Shown here piece after piece: positions 1-64,000 of a DNA stretch of 64,000 nt (the first letter of the stretch is position 1; the number at the start of each line of letters is the position of its first letter). The stretch is from an uncultured Rubripirellula sp. (GTDB taxonomy: Bacteria; Planctomycetota; Planctomycetia; Pirellulales; Pirellulaceae): positions 25,921 to 89,920 of the forward strand of contig CALKGR010000076.1 in NCBI GenBank assembly GCA_938085445.1, in the 5' to 3' direction. Under the pieces are notes generated by a model that worked only from the letters and a program-made list of their open reading frames with translations, did no database searches and had not been told where the DNA came from. The position numbers and the translations under genes are program-made.

Positions 1-67
1 CGCTGTGCTTGGTGGTTCATCGTGTCAACCGCATCAATGATCGTGTTTTCCTATTGATCTTTTTGGA

Positions 68-1441
68 ATGAAATTGATGAACTCGCTTCGTTTTCGTTGG
101 GTGCTGTTGACTTTGTTGGCGACAGTGACAAGTGCTTCTGCCAAACAGCCCAATATCATCCTGATTTTTGTTGACGATCTTGGGTATGGGGATCTGGGGT
201 GCTATGGCAACCAGGAGCATGAGACTCCCAACATTGACCGTCTGGCAGCTGAGGGCCAGAGGTGGACCAGCTTCTATGCGTCGGGGGCGACCTGCGTTCC
301 GAGTCGTCGCGGATTGATGACGGGTAGGCACCCATCCTTGATGGGGCGTGTCAATCTGGTTGAGAGTCGAAAGCATTTAATGCCAGCCGTGCTGAAACAG
401 CATGGTTATGCCACGGCGATGCTCGGCAAGTGGCACTTAGCCGGTTACCCCAAGGATTTCACACGCTCGCCGATGCATCCTTTGGAGTGTGGATTTGATC
501 AGCACCTTGGCACGCCCGGTAGTAATGATGTACCTGCACCCAAAGGTAAGAAGCAGACACGGGAGGTATTTGATGCATGCGACAAGTTCACTTTTCAGGT
601 GCCGCTGATCCAGGGACGCAAAGTCATTGAGTTTCCGGCCAATCAGGAGTTGTTTACCGCACGCTACACGAAGCAAGCCGTGAGTTGGATCAAGGAGGAG
701 CGTGAGCAGCCGTTCTTCCTTTACCTGGCGCACAACATGCCGCACGCTCCTGTGTTTGCGTCCGAGAAGTTTCAGGGACGCAGTCGTGGTGGTCGATACG
801 GTGATGTGATTGAAGAGGTCGATTGGTCGGTTGGTCAGGTGATGAAGGCTGTCGAGAACGCAGGTATCGCTGAGCAAACGTTGGTGGTGTTCACCAGTGA
901 CAATGGTCCATGGACAATGTTTGGCCCCCATGGTGGAACAGCTAAGCCACTTCGCGGCGAAAAGGGGACGTCATGGGAGGGCGGGTATCGTGTGCCGGCT
1001 ATTTTTCATTGGCCCGGTAAGATCAAGCCAGCCACCATCGATGGGATGGCTGCGAATCTGGATTTGCACTCAACTTTCATCAGAATCGCGAGCGGGCAGC
1101 AGGCCGGTCCGCAAATTGTCAATCAACTGGGTTACATTTCACACGATTTGACCAACTCGCTTTTCAACGCCGGTGCAACTCCCCGAAAGCAGTGGTACTA
1201 CAACAGTGGTGGTGCCGTTGCCTTCCGGTCGGGGCCTTTCAAAATCCATCTCAGCACCAAGAATCGTTCGTCCAATCCTGATACACGCGCTCGGGAACCT
1301 CTAGTCCAGCACAAGATGCCGCTGTTATTCCACTTGGAAGATGACATCAGTGAATCCGTCGATTTGTCAGCGAACGCTCCGGAAAAAGCACTGCAGTTAC
1401 GAAAAGAGATGGAAGCTTTTCTAGCCACTGCTCCCAATTGA
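68..1441 (+). CDS. Formylglycine-dependent (Cys-type) sulfatase, arylsulfatase-like, secreted
   Basis: N-terminal signal peptide; PNIILIFVDDLGYGD metal-binding start; CVPSR (CxPxR) motif followed by GLMTG; GKWHL; FTSDNG. Confidence 0.93.
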   Translation: MKLMNSLRFRWVLLTLLATVTSASAKQPNIILIFVDDLGYGDLGCYGNQEHETPNIDRLAAEGQRWTSFYASGATCVPSRRGLMTGRHPSLMGRVNLVESRKHLMPAVLKQHGYATAMLGKWHLAGYPKDFTRSPMHPLECGFDQHLGTPGSNDVPAPKGKKQTREVFDACDKFTFQVPLIQGRKVIEFPANQELFTARYTKQAVSWIKEEREQPFFLYLAHNMPHAPVFASEKFQGRSRGGRYGDVIEEVDWSVGQVMKAVENAGIAEQTLVVFTSDNGPWTMFGPHGGTAKPLRGEKGTSWEGGYRVPAIFHWPGKIKPATIDGMAANLDLHSTFIRIASGQQAGPQIVNQLGYISHDLTNSLFNAGATPRKQWYYNSGGAVAFRSGPFKIHLSTKNRSSNPDTRAREPLVQHKMPLLFHLEDDISESVDLSANAPEKALQLRKEMEAFLATAPN

Positions 1442-1451
1442 ATTAAGCGAT

Positions 1452-2396
1452 TCAGGTGTGGTTCCAACGTAGCTTCTTTGCTTTTCCGTTCCATGGATGC
1501 CCGCTATCGGTGGTGTGTGTCGTCAGCAACGCACCTCCTTCGTCTAATCGGATCGACGTCCAGCCTGTGGTCGATGTTTTCGGATCTGCCACGTAGGAAG
1601 TTGCCAATGTGTTGATGATGTGAACGCCACGGTGTTTCGCAAATCCCCGATCGTGAATGTGTCCGTGGATATAGGCTTTGACATGCTTCCGTTGCGTGAT
1701 CATGTTCCAGAGTTTCTGCGAGTCGATCAGGCCGCCAGGGAAGTGGACGGGATCGCCGCCCAGACGCGGGTTATGATGCGTGATAATGATCGCAGCTTTG
1801 TCTGAGTGTTTGTCCAGCGTCTGCGCCAGCCAGTTCATTTGCTCGCTTCCTACGGTTCCCTGTGTCACCATTGTTTCTTTCAAGGAATCGAGCAGGAACA
1901 GATTTGCATAGCGGGTTTTTACAACGGAGACGTGGAGAGATTGAAGCGGTGGATTCGCTTTTCGTTCATCTTTGAGGACTTCATAAAACACCTCGCGATT
2001 GTCATGGTTACCAAGAGTCAGGTGGGTCTCGATCTCAGCTTCTCTGAGTGGTTGAACCAGTCGTGAGAAATGCCGATAGTCTCCTGGCTGTCCATCCTTC
2101 AATGCCAGATCACCATTGATGATGACACATGCAGGCTTTCGTGTCTTCCTGGTCAATTTGTCAACAATGAAACGTAAATTGGACGGCACAGCTGCGTCAG
2201 GTGGATGCTTTTCGCCGATGTGAGTGTCGTTCAAAATCACGACGTGGTTTTCGTCGATGGGCTTTGGTCGGCTTTTCGCGGTGGGTGGACTCTCGACCGC
2301 ACCGGTCGCGATGCTCTTGGAAGCGTTCAGAGCGACCCCGCTTCCCGCGATTTTCAGGAATCGTCGTCGACCCGAATTCGTAAAATGGATAGGCAT
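1452..2396 (-). CDS. Calcineurin-like metallophosphoesterase with Tat signal
   Basis: Motifs DTH, GD, GNHD, HH and GHIH; likely start ATG at 2396 gives MPIHFTNSGRRRFLK (twin-arginine); ORF track start 2492 is probably too long. Confidence 0.85.
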   Translation of the reverse strand: MPIHFTNSGRRRFLKIAGSGVALNASKSIATGAVESPPTAKSRPKPIDENHVVILNDTHIGEKHPPDAAVPSNLRFIVDKLTRKTRKPACVIINGDLALKDGQPGDYRHFSRLVQPLREAEIETHLTLGNHDNREVFYEVLKDERKANPPLQSLHVSVVKTRYANLFLLDSLKETMVTQGTVGSEQMNWLAQTLDKHSDKAAIIITHHNPRLGGDPVHFPGGLIDSQKLWNMITQRKHVKAYIHGHIHDRGFAKHRGVHIINTLATSYVADPKTSTTGWTSIRLDEGGALLTTHTTDSGHPWNGKAKKLRWNHT

Positions 2397-2505
2397 TTGA
2401 TTTCCGTAACTCTTGCGTTTGAGGCGGAAAGTGGAAGTGGGAGATCGCGTTTGAAGGAAGCGAGGGTTTCGTGCACTTGAAACGCAAAACAAGGCGAAAT
2501 TTACG

Positions 2506-3849
2506 TCAGACCCAGGTGGGTTCCCAGTTCTTACGGTAACGCTTTGTAATCCGGTTTTGTGCTTCTGGGTGATTGGTGATCTTCAGGTCCGCAGCATTCC
2601 ACTTCAGTTCTGCACCCGGATAGCGGATCCCGATTGTGCCTAACAGGACCGTTTCTGTCAGTGGTCCTGCGTATTCAAAGTTCGATGTCGTCTTGCCCTT
2701 GCCTACACATGCATCAGCCCATTGCGTGTAATGATTGACACCCTCAACGATTGGTAATTGGTCAGCAGGGAACTTTTCGTCAGGGAAAAGTTTGGGCATC
2801 GCGACGTGGGGAATGACGAGGGAACCTTTTTCGCCTACAAGGACCGAACCAGCGTTGGGTAATTTGTAATCCAAAGGGACATCACCAAGACTTTCGCGGG
2901 GAGGAATCGCTCCCACGGCGTCATACCAGGTCACACGCAGAGTTGGACCTGCTGTGTATTCGGTTCCGGGAAATTCATATTGCACTGTCGAGCGATCAGT
3001 CCACGATTCTGGTTGCAGTTGAGGCGCTCTTGCTGTGAGGCTGGTTGGGGACTGGAGCTTCAGTGACTTAAACACCGGGTCGAGGATATGGCATCCGAAG
3101 TCACCAAGTTGACCTGTTCCGTAAGCTTGCCATCCTCTCCAGTTGAAAGGATGGTACATGCCAATCTTGTAGGGTCTGTCCGCCGCAACGCCCTGCCAAA
3201 GATCCCATCGAACATGAGCAGGCACTGTATCTTTTCCCGGCGGTGTTGGGATATGTCGCGGCCAACTTGGAGTTCCGCCTTGCCATGAATGAACCTCCTG
3301 GACCTTACCGATCAGGCCAGTGTGGACCATGTGAACGGCCGTCCGATAGGCGGAATGTGATTGAATCTGATTACACATTTGGGTGACGGCACCAAACTTT
3401 TTCGCAGCCAATTGCATCTGCCTTGCTTCATGGACCGAATGAGTAAGTGGCTTTTGGCAGAACACATGCTTGCCATCCTGCATGGCTGCCAAAGAAATGG
3501 GAGCATGCATGAAGTCCGGCGTGGAAACCAGAATGCCTTGAATGTCTTTGGCGTTATCAAGAAGTCGACGCCAGTCAGCATGTTGGCGGGCAGACGGGTA
3601 TTGGATCGCCGCACGTCCGAGATGCTTTTCCGAGCTGTCGATATCGCATAAGGCAATGACGTCGACGTCGGAACTGGCAGCGACACCATTCAAGTCGCTC
3701 CAGCCCTTGCCACCAACGCCAACGCTGGCAATGCCCATGCGGCCATTGGCACCGTAAACGCGAGAGTACTGGATGGCATTGAGGCCAATGGCACCACCAC
3801 CCAATGCGGCTGATTTCAGAAATGATCGACGACAGGACTTTTTCGACAT
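2506..3849 (-). CDS. Gfo/Idh/MocA family oxidoreductase, Tat-exported
   Basis: CRRSFLK Tat motif; GVGGKG Rossmann loop; STPDFMH; HVFCQKPL; GQLGDFGCHILD. Confidence 0.92.
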   Translation of the reverse strand: MSKKSCRRSFLKSAALGGGAIGLNAIQYSRVYGANGRMGIASVGVGGKGWSDLNGVAASSDVDVIALCDIDSSEKHLGRAAIQYPSARQHADWRRLLDNAKDIQGILVSTPDFMHAPISLAAMQDGKHVFCQKPLTHSVHEARQMQLAAKKFGAVTQMCNQIQSHSAYRTAVHMVHTGLIGKVQEVHSWQGGTPSWPRHIPTPPGKDTVPAHVRWDLWQGVAADRPYKIGMYHPFNWRGWQAYGTGQLGDFGCHILDPVFKSLKLQSPTSLTARAPQLQPESWTDRSTVQYEFPGTEYTAGPTLRVTWYDAVGAIPPRESLGDVPLDYKLPNAGSVLVGEKGSLVIPHVAMPKLFPDEKFPADQLPIVEGVNHYTQWADACVGKGKTTSNFEYAGPLTETVLLGTIGIRYPGAELKWNAADLKITNHPEAQNRITKRYRKNWEPTWV

Positions 3850-4086
3850 TGTTTCTTACCGGTTCGAGGCTGGCGGGAACAGGAGGCGGTCCGCAACAGG
3901 ACGCAGGTCTGCCTGTGAACGGAGAATGCCATGTTCAGGTGGGATTCGCACACCGTTGTGGCGAATGGTCCATGTTCATCATCGCCCATTGTAATACCTT
4001 ACGCAGCGGGAATGGCGAAGCATGTTCAAAGCGGGTTTTGGAGGAGGCCGATTCCAGCTGTTACCACCCTGTTCGTTAAACCGTCT

Positions 4087-5628
4087 CTACTCAGGGGTTG
4101 AGAAGGTGGGCAGGTTGTCCACCATCCCCGCGTCGGTTCGACGGAGTTCAGCCAAAGTCGCGGCACGCATCTGCCTCAGCTTTTCAAGGTGGGTTGGGTC
4201 GAGAGCAAGATTGTTGAGTTCTTCCGGATCACTTTTTAAGTCATACAGTTCTTCAACTTCGCCTTCGACAAGCGTGCGAATGTACTTGTGGCGACCTTCA
4301 AGTAGCGAAATCCACCAAGGGACTTTCGCTGTTTTGTAGAGCACATCAGGATCAGTGGGGATCACATCGGTTTCGCTGCCATACTTCTCACCGGTAAGGG
4401 CTGTCAGAACCGGATGCGGCCAATCACTGTTGGGATTCTTAAGCAGTGGCGTTAAATCATGGCCATGCATCTTCCATGGTAGATTCAGGTTGGCAAATGA
4501 AAAAAAGGTTGGTGGCAGATCGGTGCCACCCACGGGGCGTGAACAGACTTTGCCTTGCGGGATGTGGCCAGGAAAACTCATGATCAGGGGGCCGCGAATG
4601 TTGGCATCGTAGGGGGCAATTTTCTGTTGGAAACCGTTCTGACCCCATGCAATCCCTTGATCAGCTGCAAATACAATGAGCGTGTTCTTCGCTTGTCCGG
4701 AATCTTCCAGTGCTGTTCGGAGTTGTCCCACTGCATCGTCAATTGCAAGGACTCCCTGGTGGTACTGTCGAACCCAGTTTTGCAAGGTATTACCGTGCAG
4801 CGGTGCATTCACTACTGTTCTTTGTTTGACCCCTGATTCCAGTTCGGCTTGCCCGTTCTTGTCGGGAACCCAACGGTTCCGTTTGCGAACGTATGCGGGT
4901 TTTCCGGCGCGTGATTCTCCAGGGTAAATGTTGACTGGTTCTGGGACTATCGCGTTTGGATAAGCCGTTTGGTGACGTTCCGCGGGTGTGAAGGGCCCAT
5001 GGACAGCACCAAAGCACAGCCAGAGGTACCACGGTTGATCCTTTTGACGATGTTTTCCTCGAATGAAGTCTTCAGCACGGTCGGTATACCAGTCGGTTGT
5101 GTATCCGGACATCCGTTTCACTACCCCATCAATTTCGACAATCTGGTCATCGTAGTAGTGCCCCGCATTCTTGGGATACTTGGGACGACTCCAAACGATC
5201 TGATGGTCCCAATCGCGACCGTAACCACTGTCGATGCCGGTGTGCCATTTGCCAATTTGCGCTGTGGAATAACCGTGCTCGCGAAACACTCGTGGCCAGA
5301 AAGGACATTTCTCAGGATCGTAAACGCTGCCGGGGTATTCACCCTGCATGCGCATGGATTCAACTCCGTATTGATGATGACCCGTCAGCATTGTTGCCCG
5401 TGAAGGCATGCACCAGGTGCCAATGTAGGTGTGCGTAAAACGCACGCCCTGTGCGGCCAAGGCATCAATATTGGGAGTCTTGACCCAGGGATACGCTTCG
5501 GGGTAACAGCTGACGGTCCGGTAAGATTGATCATCAGTAAAGATGAACAGAATGTTGGGGCGTTCGGCAGCAGATGCGAGTTGGCATGCGTAAACAAGCA
5601 GGATGGTGAGAATGCTGATGCGTGCCAT
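4087..5628 (-). CDS. Cys-type sulfatase, secreted
   Basis: Signal peptide; RPNILFIFTDDQ; CMPSR motif; GKWH; ELYDLKSDPEELNNL C-terminal motif. Confidence 0.92.
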   Translation of the reverse strand: MARISILTILLVYACQLASAAERPNILFIFTDDQSYRTVSCYPEAYPWVKTPNIDALAAQGVRFTHTYIGTWCMPSRATMLTGHHQYGVESMRMQGEYPGSVYDPEKCPFWPRVFREHGYSTAQIGKWHTGIDSGYGRDWDHQIVWSRPKYPKNAGHYYDDQIVEIDGVVKRMSGYTTDWYTDRAEDFIRGKHRQKDQPWYLWLCFGAVHGPFTPAERHQTAYPNAIVPEPVNIYPGESRAGKPAYVRKRNRWVPDKNGQAELESGVKQRTVVNAPLHGNTLQNWVRQYHQGVLAIDDAVGQLRTALEDSGQAKNTLIVFAADQGIAWGQNGFQQKIAPYDANIRGPLIMSFPGHIPQGKVCSRPVGGTDLPPTFFSFANLNLPWKMHGHDLTPLLKNPNSDWPHPVLTALTGEKYGSETDVIPTDPDVLYKTAKVPWWISLLEGRHKYIRTLVEGEVEELYDLKSDPEELNNLALDPTHLEKLRQMRAATLAELRRTDAGMVDNLPTFSTPE

Positions 5629-5722
5629 GATGTGTGTCTTGTCCAGAGGAGTTGCGAAGAGATGACGCCGCTATTGGTTTGCAGCTGAGTTTTCAAGATC
5701 GCTGGCCAATACTCTTTGCCAA

Positions 5723-7030
5723 TTAACCAACGACTTCTGTTATGTCGCTGGTGCTGTCACTGAAGCGAGATGCCGGCTTTGTCATCTGGTTGGCGATAGT
5801 CAGAAACAGGTTCGATAGTGGGACGTTGTCCCCATAGTGCAAATGTGAACCGTGTTGGAAACCCATGTTTTTGCCACCACTGAGAATGATAGGGTAGTTG
5901 GTCGCTTGGTGGGTCTTGCTGGTTGCACACCCATAAAAGCAAAGGGTGTTGTCCAATAAACTGCCATTATCTTCCTGAATCGAATCCAGCTTCTTGATGA
6001 ATTTTGCATGCATCTCGTTGAGAAACGTGATGTACTTGGCAACGTCCGCGTAGTTTTTCTTTTCGTGCGACAGCTTGTGTGATGAGTGCGCCAGCCCGAT
6101 CGCAGAGGGAAATCGATCCGTTGGGCCTGCTTCTTCGCATGCGGTTTGAAACGTTGCCACTCGAGTCGAGTCTGTCTGGAAGGCCAATGCCAGAAGGTTG
6201 TACATGACCGTCAGGTATTCCTCGGGGCTGGTTGGGTTGGCATCGAGTTCCAGGTCTTCGCGGGCTACCTCTGGCTTGGGCGTGTTTTGCCAGCGTTTGG
6301 CACGCTCAGTCATTTGTTCTACTTCTCGGACTGAGTTGAGGTACTCATCCATTTTTCGTCGATCATTGGCGCCAAGTCGCTGGTTCAGGTCTTGGGCCTC
6401 ATTGAGTACTTCATCAATGATGCTGCCACGGCTCGCAAGTGCGTTTTGTTCAGATGGCGTGACCTCGCCGAACATGCGACGAAAAATTTCGGCTGGTTTG
6501 TTCTGCGCCGGGATGGGGCGGCCGCTGCGATCAAACGAAAGCGTTGAGGAGCGATAAGGGCGATTGACACCACCCAGTGAAGACATCACCAGAGATTGAA
6601 AACGAGTGTCTTTGCCTAATTCCTGAGCCAAATGTTGATCGATCGAAATGGATTGTTTGTCATAGGTTTTTAGAATGTCAGCTCCCGTCAGAAAGTAATC
6701 TGCACCCTTGTGAGCAGATGTACTGCGCATGGCGGGGTGGGAAAGTCCCGATAAAAACGTGATCTTTTCTCTCAGAGGCATGATGCTCTGATGCATCTTG
6801 GGAGCAACGTACTCTTTGCCCTCCCCCATCGGAAACCAACCATGTTCCATTCGATCAGCGGCATCGTCTGAAGGCATCGGAACACCATATGCAAAATAAC
6901 CCGCAAAGAACCTTTGACGAGGGCGATTCGATTGATCATTCGCCATGCCTTCGAGCCAGGGTAGGCCCAGACATACGCCAGTGGACTTCAACGCCATTCG
7001 TCGATTGAGATGCCAGGATTTGCGTTTCAC
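5723..7030 (-). CDS. DUF1552 domain protein (planctomycete-type)
   Basis: LNRRMALK...LPWLEGM N-terminus; ISIDQHLAQ; P..IFRRMFG; DSTRVAT; GSLLDNT; NLFLTI; directly downstream of a DUF1592 gene, the usual pairing. Confidence 0.88.
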   Translation of the reverse strand: MKRKSWHLNRRMALKSTGVCLGLPWLEGMANDQSNRPRQRFFAGYFAYGVPMPSDDAADRMEHGWFPMGEGKEYVAPKMHQSIMPLREKITFLSGLSHPAMRSTSAHKGADYFLTGADILKTYDKQSISIDQHLAQELGKDTRFQSLVMSSLGGVNRPYRSSTLSFDRSGRPIPAQNKPAEIFRRMFGEVTPSEQNALASRGSIIDEVLNEAQDLNQRLGANDRRKMDEYLNSVREVEQMTERAKRWQNTPKPEVAREDLELDANPTSPEEYLTVMYNLLALAFQTDSTRVATFQTACEEAGPTDRFPSAIGLAHSSHKLSHEKKNYADVAKYITFLNEMHAKFIKKLDSIQEDNGSLLDNTLCFYGCATSKTHQATNYPIILSGGKNMGFQHGSHLHYGDNVPLSNLFLTIANQMTKPASRFSDSTSDITEVVG

Positions 7031-7105
7031 AATTCGCTCGTTAGAGGTGGGTGGGATGGGTGGGGTGGCTTGATGGTGGCATTTGGTGAAGTGATCGAGG
7101 TGACT

Positions 7106-9688
7106 TCACTTGGTGGAAAAAGGTTCAGACACGACGATTTGTTCAATCAACGTCTGGAACCTGTCTCCACTTTCCTGCATTGTTTCGCAAATGGAATCGA
7201 CGGCTGGTCGATCAGCAAACTCAAGATAACGTCCGAGGCCGTATGACATCGCTTTGCGGACCACCGCACGACGAAATTGCGTTCCCTTTTCCGTTAACAG
7301 GTAGTGCTTGAGATCGTTCAGATTGCTGATGTTTGTACCATTGCTGAGCCGTGTTGAGGGATCAATATTGACATTTTGGTGAGGCTGGAGAACCAAAGGA
7401 TCCTTCGAACCTTCCCGCCATTGCCCCAACGCATTGTAGTTTTCGAATGCCACGCCCCAGGGATCAATTTTTCGATGGCAATCGCGGCAACTTGCGGTGT
7501 TTGCGTGAGCGACCAGTCTTTCCTTGAGTGACAGGACGGTCTCGTCTTGGGCCGGTGATTCTGGCAGGTCTGGCACATTCGGTGGGGGTGGCGGTGGTGG
7601 ATCATCGAGTATGCGCTCCAAAACCCAAACACCGCGTTTGATCGGATGAGTTTCAGAACCAGTGGAATTACCAAACAGCATACTTGCCTGGGTCAGAAAG
7701 CCACCGCGATGGTGATTCTTGCTGACGGGTACGACCTGAAATCCGCCACTGATATCCGGGATGCGGTAGTGCCGTGCCAAAGCGGGGTTGAGGACCGCAA
7801 AATCCGAGTCGATGAAGGTCTGGATAGGGAGGTTTTCAGTCACCACATGATGCAGAAACTGGATGGTTTCCTGCTCAAACAGATCTTTGATTCGTTCGTC
7901 GAACTTGAAGTATTCGGGATTCACCGCGAGACGCCGAATGCCTGCCAGATCAAGCCACTGGGCGGCAAAGTTTTCAGAGAAGGCTTCAGATTTCGGATCT
8001 GCCAGCATCCGGCGGGTCTGGGCAATGAGGGTTTCCTTTTGATGCAGTTTTTTCTGCTTTGCCAAATCAAACAGAGTTTCATCAGGCATGGAACTCCAAA
8101 GAAAGTAAGACAGCCGCGAAGCAAGTTCGTAATCGTCGATGCGACGCTTTTCTAGGCCAATGCCTTGCGAGACCTTCGTGGATTCGGGCTCGCTGAGCAG
8201 CAGGAAGTTGGGAGAACAAAGCACTGCTGTTAGCGTCGAGACGATGGTGTGTTCAAACGACGGTTCACGTTCTCTGAGCTTTTGAAATAAAGCCAGTTTG
8301 CGATCAACTTCGGAATCAGTCACCGGACGTCGGTAGGCCCGCTCCATGAACTTGCCAATGACTTCTCCGGCATACACCGTTTCGTCTGACTGATTCTTGG
8401 AATCAAAAAGGATGGCCTGCCGCTGTGAAGATGGCCACGTTTCGAAGTGATTGCAGGTGAGTTCAACCCAGTCAATCTTCAGCTTGGGCAACTCTTCATA
8501 GGAAAGGCGACTGGTGCCTCGGCGATAGTCATTGAAAATGCGAAAGTAGGAAGGGCGGCCGGGTTTGTTGGATTGAAATGGAAAGTTTGCACCCTGGACT
8601 ACAAACTCATAAGTTTTCATCTCGGTTGAACGGACTTCAATGTTTGCTGCTTCTTTTTGGTCCGAGACGTTTGCGCCACGGAAGGATCCCAGTTCAAAGG
8701 AGAGTCGCGGAAATGAATGGTTGGCACCCAGGATTGCTGAGCAACGGATCCGGACCTGCACGGGGGCCTCGTGCGGTACTTCATACAATTCAATTCGGAA
8801 TTCAGGTTGCCATCCAGATCGACCCGCGCCCTTGGATCCACCAATTTTCTTTTCTTCAGCAAACACATTTCCGACCCGGTCGGAGGGACGATTTCCAGCA
8901 AGGATGATGCCATCGCTCGTCGGGGAGCCATGTTCCAGACGAAAAATCCCTGCCTTAACTTTGGTGCCCGGAGAAAAATCAGCCCCATTCTTGAGGTTGA
9001 ATCCAACTGCTTTATTGTTCCTTCTTCCCTTGTCCCCCGGTTTACTTGCGGCAACTGTTTTGAATGCGTTTTCAGGTTCGATACGAACGAAGTAAGGCTT
9101 GGGTTGGTGCTCAGGAACGAGGATGATTCTTTCCAAAGCTGATCTTGCGATTCGTTCGAAGTACTCAATATGAAGTGCTGAAGTTGCTAACACTCCGCTG
9201 TTGTTCTTGAATCCCTCCTTGGCGACTCCTTCGGGGGGCAAATCGGTCGCGTATCGCAGGTCGAGGTCAAGCAGGTCTCGCAGAGTGTTGTTGTATTCGT
9301 AAGCCGTCATGCGGCGAAGAATGTTCCTGCCACCAGTTGAGCGTTTAGCCTCCATGGCTTGACGAAGCTCAGCAGTCAGAGCATCGACCATCGTCTGACG
9401 CTCCTGATTCGAAGGCTGTTTGACTTCCTCCGGAGGCATCTCACTGACATTGGTCAGATCGAGCACTTCCTGCCACATGTCCGTGTCACTGCCATAAATC
9501 ATGTCAGGGTCGAGTTGATCCAATCGCAGGTCAGCTTTCTGTTGATCGGGACCGTGGCATTGAAAGCAGTATTTCGCCAGGTAAGGACGTATCAAAGCTT
9601 GGTACGCATCTTTGTCTGATTCAGCGCTCGCACTGGGCACCAAGGTTGATGCATAGGTGATTGCAATCGCAGTCACTTTGAACAGCAT
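7106..9688 (-). CDS. DUF1587/DUF1595/DUF1592/DUF1588/DUF1585 protein with planctomycete cytochrome c motifs
   Basis: CFQCH near N-terminus; LRRMTAYEYNNTLRDLL; YELASRLSYFLWSSMPD; ENFAAQWL; RGGFLTQAS; HPIKRGVWV; CRDCH..IDPWG; likely start ATG 9688 followed by a signal peptide (ORF track starts at 9781). Confidence 0.9.
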   Translation of the reverse strand: MLFKVTAIAITYASTLVPSASAESDKDAYQALIRPYLAKYCFQCHGPDQQKADLRLDQLDPDMIYGSDTDMWQEVLDLTNVSEMPPEEVKQPSNQERQTMVDALTAELRQAMEAKRSTGGRNILRRMTAYEYNNTLRDLLDLDLRYATDLPPEGVAKEGFKNNSGVLATSALHIEYFERIARSALERIILVPEHQPKPYFVRIEPENAFKTVAASKPGDKGRRNNKAVGFNLKNGADFSPGTKVKAGIFRLEHGSPTSDGIILAGNRPSDRVGNVFAEEKKIGGSKGAGRSGWQPEFRIELYEVPHEAPVQVRIRCSAILGANHSFPRLSFELGSFRGANVSDQKEAANIEVRSTEMKTYEFVVQGANFPFQSNKPGRPSYFRIFNDYRRGTSRLSYEELPKLKIDWVELTCNHFETWPSSQRQAILFDSKNQSDETVYAGEVIGKFMERAYRRPVTDSEVDRKLALFQKLREREPSFEHTIVSTLTAVLCSPNFLLLSEPESTKVSQGIGLEKRRIDDYELASRLSYFLWSSMPDETLFDLAKQKKLHQKETLIAQTRRMLADPKSEAFSENFAAQWLDLAGIRRLAVNPEYFKFDERIKDLFEQETIQFLHHVVTENLPIQTFIDSDFAVLNPALARHYRIPDISGGFQVVPVSKNHHRGGFLTQASMLFGNSTGSETHPIKRGVWVLERILDDPPPPPPPNVPDLPESPAQDETVLSLKERLVAHANTASCRDCHRKIDPWGVAFENYNALGQWREGSKDPLVLQPHQNVNIDPSTRLSNGTNISNLNDLKHYLLTEKGTQFRRAVVRKAMSYGLGRYLEFADRPAVDSICETMQESGDRFQTLIEQIVVSEPFSTK

Positions 9689-10231
9689 GCGATTGAGAGA
9701 ATACTTGGTCGTCACAGCAAACAGATTCTTCTTGTTCAAGACGCGAGGTTTTCCGGTTTGTGTGTTGTGGCTTTTGTTCAAAGGATTTGGGTTTTCGTCG
9801 GCGTGTTGTTGAACCCGGCAAATATTGCCGCTTCCATGCAGGAAACACGAAGGATGCGCCGGCTTGAATGAATGTTCTTCAACGCCACAAATGCACGCTA
9901 TTGGGGGGGCGTTCTGTCCTCGGGATTGGCCTTCATGAGTGATGAATAAAGGACATTCATTGTTGCCGAAAAAATAAACAATTCAGTATCCCGGGCTGCA
10001 TGGTCTGGTAAGGATGCATGCAACTCACGATGCAACTGTTAGCGAAGCGATAAACGCTGATTGTAGATTGGAGTAATTCATGTCAACTGCGTTTCGCTGA
10101 CGCTGTTGTTTTCAACCGACACGTGGCCACAGGAAACTGGAATTGAGCATTATAGCCTCAATTCCATGAATTCACCAGTTTCAGAGAACTCGCCCGTTTT
10201 CATGGTGAGCTTTGTCACCGCTATTTTGAAG

Positions 10232-11638
10232 TCAGAATTCTGATTGCCAATGTTGCCATTGATGGACTAATTCAGCCAATTTTTCTGGTTCTGCGGTTGA
10301 CTCATTGACTGCTTCAATTGGGTCATCTTTCAGATGAAACAGTTGCCATGGTTCGTCAGGTCTTGTTCGGACGATCTTCCAGTCTCCCATACGTAATGCG
10401 GCGTGCTTTCTGAATTCGAAGTACAAGGATTGGTGTCGGCTGGGGGACTTTCCCGTCAGGACCGGAAGAGCATCCTTGCCATCGAGCCTTGTGTGCGGCA
10501 GTTGCGCGTTGGTCAATTTTGCAAACGTGAATAACAGATCCGGGGACCACAGCGGCTGATCGACCACTGTTTCGGCTGGGATGACTTCAGGAAAACTTGC
10601 CATGGCAACGACCCTTAAACCACCTTCCCAGCAGGTGACACCGCCATCGCGCAACGGTTCATTGGAACCGATATCGATTCCATCGCGGTTGCGTCGGAAT
10701 GCTCCATTGTCAGAAAAACAGAAGATGAATGTGTTCTTTGTGGCCCCCTCGCTATCAAGGCAGTCGAGTACTCGACCTATTGCGTCGTCCAATGCGGTTA
10801 CCGTTGCCATGTAACGAATTTTCGGATCGGTTTCAGTTTCGGATATGCCATATCTTGCGAACGCTGCGGCCGGCGCCTGCCATTGATTGATCTGCCCTGG
10901 CAGTTTGTTTTTCGGATTGGGTGAATGAGGCGCATTGAAAGGCAGATAGCAGAACCAAGGCTGCCTGTTTTGATGACGTGTGATGAAATCAATCGCGGCA
11001 TCAGCGAAAAGGTCTGACGAGTAAGTTCCGGTGGCATGATGTTCCGTGATCGGCCTTCCCGCTATTCCACGATAGACGTCATGCTTCCCGTTGTAGACAT
11101 GACGGTAGTAGTCGATGTTGCCAGATGCGTTCCCAAGAAATTCGTCAAACCCGCGTTCAGTGGGGCGTGATCCTTTGGCGAATCCGATGTTCCATTTGCC
11201 GAAGCATCCTGTCCGGTACCCGGCAGACTTCAGGATTTCGGGCATCAGAATCTCGTTGTGGTTCAACCCAACCCCGTAGTTACCCTCCAAGCCTGGTAGT
11301 TGGTTGATCAGTCCGTGTCGTTGTGCGATGCGTCCGGTGAGCAGGCATGCACGTGAGACAGTGCAAGTTGGGGATGCGGTATAGAACTGAGTGAGTCGGA
11401 CTCCGCGACTTGCGAGTTTGGCAAGATTTGGTGTCAAGATCTTTGAGTCTGGATTGTAAATCTGAAGATCCCCATACCCAAGATTATCAACTGTCATCAG
11501 CAGGATATTGGGGCGTTGTGAATCGCCCTCGTTAGCGACCGCCGACATCGCGTAGGCCGTGCAGCAAAAGAGCAGCAAGCCGTTGCGAATTCCTTCTCGT
11601 GCCCAGCTTGTCATTATTAATTGAAGGCGGCGGTTCAT
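10232..11638 (-). CDS. Cys-type sulfatase with variant CTVSR motif
   Basis: RPNILLMTVDNLGYGDL; SPTCTVSRACLLTG; GKWNIG; FSDNG; start uncertain (ATG 11638 chosen; ORF track starts at 11746). Confidence 0.9.
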   Translation of the reverse strand: MNRRLQLIMTSWAREGIRNGLLLFCCTAYAMSAVANEGDSQRPNILLMTVDNLGYGDLQIYNPDSKILTPNLAKLASRGVRLTQFYTASPTCTVSRACLLTGRIAQRHGLINQLPGLEGNYGVGLNHNEILMPEILKSAGYRTGCFGKWNIGFAKGSRPTERGFDEFLGNASGNIDYYRHVYNGKHDVYRGIAGRPITEHHATGTYSSDLFADAAIDFITRHQNRQPWFCYLPFNAPHSPNPKNKLPGQINQWQAPAAAFARYGISETETDPKIRYMATVTALDDAIGRVLDCLDSEGATKNTFIFCFSDNGAFRRNRDGIDIGSNEPLRDGGVTCWEGGLRVVAMASFPEVIPAETVVDQPLWSPDLLFTFAKLTNAQLPHTRLDGKDALPVLTGKSPSRHQSLYFEFRKHAALRMGDWKIVRTRPDEPWQLFHLKDDPIEAVNESTAEPEKLAELVHQWQHWQSEF

Positions 11639-12007
11639 TTTGGTTCGGCTAGGTAGGTGAAGTCGGCCGCACTGAGACACCTCGCTTGGTGTTGTTCCAT
11701 TGAGTTGCCCTGCATTCTGCGTCGCGTGAGGCTGCATCCCATGCATTTTTGGCCAAGTGCGGTGAAAGTAGTTTAACGCCTCAACGCTGCGATGCCGGTT
11801 CTTTCCGCGGTAGTGGTGATTCCTGAATTGGTGGTTGCCTGCTTTCTCTGAAGGGGGGGGCGGTTTGACGCACCGAGATGTAGTTGTTGTCGTTTTTGCT
11901 TGTGTTTTTCAACACATGGTACAATCTTCGCCTCTATTTGCGTGCTGAATATTTTTTTCTGTTCCGCCGCCCGCCATTTAATTTCCGTCGTTATTAGACA
12001 TTCACCC

Positions 12008-15000
12008 ATGAAGCTACGAACTAGAGACAGCCGGTCACGCCGCCTCCGCGCCAGAAACTCTCTACGGGCTGCGAGGCGACGTAAAAGAGTTGGTTTGGAA
12101 AGACTTGAGGATCGTCTGCTGTTGACTGCCTGTCCTGGCGGCGCGGAGCCAATCGCCGGTGATTACAACCTTACCGAGGCATCTCTTCCGTTACAAATTA
12201 GTGTGCCGATCTGTTACGAGGGTTCCATCAACATTGATGTGACTCAGCCAATCACCGTCAATGCGGAGGTCATCAGCACAACGGGTTCTATTCGTCTGAA
12301 CAGTACCCAGTCGCTGACGATCAATCAGGCAATCACCAGTGATGAGGATGGGATCACGTTAGATGCCGATGACGAAATCACCATCGGGGGGATGCTGTTG
12401 GCAGCCGCTGAAATTGAGATTACCGCGGAACAGGCAATTGGCATTTCCGCTGACGTTGTCAGCAGTGAAGGAGGGGTCACTGTCGATGCCGACGACAAGA
12501 TTACCATTGGCGCCAAGTTGCAAGCATCTGGCGGGATTGAGGTCACCTCGCACAAATCAATCGATGTTTCCGCCGACATTGTGAGTAGTGGAGGAGAAAT
12601 CACACTGGAGGCAGTTCACAAACGATTGAACTTTGGGATCAGCGCGCTCGACCAAATCCAGGACTTGTTGACGCTTGGTTCGGGACAATTGAAAGTGACC
12701 GTTGGAGGTGAGTCGGAAGAAGTACTGATTAGTGGCGCGGAAGGTGTGTCAATCACGGCGGAAGCCGGTATCAACGACAAATATAACATTGGAGCCAACA
12801 CGTATTTCAAGAATATCTATCCGGTTGTGATGGAGTTATTGGGAAAGCCCGACTTGTTTACGTTGCCGGTATCAGTTCAGGTTTGGAACCCGTTGGCTGA
12901 GGTGACGACTCAGAACGTGACCTTGATTTCAGAAGGTGGTGAAGTCACTGTGTCGGCGATTGCCGAAGCCAACGCAAAGGGCAAAGCGGTATGGAACCGG
13001 GTTGTCGGGACAGGGGAGAAAGCGGGCGAAGGAATAGGCTTCGATAAAGGTGGCGGGGCCGCAGGTTTTTTCTTCACCGATGCCACCGCAACGATTGATA
13101 TTCTCGACACCATCATTTCGGGCGACGGAGTTGAAGTCTCAACGGAAGTCAAAAACGAGATTGAGCTCGAAGTCAATGCGGTCACCAATAACGGACTCAG
13201 TAACACGAATCCTTCATCGGTGGCGATCGGTTTTGGGCTTACTGAGCTGAGGACGACATCAACGGTTCATGTAGATCAGAATTCTCTGATCAGCAGTTCC
13301 GGAAATGTCAAAGTGGAAGCGACAGGGGAAGATGACAATAGTAACTCGGTCAAGGCGACCGCTTACCGAGATGGAGTCGTTGGTGCGGCAGCTGGATTTA
13401 CCTACACCGACGGCACCATTTCAGCCGTGGTGGATGGAGAAATTACCCTGACGCGTGAAACGGCGGTGGACGAATCTGAAACCTTGCCAGATGCACTCGA
13501 TTTCAATCCTGCGTTGCAGGTCGACTTCACAAACAGTTCGGTGCAGTTTGCTGGGACAACTGATTACGAAACGGCGGACGCTGTTCTGTTCACAAGTGCT
13601 GATAGCGGCACAATTCCCGGCCTGATTCCTGACACGGTGTATTACCTGATTGTCAACAGTGATACGACCAACGAAACCTACCAGCTTCAATTTGCTGCAA
13701 CTGCAGAAGATGCGACCAACAATGAACCGATGTTGTTTGGCGCTGCTTTTCCGACGTTGACCAATGCCCGCACCAATGTGACGGCTCCGATCACGATTAC
13801 CGTTATCGATTCGGATGGACGACATCTGATCTTGTTCGGTTATGAGGCGACACTCGGTGGAGAATCTCTTTACGAAGACAACGATGTTGTGACTTACCGA
13901 TCGTCAGCCGATCGATTTCTCGGTTATGAAGATCAGAACAACAACAACTTGTTGGCTCCGCTAGCTGAGGGTACCTACACCGTTGCGACAGTGGATTCGC
14001 CTTTCGTCGAACAGTATCCGCTTGCTATCGAGTTGCTCGACAGTTCAGGCAATCCGATTGCGCTCAATGGTGCCTCGTATTTGGAAAACGCATCGGGGAT
14101 CTTGTACCCAATCAGTTCCTATGACTCGACCCAGGATTCGGTAGACCTTTCCACGATCGCGATTGATTCGTCGACCAATGAAGTGGTTGCGACGCCTCCC
14201 ACCGTGCCTGTGCAACAGGGTGAGTCACTGGTTTTTCATGCGGGGCTAAATAACAGCATCGCAACCCTTGGTGAGGGAGTCACCTACTACGCGATTGTTG
14301 ACACGAGCAACGAAGGTAGCATTCAACTCGCATTAACGCCCTCACAGGCAGAGTCATCAAATCCGGCGGTTCAAAACGCCCAAGCTTCTTTGACCGCGGA
14401 GGTGAATGGTCAGGTGGTGTCGATTCCGATCGGTAACTTCGAAATGGGGCTTGGCCTGACATTCTCGGAAGATCCGAATCTTCCCAATGGTACCTCGGTG
14501 GTTTACAACGCGGTTGCGGAAAAGCCAATCAATGGCTTGACCGATCAGGCGACCTACATCGCCTACAACGTGAACAATGTCAATGCAAATCCGGCAGTCC
14601 CTCAGTTTATCGTCGCATTGGTGAATCCAGAGGCGGTCGATCTGAGCACGACGGCAGATTCGGGCACTTTTACGTTGACGGTGACGGATTCTCAAGGTGC
14701 TCAGGGGACTACCGGACCGATCGCGTGGAATGCCGCGTCGGATGATTTGAACGAGGCAATTGATGCGTTGCAACTTCCCGGTGTCTCGGTAGAGGTCAGT
14801 GGGTTTGGGACGCCACAGTCACCTTGGTTGATCGAAGGCTTGGGCGATGACGACGTTACGGTTAATTCAAGTCAGCTCGGCGAAGGAGACGCTGCTGCGA
14901 CGGTAACGCTGCAGCAGGCTGAGATGGGGACTGTGTTGAAATCGGATGCTGTGTCCGGGACTTTTACCTTGAACTACACCGATCCTGCCCTCAGCATCTC

Positions 15001-18000
15001 GGGAGAGTTCGAGCTAAACATCACCGCTGATTCCGGTACCTTCACTTTGACGGTTACCGATTCCCAAGACAATTCAGAAACGACCGAGCCGATCGACTGG
15101 AATGCATCACCCACTGAATTAGCTGCTGCGATCAATGTTCTGCCAAATTCTGGTGGCTCGGTGTTAGTCAGTGGCATCGGGACGTCGCAGTCGCCTTGGT
15201 TGATTACAGGCATGGGTGACAATGCCATCACGATTGATTCGAGCGAACTCCGCGACGGAGATTCGGCAGCGTCTGCTTCTCTCGAAACGGCCAAGCAATC
15301 CTTTTCGACGATACCTCTGGCTTGGAATGCGACCCCTAATGAAGTCGCTACTGCACTCAATGCACTCCCGAATTTGGCGGTATCTGTCAGTGGAATGGGT
15401 AACGCGATTTCACCATGGCGAATCCAAGGGCTACTTCCCTCGGAGGTTACGGTTGATCGCACTGCGCTGGTCAACCGTTTCCAGCAGCAAGCGTCGGTGC
15501 AGATGACCAGTGATTTGCAAGTCGCGTTTTGGATCGGTCAAACGTTTCAAGCGAACGGTGATTCATTCACCCTGACCGGTGCTGACGTCGATGAAAACAC
15601 ACTGACTTTGCTGCTGTCCGACGACGCACCTGTGGTTTCAGCTGATGGAACGTCGCTCGATAATGGCAGCGTGACATTCAGCTCGGTGGATGCCGGGGCC
15701 ACACAGATGTTTTCGTTTGCTGACAGTGGAACGTTTACGCTTACCATCACTAATCCACGAACGGGCGCCACGTCTACGACGGATGCGATCGCCTGGGATG
15801 CTGATGCGTCGATAGTTGCCGAAGAGATCGGCGTCTTGAGCGGGGTCTCGGTGGATGTGAATGGCAGTGGTTCGATTCAGTCACCTTGGCTGATCAGCGG
15901 GTTGAACGCTGATCAGTTGGAGGTGAACAGCGATAGCTTGTTAAGGGGGACGACTCAAACGAACCTTTTCTATCGTTCTACATCGTATGCTGCCAACGTG
16001 GTGTCCACCGATGCAGACGGCGGCACATTCACGCTGACGTTTTCCGTGGACGGTGAGGCAACGGAATCGAATCCAATCGCTTACGATGCGACGGCTGCGG
16101 AGCTGACGGATGTGCTGCGTGCCTCCTCACCACGCCTGAGTGCCGAGGTGTTTGGCCGTGGGACGGAAGCTGAGCCGTGGGTGATCATTGGGCTTGCGCA
16201 ACCGATTGAAACTGGCGATGCCCTTACTTTCAATGATTCTTGGGATCTTCAGAGTCTCGGGTTGCTGGATGGCCAGACCTACTATGCGGTGGTCAATCCG
16301 CAAGCGTTGGATGCTGACATGCTCATTGTGGGCTTGGCGGGTAGCGCGGTCGATGCGATGGCTAACCCTCCTGTTCTGTTGTCACTATCTTCCTCGCTCG
16401 ATCTGAGAACCGGTCCATCCACGATCATGACGGGGGCGGAGGAATCGCTTACGGCAATCCCCGAGGCTTTGGAGTTGGAGATCAGCACGGAGCTGGAATC
16501 AGGGGATTCGGTGACTGCTTCCGGTGGGATCGGTGGTCGTCCAATGCTGGGCTACTACACTGACGGTGCCAAGTCGGCCAAGTCCAGGTGGTTCTCGAAA
16601 GAAAAAGCTGAGGGGCCCAGCGCGATTGATCATGAGATAACCGAGAGAACTCCCGAGCACCTCGCAGATAAAGTCAATCGATTCTCCGCGACGTTCGGTG
16701 TATCGATCTTGGATGTCAAGAACGATGTTCAATCAGTCATTGGAAATACAGCTACGATCGGGGCCGAAGGTAATGTCGCTGTAACGAGTGATCTGACTGA
16801 AAAAATCCACGCTTCTGCAAATGCCGGTTTGGCGAAACAAAGCTCAAAAGGTGAATCGGCGGTGGATCACAGCAAAAGCAGTGCGGTGGCAGTGGCGACA
16901 GTGGTGGCAGTTTTAAATAACTCCAGCCAAGCTGTGATTGAATCGGATGCCGAGGTGACTGGTACCGAGGGGGTCGAAGTTGCTTCCGAGATTACCTACC
17001 CTCGTCGCGATTCGATTCCCGGCGCCGACGGTGGTGGCTGGGATGAAGCCTATGGCATCATCAAAAGTTTGGCCTTGAATCCGACGGTCAACGCGGTCGA
17101 GTCCTGGTTCTTTAATACGTCGACCAACGTCGGCATCAAAGGGGTTGGCAGCGAAGACTCGAAAAGACTGGATTGGATCCTGACTGGCAGCGTGATTGTT
17201 GAGGATATCACTAATCGCAATCTAGCTCAGATTGCCGACGGGGCGCAGATCAACCAGAGTACGTCCGGTTTTTCCTGGTATGACGTCGCGGCGGAAACGA
17301 CGCTCCAGACGGCTGACCTTGGTGAATTAGAGCAAACCAACGGCGTCTCTATCGATGCCAAGAGTGACATGACGCAGTGGGGAAGCGCCGGTCAGCTTTA
17401 CATCGGTTTGAACCTGCTCACACTTGGCACAGCGGATCTCGCAAACAATATTCTGCCATTTAAAAAATCTAGCCGTAATGCGTTCGGTGGTTCGGCTAAC
17501 TTTGTGATCATTTCGGAGCAAACCCAAGCCTTGCTCGGTGGCGTAGATCCAGATGGCAATGCACCTCAAAACACTTCCACAAATGTGACTTATGGTAGTG
17601 GTGAAGACAACGTCGGTTTGTCTGTTCAGGCTGAAACTGCAACTGAACTGATAGAAATCAGTCAATCAGCTGGTAGCAGCTCTGGCTTCGGATTCGAGGC
17701 TAGCACTACGTACCTGCTGATGGGCGAGAACGAGGAAAACGATGCTGACCGTGGCCAGTTCACGTACGCCGAACTCAACTCGGAGAACCTTCCCATTGAA
17801 TTGACACCGATCAGTGGGACTGTCGGTGAAGTGGTGGTGGAAGCAGCGGACAGTAGCGACCTCTGGGCGATCAGTGGTGCGGTGATGCTGGGTGCGACCA
17901 AGGGCATTGGGGTCAGCGCCTCGGTGATCGAATTGAATCGAGACGCCGCAGCCGGCGTTGGATCAAGAACTGCTGGTGGCACACCGAAGTCGACCAATCG

Positions 18001-21000
18001 AAAACAGGCAGGCGGTGACTTTACTATCGACGCGTCGATGGACGGAACAATCATGCCAATGGCGCTCGTTGGGGCGATTTCAGCTAGCCGTAATTCTTCA
18101 ATTGGTGGAGATGGTGAGGACAAGGTCCCCGCGGAAGGCGACGTCGGTGGAGCATCAAGTATCGAAGGAAAGTGGGGCCTCGGAATTTCCGGTGATTTTT
18201 CAGGTGCGTTCGTTGATGATAGAACGCAGGCGTATCTCAGCAGTCCAGGTACCATCTCCGGCGTCGAAAGTGAGGGCACTGAACTGAGCGTGCTGGAGAT
18301 TTCAGCGAAGAACGAATCGATCATGAACCCAATTGGTGGTCAAGCGACGATTTCGATTGCACGCGGTAAGTCGGGAGCTATGGCGGGAATTGCAGGCTCA
18401 GCTTCTGTGGCAGAGTACCAATCCCTTGTCACAGCCATGCTCGAAAACGCGACAGTCGAGTATCTCGGCATAGATCTGCAAGCACTCAATGAAAAACGGA
18501 TTGGTACCTGCGCGGCCGGCCTTCAGGTCCAGGCGCCAAAGGGTGCGGATCTGCAAATCGCCGGTTCAGTGGTGGTCAACGAAATCGAGAATACAACGAT
18601 TTCCTCTGCTACCAACCTCACACAGAGTGAAGGCCTTGGCGAAATCAGCTTGAGTGCTCTGCAGCTGGATCAGATTTGGGGCGGTGCCGGTACGGCAGCG
18701 GTCACTTACGATCGCCGCAGCGACAAGCCGCGTGCAAAAACGGCGGTTGGAGTAGGGATGAGTGCCGTCTGGAACCAGATCGACAATACAACCATGGCAG
18801 AGGTCGTCGGTAGCACGCTTCATCAGAGTGAGGGTGTTTTTGACGTCACGGCGGAGGACTTCACGTCAAGTCGGGTACTCAGTGCTGGGGTGAACGTCGC
18901 GGTGCCCTCAGGAGCTAGCATTGAAATTGGGGGTATGTGGGCGACCAATTATCTCTCCCCCAACACAACGGCACAGGTCTCTGGCAGCACGATTGAAAAT
19001 GCTGCCACCATGGATCCCATGACGGTGGTGGCAGTGCTAGCACCTCAGATGGAATCGTTCGCCGGCTATTTTTCCATCGACTTTGGGAAACCGCTCTCGA
19101 CCAAAGAGACACAAATCGGGATTGGGGTAGGGGCTGCTGTTATCGTCGCTCGTTTGGGACCCAATGACGATGATGGAGCCGCACTCCCCACACTTGCTCA
19201 GGTAACGAATTCGACGATCGATCGCATGGGGAACATTACCGTGCAGGCCTACACCGGAGCCCTGACCGATCAAACCGCCTCATTTGTCCCGAGGCAAAAT
19301 CTCGTCGAATCTCAAGTGGGGGAACAGAGCATGCACTCCCTTGCGATCGCAGGAAGTGCGCAGGGCGAGAATTCTGCCGACAGTTCGTTTTCACTTGGGA
19401 TCGTTGTCAATGGTGCCGTTGTCGTTACGGATATAAAAATCAGTACTCAAGCAACCGTGACAACGAACTCGCAGCTCAATCAGAATTCTTCAGCCAATGA
19501 ATCCCAGTCGACGGTTCAGGTACTCGCAACCAACCAATTGAACGTGTCAACCGATGCAGGTGGGGCATCGGTTTCTGAAAGTGTTTCGCTGACAGGATCC
19601 TCGGTCGATATCGCAGTTGGCGGTGCCGAGAACTCGTTCGATTCATCCAGTCATACCTCGGCAACGATCGAAAATAGCTCCGCGGTGATTGGGGAAAGCG
19701 TGAACGTGATCGCACGACACTCACCGATAAGTGATAACGCTGCATTCGGCGTTGCTGTTTCTGTAGCCGTTTCCACGGCGGAATTTGGCGCCGCGTTCGG
19801 CTTTTCTGGCGCGTTCCTTCAGTCTGATCAATCAGATTCCGTGCATGCTGGTATCTCGGACAGCAACGTGACTGTTAGTGCTACGCTCACTGTTCAGGCA
19901 GATGATCAATCAAGGATGACGACCGGCAGTGGGGCCGGCAGCTTGCAGGTCTCCTATGGCTCCGCAGGTGCGGTCGCGCTCGCTCCCAGCGCGGTGACCA
20001 ACAAAGTGACCATGGGCAATACGGTCTTGGCATGGATTGGCCAGCAACCTCTCGCTGATGGCACCTTGGTCGATCATGCGATTTCCGCTGACGGTTCGAG
20101 CGTTAATGCAGGAGGAGCGATCACCGTAGCAGCAACCTGCGACCAGGCAATTCTGAATAAAGCGATTGCCGTGGCGGTAAGCGTTTCCATTGCCCCCGAT
20201 TTCGCTAGTGCAGCGGGATCCGGTTCGGGAGCTTCTTCGAAGGTTACCACGAATAATATCATCAAGGCGGCCGTGAATGGGGTATCGGACTTCACGGTCG
20301 AAGGAGTCGCTGGTTTGAGTGTCAAAGCCACTGACTCTGGTAACACTGACGTTACGGTTGGAACGGCAGCAGCATCACTCGGATGGTTTGGTGCGTCCAT
20401 CGGGGTTTCTCTTGCGGAGATCGTGAACAACGATCAAGTCGTGTCGGAAGTTCAGAGTACTACGATACGGACGGGCGGTACCAACGATACCGGCGCACCG
20501 GTTGAAATCGTCGCAGAGGATAGAGTGCAGCTGACAACCGATTCGGTTGCAACGTCGCTTTCGATTAGCATTGGTGCGTCGGGAGCCGGTGGCAACTCAA
20601 ACATTACCAGCAATGCTGAAGTCGCCGCTTCCTTTGGGGATGGGGCCACGATGACCGCGTTGCCGGGTGCCGTCTTTGGTGATTTGACTGTCAAAGCAGA
20701 CAGCTCTGAACAAATCCTAGCCGAGATTTTTGGGGGCTCCGGAGGCCTTGGTTCGGTGGGTGTCTTTAACTCTGATGCAGAGCGGGCTGGATCGACGCTG
20801 GCGATTCTCAGTACAGTTTCGGCTCTTGACGTGAATGACCTCAGCGTGATTGCATCGACCACGCAGGGTGTCACGTCTGAGGGGATGTCAGTCACGATCG
20901 GTGGGCTGGCCGGGACGGGAGAAAATCATAACGTGACCGTGCGAGAGTCGGTATCCACAATCTTTACCGGGCAGAATCAGCAATGGAATATTGATGGGAA

Positions 21001-24000
21001 TCTACTGGTGACAGCCAGTTCGACCAACGTTGCAACGGCAAGAACGAGTGGAGCTGGCGGCGAGGGCGAGGACATCAGTGCTTCGCTGATGGGCGTGGGC
21101 TTTTTCAAAGTGGACAGCGATGTTTCTCCCAACGTGTCATTGCAGGTTGCGGAGGTGAACCTGAATGTAATCGGAACAACAACCTTTGACGTAAAAGCGA
21201 GCAATCAGAATAACACGCAAGCCAAATCAGGGTCCGGTTCGTTGGTTGGGGGAGATGCCGCAAAAGCGACGACCACGAATTCTCCCAACGTCGAAATGAC
21301 CATCAAGCAGATGGACTTAATCTCCGGGCCAACGAACATTTCGGGCATCATTGAAACACGCTATTCGACCAATGCAAATTCTGTTTACGCCACGGAGGTC
21401 GGGGGATCCGCTGCCAGATCCTACAACACCTCCGAGCCAGTCTTGACACTGAGTGTGGGTACCCCAGACGCGACCACGGCTGACACGACCATTCAGGCCT
21501 CGGGGACGGTCGCTGTGTCAGCATCCAACACGTTATTGGGGATCGGCGATGGCAACAGCAAAAATGCTGCAGGTTTCATGGCTCGAGTTGGTGCCGGTGG
21601 TGGCATCTCGGGATTTGGTGGCACCGCGAATTCCACCGTGACTGGTAGTTCAACGATTGAGCTCCACGACTACGTTTCCATTGAATCTACGGAAAACGGG
21701 AATGTTGAAATTGGATCCACTAACGACTGGCAATCAACCCAGTTGACCCATTTGGGGACGGGCGGTGCCATTAATGGCGCGGGGGTTCAATCGATTTTGG
21801 ACTCCACTCTGAACAACACGATCACTGTCGGATCGGATGTTCAGATCGTCGCTCCTGGGGGGGAAATTGGTATTGGTACCAACAATTACAGCGCGACCAC
21901 CAGTAATGCGGATTCCTACACGTTTGGGTTGGCGGGGGGCAGCAGCAGTGATTCCAGCAATGAAATGAAATCCACTCAAACGGTGACGATCGGTAGTAAC
22001 ACAAAACTGCATGCTGGCCGGGATATCGTTGTCACCGCTGGTTACAACCCTGTTGGAAACAAGGGCACTCTGATGGATGTCTATGCCGTTGTGACAGCCC
22101 GTTGCGCTGGCCTGCTGGAGATTCCAAGCACGACGGCTGATGCCAGTGCAACGGTGAACAACGCCGTCACAATCGAGCCGGGAACTTCGATCATCAGTCA
22201 CGCAGACGTTGAGTTTGGTGCTGTGCCAGGAATTAACAATGCATCTTGGTATACGTTTGCCAACATCGACGGCGCTAAAGGCAAGGTGCATCAGGGGAGC
22301 GATGGTTTGACCGAAAGTAATGCGGTGACATTTGATGGAGAAGTAATCGCGGGCAACATGAACGAATTGTCGGTTGTGATTCCTGCTTCCGGTGATACCA
22401 TCAATGTCAATAATCTGGTCAGTGAAACGATCGCCGAATCAATCACGACGATTCAGCCACTTCCGAATGATATTTTTGACGTATCCAATGCGTTTCTTCC
22501 TTTTCAGGTTGTGCGTGATCCGAACTATGACGCGACCCAGCTACTCGATGGGTTAGACGCCACCTCACGAGCGATTCTTGAATCCTCAATTTCGGACCAG
22601 CCTGTGGTCGCCATCAAGCTGACCGATTTGGCGGCGGTGGGAGGACAAGCTGTTCTTTACGCCGATACATTGAATGGCAGTGGCAGTGTGACAGCCAAAG
22701 TGCCCTCAGTCAGTATCAGTAACAGCAGTCCTGCTTACCTGCTGCTGGGTAATTTGGGAGAGGACGCGCCAAACAATGCACCAGCGAGTACCTTGGCGGC
22801 GAACACGTTGAACATGGGACAGGTCAACATTGTTGGTGGGGCGGACCACCCTAGCTCAATTAGCTTCCACCAAACAAACGCTGTTCCGGAAATTGTGATT
22901 TCTCAAACCTACGGGGAATCGATTCCTGGCAGTTCTGCTGGACCTGCCGTTGCTATCGAAAAAGACATTGTCAATACGGCAGGATCGGTTCAGATCACCA
23001 ATGTGATGGGTGCTCTGGTTCAGACGGCACCGATCAACGCAAAATCAGTTTCCATCAGCACGCCAAATTCGGCCTACATCGTAAGCACTCCCGCTGACTA
23101 CTACGGATCCAGTGGCGAGATCATCGACTACTGGACGCCGGGAACTTCACTGTCGGGAGATGGCACGTTTGAAACCCCATCGACATCTTCTTACATCTAC
23201 AATCCCAGCGGGAGCGATTGGGATTTTAATGGGTCATCAGGCGTATCCACCAACGGCAGTGGATTCACTTCAGGAAACCCAGATGCTCCCCAAGGAACGC
23301 AGGTCGCTTTTTTGCAGGAAAAGGGACAAATCAGTCAGTACATCGACAGTATGACGGATGGCAGTTCTTATGTCATGCAGTTCAAAGCGGCGCAACGCGA
23401 GGGCTATCCCGAACAGAGTATTGAAATCGCCTTGGATGGGCAGTCGCTATGCACCATTACGCCCACTTCGATCAGTTACGACATTTACAGTTGCAGTTTT
23501 GAAGTTCCCGCCAAAGAAACGGTCGATACAGATTCACTGCTTTTAACCGACGGCGTTAACGATACATCCAAGGCGTTTTGGTATCAGGATCGAATCGATC
23601 TTCCGGAGTCGGGAACAATTACTTTCGATTTCACTTATCAGGCGGGTGGCGATAAGGCAGCCGATGGGATCGCCTTGGCGTTTCAAAACGTTGGCGTCAA
23701 CGCGATTGGCGACAGCGGTGGTGCCTTGGGGTACGTTGGCATTGCGAGCCCCACCGCGGCCTACCAAATCAACTTGTATGACGGGCACGTGCAGGGCTCG
23801 AATTTTGTTACAGACAATAGCTCCGGAAACTATTTGTCAACCAGTCCGGTGGACTTCAACAGTGGTAACGAGGTCCGTGTCCAACTCGTTTACGATGCGG
23901 ATGCAAATACCGTGACAGAAACCCTTACCGACTTGACCGCCAATACGACGTACTTCCAAACCTACGAGAATATTGATCTAAGAGATCTGCTTGGTGCTTC

Positions 24001-27000
24001 GACCTACATCGGGTTTACTGGAGGGGATGGAGGAGCGACTTCGACCCAAACGGTCAGTAGTTTTGCGATGACGATTAACGATTTGGATAATCCGAATGGA
24101 TCGACGTCGAGTGAAGGCTTTGAAAATTGGGAGATTAACGGCAATCGGTTGTTGACCGTGACTGGACTGGAGCCCAGTGGTGCGGATGAGACGGTGTTCC
24201 TTGATGAATTGGTTTTGGCTACTAATCCAGCCGGTTTTGTCCCGGGACTGAATTCCTATGTGACCAATTACACAGCAAATCTTGCTGCAACCACTGCAGC
24301 CACGGTTCTCTATATCGATGAATCCAATGCAAACGGCAATGACGGCACATTCTCAAACTGGCTCTACAACACCGGCAACGACCATGCAAGGGTTAACTAC
24401 GACGTCAGACCTGGCGAGGTTGGCGGCAATTATCCGAACAAGGCCAAAGACAATTACGGGACGACTCAAAACGGTAGTGGCATCATTTTCTTTGGTAGTC
24501 AGATCCCATATCTGTGGGAGGATGCCAGTGGAACAACTATCAGTTCCGGGGCAGGAAATCTGACTGATGGGTTGGGATATCTCGACACCTTGGCTAATGC
24601 GCAAATCTACAGCAAAGCGGCGACTGGGAACGATGCTGACAGTTACAAGAATGTCACTCAGGGTACGGGGCCCCAAAACGACAACGCTTCGCCAGGTAAG
24701 GGGATCTTCCCTGTGCTGCCGGCAGATTTTCCCACCTCCGTTTCGGTGTCGAGTCCTTCGGCTCGATCGCTCGGAGGAAGTGGAATTACTGCTGGATCGT
24801 TGGATATCACCGCTCTCTTTCTGGATATCAACGGTCCAATCAATGTTGGGGCTGTCAATCAGGAAATCAGTGTCGTTCTGGGTAGTGATCTCAATCAGCA
24901 GATAATGAACTATCAAAATGCCTATGAGAATGGAACGCAGGCCAGCGCGACAATGGATATCGATTCGTACTTCGGCAACTCAGGGATGACGGGGTATTAC
25001 GACGCTGCCTATGAGAAGATTTTTCTTGATCCTTATGCAATCAATGCGGGAGTGACTGAGGCTGTTTTCACGGGAGCCATCATTTCGACCACAGAGTTTG
25101 GTCAAATCAATGTCCACAGTGATCCTGGGGACATCGCGATCAACAACCAGACCAATTATCCGCTTGTCTTGGCGACAATCGCAGCATCAGACCAACAAGT
25201 GGCTGGGATTGTACTAATGAACGACACCATTACCAATAAATCAACTGCTTACGTTTACAACCCTGTGGACGAAGTTCGTGTTTTTCAAGGTGATTTTAAC
25301 TCTGACATGGATGAGATGACGCTGGTCAATTCGTTGGCGACAGATTCTGCTTCTTTCCAACCCGGTTCAGAGCAGAGTAGCGTTGCGGGTAGTGTCATGT
25401 CGTCAGAGCTTGCTTATCAATGGGAGACCGATGCGTGGATTTCGCGTGACCTGCATTTCAGCGTCAATGCCAGCGGTGGATATGATCTTCAGTCCTCATC
25501 AGCAAACGATGATTCTTGGACTTGGGGACCAGAAAGTGGCTCTTCAAACAATACAACGGTTGAAAAGAATCCTTTTCCATCGATCGACACACTACTGTTG
25601 TCCAACGGGCAGGACAACAACGCTAACGCCTATTGGCATCCAGAGAAGTTTACTTCCTTGGAAGACGACTTCACCGTCACTTTTACCTATCGGGCAAGTG
25701 GCGAACGGTCTGCCGATGGAATCACTTTTGCATTTCAAAATGAAGGGGCCACAGCGGTGGGCGGTCCGGGGGGGGCCTTGGGTTACGTTGGTATTACGGG
25801 GGCGACAGCGGCCTATCAAATCAACCTGTATGAGGGCCACGTGCAGGGGTCGAATTTTGTTACATCCAATACCTCCGGGAATTATATCTCAACCAGTCCT
25901 GTGAACTTCAACAGTGGCAATGAGATCCGTGTCGAGCTCGCTTATGATGTTGATGCGCAGACCTTGACGGAAACACTGACGGACTTGACTGCCGGCACGT
26001 CATACGCAATCACCCACGATAATATTGACCTGGGGGCCTTACTCGGATCGTCGGCTTATGTCGGCTTCACGGGAGGCGATGGTGGAGCAACTTCGATACA
26101 AACAGTCACTGATTTTTCATTGACTTCAAGTTCGGGGAATTTGGAAGGATTTGCTTCGTGGAACGATCTCTGGCGCCAAAAAATCCTCACGGAGAATACG
26201 GAGACCAACGCGACCCAGACTGTTAAAGCGATCATCACTCAAGCCGAGACCGCCACCACTCATTTTGACGGATCATCCAGCGGTGCGTGGGACATGGGAC
26301 CGTCGACAACTTGGGACTGGACTTATCCAACCGAGATTCTGCTGCAAGTTGTGAATCAGGTGCCAGCTGCAAACCCAATTTCCCTCGATTTCGGCGGGGT
26401 GCAATCGGGTAGTCTCGCAGTGGTCTCCAACGAGGACTTGGAATTGGCGGGAAATATTATTTTTCCGGGTTCTGTTCGTTTGTCGTCAGCGCAAGATTTG
26501 ACGCAGGCTCACAACGCGGTCGTGGCGGCGGGGCAGCTTGATCTGGTTGCTGAAAACGGCAGTGTTGGTGAAGCAGGTTTTCCAATTCACATTGAGAGTG
26601 ATTCATCCAATGCAGTCAACGTCAACTCAGATGCCGGCGTTTATCTGTCTGCTGACGCCGACCTTTGCGTGGGGCAGTTGGTGGCATCGGACGGGCCTGT
26701 GGAAGTGACCACCGCCGGCAATCTTACATCGGGAGCGAGTGATGCGAAAATCGAAGGTACCAATATTACTTTGCAGGTGGTCAACGGGAGTATTGGTACG
26801 CAATTGGAACCACTGACTATTTACACTCAGGTCTCGCAACTTGAATCAGGTACCGTGACCGACGGGTTGTTAACTGCGGCGGCCGCGGATGGTGTCTTTG
26901 TGGTTCAACCTGAAGGCGATCTGCGGCTTCTTTCCGTAACCACAAGTTCTCCCTTGGGCGTGGTTTCGATTACGACGCAGGGTGGCAGTATCACCGATGG

Positions 27001-30000
27001 GAATGCCTCCGATGTTTTCAATCTCAATCAGTTGACGCGTCAGGAAGCTGAAGAGTTGATCGAGCAAATCAAGAACGTGCAGCAGAATACTGCTGACCTC
27101 ACCGTAACGGCTTTCGAGGCCTCCGTCGATCAGAAGTACTTGCAGTATTGGACGCTACTGCCTGCAAACGGAGCTTACAATGAACAAACCGGGATGTTTG
27201 TTCTTAATGATGATGGAATCACGTATTATCAAACTCCTGCAAATCTTTATTACACCGAGCAGTCGGGCAACGAATCAGAGGTTGTTGCTACTGAAGCACA
27301 GGTGCAGGAATACGGTAACCTGCTGTATCAAAATAGCCTGGCTGTGTTCCAAGAAAATCTGGTGTTTGGTGCGGATTGGGTCAGCTTACCGCAGTTCCAA
27401 AGTTACGACCCCAACTACACGTTTACCGCTTCGGAAGTTGTGGTGAACGAATTGACCTATGGTGCGACTGATCTGAGCAATTCTTTTGCAATGCTGTCGC
27501 TGGAAGCTCTGGGGCCACAAGGTTCTGCCGTTCTTGGCCCCATCAAGCCGGCAGTCAAGACTACTGTCTTGAACCTCGATGCCGCGGGAAGTATCGGCTT
27601 ACCTTTTCATGTAGTTAAAATTGACTACGAAAAGTTTCTGCAAGGTAATTTGTCCAGCCAGGAAACATCAATTTTAACCCAGGCAACTGCCGCGGGAGAG
27701 CTGCAAATCATTGGTGTCAATGCGAGTGGGCAGCGTGTCGTGTATTCTTCGCGCAGTCAGCCTGAAAATGTCACTCCTGTTGCTGTGTTGGTTCAAATTG
27801 ACAAGCCCATTTACGTTGATCTTGCAGAAAATGGGCTGGTTCAACTCCAGGCGGAAGACTCGATCAACTTGGCGGAAGCTTTGGGGAACCTCAATATTCT
27901 TCATGCTGAAACTTCCGGTACTGTTAAATTTGTTTCTCAGGCAAATGTTTTTAACATACCCTTGAATCAGACTACTTCGGTAACAGGTTGGTCGAGTGAC
28001 AAGGGCGGGGTGCTGGGTTACACGGATAATGACCTTGTCTACACGGCGACTGACTTCACGCTGGGCAGTCCCGTCTTTTCAACCGGTGCAATCGCAAATG
28101 GCAGCTTCGAGCAACCAGTACAATCGGCTGACGGCTTTACCTACGATCCGGTGACAACCGACTGGACTTTCAGTAGTCAATCTGGCATCTCGGGCAACGG
28201 CAGTGGTTTCACGAATGACAATCCGGTCGCACCACTGGGAAGCCAGGTTGCCTTCATTCAAGAGCAAGGAAAGATGTCCCAGCAAATTGATGGGTTGGTT
28301 GCTGGACAAGCCTACTCGCTTCAATTCGACGTTGCTCAGAGAAGCGGTTTTCCCTCTCCCACTTTCACTGTCGATTTAGATGGCCAGCTATTAACAACGC
28401 AAACACCGGTATCAACTGCTTATGAAACGGTAACGATTCCATTTTCCCTTGATACAACATCGATCGAACTGACCGACGGTCAATACAGTGAAGCCCATGC
28501 GTATTGGTACCAAACCCCTATTGCTATCGGTGATGCTGGTCAATTCACTGTTGAGTTTACCTATCAGGCAGGCGGTGATGCAGCAGCTGATGGCGTCACC
28601 TTCGCATTTCAGAAGGAAGGCACCAACGCTCTTGGTGCAACAGGCGGAGCCCTTGGCTATGTGGGGATTACAGGACCTACGGCCGCCTACCAAATCAATC
28701 TCTACGATGGCCACCAACAGGGCTCGAACTTTGTCACGACCAATTCCTCAGAAGCCTATCTCTCAACAGATCCGATTGATTTCAATAGTGGTAATCCAAT
28801 TCAGGTCCAACTGGTTTTTGATGCGGTACAGCAGACAGTCGTGGAGACCCTGACGGATACTTTGCAAAACACGACTTTTACACGGACCTACGATGGAGTT
28901 GACCTCGCGACGTTACTGGATGACTACGCATATATTGGGTTCACTGGTGGAGACGGTGGTGCGTCATCCATTCAAACGGTCACTGATTTTAAATTGTGGC
29001 GTGAAGACAAAAGTAGTTCTCCAGCAATCAGTGGATTTGGTGGTTGGGAGTTTACCGGTCAACACACACTGACATTCCAAGGAGTGGATGCAGCGTCTGT
29101 CGACCAGACTGCTTTCTTTGACGCCGTCAAAATCACACGCTCGCCGGGTATTGTGTCGGGTGATTTGCGTCTGGTTGCGAGTGAGGCTCTTGGTACGGAA
29201 TCCATCCCTTTGAATGTACAGGTGGGCGGCAGATTGGACGTGTTTGCCACCGATGATCTCTACTTAACGCATGCGTCAAGCAACAATCTGCTTCTGAATG
29301 CAATCTACGCGGGGGGGGATTCAACGATTGAGGCTCCCACTGCGAATGTTTTTGCAGTTGAAAACCTTTTCAAGGGTTCCGTAGCCGGTTTCGGTGTCGA
29401 TGGATCGGGTAACGGTTGGGCCAGCGAATCCGTAGAGGGATCGGTTTCCTTTACAGAGGATACTGTGGCCTTGCAAAATGCTGCTGCTCCGGCGGGAGCG
29501 ACTGATACTTGGTATAGCAATGCAGCGACCCAACTTGATAATTCGGTTACCATTGAGGACCGATTCATCTCCAGCTTTGTCTATCAAAATGATGGTTTCG
29601 ATGCGAATCTCAGTTTCGTATTGGCATCTGTCGACACCAACGTTGCAACGCTTGCCCAAGCTGGGAAGACAATTGTTCCGAATACCTTCACGCTGGTGAT
29701 TGATGACGACGCCATTGATGCTGCGTATGGTGGTCACTTTAAGTCGACGCCGGTACCCGACCAGTTCGGGATCTCCTCGGGAGATCCAATTGAAGTGCTG
29801 TTGATTTATGAGTTCTTGACAAGGACTGCGTCGGTGACGTTGACCAATGCTGGGACATCGCTGACGTTCGACCTGCCAGCTCTTGATCTGGTTAAGGTGC
29901 TGGGAACCAATCAAGCAAAAGTGGGTTTTGTGGCTCACGGAGATGGTCTGGATTCGATTCAGAATGTCAGTGCTTTCAGTTTTTCATACGGTGCTCCAAC

Positions 30001-32320
30001 GATCGAAACCAACCAATTGTCAATCACTTCCGGCGTGCAAATCGGGGCCTCTCAAAATCCGATCTTGACTCTTGCTCTTGGCGAGCTTCAGGCTGATGCT
30101 CCCCAAGGTGTTTACCTCACTGAAATTGCAGGGGACCTGCTGGTGGGTTCTGCCCGTAGCGATGGAACCGTTCAACTTGCCGCGCCCTCGGGTTCGCTTA
30201 CTGTGCCGGGTTCCTCTACTCCCGGAGATTCGAGTCTTCTGATTGGTTCCGAGGGAAGTGCTCCCGCTGATAGCCCAGCGAGGGTTCGGGCAGAACAGCT
30301 TCGGCTTAGCAGTTTGAGTCATATTGGTGCGGTGGATACCGAGCTGGGAATCGCAGTTGCAAGTCTTGCGGCCTCTTCTGTGCTTGGTGACATTCACCTG
30401 GAACAGTCTGGTAACCTGTCCGTTGACCAGGAGATGCGAGCTGGTGGTGCGATTCGCCTGACAGGCGACTCGCATATCTCGGTAAGTTCTCCGATTGACG
30501 CCGCGGAGGAAATTGAGTTGAGGTCCAGTGGTGGAGCTGGCAGTTTATATCTCATGCCAAATGCACGCGTGGTTTCCGCCAACCGATTTGTCAATCTGTT
30601 TGCTGATGGTGCGGTGGTCGCCGAATTCGGGGCCCATTTGGAGAGCGCTGAACCTCTTTCGATTGCTACCGGTGCTGCTGCTCTTCCTGCCGGGAATCCA
30701 CATCGCATTCGATTGCTGGGTGCGATCACTGGTGGTCCGCTTGACTTGGCCACGGGGTCTGCAAATGATTCGGCGGAACTGGCCATCACGGATGTGATTG
30801 GAGTTGCTGGTAACCCACTTCAGGTAATGATTAGCCAGCTCGGAACGCTGCACCTTGACGATACCAGATCAAGTACCGGTCGAACGTATACGGCGTTGCA
30901 GGATCGGCTTAATACTGATGTTGCTGAGGTGCAACTTGGTGAGGTGCGAGCTGTCGTGATGAACTTTGGCTCCGGTGATGATAGCTTCCAGTCTCAAGCA
31001 TTGAGTGTTTTGGATTCGTTGGAAATTAATGGGAATGACGGACTTGATCATTTTGACATGGCCGCCTTTGGTGGCGGGTCAGGCTTGGTTGTAAAGGTGG
31101 CTGGCGGGAAACATGCTGATCAAGTGATGGTCGATGGACTCGGGACTCCCGTTTGGATAGTTGATGGTACCGTGCATGCAGGTGATCTGCGCATTGATCA
31201 CGGTGATGTGGAAAAGGTCTTGCTGCAGAATGCAGTTGAGGGACTTCCGGCAGAACAAGTTCAGCAACTGGAAATCGACTCCGACGATTTCCCGGAAGAC
31301 AGGTTGTTGCTGTTAGGAACTTCTGGTGAAGATGACTTGTTTGTGGGTTTAAGTTCCCGCGGAATTCAAGTGGATGGAACTTGGAATGAAACCGAGGAGC
31401 TGCGGCATCACTTTAGTGCGGTGGAGTATCAAGAAGTCGTTTTTGAATTGTTGGCTGGAGATGACAGTCTGCTTGTTAATGGAATGCCCAGTCATCAAGT
31501 GGTTGTTGATGGTGCCAACGGAGATGATTGGATCAGCGTCAATGGATCGCAAGCATTGATTACCGATTTGGATGGAAATAACTTCATTACCACTGGTGTA
31601 GGCAGTGATGAGATCCATACCGGATCAGGTCGAGATAAAATCGATGCGGGTGATGGACAGAATGTGGTCCACGATGCGGGTGGCATGAATTGGATTGTGA
31701 CCGGCATGCACGATGATGCGATTCACCACGAGAATGCTGGCGACTTTATTTCCGCATCGGATGGCATTAATCAAATCTGGCTGAATGGTGAGCTGCAAGG
31801 TTGGCACAACAACGACATGCCAACTGATGTGAATCTTGACGAGAGGACTTCGCCTTTGGATGTGCTGGTGATTATCAATCAGTTGGCCATTGTGGACTTC
31901 GTTGGTGATGACGGTCGCTACTTTTTCCCAGGCTCGGCGGACAGCCTCGACAAGTTGTATGATGTCAACGGTGATGGATACATGTCGACGCTTGACTGTG
32001 TGGTTGTGCTCAATGCATTGGGTCAGGTAGTGGGTGGTGGCGAAGGAGAAACGAGGTTGGGTTTTGTTCCTCGTGAAGTGCCCATTCCTTACCAGCCTGT
32101 GAGCGAAAAGAGTGACAAGAAAGCCGATGAGTGCTTTGCTGACTGGGACGAGTTGCTGCCGTTGTTGATTGCACCACCGAAGAGCCAAAGCGATTTTCTT
32201 CAGGCATGGGAGCAGGAAGAGTTGCGACGAAAGATTCTTTTGGAAACCGTTATCGAAGACATGATGCAGTCAAGGGAAGAAAAGGTGCAAATAAAATCAC
32301 TGCAATCAGGGCTGGTCTGA
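12008..32320 (+). CDS. Giant (~6,770 aa) extracellular adhesin-like protein with L-type lectin-like domains, beta-helix-like repeats and a C-terminal dockerin
   Basis: Uninterrupted 20.3-kb ORF; basic N-terminus followed by LERLEDRLLLT planctomycete export motif (12095-12127); Ser/Thr/Gly/Ala/Val-rich alternating stretches; lectin-like repeats ending YIGFTGGDGG; GxGxD repeats near 31500-31760; paired DVNxD dockerin motifs; ATG 12008 preferred over the TTG at 11900. Confidence 0.9.
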   Translation: MKLRTRDSRSRRLRARNSLRAARRRKRVGLERLEDRLLLTACPGGAEPIAGDYNLTEASLPLQISVPICYEGSINIDVTQPITVNAEVISTTGSIRLNSTQSLTINQAITSDEDGITLDADDEITIGGMLLAAAEIEITAEQAIGISADVVSSEGGVTVDADDKITIGAKLQASGGIEVTSHKSIDVSADIVSSGGEITLEAVHKRLNFGISALDQIQDLLTLGSGQLKVTVGGESEEVLISGAEGVSITAEAGINDKYNIGANTYFKNIYPVVMELLGKPDLFTLPVSVQVWNPLAEVTTQNVTLISEGGEVTVSAIAEANAKGKAVWNRVVGTGEKAGEGIGFDKGGGAAGFFFTDATATIDILDTIISGDGVEVSTEVKNEIELEVNAVTNNGLSNTNPSSVAIGFGLTELRTTSTVHVDQNSLISSSGNVKVEATGEDDNSNSVKATAYRDGVVGAAAGFTYTDGTISAVVDGEITLTRETAVDESETLPDALDFNPALQVDFTNSSVQFAGTTDYETADAVLFTSADSGTIPGLIPDTVYYLIVNSDTTNETYQLQFAATAEDATNNEPMLFGAAFPTLTNARTNVTAPITITVIDSDGRHLILFGYEATLGGESLYEDNDVVTYRSSADRFLGYEDQNNNNLLAPLAEGTYTVATVDSPFVEQYPLAIELLDSSGNPIALNGASYLENASGILYPISSYDSTQDSVDLSTIAIDSSTNEVVATPPTVPVQQGESLVFHAGLNNSIATLGEGVTYYAIVDTSNEGSIQLALTPSQAESSNPAVQNAQASLTAEVNGQVVSIPIGNFEMGLGLTFSEDPNLPNGTSVVYNAVAEKPINGLTDQATYIAYNVNNVNANPAVPQFIVALVNPEAVDLSTTADSGTFTLTVTDSQGAQGTTGPIAWNAASDDLNEAIDALQLPGVSVEVSGFGTPQSPWLIEGLGDDDVTVNSSQLGEGDAAATVTLQQAEMGTVLKSDAVSGTFTLNYTDPALSISGEFELNITADSGTFTLTVTDSQDNSETTEPIDWNASPTELAAAINVLPNSGGSVLVSGIGTSQSPWLITGMGDNAITIDSSELRDGDSAASASLETAKQSFSTIPLAWNATPNEVATALNALPNLAVSVSGMGNAISPWRIQGLLPSEVTVDRTALVNRFQQQASVQMTSDLQVAFWIGQTFQANGDSFTLTGADVDENTLTLLLSDDAPVVSADGTSLDNGSVTFSSVDAGATQMFSFADSGTFTLTITNPRTGATSTTDAIAWDADASIVAEEIGVLSGVSVDVNGSGSIQSPWLISGLNADQLEVNSDSLLRGTTQTNLFYRSTSYAANVVSTDADGGTFTLTFSVDGEATESNPIAYDATAAELTDVLRASSPRLSAEVFGRGTEAEPWVIIGLAQPIETGDALTFNDSWDLQSLGLLDGQTYYAVVNPQALDADMLIVGLAGSAVDAMANPPVLLSLSSSLDLRTGPSTIMTGAEESLTAIPEALELEISTELESGDSVTASGGIGGRPMLGYYTDGAKSAKSRWFSKEKAEGPSAIDHEITERTPEHLADKVNRFSATFGVSILDVKNDVQSVIGNTATIGAEGNVAVTSDLTEKIHASANAGLAKQSSKGESAVDHSKSSAVAVATVVAVLNNSSQAVIESDAEVTGTEGVEVASEITYPRRDSIPGADGGGWDEAYGIIKSLALNPTVNAVESWFFNTSTNVGIKGVGSEDSKRLDWILTGSVIVEDITNRNLAQIADGAQINQSTSGFSWYDVAAETTLQTADLGELEQTNGVSIDAKSDMTQWGSAGQLYIGLNLLTLGTADLANNILPFKKSSRNAFGGSANFVIISEQTQALLGGVDPDGNAPQNTSTNVTYGSGEDNVGLSVQAETATELIEISQSAGSSSGFGFEASTTYLLMGENEENDADRGQFTYAELNSENLPIELTPISGTVGEVVVEAADSSDLWAISGAVMLGATKGIGVSASVIELNRDAAAGVGSRTAGGTPKSTNRKQAGGDFTIDASMDGTIMPMALVGAISASRNSSIGGDGEDKVPAEGDVGGASSIEGKWGLGISGDFSGAFVDDRTQAYLSSPGTISGVESEGTELSVLEISAKNESIMNPIGGQATISIARGKSGAMAGIAGSASVAEYQSLVTAMLENATVEYLGIDLQALNEKRIGTCAAGLQVQAPKGADLQIAGSVVVNEIENTTISSATNLTQSEGLGEISLSALQLDQIWGGAGTAAVTYDRRSDKPRAKTAVGVGMSAVWNQIDNTTMAEVVGSTLHQSEGVFDVTAEDFTSSRVLSAGVNVAVPSGASIEIGGMWATNYLSPNTTAQVSGSTIENAATMDPMTVVAVLAPQMESFAGYFSIDFGKPLSTKETQIGIGVGAAVIVARLGPNDDDGAALPTLAQVTNSTIDRMGNITVQAYTGALTDQTASFVPRQNLVESQVGEQSMHSLAIAGSAQGENSADSSFSLGIVVNGAVVVTDIKISTQATVTTNSQLNQNSSANESQSTVQVLATNQLNVSTDAGGASVSESVSLTGSSVDIAVGGAENSFDSSSHTSATIENSSAVIGESVNVIARHSPISDNAAFGVAVSVAVSTAEFGAAFGFSGAFLQSDQSDSVHAGISDSNVTVSATLTVQADDQSRMTTGSGAGSLQVSYGSAGAVALAPSAVTNKVTMGNTVLAWIGQQPLADGTLVDHAISADGSSVNAGGAITVAATCDQAILNKAIAVAVSVSIAPDFASAAGSGSGASSKVTTNNIIKAAVNGVSDFTVEGVAGLSVKATDSGNTDVTVGTAAASLGWFGASIGVSLAEIVNNDQVVSEVQSTTIRTGGTNDTGAPVEIVAEDRVQLTTDSVATSLSISIGASGAGGNSNITSNAEVAASFGDGATMTALPGAVFGDLTVKADSSEQILAEIFGGSGGLGSVGVFNSDAERAGSTLAILSTVSALDVNDLSVIASTTQGVTSEGMSVTIGGLAGTGENHNVTVRESVSTIFTGQNQQWNIDGNLLVTASSTNVATARTSGAGGEGEDISASLMGVGFFKVDSDVSPNVSLQVAEVNLNVIGTTTFDVKASNQNNTQAKSGSGSLVGGDAAKATTTNSPNVEMTIKQMDLISGPTNISGIIETRYSTNANSVYATEVGGSAARSYNTSEPVLTLSVGTPDATTADTTIQASGTVAVSASNTLLGIGDGNSKNAAGFMARVGAGGGISGFGGTANSTVTGSSTIELHDYVSIESTENGNVEIGSTNDWQSTQLTHLGTGGAINGAGVQSILDSTLNNTITVGSDVQIVAPGGEIGIGTNNYSATTSNADSYTFGLAGGSSSDSSNEMKSTQTVTIGSNTKLHAGRDIVVTAGYNPVGNKGTLMDVYAVVTARCAGLLEIPSTTADASATVNNAVTIEPGTSIISHADVEFGAVPGINNASWYTFANIDGAKGKVHQGSDGLTESNAVTFDGEVIAGNMNELSVVIPASGDTINVNNLVSETIAESITTIQPLPNDIFDVSNAFLPFQVVRDPNYDATQLLDGLDATSRAILESSISDQPVVAIKLTDLAAVGGQAVLYADTLNGSGSVTAKVPSVSISNSSPAYLLLGNLGEDAPNNAPASTLAANTLNMGQVNIVGGADHPSSISFHQTNAVPEIVISQTYGESIPGSSAGPAVAIEKDIVNTAGSVQITNVMGALVQTAPINAKSVSISTPNSAYIVSTPADYYGSSGEIIDYWTPGTSLSGDGTFETPSTSSYIYNPSGSDWDFNGSSGVSTNGSGFTSGNPDAPQGTQVAFLQEKGQISQYIDSMTDGSSYVMQFKAAQREGYPEQSIEIALDGQSLCTITPTSISYDIYSCSFEVPAKETVDTDSLLLTDGVNDTSKAFWYQDRIDLPESGTITFDFTYQAGGDKAADGIALAFQNVGVNAIGDSGGALGYVGIASPTAAYQINLYDGHVQGSNFVTDNSSGNYLSTSPVDFNSGNEVRVQLVYDADANTVTETLTDLTANTTYFQTYENIDLRDLLGASTYIGFTGGDGGATSTQTVSSFAMTINDLDNPNGSTSSEGFENWEINGNRLLTVTGLEPSGADETVFLDELVLATNPAGFVPGLNSYVTNYTANLAATTAATVLYIDESNANGNDGTFSNWLYNTGNDHARVNYDVRPGEVGGNYPNKAKDNYGTTQNGSGIIFFGSQIPYLWEDASGTTISSGAGNLTDGLGYLDTLANAQIYSKAATGNDADSYKNVTQGTGPQNDNASPGKGIFPVLPADFPTSVSVSSPSARSLGGSGITAGSLDITALFLDINGPINVGAVNQEISVVLGSDLNQQIMNYQNAYENGTQASATMDIDSYFGNSGMTGYYDAAYEKIFLDPYAINAGVTEAVFTGAIISTTEFGQINVHSDPGDIAINNQTNYPLVLATIAASDQQVAGIVLMNDTITNKSTAYVYNPVDEVRVFQGDFNSDMDEMTLVNSLATDSASFQPGSEQSSVAGSVMSSELAYQWETDAWISRDLHFSVNASGGYDLQSSSANDDSWTWGPESGSSNNTTVEKNPFPSIDTLLLSNGQDNNANAYWHPEKFTSLEDDFTVTFTYRASGERSADGITFAFQNEGATAVGGPGGALGYVGITGATAAYQINLYEGHVQGSNFVTSNTSGNYISTSPVNFNSGNEIRVELAYDVDAQTLTETLTDLTAGTSYAITHDNIDLGALLGSSAYVGFTGGDGGATSIQTVTDFSLTSSSGNLEGFASWNDLWRQKILTENTETNATQTVKAIITQAETATTHFDGSSSGAWDMGPSTTWDWTYPTEILLQVVNQVPAANPISLDFGGVQSGSLAVVSNEDLELAGNIIFPGSVRLSSAQDLTQAHNAVVAAGQLDLVAENGSVGEAGFPIHIESDSSNAVNVNSDAGVYLSADADLCVGQLVASDGPVEVTTAGNLTSGASDAKIEGTNITLQVVNGSIGTQLEPLTIYTQVSQLESGTVTDGLLTAAAADGVFVVQPEGDLRLLSVTTSSPLGVVSITTQGGSITDGNASDVFNLNQLTRQEAEELIEQIKNVQQNTADLTVTAFEASVDQKYLQYWTLLPANGAYNEQTGMFVLNDDGITYYQTPANLYYTEQSGNESEVVATEAQVQEYGNLLYQNSLAVFQENLVFGADWVSLPQFQSYDPNYTFTASEVVVNELTYGATDLSNSFAMLSLEALGPQGSAVLGPIKPAVKTTVLNLDAAGSIGLPFHVVKIDYEKFLQGNLSSQETSILTQATAAGELQIIGVNASGQRVVYSSRSQPENVTPVAVLVQIDKPIYVDLAENGLVQLQAEDSINLAEALGNLNILHAETSGTVKFVSQANVFNIPLNQTTSVTGWSSDKGGVLGYTDNDLVYTATDFTLGSPVFSTGAIANGSFEQPVQSADGFTYDPVTTDWTFSSQSGISGNGSGFTNDNPVAPLGSQVAFIQEQGKMSQQIDGLVAGQAYSLQFDVAQRSGFPSPTFTVDLDGQLLTTQTPVSTAYETVTIPFSLDTTSIELTDGQYSEAHAYWYQTPIAIGDAGQFTVEFTYQAGGDAAADGVTFAFQKEGTNALGATGGALGYVGITGPTAAYQINLYDGHQQGSNFVTTNSSEAYLSTDPIDFNSGNPIQVQLVFDAVQQTVVETLTDTLQNTTFTRTYDGVDLATLLDDYAYIGFTGGDGGASSIQTVTDFKLWREDKSSSPAISGFGGWEFTGQHTLTFQGVDAASVDQTAFFDAVKITRSPGIVSGDLRLVASEALGTESIPLNVQVGGRLDVFATDDLYLTHASSNNLLLNAIYAGGDSTIEAPTANVFAVENLFKGSVAGFGVDGSGNGWASESVEGSVSFTEDTVALQNAAAPAGATDTWYSNAATQLDNSVTIEDRFISSFVYQNDGFDANLSFVLASVDTNVATLAQAGKTIVPNTFTLVIDDDAIDAAYGGHFKSTPVPDQFGISSGDPIEVLLIYEFLTRTASVTLTNAGTSLTFDLPALDLVKVLGTNQAKVGFVAHGDGLDSIQNVSAFSFSYGAPTIETNQLSITSGVQIGASQNPILTLALGELQADAPQGVYLTEIAGDLLVGSARSDGTVQLAAPSGSLTVPGSSTPGDSSLLIGSEGSAPADSPARVRAEQLRLSSLSHIGAVDTELGIAVASLAASSVLGDIHLEQSGNLSVDQEMRAGGAIRLTGDSHISVSSPIDAAEEIELRSSGGAGSLYLMPNARVVSANRFVNLFADGAVVAEFGAHLESAEPLSIATGAAALPAGNPHRIRLLGAITGGPLDLATGSANDSAELAITDVIGVAGNPLQVMISQLGTLHLDDTRSSTGRTYTALQDRLNTDVAEVQLGEVRAVVMNFGSGDDSFQSQALSVLDSLEINGNDGLDHFDMAAFGGGSGLVVKVAGGKHADQVMVDGLGTPVWIVDGTVHAGDLRIDHGDVEKVLLQNAVEGLPAEQVQQLEIDSDDFPEDRLLLLGTSGEDDLFVGLSSRGIQVDGTWNETEELRHHFSAVEYQEVVFELLAGDDSLLVNGMPSHQVVVDGANGDDWISVNGSQALITDLDGNNFITTGVGSDEIHTGSGRDKIDAGDGQNVVHDAGGMNWIVTGMHDDAIHHENAGDFISASDGINQIWLNGELQGWHNNDMPTDVNLDERTSPLDVLVIINQLAIVDFVGDDGRYFFPGSADSLDKLYDVNGDGYMSTLDCVVVLNALGQVVGGGEGETRLGFVPREVPIPYQPVSEKSDKKADECFADWDELLPLLIAPPKSQSDFLQAWEQEELRRKILLETVIEDMMQSREEKVQIKSLQSGLV
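14648..16195 (+). repeat. Five copies of a ~75-aa 'GTFTLT...I.WNA...L..L...V.G.G....PW.I.GL' domain within the giant protein, one split by insertion of another
   Basis: Copies at 14648-14878, 14945-14986 continuing at 15296-15469 (split), 15023-15250, 15716-15943 and 16010-16195, from visual alignment of the translation. Confidence 0.8.
23531..24070 (+). repeat. L-type (legume/bacterial) lectin-like domain, copy 1
   Basis: LLLTDG...AFWY...FDFTYQ...ADGIALAFQN...GGALGY...YIGFTGGDGGATSTQTV, the L-lectin pattern ADG..F / GG.LGY / GFT(A/G). Confidence 0.8.
25583..26122 (+). repeat. L-type lectin-like domain, copy 2
   Basis: ADGITFAFQN, GGALGYVGI, AAYQINLY, YVGFTGGDGGATSIQTV; closely similar to copy 1. 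Confidence 0.8.
28460..28996 (+). repeat. L-type lectin-like domain, copy 3
   Basis: ADGVTFAFQK, GGALGYVGI, AAYQINLYDGH, YIGFTGGDGGASSIQTV. Confidence 0.8.
31802..32019 (+). other. Dockerin type I-like domain (planctomycete type) at the C-terminus of the giant protein
   Basis: WHNNDMPTDVNLDERTSPLDVLVIINQL ... YDVNGDGYMSTLDCVVVLNAL: two EF-hand-like duplicated segments. Confidence 0.8.
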
Positions 32321-32709
32321 TCCTGGTGCCGAGACCCGGAAATCCAGTAGGGAGATCGTACGCAGTTTGCTGGGATGAATTGAGTGTGTCAGGTTCCGGG
32401 CTGCTGACAGTCTTTCTGCATGGCAGGAAACTAGCGGATCCGTTTCTTGGTGCCACGGCGTAGTGAAACCTGATCTTCGGATGTGAGGTGAGAGCTTTGT
32501 TATGGTGAAACAGATCTTTTGCGGTGGAAAATGTCGGTGTTGATTCAAGGAGATTGAATTGTTTGGTAGCGACCATCTCGCTGACAATTCTTCCAGTTTT
32601 TCTTGGCAGATCAACTCGAAACATTTTTAGTTAGTCGGTGTTAGAACCAAGCCAAATCAGTCGGTTGTTTGCCATGTTTGTTTTTTCGCCGTGAGAGAAT
32701 TGATTCGAT

Positions 32710-34674
32710 ATGAATAAGTTTCTTTGTCTGCTCTTGTTTTTAGGTCTATCCGCATGCGGCGATGCCGTGCTTGCGCAGCGAGGATTCGGGGGTGGATTTC
32801 GCGGCGGTTCTGGGGGTGGTGCTCGTGAAAGAATCGCGCCCGAAGATTTGAAATTTGAAATGGGTGTCGCTGGTATACCTGACTTGAGCACGTTTGCAAA
32901 ATTGTCTTATAAGGGCACCGATGTCGGACGGGATCCCTACTTGGCAAACTTGCAGTACGTGAAGTTCCTGATCGAGAACCCAGAGACCGATGAAGCTGCT
33001 TTGTACTTCATGAACACTGGAAATTACCGGGCGCATCCTCCCTACATGGGAATGGTCGGGATGAACAGTCGCGGTGCTATCCGGGGGGCCATTTCTTTTC
33101 AGCCGAGAATGAAAGATGCTGCGGGCGGAGCAGGTCTGTACGTCTTTGATTTTCAGCCAAACGATGCGTTCTCCTTTGAAACGATCAAGTACGTGCGGGA
33201 CACACTGGTCAAGGGAGCCCCATTTCTAAAGGGGCAGTTGGCCTATCATCCACTGCGGGGCGGCATGGCCCGTTACGAAGCTGACAAAGCCAAGTATGAA
33301 GCGTCGGATGTTGCCGTTCACCTCGATGCTGATCTGTACGAAAAAATTGGTTTCTTGCCGCTGAATGGGGGTGAGTCCTTTGGCCGACTACGCGTGATGG
33401 GCAATGAGACACGTTCCTCACCACGTGATATTGTGATTTGTAAAACACTACCAAACCAGATGCCTCGTGTAGCCGGTGTTATCTCTGCAGAGCGGCAAAC
33501 GCCACTTTCGCACGTCAATCTGCGCTGTGTTCAAGATCGTGTTCCAAATGCGTTTGTTGCCAACGCCATGGATCAAGGTGCAATCAGTTCGCTGGTTGGA
33601 AAACTGGTTCGCTATTCCGTCTCTTCTGATGGTTATTCATTGCGTGAAGCTACCAAAGAGGAAGTGGATGATCACTTCAGTAACTCACGCCCCAGCGAAC
33701 CGTTGGTTCCCTCGCGAGACCTTTCGGTAAACGAGATCAAACCTTTACAAGAAATTCGCTTTGAAAATGCTGGCAGCTTTGGTGCAAAGGCATCCAATCT
33801 GGCAACCATGCATACATTTGGTTTCCCCGCAGGCATGATCCCCGAAGGTTATGGGGTCCCATTCGCGTTCTACGATGAGTTCATGAAACAGAATGGATTT
33901 TATGCCAAGGTGGATGCCATGCTCAGCAATCCAGAGTTCCAGCAGGATCGTGAAGTACAGCAGAGCATGCTGAAAGAACTTCGTGGACAGATGAAACAGG
34001 GAACCATGTCCCAAGCAATGCTGGACAGCTTGAAAAAGATTCAGGAATCCTTTTCGCCAGGAACTGCCATTCGATGTCGTTCAAGTACTAACAATGAAGA
34101 TCTGGCGGGTTTCAGTGGCGCCGGCTTGTACGACTCTTTCACGCACAATCCCGATGAAGGGCATCTGGCTAAATCAATCAAGCAGGTGTATGCCAGTCTT
34201 TGGAACTTTCGTGCGTTTGAGGAACGTGATTTTTATCGAGTTGACCACAAGATGACGGCCATGGGGGTTCTGCTGCACCCCAATTACAAGAACGAACGGG
34301 CAAACGGTGTCGTAGTGACCGACGATGTTCTGTATGAATCACAGGGTAACTACTACATCAATACCCAGGTGGGCGAGGATCTGGTCACGAATCCTGACGC
34401 TGAATCCTCTCCTGAGGAAATTCTGCTTGGTTGGTGGAAAGAAGATGGGCACCAAGTGGTGCGACGATCAACCGATGCTGCTGAAAACGAAACGTTACTT
34501 GGAGATAAGCACCTGGCAGATTTACGGGATCGCCTTGCAAAAATTCACGGAAAGTTTCGTAAGCTTTATGGCGAGGGTGAAGATGATCAGTTCGCCATGG
34601 AGGTCGAGTTCAAAATCACGAAAGATGGCAAACTTGTCATCAAACAGGCGCGACCGTGGGTGTTTGCTAACTGA
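32710..34674 (+). CDS. PEP/pyruvate-binding-domain (PPDK_N, ATP-grasp) protein with signal peptide
   Basis: FGAKASNL, IPEGYGVPF, RCRSSTNNEDLAGFSGAGLYDS, IKQVYASLWN and MEVEFK...IKQARP match the PEP-synthase N-terminal ATP-grasp domain; the ORF ends there, with no phospho-His or PEP-binding domain; N-terminal hydrophobic signal ending A-V-L-A. Confidence 0.82.
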   Translation: MNKFLCLLLFLGLSACGDAVLAQRGFGGGFRGGSGGGARERIAPEDLKFEMGVAGIPDLSTFAKLSYKGTDVGRDPYLANLQYVKFLIENPETDEAALYFMNTGNYRAHPPYMGMVGMNSRGAIRGAISFQPRMKDAAGGAGLYVFDFQPNDAFSFETIKYVRDTLVKGAPFLKGQLAYHPLRGGMARYEADKAKYEASDVAVHLDADLYEKIGFLPLNGGESFGRLRVMGNETRSSPRDIVICKTLPNQMPRVAGVISAERQTPLSHVNLRCVQDRVPNAFVANAMDQGAISSLVGKLVRYSVSSDGYSLREATKEEVDDHFSNSRPSEPLVPSRDLSVNEIKPLQEIRFENAGSFGAKASNLATMHTFGFPAGMIPEGYGVPFAFYDEFMKQNGFYAKVDAMLSNPEFQQDREVQQSMLKELRGQMKQGTMSQAMLDSLKKIQESFSPGTAIRCRSSTNNEDLAGFSGAGLYDSFTHNPDEGHLAKSIKQVYASLWNFRAFEERDFYRVDHKMTAMGVLLHPNYKNERANGVVVTDDVLYESQGNYYINTQVGEDLVTNPDAESSPEEILLGWWKEDGHQVVRRSTDAAENETLLGDKHLADLRDRLAKIHGKFRKLYGEGEDDQFAMEVEFKITKDGKLVIKQARPWVFAN

Positions 34675-35101
34675 TCAGTTCGCCCGCCCCAGCCAGCCCT
34701 GCTTACGCTGGACGTTTTGAGTGCATGGCTGGATGCTGTGATGGGCCTTTGTGAGGTCCAAGCCTCAGGTACCAAGTACCGATCTGAAATCGCCTCTGCC
34801 GAACAATTGCTGGAAAGTGGTGTTCAGGGACTTTGCGGTTCTTGTACGCAAAAATCATGCCGCGGGGGCATTTGTTTCAAAATGAAACAAATTGCTCAAA
34901 ATGCGATTTGCAGGGCATGCTGGACACCCGCGTTGGGTCCCGTGTGTATTTGACGTTTGCCCCGCAAAAAACGCGATTTCTCATCTTCATTGGGGACAGC
35001 ATTGTCACGTCATCGCCTGCGGCATCTCACTTGCGTTATACCGCAAGTGAAGTCTTACGTGCTTTGCGCCTTCTTTTGTTTTCCACTTGAGGATCTTGTC
35101 C

Positions 35102-36109
35102 ATGCTTATCGTGAATCATTTGATTCGTTTTGTAGTCTGCGTTCTGTCTGTTGGTGGTAGTGTCGTGCTTGCGGATCCAGCAGTGGACCGCAATACGACC
35201 CGGTCAAACAGGGCTGGCGCCACTGGTGGCGGAAGTGATGTAACCGAGACTGATTTGAACATCAGCAACGATAAGATTGTGCGTAAGAAGCCAGGTCGAC
35301 AGGCCTCGAGTGACATGACGCTGGATTCCGATCTGTCGCAGAGAGGTTCAGGGACAGTCAAGTTTTTTAACAATAGCAAGGGGTTTAGGATCTCAGCATC
35401 GATTCAGGACGGGGCTGGTGACTTACCTGAGACTGATTTGAACATCAGCAACGATAAGATTGTGCGTAAGAGGCCAGGTCGACAGTCCTCGAGTGACATG
35501 ACGCCGGATTCCGATCTGTCGCAGAGAGGTTCAGGGACAGTTGAGTTCTTTAATGATACCAAGGGATTCAGGATCTCAGCAGCAGATCAGGCTAACGTCG
35601 GAACGCTTCGTAACAATGATCCCATTCCCGGAATCGACATCATTGTTGAGAAAGATTCAGTGGTAGATTCTGCAATCGCGAATTCGGTTGTGATGCTCTA
35701 CTACCAGTTGCTGTTGGAAGGTGCCAGCGATTCAGAGGCAATTGAATATGGACTGATTGCTGCCCTGATGGCTGATTCCGATGCGATTGAATACGGATTG
35801 ATTGCCGCTCTCATGGGTGAAGTACCAGAGAATCAACTTGCTGATGCGGACGAAATCATTGTGCGCAAGAAACCCGGTCGCGTGGCAGATACTGCTGAAC
35901 TCAGCGGCGGGCTTGGTGACAATGCCTCCGGCACGCATCGCAAGAACGATCCCATTCCTGAGATCGACGTGATAGTTGAGCGAGATTCAGAGGAGGATCC
36001 TGCGATGTACGATTCACCACTCGTGATGCTCAACGAGATGCTGAAAGCGGGTTACAGTCAAGCCGAGGTCGTTGATTTTGCTTTGGCAACAGGATTACTG
36101 GGAGGTTGA
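35102..36109 (+). CDS. Secreted hypothetical protein made of repeated short motifs (mosaic protein)
   Basis: ~335-aa ORF with signal-peptide-like N-terminus; internal repeats diverge largely at synonymous sites, supporting a real coding sequence; ATG 35102 or TTG 35087. Confidence 0.8.
   Translation: MLIVNHLIRFVVCVLSVGGSVVLADPAVDRNTTRSNRAGATGGGSDVTETDLNISNDKIVRKKPGRQASSDMTLDSDLSQRGSGTVKFFNNSKGFRISASIQDGAGDLPETDLNISNDKIVRKRPGRQSSSDMTPDSDLSQRGSGTVEFFNDTKGFRISAADQANVGTLRNNDPIPGIDIIVEKDSVVDSAIANSVVMLYYQLLLEGASDSEAIEYGLIAALMADSDAIEYGLIAALMGEVPENQLADADEIIVRKKPGRVADTAELSGGLGDNASGTHRKNDPIPEIDVIVERDSEEDPAMYDSPLVMLNEMLKAGYSQAEVVDFALATGLLGG
35246..35581 (+). repeat. In-frame direct repeat, 2 x 153 bp (51 aa), period 183 bp
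   Basis: 35246-35398 and 35429-35581 both begin gagactgatttgaacatcagcaacgataagattgtgcgtaag and end ggatctcagca. Confidence 0.95.
35738..35815 (+). repeat. Tandem 33-bp in-frame repeat encoding AIEYGLIAALM twice (period 45 bp)
   Basis: gcaattgaatatggactgattgctgccctgatg (35738-35770) versus gcgattgaatacggattgattgccgctctcatg (35783-35815). Confidence 0.95.
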
Positions 36110-36318
36110 GTCTGAGTGCTTGAGAAATTGTCGCTGGTTCGCGTTTTATGGCTTCGATGGAATTTGAATCGTTACTACTTTGAGGATCAGGACGGAGCAG
36201 AGCGTCAGCGGATGGGTTCCGCATTGACAGTAATTCAACGGAACGGCGCTGGCTGTTCGGTTCGGCGGAAGGGAATTCAGCTGAACCAGTTTTCAAGCGG
36301 CCTTTTTGTTGGTCATGA

Positions 36319-37434
36319 TTATGACTTCAGTGTCTGATCGAAGAGTGGCTCAGAAACGCGGCCGCTCCACTGATGGCCTCCATTGAACTTATCGAAATGA
36401 AGATTTTCAGGGGCTCCTGATGCTTGGTAGCTCCGCAGCAAACACTCGCGAAAACGTTCGTCCCAACCGGGCACAATGAGGCGATCCTGAGAACCTGTTT
36501 CCCAAATTGTGGGCCGCGGTGCAATCAGGGCACCGATTTCCGAGTAGTCACCGTATTCCAGAAGCCGGGGAATGACCTGTGATCCGCAACTGTGGCGCTG
36601 CGAGAGCCTCTCCTGCATCAGATTCAATGCACCGCTGATTGCTGCGATGCGGATGCGTGGGTCGATCGCGCTGACGAGCATCGCCATTCGCCCTCCATAG
36701 GAAAGACCTGCACAGCCAATGCTTGCGGGTTTCAGATTGGCTTGTTGTTCCAGCAGGCTGATCGTCCAACGCAGATCGCGGAGGTTGGAAGTGATCGGTA
36801 GTTGACCCAGAGCCTGCATTCTCACAAAGGTAACCGCACAAGGATCTTTGCCTCCGTACCGTTCCGAATCAACACGCCTGCCAAATGGAATCATGCAAGG
36901 CGCCGCAACTAAATAGCCACGACGTACAAATTTCAATCCGTAGTCGTAGTTGGATTTTTCAATGTGCTTTGCGGCGTCTGTTTGGTCTTGGCAACCAACA
37001 ACTGCATCATGCCCCAGCGGGCCATGCCCATGAATGCACAGGACTCCGGGGACCTGCTTGGATGACGCCGTCTTGGGCTTCAGTAAATAGACCGGCAAAG
37101 ACGGAATGCCATCAGCAATGAGCAGAAGATCAAGTCGTGTGTGGTCTTTGCGTTCTTGCCGTGACAGTTCGGTGACGGACCATTGAGCAGGGGGGGATGA
37201 ATCACCAAGAAGTTCATCGAGCTTGCTGCGAAATTTTTGTTGCCAGTTCACAAAATCGCGACGACTGCTGCCCTGAAATTGCATGGACAGCTTCGCATGT
37301 TGCATCGCTGTCGCAATGTCACGGTCGACGCTCTGCCCCGACTCCTCTGCCAGGAGGGAGATGGCCGGTGGCATCATTGTGGCTCCACTTAGCCAACACA
37401 TCTGCTTTAGGAATGTCCGTTTATTTAAACACAT
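36319..37434 (-). CDS. Alpha/beta hydrolase (dienelactone hydrolase / acetylxylan esterase-like)
   Basis: PGVLCIHGHG, GCAGLSYGG nucleophile elbow (GxSxGG), LIAPRP, F.GGH; N-terminal NKRTFLK Tat-like motif. Confidence 0.85.
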   Translation of the reverse strand: MCLNKRTFLKQMCWLSGATMMPPAISLLAEESGQSVDRDIATAMQHAKLSMQFQGSSRRDFVNWQQKFRSKLDELLGDSSPPAQWSVTELSRQERKDHTRLDLLLIADGIPSLPVYLLKPKTASSKQVPGVLCIHGHGPLGHDAVVGCQDQTDAAKHIEKSNYDYGLKFVRRGYLVAAPCMIPFGRRVDSERYGGKDPCAVTFVRMQALGQLPITSNLRDLRWTISLLEQQANLKPASIGCAGLSYGGRMAMLVSAIDPRIRIAAISGALNLMQERLSQRHSCGSQVIPRLLEYGDYSEIGALIAPRPTIWETGSQDRLIVPGWDERFRECLLRSYQASGAPENLHFDKFNGGHQWSGRVSEPLFDQTLKS

Positions 37435-37601
37435 GGCTGCTCCGTGTTAGCTAATTCAACTTTTTTGTGGGAGCCAACTGACGTTGGGAACATCTGGCAT
37501 CCCCTTGTTTGTACAGGATCATAGCTTCAGGATGTTTCCGCTGAGGGCCATGTTTTGATCTTCGAGTCAACTTTCAGAGTCGAAGCTGAAGTCTGATGCA
37601 G

Positions 37602-38321
37602 TCACTCGTTCGGAAGCACCGAAGGTCCGATCAGCATCGCGTCACGGCGTGGAAAGTATCCAATTCGGCGATGCCTCATGATTTCATTGCCGATGATGCC
37701 TTCTGAGCCTGCAACCGACAACGACATACCGATCAAAGTCGGCAACTCTCCTGTCTGCAACAGGTACTTTACCTGATCTATTTCAAAGTTGGTTTGGACC
37801 AGTTTTGTTGTGAATTTTCCAAAGCCAGGTAAGAAATCTTCAACCTCTTTCGCTTGTGGGGGTAACGGTTCGTTGAACCTGATCAAGTAACTGTGGGGAG
37901 CACCTGTATCGAAAAACATGGTTTGGGATCGTCCAGCACATGTCACATTCAGAGTCGGAACACCCATGATGTTTCCGATTGCCAGTTCGTTTCCCACTAG
38001 CCCTAGCGAGCTGGCGTCCAGTTCATTTTCGGTGAGCTGCATTGTTTCGGCCTCGATATCCCAAAGGATGTCGTACTCGTTGAGGATGTCTGTGCCAAGC
38101 AATCCCTTGAATTCTACGCCGACAAGATCCGTCAGCGTGGGGATTGAAATTCCCATGTAGGTTGTCGGAACTTCGAAGACCCGCTGGTAACCGTTTTGAT
38201 CGAACGAAAGACGTAGCCCGGGTGAGATGCTGCTCGGGGCTCCCGTGTCCACCAACCATTTACCGTGGGAAGTGTGCATGAACAGGTGCGATTTTTCGTA
38301 GGTCATCTTCATGGTGATCAT
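37602..38321 (-). CDS. Two-lobed retropepsin-like aspartic protease
   Basis: Two DTG motifs (LVDTGA, FFDTGA), each followed by a hydrophobic-hydrophobic-Gly motif (GLLGTD, GIIGNE); start probably ATG 38321, 38312 or 38306; the 106-aa N-terminal extension in the ORF track looks non-coding. Confidence 0.8.
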   Translation of the reverse strand: MITMKMTYEKSHLFMHTSHGKWLVDTGAPSSISPGLRLSFDQNGYQRVFEVPTTYMGISIPTLTDLVGVEFKGLLGTDILNEYDILWDIEAETMQLTENELDASSLGLVGNELAIGNIMGVPTLNVTCAGRSQTMFFDTGAPHSYLIRFNEPLPPQAKEVEDFLPGFGKFTTKLVQTNFEIDQVKYLLQTGELPTLIGMSLSVAGSEGIIGNEIMRHRRIGYFPRRDAMLIGPSVLPNE

Positions 38322-38748
38322 GATCGAGTTCTTTTGGCCTGAGCTGAAGCGTGATTGAAGCGGCTGTTGGAATAGCCAGCACTGACACCATTGTCGCGCA
38401 CGCTCAGGCGTATCCGCGCACGTACGGCCGCCCCCACGCGGGCGTGTTACGCGGGCGTTGGAAAATAAACGTGATTTTTCGAAACGGGCTTGACTGGATT
38501 TTGAGTGCCTCAGGTTTTTTGAGTTCCTCGACGTTTTCGACGATACGCCAGCAACGCCATGGAGTCTTTGTGAGGGCGCCAGTTTGCCCAGCTTCAGCGG
38601 CCTACCAATTCGAGAATTCCTCCGTGATTTTTCTTGCAACTTTGTGAGCGACGCTTAGCATCCATCGCCCGGATCGGCAGGGATGCTAGCAAACGCGATG
38701 GGCGTTGCGTCTGACCGTGAAGGATGACGTTTTCACAAGGTTGAGCAG

Positions 38749-39039
38749 ATGGCAGAAGTTCCTTATCGACCCTACACGCGGCAGCGAAAGCCACGGTGCT
38801 GCCCCAAGTGTGGGAAACGGACGCTCGCTGCGATTCTCTATAAAGATCTGGTCCGTGATTACTTTTCACTACACGAACGTGAGCAATTGTTGACTGGCGC
38901 GTGCGTGATTGGTGGTCGTCGCAGAGTCACGGGAACGCATGCTCGCGAAGAGGGTTACGCGAAATGGATGTGTCGAAATTGTGGCTGCGAAGTTTATGCG
39001 GAAAAACACATTTCGGGTGCTGTTCGAATGGCAGGTTGA
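38749..39039 (+). CDS. Small Cys-rich putative zinc-binding protein
   Basis: 96 aa with CPKC and CRNC pairs plus an internal GACVI; divergent from the protease gene. Confidence 0.5.
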   Translation: MAEVPYRPYTRQRKPRCCPKCGKRTLAAILYKDLVRDYFSLHEREQLLTGACVIGGRRRVTGTHAREEGYAKWMCRNCGCEVYAEKHISGAVRMAG

Positions 39040-39299
39040 AGTTCTGCAGCCGGTTTGTCTCATGAGCTGGACTGTAGTTTAGGGTAGAAGCCGTTTTCCC
39101 ATTTGCCAGCAGGTTTTGTGGTGGACTTTTCCCGAGAATTCTGACGTGGCTGGTACAGACGTGACGAGTCAGATTATGCTGAGTGTTCGGCCGAAAGATG
39201 GTCGAGGCTGCCGGGTAGATATCGTTTAGGCAGCACTCGAATCATGGGCTGATCCTCCTGTTCTCCTTCCGATCCAACTATCTAACCAGGATTTATCAT

Positions 39300-40703
39300 A
39301 TGCAACCCAAACGGAATCTTACGCGTCGAGGATTTGTTCAAGGCACTATTGCGACCGGGTTGGCATCGGGTGGATTCTTGTCAACTGAGCGAGCATTCGG
39401 TTTTCAGTCGCCCAACGAACGCCCTGTTTTTGCCACCATTGGTCTGCGTAATCAGGGTGTGACGATTACGAACAAGTCCACTAAGTTTGCAGATTTCGCT
39501 GCGTTAGCTGATGTGGATTCGAAGGTTCTGGGAACCAACGTTGAGAAATTGGAAAAGCGTCAGGGCAAGAAACCTGACTCCCATGGTGACTATCGACGAG
39601 TTTTGGATCGCAAAGATATCGATGCCGTCATGATTGCGGCTCCGGATCACTGGCACACCAAAATTGCCATTGAGGCGATGTTGGCTGGCAAAGATGTCTA
39701 TTGTGAAAAACCGCTTACGTTGACGATTGCTGAAGGCAAGTTGATCGAGCAAGTCGTCAAGAAAACGGGGCGCACGTTTCAGGTGGGCACCATGCAGCGG
39801 ACTGAATCGGGGCAGCGATTCCTGCAGGCGATTGCATTGGTCAGAGCAGGACGCATTGGAACCGTCAAGAAAGTGACCTGTGGTATCGGTGGTTTTGGGC
39901 CTTCACCAGTGATTCCGGAAGCACCCATACCAGCAGAATTGGATTGGGACACATGGCTTGGTCCTGCACCCAAGGTCGCTTATCGTGCATTACCTGAAGT
40001 GCGTAAGGGCTACGGTGGGGGCGTGCCGCTCTATAGCAATTGCCATTATGCCTTCCGAAACTGGCACGCGTATTCTGGCGGTAAGTTGACCGACTGGGGC
40101 GCCCATCACGTCGACATTGCCCGCTGGGCAATTTCCGGGCAGAAGACTGGCACTCAGTCAAAGGCGTCGGATCAAGCGCGGGCTCGCAAAGTCACACCGT
40201 TGGATTACAAATTCGATGTCGAATATGACAAGAATGGATACCCGCTGGTTGATGATAAATATGACATCGCGATCAAATACAACATCAAGGCCGATATGGA
40301 CAATGGCGTTGAACTTTTAATTACCAACGAAGGTGATAACGGCATTTTGTTCGAAGGAACGAAGGGACGGTTTTTTGTAAACCGGGGAAAAATTGTCGGT
40401 AAGCCCGTCGAAGATCTTGAGAGTAATCCACTTCCAGGTGGCGCGATCGAAGATGTGTATGGTGGGCCTGTGCCAGAGAATCACACACTCAATTTCATTG
40501 AGGCGATCAATGCCGGGCAACAGCCAATCTCCGATGTTTGGACGCACAACCAAATGCTCGAAATTTGCCATCTGTCGAATATTGCGATGCGTTTGGGAAG
40601 GCCACTTGATTGGGATCCCGACAAGCGTGAAGTGATTGGTGACAAGCAGGCTAATTCCTTCCTGTCTCGCGAAAATCGCAAAGGATACGAGATCAATATG
40701 TAG
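39300..40703 (+). CDS. Gfo/Idh/MocA family oxidoreductase, Tat-exported
   Basis: LTRRGFVQ Tat motif; IGLRNQG; AAPDHWH; DVYCEKPL; GGKLTDWGAHHVD. Confidence 0.92.
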   Translation: MQPKRNLTRRGFVQGTIATGLASGGFLSTERAFGFQSPNERPVFATIGLRNQGVTITNKSTKFADFAALADVDSKVLGTNVEKLEKRQGKKPDSHGDYRRVLDRKDIDAVMIAAPDHWHTKIAIEAMLAGKDVYCEKPLTLTIAEGKLIEQVVKKTGRTFQVGTMQRTESGQRFLQAIALVRAGRIGTVKKVTCGIGGFGPSPVIPEAPIPAELDWDTWLGPAPKVAYRALPEVRKGYGGGVPLYSNCHYAFRNWHAYSGGKLTDWGAHHVDIARWAISGQKTGTQSKASDQARARKVTPLDYKFDVEYDKNGYPLVDDKYDIAIKYNIKADMDNGVELLITNEGDNGILFEGTKGRFFVNRGKIVGKPVEDLESNPLPGGAIEDVYGGPVPENHTLNFIEAINAGQQPISDVWTHNQMLEICHLSNIAMRLGRPLDWDPDKREVIGDKQANSFLSRENRKGYEINM

Positions 40704-40719
40704 TGATCGAGGCCCACTT

Positions 40720-40750
40720 TTGTTGACTTGTTGACTTGTTGACTTGTTGA
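40720..40750. repeat. Octamer tandem repeat (ttgttgac) x ~3.9
   Basis: ttgttgac ttgttgac ttgttgac ttgttga read directly at 40720-40750. Confidence 0.95.
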
Positions 40751-40759
40751 TGCAATCGC

Positions 40760-40799
40760 AGTGTCGCGTTCACGATGATCAGAGGACGCGACACTTTTT
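40760..40799 (+). terminator. Probable intrinsic terminator after the Gfo/Idh/MocA gene
   Basis: Perfect 10-bp inverted repeat agtgtcgcgt (40760-40769) / acgcgacact (40786-40795) followed by a T run. Confidence 0.65.
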
Positions 40800-41701
40800 G
40801 AATATGTCATCTTGTCTTAAACTTGTGTCCTATCGGTTCCGTTTTTGAGCAACAGAGTCGTATCATCCCTAATCGGATATGACGCTGAGAGCGCGGGGAT
40901 CATCGTGCTTTTCTTGTGAGATTCGACGTTTTTCTGCGGATCGATGGCATTCGCGAGTGGTTGTGATTAGGCACCATCCGTAGCGGCCATAACATGGTTT
41001 CTGCGTCATTGAGTGACTCAGTTGCCTGGGTTTCGAACGAAATGATTTCTACGCCAGTTTCAACCAGAGTATCTTTTGTCGTGTTTCAGGATTTTGAAAC
41101 ACTTGAGTCAATGCGGCTATTGCAATTTGCTTGCTCGGTTGGATTGGCTTGTTTGATCAATGAAGCTGTAGTGCTACCCGCTCAAGTAGCCATTTGAGAG
41201 GCTTGGTTCTGTCAACTTTGCATGATGTGCAATGAATAAGTAGCAGCTCGAGTCTGATGTGCTGCCGAGAAGTGGGGCTGTTGTCAAAGTGGCATTCAAG
41301 GAATGTCTTTTTAGTGCTGAATCGAGGCTTTCTGCAGAAGGTCTGAGGCTTTGTACCGTAAGGCGGAATTGGGCGGCAATGCATAACTGCGCTGCACATT
41401 GATCGACTCGCTTTTGTCACTGATTTCGAGTTTGATGCTTGACGCATGTTTGTTGAGAGCAGGAGACGTGTTTGTGGGAGCGGACATTAGTTCATGATTC
41501 GCTCACCCGCATTTGCAATGGACGTCTTTCCGTAGAAATGTGTGGTTGGACAGCACGACACACAAGAATCAACAATCCTCTAGAAGTCTGCTCGAATCTA
41601 AGGTGACAAATAAAATGAAGCATTGCTGAAAGGTTGCCTCGCGACGCGGGTACCTGTAGTGAGCGTTGGTTCGATTTACTACGAAATACAGGGGTTTCCT
41701 T

Positions 41702-42694
41702 ATGTTCAATAAGTTTTTTTACGGTGGTTCAGCGGTTGCAATTGATCGCAGCAGCTGTCAGAAGAAAAGACGGAAAACGAAACGCATCCCCCAAGTACAA
41801 AACCTTGATCAGCGAGTCGTCTTTGCTTCTGTGTCGTTCGATGCGGAAACGGGAATTGTGATGTTTCAGGAAGATCCAGCAGGTGAAGTCAACAATGTTA
41901 TTGTCAACGGCCCGGCAACGAATTTGACACTGCAGGATCAAGCAGGAATTGATATCGCCCCGGAGTCTGAGCCGTTTTTTACGCGTCTGTCGAACAACAA
42001 GGTAAAACTCAACGAGTTTGTCAACAAGGTTGTCTTGAACACTGGATCGCAGGATGATTTTGTGGGTGCGGGTGGAGCACGCGTTGAGACAGAAATGTTC
42101 CTTGGTGATGGCGATGATCATGTCATTTCTGGTAGCAGAGTCACCGATGTGATTCATGGCCAAGCGGGAAATGACATCATCCGTTCAAGTAGTGGTGATG
42201 ATCTTCTGTACGGTGGTGATGGCGACGATGAGCTATGGGCGGCAGCCGGGGACGATACAATTGAAGGCGGTGCTGGCAACGATATGCTTCGTGGTGGAGG
42301 TGGAAATGATATTCTGCTGGGTGGAGATGGTAATGACATGATTGGGGGGGATCATGGAAATGACGCTCTTCACGGTGGTGCTGGCCACGACAGCCTCAGG
42401 GGCGGTGCTGGGCAGGATGATATGTTCGGTGACGAGGGTTGCGACCTTTTCTTTGCAAGGCTCGCTGGCCGCGATGTCGACGGAAACATCGAGGGTGGTT
42501 CAGGAGCCGATGTCATGTTCTTTTCGGCTCTTGAAGCGACAAATATCGCGAATGACATTGAGATCAACGATGTTGAGGTTGGTCTTGTTGATGCATTTAA
42601 AAAATGCCGTCGCCTCAATTATCGTGACCTGTTCACGTGGGCTGGGCCAGAAAATAGTGGGCATGAAAAATGGACACTCATTCGATCCAGCTAA
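41702..42694 (+). CDS. Calcium-binding protein with hemolysin-type (RTX-like) GGxGxD nonapeptide repeats
   Basis: Run of GGxGND/GGxGxD repeats (~42100-42450); basic N-terminus plus QNLDQRVVFA, a degenerate planctomycete export motif. Confidence 0.85.
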   Translation: MFNKFFYGGSAVAIDRSSCQKKRRKTKRIPQVQNLDQRVVFASVSFDAETGIVMFQEDPAGEVNNVIVNGPATNLTLQDQAGIDIAPESEPFFTRLSNNKVKLNEFVNKVVLNTGSQDDFVGAGGARVETEMFLGDGDDHVISGSRVTDVIHGQAGNDIIRSSSGDDLLYGGDGDDELWAAAGDDTIEGGAGNDMLRGGGGNDILLGGDGNDMIGGDHGNDALHGGAGHDSLRGGAGQDDMFGDEGCDLFFARLAGRDVDGNIEGGSGADVMFFSALEATNIANDIEINDVEVGLVDAFKKCRRLNYRDLFTWAGPENSGHEKWTLIRSS

Positions 42695-43066
42695 GGTATT
42701 GGATTGGTTCGGGAGCGACGGGCAAGTGGTGTCTGAGACTTGTTGGTCTTGAAGCGATGGTGAGCTGTGAGGGTTTGATATCGCAGCTGGCATTCATGCA
42801 GGGTGCCAGCGGACTAGGTCACTTTTGCCTTGTCTAGTGGAAGTATCCTTCCGGATCGCTTTTGCCGATAAAGATTCGCGGGTGAGTTGTTGCTGGTGGC
42901 CAAGTTGAAAGTGCCAGTTTGTTTCACTTGTGGCAATGGTGACTCGTGATATCATCAGGCGAGGTAGCGGTGGCGTGGTCTGGTAATCTGAGTGCTGGAG
43001 CTAACTGCCCGTCGCTAGTGCAGATCGCAAGCGGGGTGTCTGTGACGCCAAAAAGAAAACGAGAGC

Positions 43067-46000
43067 ATGAACGCTGAACTACAGTCATTGATTGCTGGTT
43101 GGTACGAAGGCCGGTCTACATTGCATTCACAATCAAGTGAAGACGCCGGACCAGTCCAGCAGGGCCTGCAGCGACTCGGGGATCTCGTCGATCGGGGCCG
43201 CCGGGTTTTGAAATTCGCATTTTTGGCAACCGCCTGCTTCACTGTCGGTTGTAATTCGAATGACAACGCTGACACCAATTCTGGTAGTGATCAAAGAGAA
43301 AGTACCGTACTGCCAGGTGCTGGGTCAGGCGTTGATACAATGGAGAGGGAACGCGGCCAGAGATTGAAGGATGCTGAGGTCTCCTGGAAAAAGGGAGACC
43401 TGGCGATTGCCTCGCGGTTGGTGAAGCAACAGTTGTTGCGCACTCCCGACGATCCACCCACGCTTTTGTTAGCCGGGAAGATTGCTGCCGATCGTGGTGA
43501 GCAGATGATCGCTATCGAATTGGTCGCAGGAATTCCGTTGGAATCCAACCAGTTTATCGAGGCAACGCAGCTTTTGGTCAATTGGTATCTACGAGTGGGC
43601 CAATATCAAAAGGCAGTGATGCGATTGCAGGCCGGTTTCTCTGACGCAGGCTTGGCACCGGAGATAGAACTTGCGTTTGGACGTCAATTGTGGGCTTTGT
43701 TGAATCGGCTTGGGCGACGGCAGCAGGCATCAGTGGTTGCAGACCAATTGTGTCGCTCTGGTTACCTTGGCCGCGACATGCTCATCTCTTTGTTGCGGCG
43801 TGGAGATGCGTTTCCTCTTGTTTTGGGAAACGATACACCAAGCCAGCATTTTTATCCTGGCCTGGGAATGGCGCGATGGTTCTTTTCGCAGGATGAGTTT
43901 AGTCGCGCACTGGAAGTGCTGAACAGTGAGATCAGGCGAAGAGATGCTGCTGACCCCATTCAACATGCAGCGGCCGATGCTTTACAGGGACGATTACTTG
44001 CTGAATTGCAGCAGACGAACGAATTCGTGCGGTGGGCCAGAGAGTGTGGTCCTGAGGCTCGGAAATATAGTGACTACTGGATTGCACTCGGGATTCACTT
44101 TTTTGATCAGCAGCAGATCAAGGCATCCGCAGCCGCATTAATGGAAGGGGTTTATCTTGACCCAACCGATGACGATGGATGCCACCGATTGGCCCGCGTT
44201 TGGGTAGCGTTGGGACATGACAATGCAGCCGCTCTGATGCGTGAACATGCGATTCGTGTTGCGACCTTGAAGAACCTTGTGCGGCAGTTGTCACTAACAC
44301 AACCGCAGCCTGAATTGACTGCTGAATTACCAGAGCAGTTGATAAGTATCGCACGCCCATTCGAAGCTATCGGTTGGGCATTGATTGATTTGGGGCCGGG
44401 AAATGAAATCAAGCGTTCGGCGTTACTAAAGCAGCTCGCGAAGCTGCGGCAGGATCCCCAGGTCATTGGGATGAGTAGTGAGTACGCAATGATGGACATG
44501 ACTCGCACCGCGTATCCGAGCAAGGATGTTTTGAAGCAACTGCCAGAACTGAAAGGTGGTGATTTGAAATCGTCGCAACTCACGGTAGATCCGGTGACGC
44601 AGGGTGTTCAACGTTCATCGGCACCAAGTTTTGTTAACGTAGCCAGTGATCTTGGTCTGGGGTTTCAGTGGTATCCAAACCCGGATGCAAATCTTGCGTC
44701 GATTCCCATGCATGAAATGATGGGCGGTGGGATAGCTGTCTGCGACTTTGATTTAGATGGAAAGCCTGACATCTACTTCGCCCAGGGGTCGGGTGAGCCA
44801 CCTGATGTGAAGGGAGCAAGATCAAATCAATTGAATCGTAATATTGGAAAGCGTTTTGTTGACGTAACTGAGTTAAGTGGAACAGGTGATTTTGGCTATT
44901 CTTCAGGGATTGCTGCTGGTGATATTAATCAGGATGGCTTCCCGGATCTGTACATAGGATGTCTTGGTCACAATCGGTTGTTGATTAATAACGGTGATGG
45001 TACTTATCGGGATGCAACGTTAAGCCTTGGGGCTGTATCACCGCAGTTCACGAGTTCAGTCGCGATCGCTGATTTGACAGGTGATGGCTTGCCGGAGCTG
45101 TTTGAGTGTGTCTATGTCGAGATGGGAGATGGCTTTCGTTTGCCTGACCGGAATGCTGCTGGCGAAGAGTTACCTCCAAATCCGAATGATTTTTATGCTG
45201 AGGCTGATCGTTGGTACCTCAGTCGGGGTGATGGCAGGTTGGATTTGCAGGTTCTTGATCGACAAGCCATTCAACCGGGGACTGCTTTAGGGCTGGTGGT
45301 GACTGATATTGATGGTGATGGAGCGAATGATGTGTTTGTCGCGAATGATGCACGGCCCAATCATTTGCTAATGAAGTTTGCTAGTGGGCAGGTCTCGAAT
45401 GTTGCGGATCTGGTTGGTCTTGGATACGGCTTCCGTGGGTTCAGTAATTCTTGCATGGGTATCGCTACGGGTGACTTCAATCGAGACGGTCGGTTTGACC
45501 TGCATATCACTAACTTTTTAAACGAGTCCAATAACCTATTTCTTCAGGGAAAGGGTGGCCTCTTCAGTGATTATGCGACTCGTTTTCGCTTGAACCCTCT
45601 GTGTGAGCCTTACACTGGCTTCGGAATCAAAAAGATCGATCTTGATCGGAACGGTTGGCCGGATTTCGTCGTCACCAATGGACATGTGTTTGACCAAAGT
45701 TCCGACGGCACTGATTTTCAGATGTATCCGCAAGTACTTGTGAATGAAGGTACTCAGTTTCGAGCATCAGAGAAACTCGCTGATTATTTTGGCCATCAAT
45801 ACGTGGGCCGCTCGATGGCTACGATCGACTTTGACAGCGATCAGGACTTGGATCTCGTTGTGGGGCATCTCGATTCACCTATCGCATTATTGGAAAATCA
45901 GACCGTGAAGATCAACTCATGTCTGCAGATTGAGCTGATCGGTACGCAGACGGAACGGGAGGGTACGGGATGTCGAGTGGTGGTGAACTTCGGCGGGCAG

Positions 46001-46240
46001 CTCTTTACTGATTGGATGGTTGCTGGGGATGGTTACCTTTCCTCCGATGAGGCCGTGCTTGATTTCGGTATCGGGGATGCAAGGGGAGTCGGCACCGTCG
46101 AGGTGCATTGGCCATCAGGGGTGAAGCAAAAATTTGAGGGTATTGAGCCCGGCAAGCGTTATGTCGTTATCGAAGGCAATCCGGACATCTGGCATCGGGT
46201 GGAAATGGGGCCTCACCTCAGCCCGCGTAATGAGCGGTAG
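43067..46240 (+). CDS. TPR + FG-GAP repeat + ASPIC/UnbV (CRTAC1-like) protein, probable lipoprotein
   Basis: FTVGC lipobox; helical TPR-like N-terminal half; repeats DFDLDGKPD, DINQDGFPD, DLTGDGLPE, DIDGDGAND, DFNRDGRFD, DLDRNGWPD, DFDSDQDLD; C-terminal GDGYLSS...FG.G...VEVHWPSG; start uncertain. Confidence 0.9.
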   Translation: MNAELQSLIAGWYEGRSTLHSQSSEDAGPVQQGLQRLGDLVDRGRRVLKFAFLATACFTVGCNSNDNADTNSGSDQRESTVLPGAGSGVDTMERERGQRLKDAEVSWKKGDLAIASRLVKQQLLRTPDDPPTLLLAGKIAADRGEQMIAIELVAGIPLESNQFIEATQLLVNWYLRVGQYQKAVMRLQAGFSDAGLAPEIELAFGRQLWALLNRLGRRQQASVVADQLCRSGYLGRDMLISLLRRGDAFPLVLGNDTPSQHFYPGLGMARWFFSQDEFSRALEVLNSEIRRRDAADPIQHAAADALQGRLLAELQQTNEFVRWARECGPEARKYSDYWIALGIHFFDQQQIKASAAALMEGVYLDPTDDDGCHRLARVWVALGHDNAAALMREHAIRVATLKNLVRQLSLTQPQPELTAELPEQLISIARPFEAIGWALIDLGPGNEIKRSALLKQLAKLRQDPQVIGMSSEYAMMDMTRTAYPSKDVLKQLPELKGGDLKSSQLTVDPVTQGVQRSSAPSFVNVASDLGLGFQWYPNPDANLASIPMHEMMGGGIAVCDFDLDGKPDIYFAQGSGEPPDVKGARSNQLNRNIGKRFVDVTELSGTGDFGYSSGIAAGDINQDGFPDLYIGCLGHNRLLINNGDGTYRDATLSLGAVSPQFTSSVAIADLTGDGLPELFECVYVEMGDGFRLPDRNAAGEELPPNPNDFYAEADRWYLSRGDGRLDLQVLDRQAIQPGTALGLVVTDIDGDGANDVFVANDARPNHLLMKFASGQVSNVADLVGLGYGFRGFSNSCMGIATGDFNRDGRFDLHITNFLNESNNLFLQGKGGLFSDYATRFRLNPLCEPYTGFGIKKIDLDRNGWPDFVVTNGHVFDQSSDGTDFQMYPQVLVNEGTQFRASEKLADYFGHQYVGRSMATIDFDSDQDLDLVVGHLDSPIALLENQTVKINSCLQIELIGTQTEREGTGCRVVVNFGGQLFTDWMVAGDGYLSSDEAVLDFGIGDARGVGTVEVHWPSGVKQKFEGIEPGKRYVVIEGNPDIWHRVEMGPHLSPRNER

Positions 46241-46370
46241 CTGTTTTTTCTACCTTGGTTGAATTCCCCAGCCTTCATCTGCTATTTTCATAGCTGCGGG
46301 TCCGCTCTTGCAGGTGCCCTCTTTTGTCATCACTCAGTTCGGTTTGAAAATATTTAAAGGCGTTTTAGTA

Positions 46371-46562
46371 ATGAAAATTTCTGCATACTTCTTGATGTGC
46401 TTGTCTTTCTGTGCCCTCTCCTTCGCTGGTTGTGGCGGTAGTGGCGAGACGAAAGTCATCGAACCACCAGCGGTTGTTGAAGATGATTCGGCAATGGAGG
46501 GAATCGATGACGACGAATACAACAAAGCCATGGAAGAGTCCATGAATCAGCAGGGCGGTTGA
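46371..46562 (+). CDS. Small acidic lipoprotein (63 aa)
   Basis: MKISAYFLMCLSFCALSFAG-C lipobox followed by an acidic tail; the type commonly found beside DUF1559 genes. Confidence 0.75.
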   Translation: MKISAYFLMCLSFCALSFAGCGGSGETKVIEPPAVVEDDSAMEGIDDDEYNKAMEESMNQQGG

Positions 46563-47112
46563 GCTTGTGCATCCGCCACGGTAGGTGTCGGAATTTCAGC
46601 GGAGAGGGCGTTGATTGAGCATTGTTGAGAGACTCAATGCGCCATGGTGGCAGGGATGTTTATGTGCGTTAGCCACTGTCTGGATCAGAGTTGTAACCTT
46701 GGATTCCCCGATAACTTGGCAACGGTACTATCGCCTTAGGCTCTTCAACGCTTATTGCACACTCAAGGCTGAAATACGCCGAACGTAGGCTAGGGATTGG
46801 TTCATCGTTGAGCAGATGCTCTTTGTTGGCCAGTTTTCTGAACCTTTTCGGCTGCGAAACGAAGAAACGTCCATGCACGCGTTTCGGGGCTATATGAGGG
46901 GGTGGGAATGAGTGGGTTATTGCCCTTCGGGAGGTGATATGCACCCCTCTTGTGGGTGATTTGGCTAATTATCGCGATTACGCTCCCACTAGCGGCCTGA
47001 TTTTGTGCATAATTAGTCCGTACCGTCACAACTTCTGAGTGTGGGCTCATCGGGTCAGAATTTCTGCCTTGATTTGAGATTTATCATTTTTGTTCTTTTG
47101 GTGAGGTTTTGA

Positions 47113-48375
47113 ATGAATCGTTCTAGGAAACATCAACGGGGTTTTACGCTCGTTGAACTGCTAGTGGTGATTGCCATCATTGGCGTATTGGTAGGTTTGC
47201 TGTTGCCGGCCGTACAGGCGGCACGTGAGGCTGCCCGCCGCATGAGTTGCAGCAACAACTTCAAGCAAATCGGGTTGGCTGTTCATAACTACCACTCTGC
47301 TTACAAACAACTGCCAACGCATGGTTCGGGTACCGGAATTGGTCTGAACTCTCCTAACTGGTGGCAGCGAGGTAACGATGCCAGCAAAATGTGTCTGAGT
47401 GCTTTTGTTGGTTTGACACCATTCTTCGAGCAGCAGGCTCTCTGGGAAAAAATCTCGAATCCTATGGCTGAAACGGTCACTGGTGCGGCACCTCCGGGTA
47501 ACACTGGTTTGCCTGGGCAATGGCCAGCGATGGGCCCGAGTCCGCGAAACTTCTCAATTAATCCAGGGTACATTCCTTGGGCTACTGAGATCCCAACTCT
47601 TCGTTGTCCAAGCGATCCAGGTACGGGGCCACCTGCGTTGGGACGCACAAATTACGCCACTTGCATGGGCGACTCACCAAGTCCTTGGGCCAACAACTAC
47701 AAGCGTGGAAACCTCACCGCAGGTAGTAGTTGGGGGCACAGCGCTGCCAACTCGGTAAACCGAGGTATGTTCTATGCTCGTAAAGAGTCAAAGTTTCGTG
47801 ATACGCTAGACGGATTGTCAAACACTATCTTGATGGGTGAGATCAAGACCGACCTTGGTGATCGCGACATCCGATCTTCGATTTCATGGCGTGGACGTGG
47901 TAGTCAAGATGTGAATAACAATCCATCTTTCTGCCTTGATGCGAATGAGATTGATCCGGAACGTCCGAGTTACTGGTGTGCTCCTGGCTCAGCAAACTGC
48001 ACGCCGCCAGAGCGTTTGGTGCAGAATGGCAGCCGCGATTGCCGCGGTGGAAACTGGGCTAACTTTCGAGCGATTGTTACCCAGATGTACACCGTTTTGC
48101 CGCCCAACAAAGAAGTTTGTGTCGGTCAGTGGATCGATGGTCCCGGTACCTGCCCGCCAAGTAGTAATCACCAAGGTGGTGCTCATATCCTGATGGGTGA
48201 TGGCGCCGTTGTCTTCATGACTGACTCCGTTGAGGCCGGTGATCGCCGCGCTGGTGGTGTTCGGCTCGGGCAAACTGGAACCCGTGCCCCTGGATCACCT
48301 AGTCCGTACGGGCTTTGGGGAGCTCTCGGCACACGAGCCGGTAAAGAAACTATTGAAGAGCAACTGAATCAGTAG
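47113..48375 (+). CDS. DUF1559 protein with prepilin-type N-terminal methylation site and C-terminal H-X9-DG motif
   Basis: [40 protein letters not shown]; DGLSNTI; [14 protein letters not shown]. Confidence 0.95.
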
Positions 48376-48402
48376 TGTTCGGCTTCACTTGCTAAACCAG
48401 AC

Positions 48403-48435
48403 ACCTCGCTCGTGTATCACGGGCGAGGTTTTTTT
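48403..48435 (+). terminator. Intrinsic terminator after the DUF1559 gene
   Basis: acctcgctcgtg-tat-cacgggcgaggt hairpin (one G-U pair) followed by a T run. Confidence 0.85.
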
Positions 48436-48573
48436 ATGCAACAAGCTGGGAGACTCAGACACCATTCATTAGGCGAGTCTTCGCGGACCGCGTTAGCAGT
48501 ACGGTCTGGCTCCAAGGACCGCGGGGCATCTCTTCACGCTTCTTGCCCGTGCATTACGAACAATGACTGATCC

Positions 48574-49737
48574 CTAGTCTTTGTGGATCCGAATCCAATG
48601 GTCATGGAACTTGATGCCCTGTTCCTGAGGCACGGTGGGCATGTGGCATTCAATACAGTTGGCCTCTGCTGAAACCGGGCAGATGGTATGTGAACTATCG
48701 CTGGTATCGTGGCATTGGATACATTTCTGCTCGTGCTTCTGTTGGCTTATGCCGTGGACTGATTGATGTGGGTCGTGGCAGGTGCTGCATTTCATTTCCC
48801 GGTTGGATGCCAGATAGCATTTGCTGCGGAGCATTCCGACTGGTTGAAATCGTGCCAGAGTCTCGGGGTAATCACGTAATTCCTGCTTGGTAATGCTTCG
48901 TGGTAAACGGTGGCAATCACCACAAAGTTGGATTTCTGATTCCGCGTCCCAGTCGGCAGCGCCTACGGAATAGGGTGGAGGATTTCTTAGTTCTCGAGCT
49001 TGGCGAACGTGTTCACTTCCAGGACCATGGCATTTCTCGCAATTGACGTTAGAGACGAGACGATCGATTCGTCCCTCTGTGAGGATGCCGGTTGTGGTGT
49101 GACAGTAGACGCAACGCTGAGTGATTTCACCGCTCGTAACGTCACCAAATTTTTCGAGGTCGCGTGCAGGTTTCTTTTCGCCGTGTCCGACGGTCATTCC
49201 GAGACGTTGGTCGGGATAGCAACTGACGCGATGTTCAATGCCTTCAGTCAAGCCGTCCGCAGTACGATTCAGTGTCAGGATGGTGCGGGCATTGTGACCT
49301 GAACCCAGAACGTACTGCAAAGGAATTTCTGAAGGATTTTCGGAGGTGGGTAAAGAGACTGTCACATGACCCGATTTGTCTTTTGAGTATTGGTAGGTAC
49401 CATACCCCTCGCCCCCGTCGAATGTTTGCTGATCAAAAATATCCGGCAGATTTGTTTGGGCGATTTCGGCAAAAGTCGAGGCATGGCCGTGCGCTGCATG
49501 TTGTTCAAAATTTTCGCGATGACATTCTGCACATTGCTGCCGTCCGACGTAGGTGGCGACTCTGGTACCCTGTTTGGCTCCAGCTCCTGTATCGGTTTGA
49601 CCCAAAGCTTTCGTGACGGCCTGAGTTGGCTCATCAGCCATCGCCAATTCACCCATTTGCTGGCGCACCGACAGGTAAAATACCCCTGCTGTTAGGAAGA
49701 CGCCAATCGAGATTGAAATGATTCGGGTGATGTTCAA
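48574..49737 (-). CDS. Heptaheme c-type cytochrome with N-terminal membrane anchor
   Basis: Seven CxxCH motifs (CAECH, CVYCH, CEKCH, CGDCH, CSTCH, CIQCH, CIECH); N-terminal hydrophobic segment; ends FHDHWIR. Confidence 0.9.
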   Translation of the reverse strand: MNITRIISISIGVFLTAGVFYLSVRQQMGELAMADEPTQAVTKALGQTDTGAGAKQGTRVATYVGRQQCAECHRENFEQHAAHGHASTFAEIAQTNLPDIFDQQTFDGGEGYGTYQYSKDKSGHVTVSLPTSENPSEIPLQYVLGSGHNARTILTLNRTADGLTEGIEHRVSCYPDQRLGMTVGHGEKKPARDLEKFGDVTSGEITQRCVYCHTTTGILTEGRIDRLVSNVNCEKCHGPGSEHVRQARELRNPPPYSVGAADWDAESEIQLCGDCHRLPRSITKQELRDYPETLARFQPVGMLRSKCYLASNREMKCSTCHDPHQSVHGISQQKHEQKCIQCHDTSDSSHTICPVSAEANCIECHMPTVPQEQGIKFHDHWIRIHKD

Positions 49738-50247
49738 ACCTTTTCTCCCTAATTGACAATTGAGCTAAGCTGACGCTGTTGTGATAAAGAAGCTTGCAGG
49801 CTGCAAAAAACGCAGCTAGCGATGACGAAGCCTTTGTTTCTGTCCACTGACTTCCCCGATCGATTTCCCCGATCGATTTCCTCGGCCGGCGTACTCATCA
49901 CTGATCTCCTACATGGTACCTTGATGTGCAAACCATGGTTAGGATTCCAGTAATGATAAATCCGGAAAACCAGTCAAGCGGTAACGAAATAATTTTCCTG
50001 CGGTGGTAAGGAAACGAAGCGAGCTTGAGAGACCTTGGCCAAACTAAGCAGGGGCCAGGATTCGGGTACCCGTATCTGAGAGCTGGAAATTTTGTGTGTT
50101 CCTCTGGACGCGACATGGGATTTTCGTGAATGTGCGAAATTATCTGGATAAATGGTGGCAGAATAACGAAACAGACGCGGTGCTGTGGCCGTAGCACTGC
50201 TGGAGGTAGTCGGGTCCTATGATGCAAAGTAGCGGGACAGGATAAAA

Positions 50248-51762
50248 ATGAACCAGCGGATCTCTAGCGTTTCAGGTAGTCTCGAACGGCATCAGCTGTC
50301 TCGCATGCTGTTCGCGCACGCGTTTGTGGTTTCGATCTTGTGCTTTGCGATATTTACGGGTTGCCAAAGGGAAGAGACGGAAGTCTTGCCAGCTAGAGCT
50401 CCAGATCAGAGCATTCCAGATCAGAGCAATCCAGAGCAGAGCACGGCCCTCGAGAAGCAATCCAATGCAGGTGGCCGCAGCAACGATGGTACGGCCGCTA
50501 CTGGCGAGCCCGGTGGCGTGAGTGGTCCATCAAATCACAAGCAGCCAGCGAGAGCAGTCGGCAGGGGGCAACGCTCAGCCGATCAGTTGCGTGAAGCAGC
50601 ACTGCAGGCCCTTGGTAACGGACAGGACGATTTGGCATTTGAATGCGTGAGGCAGGCGATTCGTATCGAGCCAGAAAATCCACAAATCGTTTTTCTGTTT
50701 GCAATGGTTCTTGGGGACCGCCATCGATACGCGGAGGCTATTCAACTGTTGCAGGAACTTTCCGCTCGGGAACCCACAACCCGTTTGCCGGCCCTGGGGC
50801 AGACGGCTGAGTGGATGGTTGAGTCAGGAAGGTATGACGAAGCCGAATTGCAGTTTCGAAGTGTTTTGACTGAAGTTCCGGATGCTTTGATGGTGCACCA
50901 TCGCTTGGGGCAATTGTTATTGCAGACGGGGCGCCGCACTGAGGCTGCCGTGCATTTCGACTTTCTTTCGCAATTCGGTGATTTGGATCATGAAGAATTG
51001 CGATCTCTTTTAATTCGAACACAGGCATTCCCGGGTGATGATGGTGTGACTCGGTTTGACCCGCTCAACAATTTGGCGATGTGTCGTCAGGAACTGGCTG
51101 ATGGAAAAACTGCTCAGGTTGTGGAAGTGTTTGTTGCCGCGGGTGATGCAAATTCTGATGCCGAACAGGCTCTCTTGGCTCGCCTGCTTGCGGAGCAACA
51201 TGAATTTGAAGACGTCCGGAAATGGATTGAAAACCTTGAAATGGCAAAAGCTGGCGCCGATGGATGGTTTGCCAAAGGGTGCCTTGCTCTGAACGATAGT
51301 GAGTTGAAAGTTGCTGTGGCATGTTTTTGCCAAACGCTTTTGTTGGATCAAACAGATGTTGATGCCTATCGGATGCTAAGCCGTACGTTGGAGCTAACTG
51401 GCGAACGCACAATTGCTGAGGCACTTGTAGCTAGGGCAGGCTTGGTAGAAGAGACCCGTCGACTAGGAGTTGAGCTTGTGGGCGATCGAGCGAAGGATCT
51501 TGAATTGATTCAGCAGTTGGCTCAGGCTTTGATGAAACTGAACCGACCCATGGAGGCGTTGGGTTGGCAGACGATCGGCCTTGTCCACGCTGTGGAGGCC
51601 GCAGTGATTACTGACACGCAAGCGCAGGCAACCTTCGAAACAATTGGACGGCAGCGCGAGCAACTCGTCAAATCAGAACGTCACAGGGTCAATCCGGAGT
51701 TCGTGCTCTGTGGATTAGGAGCAGAGGTGCTTGCTCCAATCACCAGGAAATCGACTGAATGA
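50248..51762 (+). CDS. TPR-like lipoprotein, paralogous to the N-terminal half of the 43067-46240 protein
   Basis: IFTGC lipobox; helical repeats; shared segments with 43067-46240 (LARLLAE/QGRLLAE; LDQTD/LDPTD; NRPMEALGW/ARPFEAIGW). Confidence 0.8.
   Translation: MNQRISSVSGSLERHQLSRMLFAHAFVVSILCFAIFTGCQREETEVLPARAPDQSIPDQSNPEQSTALEKQSNAGGRSNDGTAATGEPGGVSGPSNHKQPARAVGRGQRSADQLREAALQALGNGQDDLAFECVRQAIRIEPENPQIVFLFAMVLGDRHRYAEAIQLLQELSAREPTTRLPALGQTAEWMVESGRYDEAELQFRSVLTEVPDALMVHHRLGQLLLQTGRRTEAAVHFDFLSQFGDLDHEELRSLLIRTQAFPGDDGVTRFDPLNNLAMCRQELADGKTAQVVEVFVAAGDANSDAEQALLARLLAEQHEFEDVRKWIENLEMAKAGADGWFAKGCLALNDSELKVAVACFCQTLLLDQTDVDAYRMLSRTLELTGERTIAEALVARAGLVEETRRLGVELVGDRAKDLELIQQLAQALMKLNRPMEALGWQTIGLVHAVEAAVITDTQAQATFETIGRQREQLVKSERHRVNPEFVLCGLGAEVLAPITRKSTE
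50401..50442 (+). repeat. 15-bp in-frame tandem repeat (PDQSI/PDQSN/PEQS) x ~3
   Basis: ccagatcagagcatt ccagatcagagcaat ccagagcagagc. Confidence 0.9.
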
Positions 51763-52296
51763 TTAGTTGGATTCGCGAGGCGTATTGCAGGTTTCCTGAA
51801 ATTGTCCTTCGTTGGCTCTGTTCCGTGTTTGCCCGGGGCGTGCAGCCTTGCCATTGCACGTTAATGAGAGCAGGTTCTACACAAAAGTTCAAAAGTTCCG
51901 AAGGTCGAAGAAGCAGTGAGCAATTCTTTCAAAATGAACGGATTCCAAAATGAACGGGTGACGAATCACAGTCGACACCAAGCTCACTTGCCGGCTGGGT
52001 GACAATCTGAGTAAGCATTCCTTCGTCTCTATTCTGTACTTTTCGGGGTGCTGGTTCTCGGCTATCGGTGTAGCAATGGAAGCGTTGTGGCATTCGAATG
52101 GGGGCAACGGTGAGGTCATCGAGCGGTTGATGATATATCCGCCTGGTGCACCAAACAGTATTTTACTGCCGACTGGTGAGTGATCGTTGTTCAGCGGTAG
52201 TCGCCGCTTGCTGTCCAGCGTTGGTCGAGACTCAAAAGTGCTTGTCGCATTCGGTCGAGCAGCCTCGCCGATTCAGCCACTCGATGGACCAGAGAA

Positions 52297-53457
52297 TCAC
52301 TTCGTTTCAAGATGACCAAACAGTGACTCCCGTACATCTGGCTCTCGGATCTTCCATATCACTGCGTCAATGAAGTAATGGTGGATATTGATGCACATCA
52401 TTGTTGCAGTACCTAGCAGTAGCATGGTGCCGGTCTGGTCTACGAGATTCGTCCGCTCGAGTAATGTAGTCCATTCAAAAGCGATGTAGCCAATCACTAC
52501 GAGTGCCCCGTAGTAAATCAGCATGTGACCGTCACAATTCAGCATGCGGTGGCCGCCATGCGGGGATTGATGCTCATTGAGTTCTACTCGTACCGGGAAC
52601 ATCAAGTACTGCAACGCATGGAAAATTTGTAGCAGGAAAAATGCTTGAGGATAAACATCGACCATCACATACCAGCTGTAGGTTGCAACCCAAGGTAGCC
52701 ATACCGTTGCGGGAATTCGGCGTTTATGTTCCTGCGCAATTTGAAAAAATCCCCATATGCCAGCAAAAAACGACGCTAGAACGATGACACGGCACACTGA
52801 CATCAGAGCCTTGATCATGAATTCACCAGCTCGCTGCTGAGGAAACCATTGCTCCAGTAGTTCCATGGAAGCACAGGCCCATGTCAGGTGGTAAGCAAAC
52901 AATGACATGAAGCCAAAGCGAATCAATTTGCGCTGGAAGGGATTCATGCGAAACCCCGACAGGTAAGCAAAGCAAGCAGTCGTTCCCCATGCCTGCCCTA
53001 CGTAATGCCAGCCGAGAAATACTGGAGCTAAATATGTCAGGGCAAGCATCACCTTGGGTTGGGATACGGAAGATCCCGGTTCGTTGGATGTGTTCAGCGG
53101 ACCCCAATAGCATACGTAGCCAAGCAGAGTGACTGCCAAAATCGGTAACACTAGAGTGACAAATGGATGTCTGCGAAAGTTCTGATGTTTGCTGTAGAGA
53201 ATTCGATAGGAAGCAATGAAGTGCGGACTGTTAATCAATAAATCTGTCAACAGATACGTCGTGACAAAGCCAAGGGCCCAATTCATTTTTGATTCACTGA
53301 GTGAACCCCAGATGATGACCAGAATTGAGATGGTGAGTGAAAAGCCACCGCCTAGCAATGCGTCTACTCGACCCTCGATTAAGGGGTGAGTTGTAGAAAC
53401 AGGCTGTTGTTTGTTCTTGTTCACGCTGTGATTGCAATGCGGTCGGTTGTTTGACAC
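52297..53457 (-). CDS. Polytopic membrane protein with several His-containing motifs, function unknown
   Basis: Multiple hydrophobic segments; motifs SPHFIAS, GWHYVGQ, FHALQY, IHHYFID..IWK; start uncertain. Confidence 0.75.
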   Translation of the reverse strand: MSNNRPHCNHSVNKNKQQPVSTTHPLIEGRVDALLGGGFSLTISILVIIWGSLSESKMNWALGFVTTYLLTDLLINSPHFIASYRILYSKHQNFRRHPFVTLVLPILAVTLLGYVCYWGPLNTSNEPGSSVSQPKVMLALTYLAPVFLGWHYVGQAWGTTACFAYLSGFRMNPFQRKLIRFGFMSLFAYHLTWACASMELLEQWFPQQRAGEFMIKALMSVCRVIVLASFFAGIWGFFQIAQEHKRRIPATVWLPWVATYSWYVMVDVYPQAFFLLQIFHALQYLMFPVRVELNEHQSPHGGHRMLNCDGHMLIYYGALVVIGYIAFEWTTLLERTNLVDQTGTMLLLGTATMMCINIHHYFIDAVIWKIREPDVRESLFGHLETK

Positions 53458-53738
53458 GTCGTACCCACTACTGTACTGCTCTTGTTGAGTTTGCGCAACA
53501 GTCCTGGTTGTGCAAGATGCGGAATACGCTTCAATAAATCTTAGAAAAATGAAATCGCTTTTGTACGCGTTGTCCAGGGATCGGTCAGCATGTCCTCACC
53601 CCACTGGATGCCCGAATGAACTAGCTTTGTGCGGGGGGCTTTCTGGTGTCTTTTTGCAAGTAGCTTGTGTGCGGTGGATATTGATGATTTTGGTGACTTT
53701 TGTTTAAGCGATTTATTCACCTTGTCCTCTAAGTTTGA

Positions 53739-55142
53739 TCACTTTGGATTGAATACTTCCGAGACAACGCTACCGCCGCTCACGCCAAGTGGATTCTCTT
53801 GCAGGCCGTGATGGTCAAATACTAATTGTTTTGCGTCGATTCCGAGTGCATGCAGGATCGTTGCGTGCAGATCGAGTGGCTTGACTGGTCGTTCGGTGAC
53901 GGTGTACCCAATCGGATCAGTGCGTCCGATCGTTTGCCCACCTTGGGTTCCACCACCAGCGAGCCAGGTGGTGTATGCGGTTGGCGAATGATCCCTGCCG
54001 CCTGATCGACCTTCCATGGTTGGGGTTCGGCCGAATTCACCTCCCCAAACCACCAGCGTGTTTTCAAGCAAGCCGGTTCGTTTCAGGTCCGACAAAAGTG
54101 CAGCAATGGGAATGTCCGTTCGGGCGGCCATCTTTTCATGGTTCCCCTTCAGATTGCCGTGGGCGTCCCATCCTCCGACGCGGATCTGGATGTAGCGGAC
54201 ACCTCGCTGGACCATTCGCCGTGCGATAAGGCAGGCGCGTCCCATCTCGCGAGTTGTCTTGCCGCTGCATCCATAGAGGGCATGCGTTTCTGCTGTCTCT
54301 TGCCCAATGGCAAACAACTCTGGTGCGGATGTTTGCATTTTGAAAGCTGTCTCATAGCTACGCATACGGGCTTCGAGTTCATTCAGTTTTGTCGAAGAGT
54401 AGAACTTGCGGTTCATGGATTGAATCGCCCGAAGTTCCTGTTCACGCTGGGGCTTGCTGACATTCGCGGGGAGCTTGGCGTGTAAAATTCCCGTGGAGGG
54501 ATCAACCAGTGTTCCTTGGTATTTTGGCGGTAGAAAGCCGGTGTTCCAGCCGGCGGCCTGTGGGAACTGCATGCCATCGGTATGCAGATTCATCGTGATG
54601 AAAGCTGGCAGTTCCTGCGTTTCACTTCCAAGGCCATAAATGGACCACGCCCCAAGGCTGGGGCGATCCCCGAGGGATGTTCCTGTCAACGCCACGCATT
54701 CCCCTGGGCCATGCACAGGATTTCGATGTGTCATTGACCGGATCACACAAAGTTCATCAGCATGTTTTCCGAGTTTGGGGAGTAGGTCTGAAACGGCAAC
54801 ACCAGCGTTTCCCTGTTGCTGAAAATTCCAAGGTGAGGCAAGCAGATTTGAGAGTCCTGCTCGCTTGATTCGCGGAACCTTTTTGGCCAGCGAGTCAGGG
54901 ACGTCCTGACCGGCAAGCTTGGCTAAATCTGGCTTGGGGTCAAATGTGTCAACCTGACTTGGGCCACCTGACATGAAAAGAAAAATCACACTGCGGGCAG
55001 TGGGCTGATGGTGCGGTGCCAGAGCATTGCTTGCCTGTTCATGCTCGTCGGCAAGCAGTGATTGCAAGGCGATAGAAGCTGCGCCGAGCCCGGCATTTGC
55101 AGCGAAAGTTCGCCGATTAATCAGGGTAGGTCGGATGCTCAT
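53739..55142 (-). CDS. DUF1501 domain protein, Tat signal
   Basis: INRRTFA; SVIFLFMSGGPSQVDTFDPKP; RMVQRGVRYIQ; WDAH; LVVWGGEFGRTP; GGRDH; DLHATILH.LGID; overlaps the upstream DUF1553 stop by 4 bp. Confidence 0.92.
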   Translation of the reverse strand: MSIRPTLINRRTFAANAGLGAASIALQSLLADEHEQASNALAPHHQPTARSVIFLFMSGGPSQVDTFDPKPDLAKLAGQDVPDSLAKKVPRIKRAGLSNLLASPWNFQQQGNAGVAVSDLLPKLGKHADELCVIRSMTHRNPVHGPGECVALTGTSLGDRPSLGAWSIYGLGSETQELPAFITMNLHTDGMQFPQAAGWNTGFLPPKYQGTLVDPSTGILHAKLPANVSKPQREQELRAIQSMNRKFYSSTKLNELEARMRSYETAFKMQTSAPELFAIGQETAETHALYGCSGKTTREMGRACLIARRMVQRGVRYIQIRVGGWDAHGNLKGNHEKMAARTDIPIAALLSDLKRTGLLENTLVVWGGEFGRTPTMEGRSGGRDHSPTAYTTWLAGGGTQGGQTIGRTDPIGYTVTERPVKPLDLHATILHALGIDAKQLVFDHHGLQENPLGVSGGSVVSEVFNPK

Positions 55143-58048
55143 GGGATATAGAGAAACTCACTGGAGTTCAAAATGGCAAGGCACGCGCTGCTGAGTCCGT
55201 GTTCTTTCGCTAACTGCTCCAGCAGTTGCAATTCGTCCTGGGTTGCCTCTCGGTGCAATGCGGTCTGAATAGCTATTTCAACATTCCCTGTACGTTCAGC
55301 AAACTTCTTTGCAGCAAGCTGTATGAAGCTGCTGTTCAGGAGCCACAGAGGCTGTAAAGCGGTTGTCGAAGTGCGGCGGCGAGCGCAGGTGAGAATGCCG
55401 TTTGCACTGTCGAACAACACCTGCTGCTCGGGTAAATTATCACGCTTCTGGGTCAAGTAAATGCTTCTGCGTTTTGAATCATGGGAGTCACTGGGACCAC
55501 CACTGCGATGATCCAGTTGTCCGCTCACTTTTAGAATGGAGTCGCGAATTGCCTCCGCTTGCAGGCGGTGTGGAGTCCATCGCCAATACAGTTGGTTCTC
55601 TGGATCGATCCGTGAGTTCTTCGCAGAGTCGTGGCTTGCTAGTTGATAGGTGGAAGACGCAAGGATCAGCTTCTGGATGTGTTGCGTGTCCCAGGCATGT
55701 TCGATCAATTCCGATGCAAGGAAATCAAGTAAGCCGGGGTGGGAGGGTGGTTTCCCCTGCGTGCCGAAGTCATTGCTGGTTTCGACCAGTCCACGTCCAA
55801 AATGCCATTGCCAAATTCGGTTCACCCAGACTCTCGCTGTTAGCGGATTCTGCTTGTCAGTAAGCCAGTTCGCCAATTTTAGGCGTGTTTGAATCTCTGG
55901 GGACGCCGCACCAAATACCAGCGGCCATCCCGCTCGGACCTCGGGGCCACGTGAACGAAGATCACCCCTGATTAAAATCGCTCCCCTGAGCTTCGCTAAC
56001 AGAGAAGGATCATGTGGTAACTGCCACCGCATTTCATGAGGAGCAACCGTCAAACGTTTTGACGCTGTTGACGGGGAGTAGAAGCCCCATGTTTGTTCAA
56101 GTGATGACAGTTGTTCATTCAGTCTTTTAAAGGTGGCTCTTTCATCAGGCCGCATTTGGGCAACAACGTTGGTTGGCGTGACCTGAATAGGATCCGGATA
56201 GCCTTGCTTGCGGCGTGTTCGCAGTAAACGCTGCTCAACCTCCTTGAAAAGATCCCAGCGTTTCTCAGCAAGTTGCGTGGCGTTTTCGTCATCTCTCAAT
56301 ACCAGATTCTGGGGTTGTCCTGAGATGAAGTAGGCTTGGAAACGGTAGTAATCACGAATGGAAATGGGGTCGAATTTGTGCGAGTGGCATTGGGCGCACT
56401 CGAACGTAAGGCCAAGGAAAGCTGACGTAGTCGTGTTCGTGATGTCGACCAGAATATCGTTGCGCTGAATTTGCTTGTCGAGTTCATTGCCGCTGTAGCG
56501 GGCGGCAGCAAGGAAGCCTGTTGCAATTAACTGAGATGGGCTCGAGTGAGGCAGTTCGTCACCCGCAATTTGTTCCCGCAGGAACTGATCGAAGGGAATA
56601 CCGTTTGCAAATGAACTTATCACCCAATCCCGGTACCGCCATGCATGCGTTCGGTCCCGATTGTGTTGGTGCCCATTGCTTTCTGCCCAGCGTGCTATGT
56701 CAAGCCAATGCCTCGCAAAGTGTTGCCCGTAGTTCGGGTCGGCTAACATGTTGTCGATGGTAAAAGCGTTTGGTTGCCTGGCGATTTGCGGTGGAAGGCC
56801 GTGTAGGTTCAGCGAAAGTCGACGCTGCAATGTGCTGGTATCTGCTGGTGCGTTTGGTGTCAGCCCCGCGGTCGCGTGCTTGGCAGCAATGAATGCATCG
56901 ATTGGGTTACTCACCCATCTCGAGAATGCGTTTGGTGATTGCTCTAGCGTACTTGCTGTAGGAATGGTTGGTCGTTTGATCGGTTGAAATGCCCAGTGGT
57001 CACTGACGGGTATGGGAACAGGCAGCAGATCCAAGTCCCAGTCAAGTCCTTCGTCGATCCAAGTCGCAATCAGTTGAATTTCAAGGCTGGACAATGAACT
57101 GCCCTCAGGTGGCATCGTGCCATTGATGAGTACCTTGTAGAGTTGGCTGTCAGCATGTCGCAGCAGAGATACGTGCTGCAGTACTTCCTCCAATGTGTCC
57201 AGTCGCACTCCGCCTTCGGCGTCTTCGCCGGTGTGACAACTGTAGCAGTGCTTGCTAAGGATGGGATGAATGTGCTGACGGAAGCTGAGTGTCTTTTTTG
57301 CAGGTGGCTTTTCCATGTAGGGTGCATAATTGGGATCGGCTGGCTCTACCGGAAGGTCCATGATTTCTCGCCACGATTTCGCTATCCGGATGTCCCATAG
57401 GTCGATTTGATCTTCGATCTCAGTTTTCCCGCCGGTGGCAAAACCAATCCATTTGAGAGTGGAAATGGACTTGCTGTTTTGGACTGAAACATCTGGATTT
57501 AGTTCTTGCGTACCCTCGGGATCAATCCACAAACTGAGTTGATCAAAAGGTTCCGTTTTTTCAGGTGATGATTTCCAAAGTCGAGCCACGATTGCGTAGT
57601 CGCGATTTCCTTGAAGCGGTTCCGCGAATTTTTGGTTCGTGGAGTTGTATCGAATCATGAAGCGATTCTGATTACCCTGAACATGGATTCCGATGTTGGG
57701 AATGTTTGCGGCATGGGGACTGCCGTCGGTGCCCTCGTTTTCATCAAGCCACAGAACAAAAAATTCTCCACTTGCCTCGGGTGGCGAATCGAGCCCCCTT
57801 AAATCGTATCGAAGGTTGAATCGAACGAAAATTTCGCCACCTGAAAATGGTGACTGGAGCGGTTTGCGAAGTGGATTATTTCGTCCGCCAGTGCCGTTGA
57901 TCGTAAAACGCTCGATCGCCAAACCATTGCGTTTCCAATGCCCCGACGGCACCTCTTGTCCTGCTCCGGAATTTTCCAGAATCAGTGGCAAGCAACCAAG
58001 CAAGCATGTGATAATCTTCGAGTGCAAATGCTTTAAACGAGCGGTCAT
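55139..58048 (-). CDS. PSCyt/DUF1549/DUF1553 protein with extra N-terminal domain
   Basis: CYSCH cytochrome motif; DHWAFQP; NPIDAFI; HWLDIARWAES; CAQCHSHKFDP; NPLTARVWVNRIWQWHFGRG; PSHPGLLDFLA; AEAIRDS; likely start ATG 58048. Confidence 0.9.
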   Translation of the reverse strand: MTARLKHLHSKIITCLLGCLPLILENSGAGQEVPSGHWKRNGLAIERFTINGTGGRNNPLRKPLQSPFSGGEIFVRFNLRYDLRGLDSPPEASGEFFVLWLDENEGTDGSPHAANIPNIGIHVQGNQNRFMIRYNSTNQKFAEPLQGNRDYAIVARLWKSSPEKTEPFDQLSLWIDPEGTQELNPDVSVQNSKSISTLKWIGFATGGKTEIEDQIDLWDIRIAKSWREIMDLPVEPADPNYAPYMEKPPAKKTLSFRQHIHPILSKHCYSCHTGEDAEGGVRLDTLEEVLQHVSLLRHADSQLYKVLINGTMPPEGSSLSSLEIQLIATWIDEGLDWDLDLLPVPIPVSDHWAFQPIKRPTIPTASTLEQSPNAFSRWVSNPIDAFIAAKHATAGLTPNAPADTSTLQRRLSLNLHGLPPQIARQPNAFTIDNMLADPNYGQHFARHWLDIARWAESNGHQHNRDRTHAWRYRDWVISSFANGIPFDQFLREQIAGDELPHSSPSQLIATGFLAAARYSGNELDKQIQRNDILVDITNTTTSAFLGLTFECAQCHSHKFDPISIRDYYRFQAYFISGQPQNLVLRDDENATQLAEKRWDLFKEVEQRLLRTRRKQGYPDPIQVTPTNVVAQMRPDERATFKRLNEQLSSLEQTWGFYSPSTASKRLTVAPHEMRWQLPHDPSLLAKLRGAILIRGDLRSRGPEVRAGWPLVFGAASPEIQTRLKLANWLTDKQNPLTARVWVNRIWQWHFGRGLVETSNDFGTQGKPPSHPGLLDFLASELIEHAWDTQHIQKLILASSTYQLASHDSAKNSRIDPENQLYWRWTPHRLQAEAIRDSILKVSGQLDHRSGGPSDSHDSKRRSIYLTQKRDNLPEQQVLFDSANGILTCARRRTSTTALQPLWLLNSSFIQLAAKKFAERTGNVEIAIQTALHREATQDELQLLEQLAKEHGLSSACLAILNSSEFLYIP

Positions 58049-58502
58049 GGGCGGTAGGCAACGGTGTATAGCCGAACGTGCGTGGGCGGTCAGCACTCGC
58101 AGGAAGAATGGGCGAACGTTCTCAGATGTCAGTCTCAATCCGGTTTGCTGTAATCGGTACACCTTCTACCGATGCAGTAGCGAATTATAGTCGACCTTGA
58201 CGGGATTTGCTTCATCTCGCGTGATCAGAGGATTCATGAGGACGGAATGACGTATCACGTGTCATGCCACTGCCGAATTTCGGGATCTGCAAGGCCGGGC
58301 GTGGGCGGTTGAACTGCCAAAGAGAAAAAATATGGCTCAGATGTTTGATGTGATGTTCGTGATTTCTCCACCCGTGTGTTAGCCTCTTGATCTCAGCGGC
58401 CGCCGATTTCTCCGGCAACATGCTGTGTTTCGAATCATGATGAGGCTTTCGGATTCATTTGGTATTAAAGTTGATTTCTATGTGGAGTTCCTTGTGCTCG
58501 TC

Positions 58503-59993
58503 ATGCGTGTCTGCTTGATGGTGTTTGCGATAAGCTTTGCATGCTGCTGTCAACTGAAAGCGACCGAACAACCGAACGTGCTGTTCATTGCGGTCGATGA
58601 TTTGAACGATTGGGTGGGGTGTCTTGGGGGGCATCCTCAGGCTGAAACGCCTCACATCGATGAATTGGCGCGAAGAGGAGTGCTGTTTTCGAATGCTCAT
58701 TGTGCAGCACCCGCATGCACACCCTCACGAGCCTCTTTGTTTACAGGGCAAATGCCACAGAATACTGGGGTCTGGTCGAATGAAGGGCCAAAATTGCGGC
58801 GTCTGCGGAGCAACGCTTTCCTACTGCCTGATTCGTTCCGTCGTGCCGGATACAAAACTTTGGGTACTGGGAAATTGGGCCCAAATAAAACCTGTTTTCA
58901 GACTTTTTACGATGTGCACCAACGCTGGAGTCCTCTGACGTCCGACGCAGTTGAGTACACCTCGGCTGAATTACCAAGCAAGGGCACTGACAATCCAAGG
59001 CATATGGTGAAGTTACGCAACCAGCAGTATGTGCTGCCGCTGAATCGTATGCCTTCTGACCGGACACCCGCTGATCCCAAGGGTGAGTCATTTGACTGGG
59101 GGCCGTTCGATGTCCCGGATGCGGATTTTGGTGACACTCAAATCACTGATTGGGCGATCAAGCAGTTGCGGGCTGCGTCGCCTGAGTCACTGTTTCTTGC
59201 GGTTGGCTATTATCGTCCGCATCAGCCTTTGTGGGCACCCAAACGTTTCTTTGAACGCTTTCAGGACAGGCCGGCGATTTTACCATCGGTGTTGGAAGAA
59301 GATTTGGACGATTTGGCGAGTGTCGCACGACGATGGGCCATGGAACCTGTCACGTCGGGCTCGCATGAGACAGTGATTCAGTTCGGACAATGGCGTGCGG
59401 CAATCGAAGCCTATTTAGCTTGCATCAGCTATGTCGATCACGAGATAGGCCGCTTATTGACCGCGCTTGATGCCTCTGCCGTTGCTGACAATACACTCAT
59501 TGTCCTTTGGTCTGATCACGGTTGGCACCTCGGAGAAAAGCAGCATTGGGGCAAATGGACGGGGTGGGAGCGATCGACCCGAGTGCCACTGATCATTGTT
59601 CCACCGCGATCTAGACAGCGTAACTTCTCACAGCTGGGGGGACGTTGTGACCGACCGGTCAATCTGGTTGATGTTTATCCCACGCTAATCGAATTGTGTG
59701 GTTTGGAAAATCCGCCACATCGGTTGGACGGGGCGTCATTGGTCCCTTTGTTGAAAGTACCGGATTCTGAGTGGAAACGAGCTTCTGTGACTATGTTTGG
59801 TCCCGGCAACGGATCACTTAGAACTTCCCGGTGGCGATTTATCTGTTATGCGAACGGCGCGGAAGAATTGTACGATCTGAAAAATGACCCTCACGAATGG
59901 GTGAATTTGGCAGGACAGGCCGTGCACCACGAATTGCTTGGGAAGTTGCGAGTCAAGATCGCTCCCTATCTCGCGGATACTTCTAGCCAATGA
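58503..59993 (+). CDS. Cys-type sulfatase (iduronate/choline sulfatase-like)
   Basis: PNVLFIAVDDLNDW; NAHCAAPACTPSRASL; GYYRPH; WSDHGWHLGEK; EELYDLKNDPHEW; start ATG 58503 gives a signal peptide. Confidence 0.92.
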   Translation: MRVCLMVFAISFACCCQLKATEQPNVLFIAVDDLNDWVGCLGGHPQAETPHIDELARRGVLFSNAHCAAPACTPSRASLFTGQMPQNTGVWSNEGPKLRRLRSNAFLLPDSFRRAGYKTLGTGKLGPNKTCFQTFYDVHQRWSPLTSDAVEYTSAELPSKGTDNPRHMVKLRNQQYVLPLNRMPSDRTPADPKGESFDWGPFDVPDADFGDTQITDWAIKQLRAASPESLFLAVGYYRPHQPLWAPKRFFERFQDRPAILPSVLEEDLDDLASVARRWAMEPVTSGSHETVIQFGQWRAAIEAYLACISYVDHEIGRLLTALDASAVADNTLIVLWSDHGWHLGEKQHWGKWTGWERSTRVPLIIVPPRSRQRNFSQLGGRCDRPVNLVDVYPTLIELCGLENPPHRLDGASLVPLLKVPDSEWKRASVTMFGPGNGSLRTSRWRFICYANGAEELYDLKNDPHEWVNLAGQAVHHELLGKLRVKIAPYLADTSSQ

Positions 59994-60201
59994 ACAACTT
60001 TAGTATCGCATTCTTGCAGCAACAGTTTTGATTTTGTTATATACTGAAGCCGGGCAAAAATCCCTTTCTGCTGCTTGCATGGAACTCTCATAGGTGTCCG
60101 CGTTAGCGTGGGTAGTTCTTTTGATCTGAGTCTTACGCACCAAGAGCTTGTGATTGGCCCTTCAGCTGAGAATTGGGCAGCATTGATTGGTTTACCAGTG
60201 A

Positions 60202-60867
60202 GTGATTTCGGGAATGGTTGGAACAGACTTGCTTGGCGGGAAAACTGGGGATGGTGCGTCTGCCCTGCACACGGGTTCGCAATGGTCTACTCGATCGAGC
60301 ATGATTCTCGAGTTGCAGGCTCCGTCAGCACATCGCTGGAAAAGTTTTGTGCTTGTGTATTCTCCGCTATTGAGATTTTGGATCGGTCGCAAGCTGGTGC
60401 CAGCGTCTGCTCAGGATGACATTCTGCAGGAATGTCTCAAGTCAATTTTTCTGGGTATCGGTGAGTTTAAACGTCATAAGTTTGAAGCCGGTAGCTTTCG
60501 TGGTTGGCTACGGACGATCGTCAATCGGCGAGTTGCTGATTATTTTCGTACGCATGCGAATAATAAGATTGCACCACCTGAACGCCTGTTGGTTGTCGAG
60601 GCTCGTGATCAGCGAGACCCGGATGAGCTTGTGGCTGAGGAAGTTGCACTTAAAGAGCTCGAAGCAAGAGCTTTGCATTTAATCCGAGAATCTACGGCTG
60701 AGCGAACGTGGCAAATGTTTTGGCTCAGTACTGTCGAACAGGTGCCAACTTCTGAAATTGCCGAGCAGTTTGGGGTGTCGTCAGCGGCGGTCAGAGTTGC
60801 AAAAGCCCGCGTTATCGGACGGTTGCGTCGAATGTTTGTCGACTCTGCCAGCCAGGTTGACGCGTGA
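60202..60867 (+). CDS. ECF-type RNA polymerase sigma factor
   Basis: WKSFVLVYSPLL, DDILQECL, GSFRGWLRTIVNRRVADYFR (region 2); TWQMFW...IAEQFGVSSAAVRVAKARV (region 4); start uncertain (GTG 60202 or ATG 60214). Confidence 0.9.
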   Translation: MISGMVGTDLLGGKTGDGASALHTGSQWSTRSSMILELQAPSAHRWKSFVLVYSPLLRFWIGRKLVPASAQDDILQECLKSIFLGIGEFKRHKFEAGSFRGWLRTIVNRRVADYFRTHANNKIAPPERLLVVEARDQRDPDELVAEEVALKELEARALHLIRESTAERTWQMFWLSTVEQVPTSEIAEQFGVSSAAVRVAKARVIGRLRRMFVDSASQVDA

Positions 60868-60986
60868 GGATTCCATGTGAAACCCTAACTTCGAACGAAC
60901 TTTTTGGAAGGTGTTACGGCGACCCGATAAGTGGTTAAACAAACGCAAATTCTTTCAAAATGCTTTTTTTGGGCCATTTTAATAAA

Positions 60987-63497
60987 ATGGGAAATCAAGA
61001 GTGCCCCACTCAAACTGATCTGACGCGGATGGCAACGGGGGTTTTGCACGCTCGGCTGGACGAAGTCCGCGAACATTTGGATTTGTGTGAAAAATGTAGT
61101 GGCTTGCTCGCAGAGATCACGAAACAGACGGACTGGTTGGAAAATCGGATCGCCCGACTGACCCTCGATGAAGTCGATGCGGCTGGCTTGGCTCTTCAGG
61201 AAGAGAGGTTGTGGGAAACGACTAATTCCCAAGCATGGTTGTCGCCTCAATCGTATGACATTGCCAAGCAGACAGCATTATTTTCGACACCATGTCGAGT
61301 TGGGCAATATGAGCTCCACGGATTGATCGCTCCGGGTGGAATGGGCGAGGTTTACAAAGCAACGCACTCACGGCTGAAACGAGAAGTTGCTGTAAAAGTG
61401 ATTCGTCGAAATCAGCAAGACAGTCCGTTGTTGTATGAAAATTTCCTCAGGGAAATTGAAACGCTGGGGCAACTTGAACATCCAAATATGGTACGTGCTT
61501 ATGATGCGCTGGAGTACGAAGGTTATCTGTTCCTGGTGATGGAGTTGTTGGCAGGTATTTCGTTGCAGATGCTGGCAAGTAAAAATCGGTTTCTGAACGT
61601 TGAGACATTGCTTGACGTCATGATTGGAGTCAGTGACTCGATTGTTCATCTTCATGAAAACGGCTATCTGCATCTCGACATTAAGCCCGGCAATATCATG
61701 CTGTTGGATGATGGACGCACGAAGCTGATCGATTATGGACTTGCTGTCAGGCAAGATGTTGCGAGTAGAGGTGTTGGAATGCACTACGGCACTGTTGGCT
61801 ACATGTCGCCTGAACAACAAAATTCCGATGTCTTGGATGAACGAAGTGATATTTATGCAGCGGGAAAGTTGTTTCTGTTTCTGTTGGAAAACGTTGTTGA
61901 TAAGGCGGCAATGCAGGATGAACCCCTTGTTCAGACTGAGGTGCAAAAACTTGCTGTAAAAATGTCCGCATCTGACCCGTTTCAACGTCCCCTGGATGCG
62001 AATGAAGTTGCGTCTGCTTTGCGGGATCTGAAGGAAGGATCACGCTTCGGCAACGCCAGGTTTGCCTCGCTCGATCAAGGATTGACTATCAGGCCTGAAA
62101 CACCGCTGGGTTCGAAGGTTACTTTTTTGCGGCGGTCTGTGATTTTGCTTTTTTTGGTTGCAGGTTTAATTTTTCTTCTGTACGGGGCCGAAAATCGAGG
62201 CCCCAGTCAAGTGGTCCCAAGCTCGCTAGGTGATTTGACTAACAGCATTGGAATGCAGTTGAATGTTGTACCAGAAGGTGAGTTTCAGATGAGTGCGGCT
62301 TGGAGATTCAGTGAGCAAGAGTATGTTGCGAATGACACCGTTTCGATCAGTCAGCCTTTTTACATCGGTATTTATGAGGTTACCCAGAAGCAGTTTCGCG
62401 AGGTAATGGGCGACAACCCCAGCCTTTTTAAAGGCGATAACATGCCTGTTGAAAATCTGACGTTTTCCCAGGCGAGTGAATTTTGCCGGCGGCTCTCAGA
62501 ACTCCCTGAGGAAAAAAGTGCTGGTCGTGTTTACCGGATCCCCACAACGAGCGAGTGGGAATACGCATGTCGATCTGGGACTACGACGACCTTCAGCTTT
62601 GGCGATGAGGCTTGGCAGATTGATCAGCATAGTTGGTACAACGGCAATGCAGGATCACCCCATGTGGTGGGCTCAAAGCTAGCCAACGCCTGGGGGTTGT
62701 ATGACATGCATGGCAATGTTGACGAGATCTGCCGCTTGGGCGATGAATTGGGTTCATTTGGGGGCGATGGTGAGGTGTCTCATTTGGGTTGGGTACGGTG
62801 TGGTGGTTCGTGGGCACACTTTGCGTCCGATTGTCGCGCCGGTTTTTTTGTTGTTCCTGATGATCCGAAAGCTACTTGGTCATGCAATGGGCTGAGGGTC
62901 GTTTGTAATTTGTTGCCGCTGGATAACGCTCCAAATGATCTTGGAAAACAGGCTGAGGCAAAACTGTTTTCTGTAAGTTTGGATTTGCGAAGAGAGCCTG
63001 AGCCAGCACCTATCAGGACGAAAAATGCAGTGCTCTATCGCGAGAAAGATTCGACGCATTATTGGACCCCAGATAATCTGAATGAGTGGGCAGAAATAGA
63101 ATATCGTTTTGATTTACCGGCACCGATCGAGTCGGTCGTTGATTTTGGTCAGTTGATTTGGGTCTACAACGAACAATATTATCCGGTGTTTGATCCGCTC
63201 GCCCAAGGCACCTTGGAAATTTCAAATGACGGAAAAAATTGGGATGTCATTTACCACAGCGAATCTGGTGTTCCGTTAGTTGATCGTCGAAGGTCCGTGC
63301 TGCCTCTGCTTAAGGGCACGCAGGTGTTCCATCTGAAAGCGAAATTGTTTTGTTCGGTACGCGGAAAAAAACAGGTATGTTTTACTCAGTTTTTGCGTTG
63401 CAATAATAATCGGGAGCCCCACCAAATGAAATTCTTGTTGCGACCTGACGGTCTTAAGAATGAACCGGGATCGAGTGTTGAGGGCGGCGAGTATTGA
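60987..63497 (+). CDS. Membrane Ser/Thr protein kinase with N-terminal HxxxCxxC motif and extracytoplasmic FGE-sulfatase-fold domain
   Basis: HLDLCEKC; GGMGEVYKA, VAVKVI, HLDIKPGN, DYG, GTVGYMSPE; TM segment SVILLFLVAGLIFLLYG; FYIGIYEVTQ, RIPTTSEWEYACR, NAWGLYDMHGNV, GGSW. Confidence 0.9.
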   Translation: MGNQECPTQTDLTRMATGVLHARLDEVREHLDLCEKCSGLLAEITKQTDWLENRIARLTLDEVDAAGLALQEERLWETTNSQAWLSPQSYDIAKQTALFSTPCRVGQYELHGLIAPGGMGEVYKATHSRLKREVAVKVIRRNQQDSPLLYENFLREIETLGQLEHPNMVRAYDALEYEGYLFLVMELLAGISLQMLASKNRFLNVETLLDVMIGVSDSIVHLHENGYLHLDIKPGNIMLLDDGRTKLIDYGLAVRQDVASRGVGMHYGTVGYMSPEQQNSDVLDERSDIYAAGKLFLFLLENVVDKAAMQDEPLVQTEVQKLAVKMSASDPFQRPLDANEVASALRDLKEGSRFGNARFASLDQGLTIRPETPLGSKVTFLRRSVILLFLVAGLIFLLYGAENRGPSQVVPSSLGDLTNSIGMQLNVVPEGEFQMSAAWRFSEQEYVANDTVSISQPFYIGIYEVTQKQFREVMGDNPSLFKGDNMPVENLTFSQASEFCRRLSELPEEKSAGRVYRIPTTSEWEYACRSGTTTTFSFGDEAWQIDQHSWYNGNAGSPHVVGSKLANAWGLYDMHGNVDEICRLGDELGSFGGDGEVSHLGWVRCGGSWAHFASDCRAGFFVVPDDPKATWSCNGLRVVCNLLPLDNAPNDLGKQAEAKLFSVSLDLRREPEPAPIRTKNAVLYREKDSTHYWTPDNLNEWAEIEYRFDLPAPIESVVDFGQLIWVYNEQYYPVFDPLAQGTLEISNDGKNWDVIYHSESGVPLVDRRRSVLPLLKGTQVFHLKAKLFCSVRGKKQVCFTQFLRCNNNREPHQMKFLLRPDGLKNEPGSSVEGGEY

Positions 63498-63752
63498 GGG
63501 TATAGCACCCAGCGAAACTTTCGCGTTTCCGAAGTAATCAAACGCTCTTTGAAATGAGCTTAGATGTTACGCAGTCGCGATACTCGTTCTTAACGAACTC
63601 AGAGTGAGTATCGAGCCAAATTCTAAGGGCTCCACTCGTTGACTTGTTTCCCAAGTTTCGACGTCGTGTAGGCAAGTGGTTTGGCAGTTTGGCGTGGACA
63701 CGGAGGAATCTTTCACCGTGATAGAGTTTCCCCATGAATCCCACTGAGACTG

Positions 63753-64000
63753 ATGGCTAAGCATTACTACATCAAACGAGCCGGAAGAATTAGTGGTCCC
63801 TTCTCCGGTTCTGACGTCAAAACGGGAGTAAAGACGGGGAGGCTTTTAGAACAGGACCTGTTTTCTCGGTCAAAAGATGGGCCCTGGCGGACACTCGAAG
63901 GTGTATTTAAGAAAATTCGGGCCAAGCAAACGGAATATCTGCTGAAAACGTGTCCTGTTTGCGGGAAATCACTGGTTTCAGAAAGCAAGGTTTGTCATGG
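63753..64000 (+). CDS. GYF_2-like domain protein with a CxxC zinc ribbon, truncated by the window edge
   Basis: My translation: MAKHYYIKRAGRISGPFS...DGPWRTL...TCPVCGK..., open to the end; not in the ORF track. Confidence 0.65.
   Translation, partial: MAKHYYIKRAGRISGPFSGSDVKTGVKTGRLLEQDLFSRSKDGPWRTLEGVFKKIRAKQTEYLLKTCPVCGKSLVSESKVCH

Follow-up and report, generated by a model that had tools for sequence, protein, structure and literature searches.

The 64,000-nucleotide stretch of DNA analysed here (the window) contains on its forward strand, at 35102-36109, a fully open frame of 335 codons, as established by ORF call and translation. An alternative in-frame TTG start lies at 35087; ATG is the start in homologues. 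Its product, P0001, is the collage protein of this study, in which short modules resembling segments of unrelated protein families alternate with spacers. The features of the gene are as follows.

35102-36109, + strand: coding sequence of the collage protein (P0001), 335 aa, stop included; ORF and translation.
35102-35173, + strand: predicted Sec signal peptide, aa 1-24, cleavage after VLA; read from sequence, conserved in homologues.
35186-35212, + strand: NSRSN module (DRNTTRSNR); the consensus (D/Y/H)N(S/T)(S/T)RSN recurs in unrelated exported proteins.
35246-35581, + strand: 183-nt in-frame tandem duplication, 1.8 copies; TRF score 595, 92% matches.
35270-35299, + strand: tube-derived module copy 1, DKIVRKKPGR; tube-HMM positions 51-70.
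35351-35386, + strand: CSD-derived module copy 1, GTVKFFNNSKGF; Pfam CSD 2-14 of 66, NCBIfam CspE 5-28 of 69.
35453-35482, + strand: tube-derived module copy 2, DKIVRKRPGR; tube-HMM positions 51-68.
35534-35569, + strand: CSD-derived module copy 2, GTVEFFNDTKGF; second stretch in the NCBIfam Csp matches.
35615-35656, + strand: PGID module copy 1, NDPIPGIDIIVEKD; equals the first strand of CarboxypepD_reg in P0195, P0203 and P0245.
35738-35770, + strand: Flp-derived module copy 1, AIEYGLIAALM; Pfam Flp_Fap 10-21 of 46.
35783-35815, + strand: Flp-derived module copy 2, AIEYGLIAALM; Flp_Fap-like repeat of copy 1.
35852-35881, + strand: tube-derived module copy 3, EIIVRKKPGR; tube-HMM positions 44-62.
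35945-35986, + strand: PGID module copy 2, NDPIPEIDVIVERD; forms a dispersed 78-nt repeat with copy 1.
36014-36106, + strand: C-terminal helical hairpin, aa 305-335; AlphaFold2 (AF2) and family conservation.

As judged by eye, the N-terminus is Sec-like, with R9 followed by a 15-residue hydrophobic core and VLA/DP. Homologues show the same layout and the AF2 model draws a helix at residues 2-19. Mature P0001 is rich in D (11%), S (10%), A (9%) and G (9%), has a pI of 4.4 and a net charge of -22, and its modules are separated by acidic Ser/Asp/Gly/Ala spacers. The original prediction, made from the DNA letters, had described this ORF, a signal peptide, a Ser/Asp/Gly scaffold and the motifs; all are present. 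A promoter and terminator scan around the gene yielded nothing above shuffles.

AF2 modelling of P0001 with the family alignment gave a mean pLDDT of 39. Residues 22-303 remain below 50 and are predicted to be disordered. The C-terminal hairpin (aa about 300-329) reaches a pLDDT of 63-81, with helices at 306-315 and 320-329, and is predicted to be folded. It is nearly invariant across the family and looks paralogous to aa 194-238. The model also draws short hairpins where the CSD pieces lie and helices where the Flp pieces lie, both with low confidence. The model of P0104, a Bacteroidota-like relative, is confident only in a C-terminal CarboxypepD_reg-like piece, and its Hcp pieces fall in low-confidence stretches.

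Much of the internal repetition of P0001 is plain in-frame duplication, of 183, 45 and about 78 nt. Each 61-aa unit of the tandem duplication comprises one tube-derived and one CSD-derived module. The 45-nt unit, which contains the Flp motif, occurs twice at 35729-35820, and the dispersed pair of about 78 nt (35599/35929, 77%) carries the NDPIPxID motif. Unit number differs even between close alleles, since the G010 allele has three 61-aa TUBE-CSD units versus two in a near-identical metagenomic allele. Over their 11 codons the two copies of the Flp module show 6 synonymous and no non-synonymous differences, CSD copy 2 differs from copy 1 by 5 synonymous and 3 conservative codon changes, and the codons of tube copy 3 differ from those of copies 1 and 2 at synonymous sites. 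The consensus peptides are (D/E)(K/I)IVRK(K/R)PGR, present three times, and NDPIP(G/E)ID(I/V)IVE(K/R)D, present twice, of which the second PGID copy is nearly invariant in the family alignment. The gene is not the target of a diversity-generating retroelement: its repeats are in-frame duplications and, as had been noted originally, the window encodes no reverse transcriptase, the single RVT_1 match of the genome being on contig C38.

Four module types could be traced to parent families, namely contractile-tail tubes, the cold-shock domain (CSD), Flp pilins and CarboxypepD_reg domains; a parent family for the NSRSN module was sought and not found. The resemblance of the P0001 modules to their parents exceeds chance. 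For the tube module, which the original prediction had likened to T4 gp19-like tubes, an HMM was built from 16 genuine PF06841 tail tubes of 144-175 aa. P0001 scored 27.9 bits in three stretches, all within positions 44-70, versus a maximum of 9.4 (mean -5.8, sd 4.4) for 2000 composition-preserving shuffles of P0001, which supports that resemblance. The module corresponds to the EYQDGDDLILRKRPGRxKYgdITLKKGY strand of 143-175-aa tubes (PF06841/TIGR02241; related to Hcp), and real tail tubes read ...EYQDGDDLILRKRPGRAKYGDITLKKGY... at the shared segment. In comparisons of genuine 143-175-aa tubes with collage proteins the module is 79-94% identical over 10-13% of the query length, and the site of copy 2 is also weakly matched by a real tube protein (tblastn, E 3.7). 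Pfam Flp_Fap matches P0001 with 29.7 bits (E 5.7e-7) in two stretches, both at profile positions 10-21 of 46. Pfam CSD gives 12.5 bits (profile 2-14 of 66; cut-off 27) and NCBIfam CspE matches two stretches (E 3.7e-5). The PGID peptide equals the first strand of genuine CarboxypepD_reg domains.

P0001 itself has no Pfam tail-tube match (PF06841). Decay has left only a VRKKPGR core of its tube piece, and its RNP-1 is broken (KGFRIS). Homologues retain longer forms, VRKKPGRTTYsnVTL and KGFGF(I/V/T). P0049 scores 43.9 bits for CSD versus the cut-off of 27, P0086 and P0080 score 30.6 and 63.8 bits for PF06841 versus a cut-off of 28.2, always at profile 30-64, and TIGR02241 is matched by homologue pieces at 34-73 of 141. 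Among 50 scanned members Pfam detects Flp_Fap in 27 (best E 3.3e-27), Phage_T4_gp19 in nine, CSD in eight and T6SS_HCP in two.

In spite of these matches P0001 belongs to none of the parent families, and the original view that the motifs are parent pieces cut short held for CSD (2-14 of 66), Flp (10-21 of 46) and tube (44-70) alike. We considered as hallmarks of Flp/Fap pilins (PF04964) a leader ending in G/XXXXEY, a hydrophobic helix of about 20 residues and a protein of 50-90 aa. P0001 shares the family signature AIEYGLIAALM; unlike a pilin it carries it internally, duplicated and behind a predicted Sec signal, at aa 213-238 of 335, with seven residues between G and EY instead of the processing site. 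Only nine hydrophobic residues precede the acidic spacer where a pilin needs a helix of about 20, and the 29.7 bits, the sum of two 12-residue stretches, fall below the gathering cut-off of 32.2. Cold-shock proteins (PF00313) have a complete OB fold of 65-70 aa with RNP-1 (KGFGFI) and RNP-2 (VFVHF). P0001 shares GTVKFFNxxKGF, strands 1-2 up to RNP-1, but it is predicted to be exported, covers profile 2-14 only (2-23 in relatives), lacks the OB fold and RNP-2, and has a broken RNP-1. Tail tubes and Hcp have a full domain of about 130-170 aa, whereas P0001 keeps some 10-25 of about 140 residues, repeated three times.

P0001 has 71 homologues of 200-364 aa at E <= 0.01, mostly from marine metagenomes, and only 38 family representatives were found among 1.84 billion proteins. 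The gene is present in two of 25 genomes of the genus and is absent from all 16 genomes that represent the other families of its order. Across the family the module string reads NSRSN-(TUBE-CSD)0-3-(PGID)-FLP1-4-TUBE1-5-PGID-Cdom, with copy numbers of 1-4 for Flp, 1-5 for PGR and 0-3 for CSD. At syntenic loci the collage protein is 34-70% identical versus 65-91% for its neighbours (PPDK_N 85-91%, abhydrolase 77-90%, aspartic protease 65-89%); the gene evolves fast and diverges far more rapidly than its neighbours. The modules are under stronger purifying selection than the spacers: their dN/dS against three orthologues is 0.24, 0.12 and 0.18, versus 0.44 and 0.37 for the spacers in the first two comparisons and saturation in the third.

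Beyond this family the same modules, together with pieces of Hcp, HU, EF-Tu, type IV pilin and CarboxypepD_reg, are found by sequence likeness in unrelated, apparently exported proteins, where they are reordered and embedded in unrelated contexts. They follow or surround folded domains that contain Cys (P0046-P0050, P0055, P0065-P0072) and occur in a family of 476-528 aa from Mariniblastus and from contig C87 of the genome studied. A scan of genome contigs for related loci returned mostly real Flp genes and only one Mariniblastus locus. In P0083 NSRSN and TUBE alternate eight times after an OMP-like domain, and NSRSN reaches up to eight copies per protein among unrelated exported proteins. Giant carriers have 5.0-5.4 thousand residues, one of them being labelled 'T6SS tube protein Hcp [Planctomycetales bacterium]'. 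Comparison with the real Hcp P0113 shows that P0103-P0111 contain segments from the N-terminus, middle and C-terminus of Hcp/TssD in shuffled order, and P0106 looks like a hybrid of a collage gene and a real hcp. The N-terminus of HU with its start Met, its arm and its C-terminus are reused in P0127, P0142-P0171 and P0160, with the real HU P0206 as reference. An EF-Tu piece, GHVDHGKT, is matched by Pfam GTP_EFTU (E 0.009), and a second EF-Tu piece is presumably EEKERGITINTSHVEY. Other relatives contain what we take to be type IV pilin pieces, a kinase-loop-like piece and a VgrG-like piece; a UBA-like C-terminus is a similarly tentative assignment. P0098 and P0104 have gene surroundings that resemble those of Bacteroidota, and one carrier is labelled 'uncultured Lutibacter sp.', which is why the collage phenomenon appears to cross phyla.

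The collage class appears to be undescribed: no Pfam or NCBIfam model describes it, and in the literature searched no paper on the motifs or on the collage concept was found. The original prediction had suspected an undescribed class, and had named three outcomes that would speak against it. In each case the opposite was found. Pfam, NCBIfam and PDB searches revealed no colinear match to one folded family, the PDB sequence search with P0001 and the C87 tube piece giving chance matches only (ESS-2, E 0.96; Aap G5, E 0.43); the motifs match their parents beyond chance, the tube motif scoring above every shuffled sequence; and homologues as well as unrelated proteins reorder and renumber the motif set.

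A variable number of identical short cores, acidic spacers and the dibasic KK/KR of the PGR module resemble a multi-core precursor, from which modules would be cut out, and perhaps modified, to yield secreted signalling or antimicrobial peptides. We consider this very unlikely. The five core types follow no leader/follower logic, the same modules occur inside large folded or giant proteins, and no maturase, protease, transporter or other exporter is conserved next to the gene, as would be expected of a RiPP-like precursor. Indeed no partner gene at all is conserved next to the collage gene, as the loci of P0047, P0050, P0054, P0098 and P0104 are unrelated in gene content. Only close relatives encode an exported PPDK_N protein upstream; the P0026 locus, though it keeps the same outer flanks, and the P0047, P0050 and P0054 loci lack it. 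A role as dedicated maturase was therefore rejected. The downstream gene for a two-DTG aspartic protease runs convergently and keeps its synteny in related genomes only, hence no functional link is drawn. The abhydrolase neighbour, too, is shared with close relatives only.

Alternatively, disordered exported proteins might simply tolerate gene fragments that illegitimate recombination inserts; the pieces that stand out would then be passengers, noticed only because conserved motifs are easy to spot. One-off pieces such as the EF-Tu and kinase-loop pieces would fit such neutral accretion, as would the P0106 hybrid and the HU piece, which includes the start Met of its parent and thereby suggests capture at the DNA level. 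Yet modules are more constrained than spacers, identical peptides have been kept through synonymous change, and the same five modules recur across phyla; neutral accretion is accordingly the explanation to which we attach the least probability, and we think it highly improbable.

The original prediction had suggested capture or mimicry of short peptides of abundant proteins; capture from abundant proteins of the producer itself is not supported. The producer's own Csp (GTIKRLTDKGFGFI) and Flp (TAVEYAVMLALIVV; contig C22) read differently from the modules and no PF06841, TIGR02241, sheath-type or Hcp gene was detected in the genome, and capture from the csp, flp or tube genes of this genome was rejected. 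The collage protein of genome G041 contains an Hcp piece that is closer to a foreign Hcp (54% identity) than to the Hcp encoded by G041 itself (34%). These differences from own proteins would be expected if the exported scaffold were a mimic or decoy, presenting conserved peptides through which proteins of other organisms form interfaces. The models would be tail tubes or Hcp, pilins of the Flp or type IV kind, and CSP or HU once released. By docking on these proteins, or on whatever recognises them, be it an assembly partner, receptor, protease, phage, predator or host, the peptides would trap, cap or distract them; this we regard as rather unlikely, though worth weighing. Mimicry is favoured by modules that keep close to the consensus of their family in many divergent carriers and by the many pieces that come from the N- or C-terminus of a parent, and fast evolution combined with patchiness (two of 25 genomes) fits a conflict gene. 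On the other hand no reader or target was found, the cytoplasm is where CSP, HU and EF-Tu reside and where tubes are assembled, P0001 has decayed versions of the tube and CSD pieces, and resemblance to foreign genes can be explained by a horizontal origin of the collage gene. It is doubtful, although conceivable, that the undescribed class, widespread in Planctomycetota, Bacteroidota-like organisms and probably other phyla, consists of mimics of foreign conserved proteins, EF-Tu among them. We are similarly hesitant about the corollary that other organisms would have their assembly machines, weapons, phages or receptors trapped, capped or distracted in this way. Were modules to mimic tubes, Hcp or pilins, they would interfere from outside the cell, and in a new manner, with phages, tailocins, type VI secretion or pili.

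The tube module can also be considered for its charge. We take VRKKPGR to follow a Cardin-Weintraub-like X-B-B-B-X-X-B pattern and also to resemble a reversed AT-hook, and basic islands of this kind might bind polyanions, either extracellular DNA or sulfated algal polysaccharides. This core is the only tube part kept in the P0001 subfamily, nucleic-acid-binding pieces are present (the CSD RNP-1 region, and HU arms in relatives), and the relatives that look like Flavobacteriaceae proteins, which have a strongly basic pI of 10-10.8, retain the HU arm RTGRNPQTGK. Sulfatase genes near several collage loci would suit the sulfated ligands; sulfatases are abundant in these genomes, however, so adjacency means little. 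Since P0001 is strongly acidic overall and the Flp, PGID and NSRSN modules are left unexplained, we think polyanion binding quite unlikely.

The reading that we favour, tentatively and at somewhat less than even chances, is that of a multivalent 'stickers-and-spacers' scaffold made from captured protein fragments. It needs no partner gene and explains both the variation in valency and the free drift of spacers. The collage protein would be Sec-exported and intrinsically disordered, like beads on a string. The beads, modules of 9-20 residues, derive from those segments of unrelated proteins that are conserved best: a contractile-tail tube strand, CSD strands 1-2, the Flp N-terminal helix and the first strand of CarboxypepD_reg. 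The string would be the acidic Ser/Asp/Gly/Ala spacer, closed by the C-terminal helical hairpin. Through in-frame duplication and recombination the family gains, loses, multiplies and reorders its modules, which have also spread into many unrelated exported proteins. Being strand- or helix-forming, and as such pre-suited to pairing, the modules could act as multivalent stickers by which the protein assembles with itself or with envelope or extracellular partners, for instance in matrix, adhesion or a condensate. Copy number would set valency while spacers drift freely. Self-assembly of the kind seen in functional amyloid or matrix proteins has indirect support from the sticker-and-spacer layout and the predicted disorder. 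What the data show is the anatomy, the parentage of four module types, predicted disorder, selection on the modules, varying copy number and reuse in new combinations. Both actual export and the sticker function are what we infer from these data, and the signal peptide is a prediction by eye. Against the sticker scaffold it can be argued that many modules stay closer to the parent-family consensus than simple stickers need, that they differ from the Csp and Flp of the producer itself, and that rare pieces of relatives, such as the EF-Tu P-loop and the kinase catalytic loop, make poor stickers.

Sequons (D/E-x-N-x-S/T) are two- to threefold enriched in P0001, a weak enrichment that arises mostly by way of its repeated modules. 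PF02516 (STT3/PglB type) has no match in the genome, which is 97% complete, and a role as N-glycoprotein carrier was rejected.

The closest precedents differ in instructive ways. Ehrlichia TRPs, an example of the tandem-repeat and SLiM-mimicry effectors that intracellular pathogens use, are likewise secreted acidic disordered repeat proteins, with short linear motifs that act by mimicry (PMC8112483). They mimic motifs of their eukaryotic host and leave by type 1 secretion, whereas the motifs of P0001 copy bacterial or phage proteins and its carriers are free-living marine bacteria. Collage modules also recall, as short conserved segments common to unrelated proteins, the fragments of ancient peptides. 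Alva, Söding and Lupas reportedly spoke in 2015 of a 'vocabulary of ancient peptides' or 'bridging themes' for such sub-domain fragment reuse. Those fragments are ancient and lie inside folded domains; collage modules are recent, mobile and multiplied, and sit in disordered exported scaffolds. If the class is real, sub-domain fragments act as mobile selectable units, in a kind of exon shuffling without exons, and short linear motifs would have a role in free-living bacteria. A practical consequence concerns annotation, as matches of 12-30 residues have given proteins of this kind the labels 'Flp pilin', 'nucleoid DNA-binding protein' or 'T6SS tube protein Hcp'.

The 61-aa unit of the collage protein, in which a piece of a contractile-tail tube protein (VRKKPGR core) is followed by a cold-shock domain module as a 183-nt in-frame tandem repeat, differs in copy number between alleles: the 396-aa congeneric allele (L015, G010:C5) contains three units and P0003, a near-identical metagenomic allele, two.

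Other carriers show how such pieces are joined to further sequence. In P0106, a metagenomic collage protein of 345 aa, the C-terminus beyond the common VDAATPYIYKA piece becomes genuine Hcp sequence (...EVEYYTIMLERVKVSA), and judged by this sequence P0106 looks like a recombinant of a real hcp and a collage gene. P0160, also metagenomic (252 aa), is a whole HU protein interrupted by some 140 inserted residues, among which are two tail-tube pieces and CPxC motifs. The source genome encodes a second tube-piece protein, L014 (G000:C87:61694-63187), whose one piece (QGDDKVVRKKPGRTTFANITLKRV) sits inside a family of 476-528 aa bearing a CxxCGxxCxxPCRC motif, some annotated copies of which exist in Mariniblastus.

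P0078 (5355 aa) and P0091 (5053 aa) are giant Planctomycetales-type proteins that both start with the Hcp N-terminal motif and have tube, Hcp and HU pieces, as well as putative EF-Tu, kinase-loop, DUF1559-pilin and VgrG-like pieces, interspersed among TSP3-like calcium-binding repeats. One of the two is already annotated as 'T6SS tube protein Hcp'.

Other genes in the window around the collage gene (35102-36109, +) are:

32710-34674, +, 654-aa PPDK_N protein (PF01326, 90.8 bits)
37602-38639, -, putative aspartic protease (two DTGA motifs; weak retropepsin (RVP) match, 22.1 bits)
41666-42694, +, 342-aa RTX protein with calcium-binding nonapeptide repeats (PF00353, 75 bits)

The PPDK_N ATP-binding domain is the sole domain of its protein, which also has a signal-peptide-like N-terminus and a Gly-rich linker; conservation is 85-91% across syntenic loci, and the gene is missing at the locus of the collage homologue P0026. 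The DTGA pair and the RVP match predict a single-chain two-lobed aspartic protease, with no evident signal peptide; its gene lies in convergent orientation to the collage gene, an arrangement syntenic in related genomes, the P0026 locus included. Further upstream, a giant ORF of 6806 aa (11900-32320, +) ends about 400 bp short of the PPDK_N gene.
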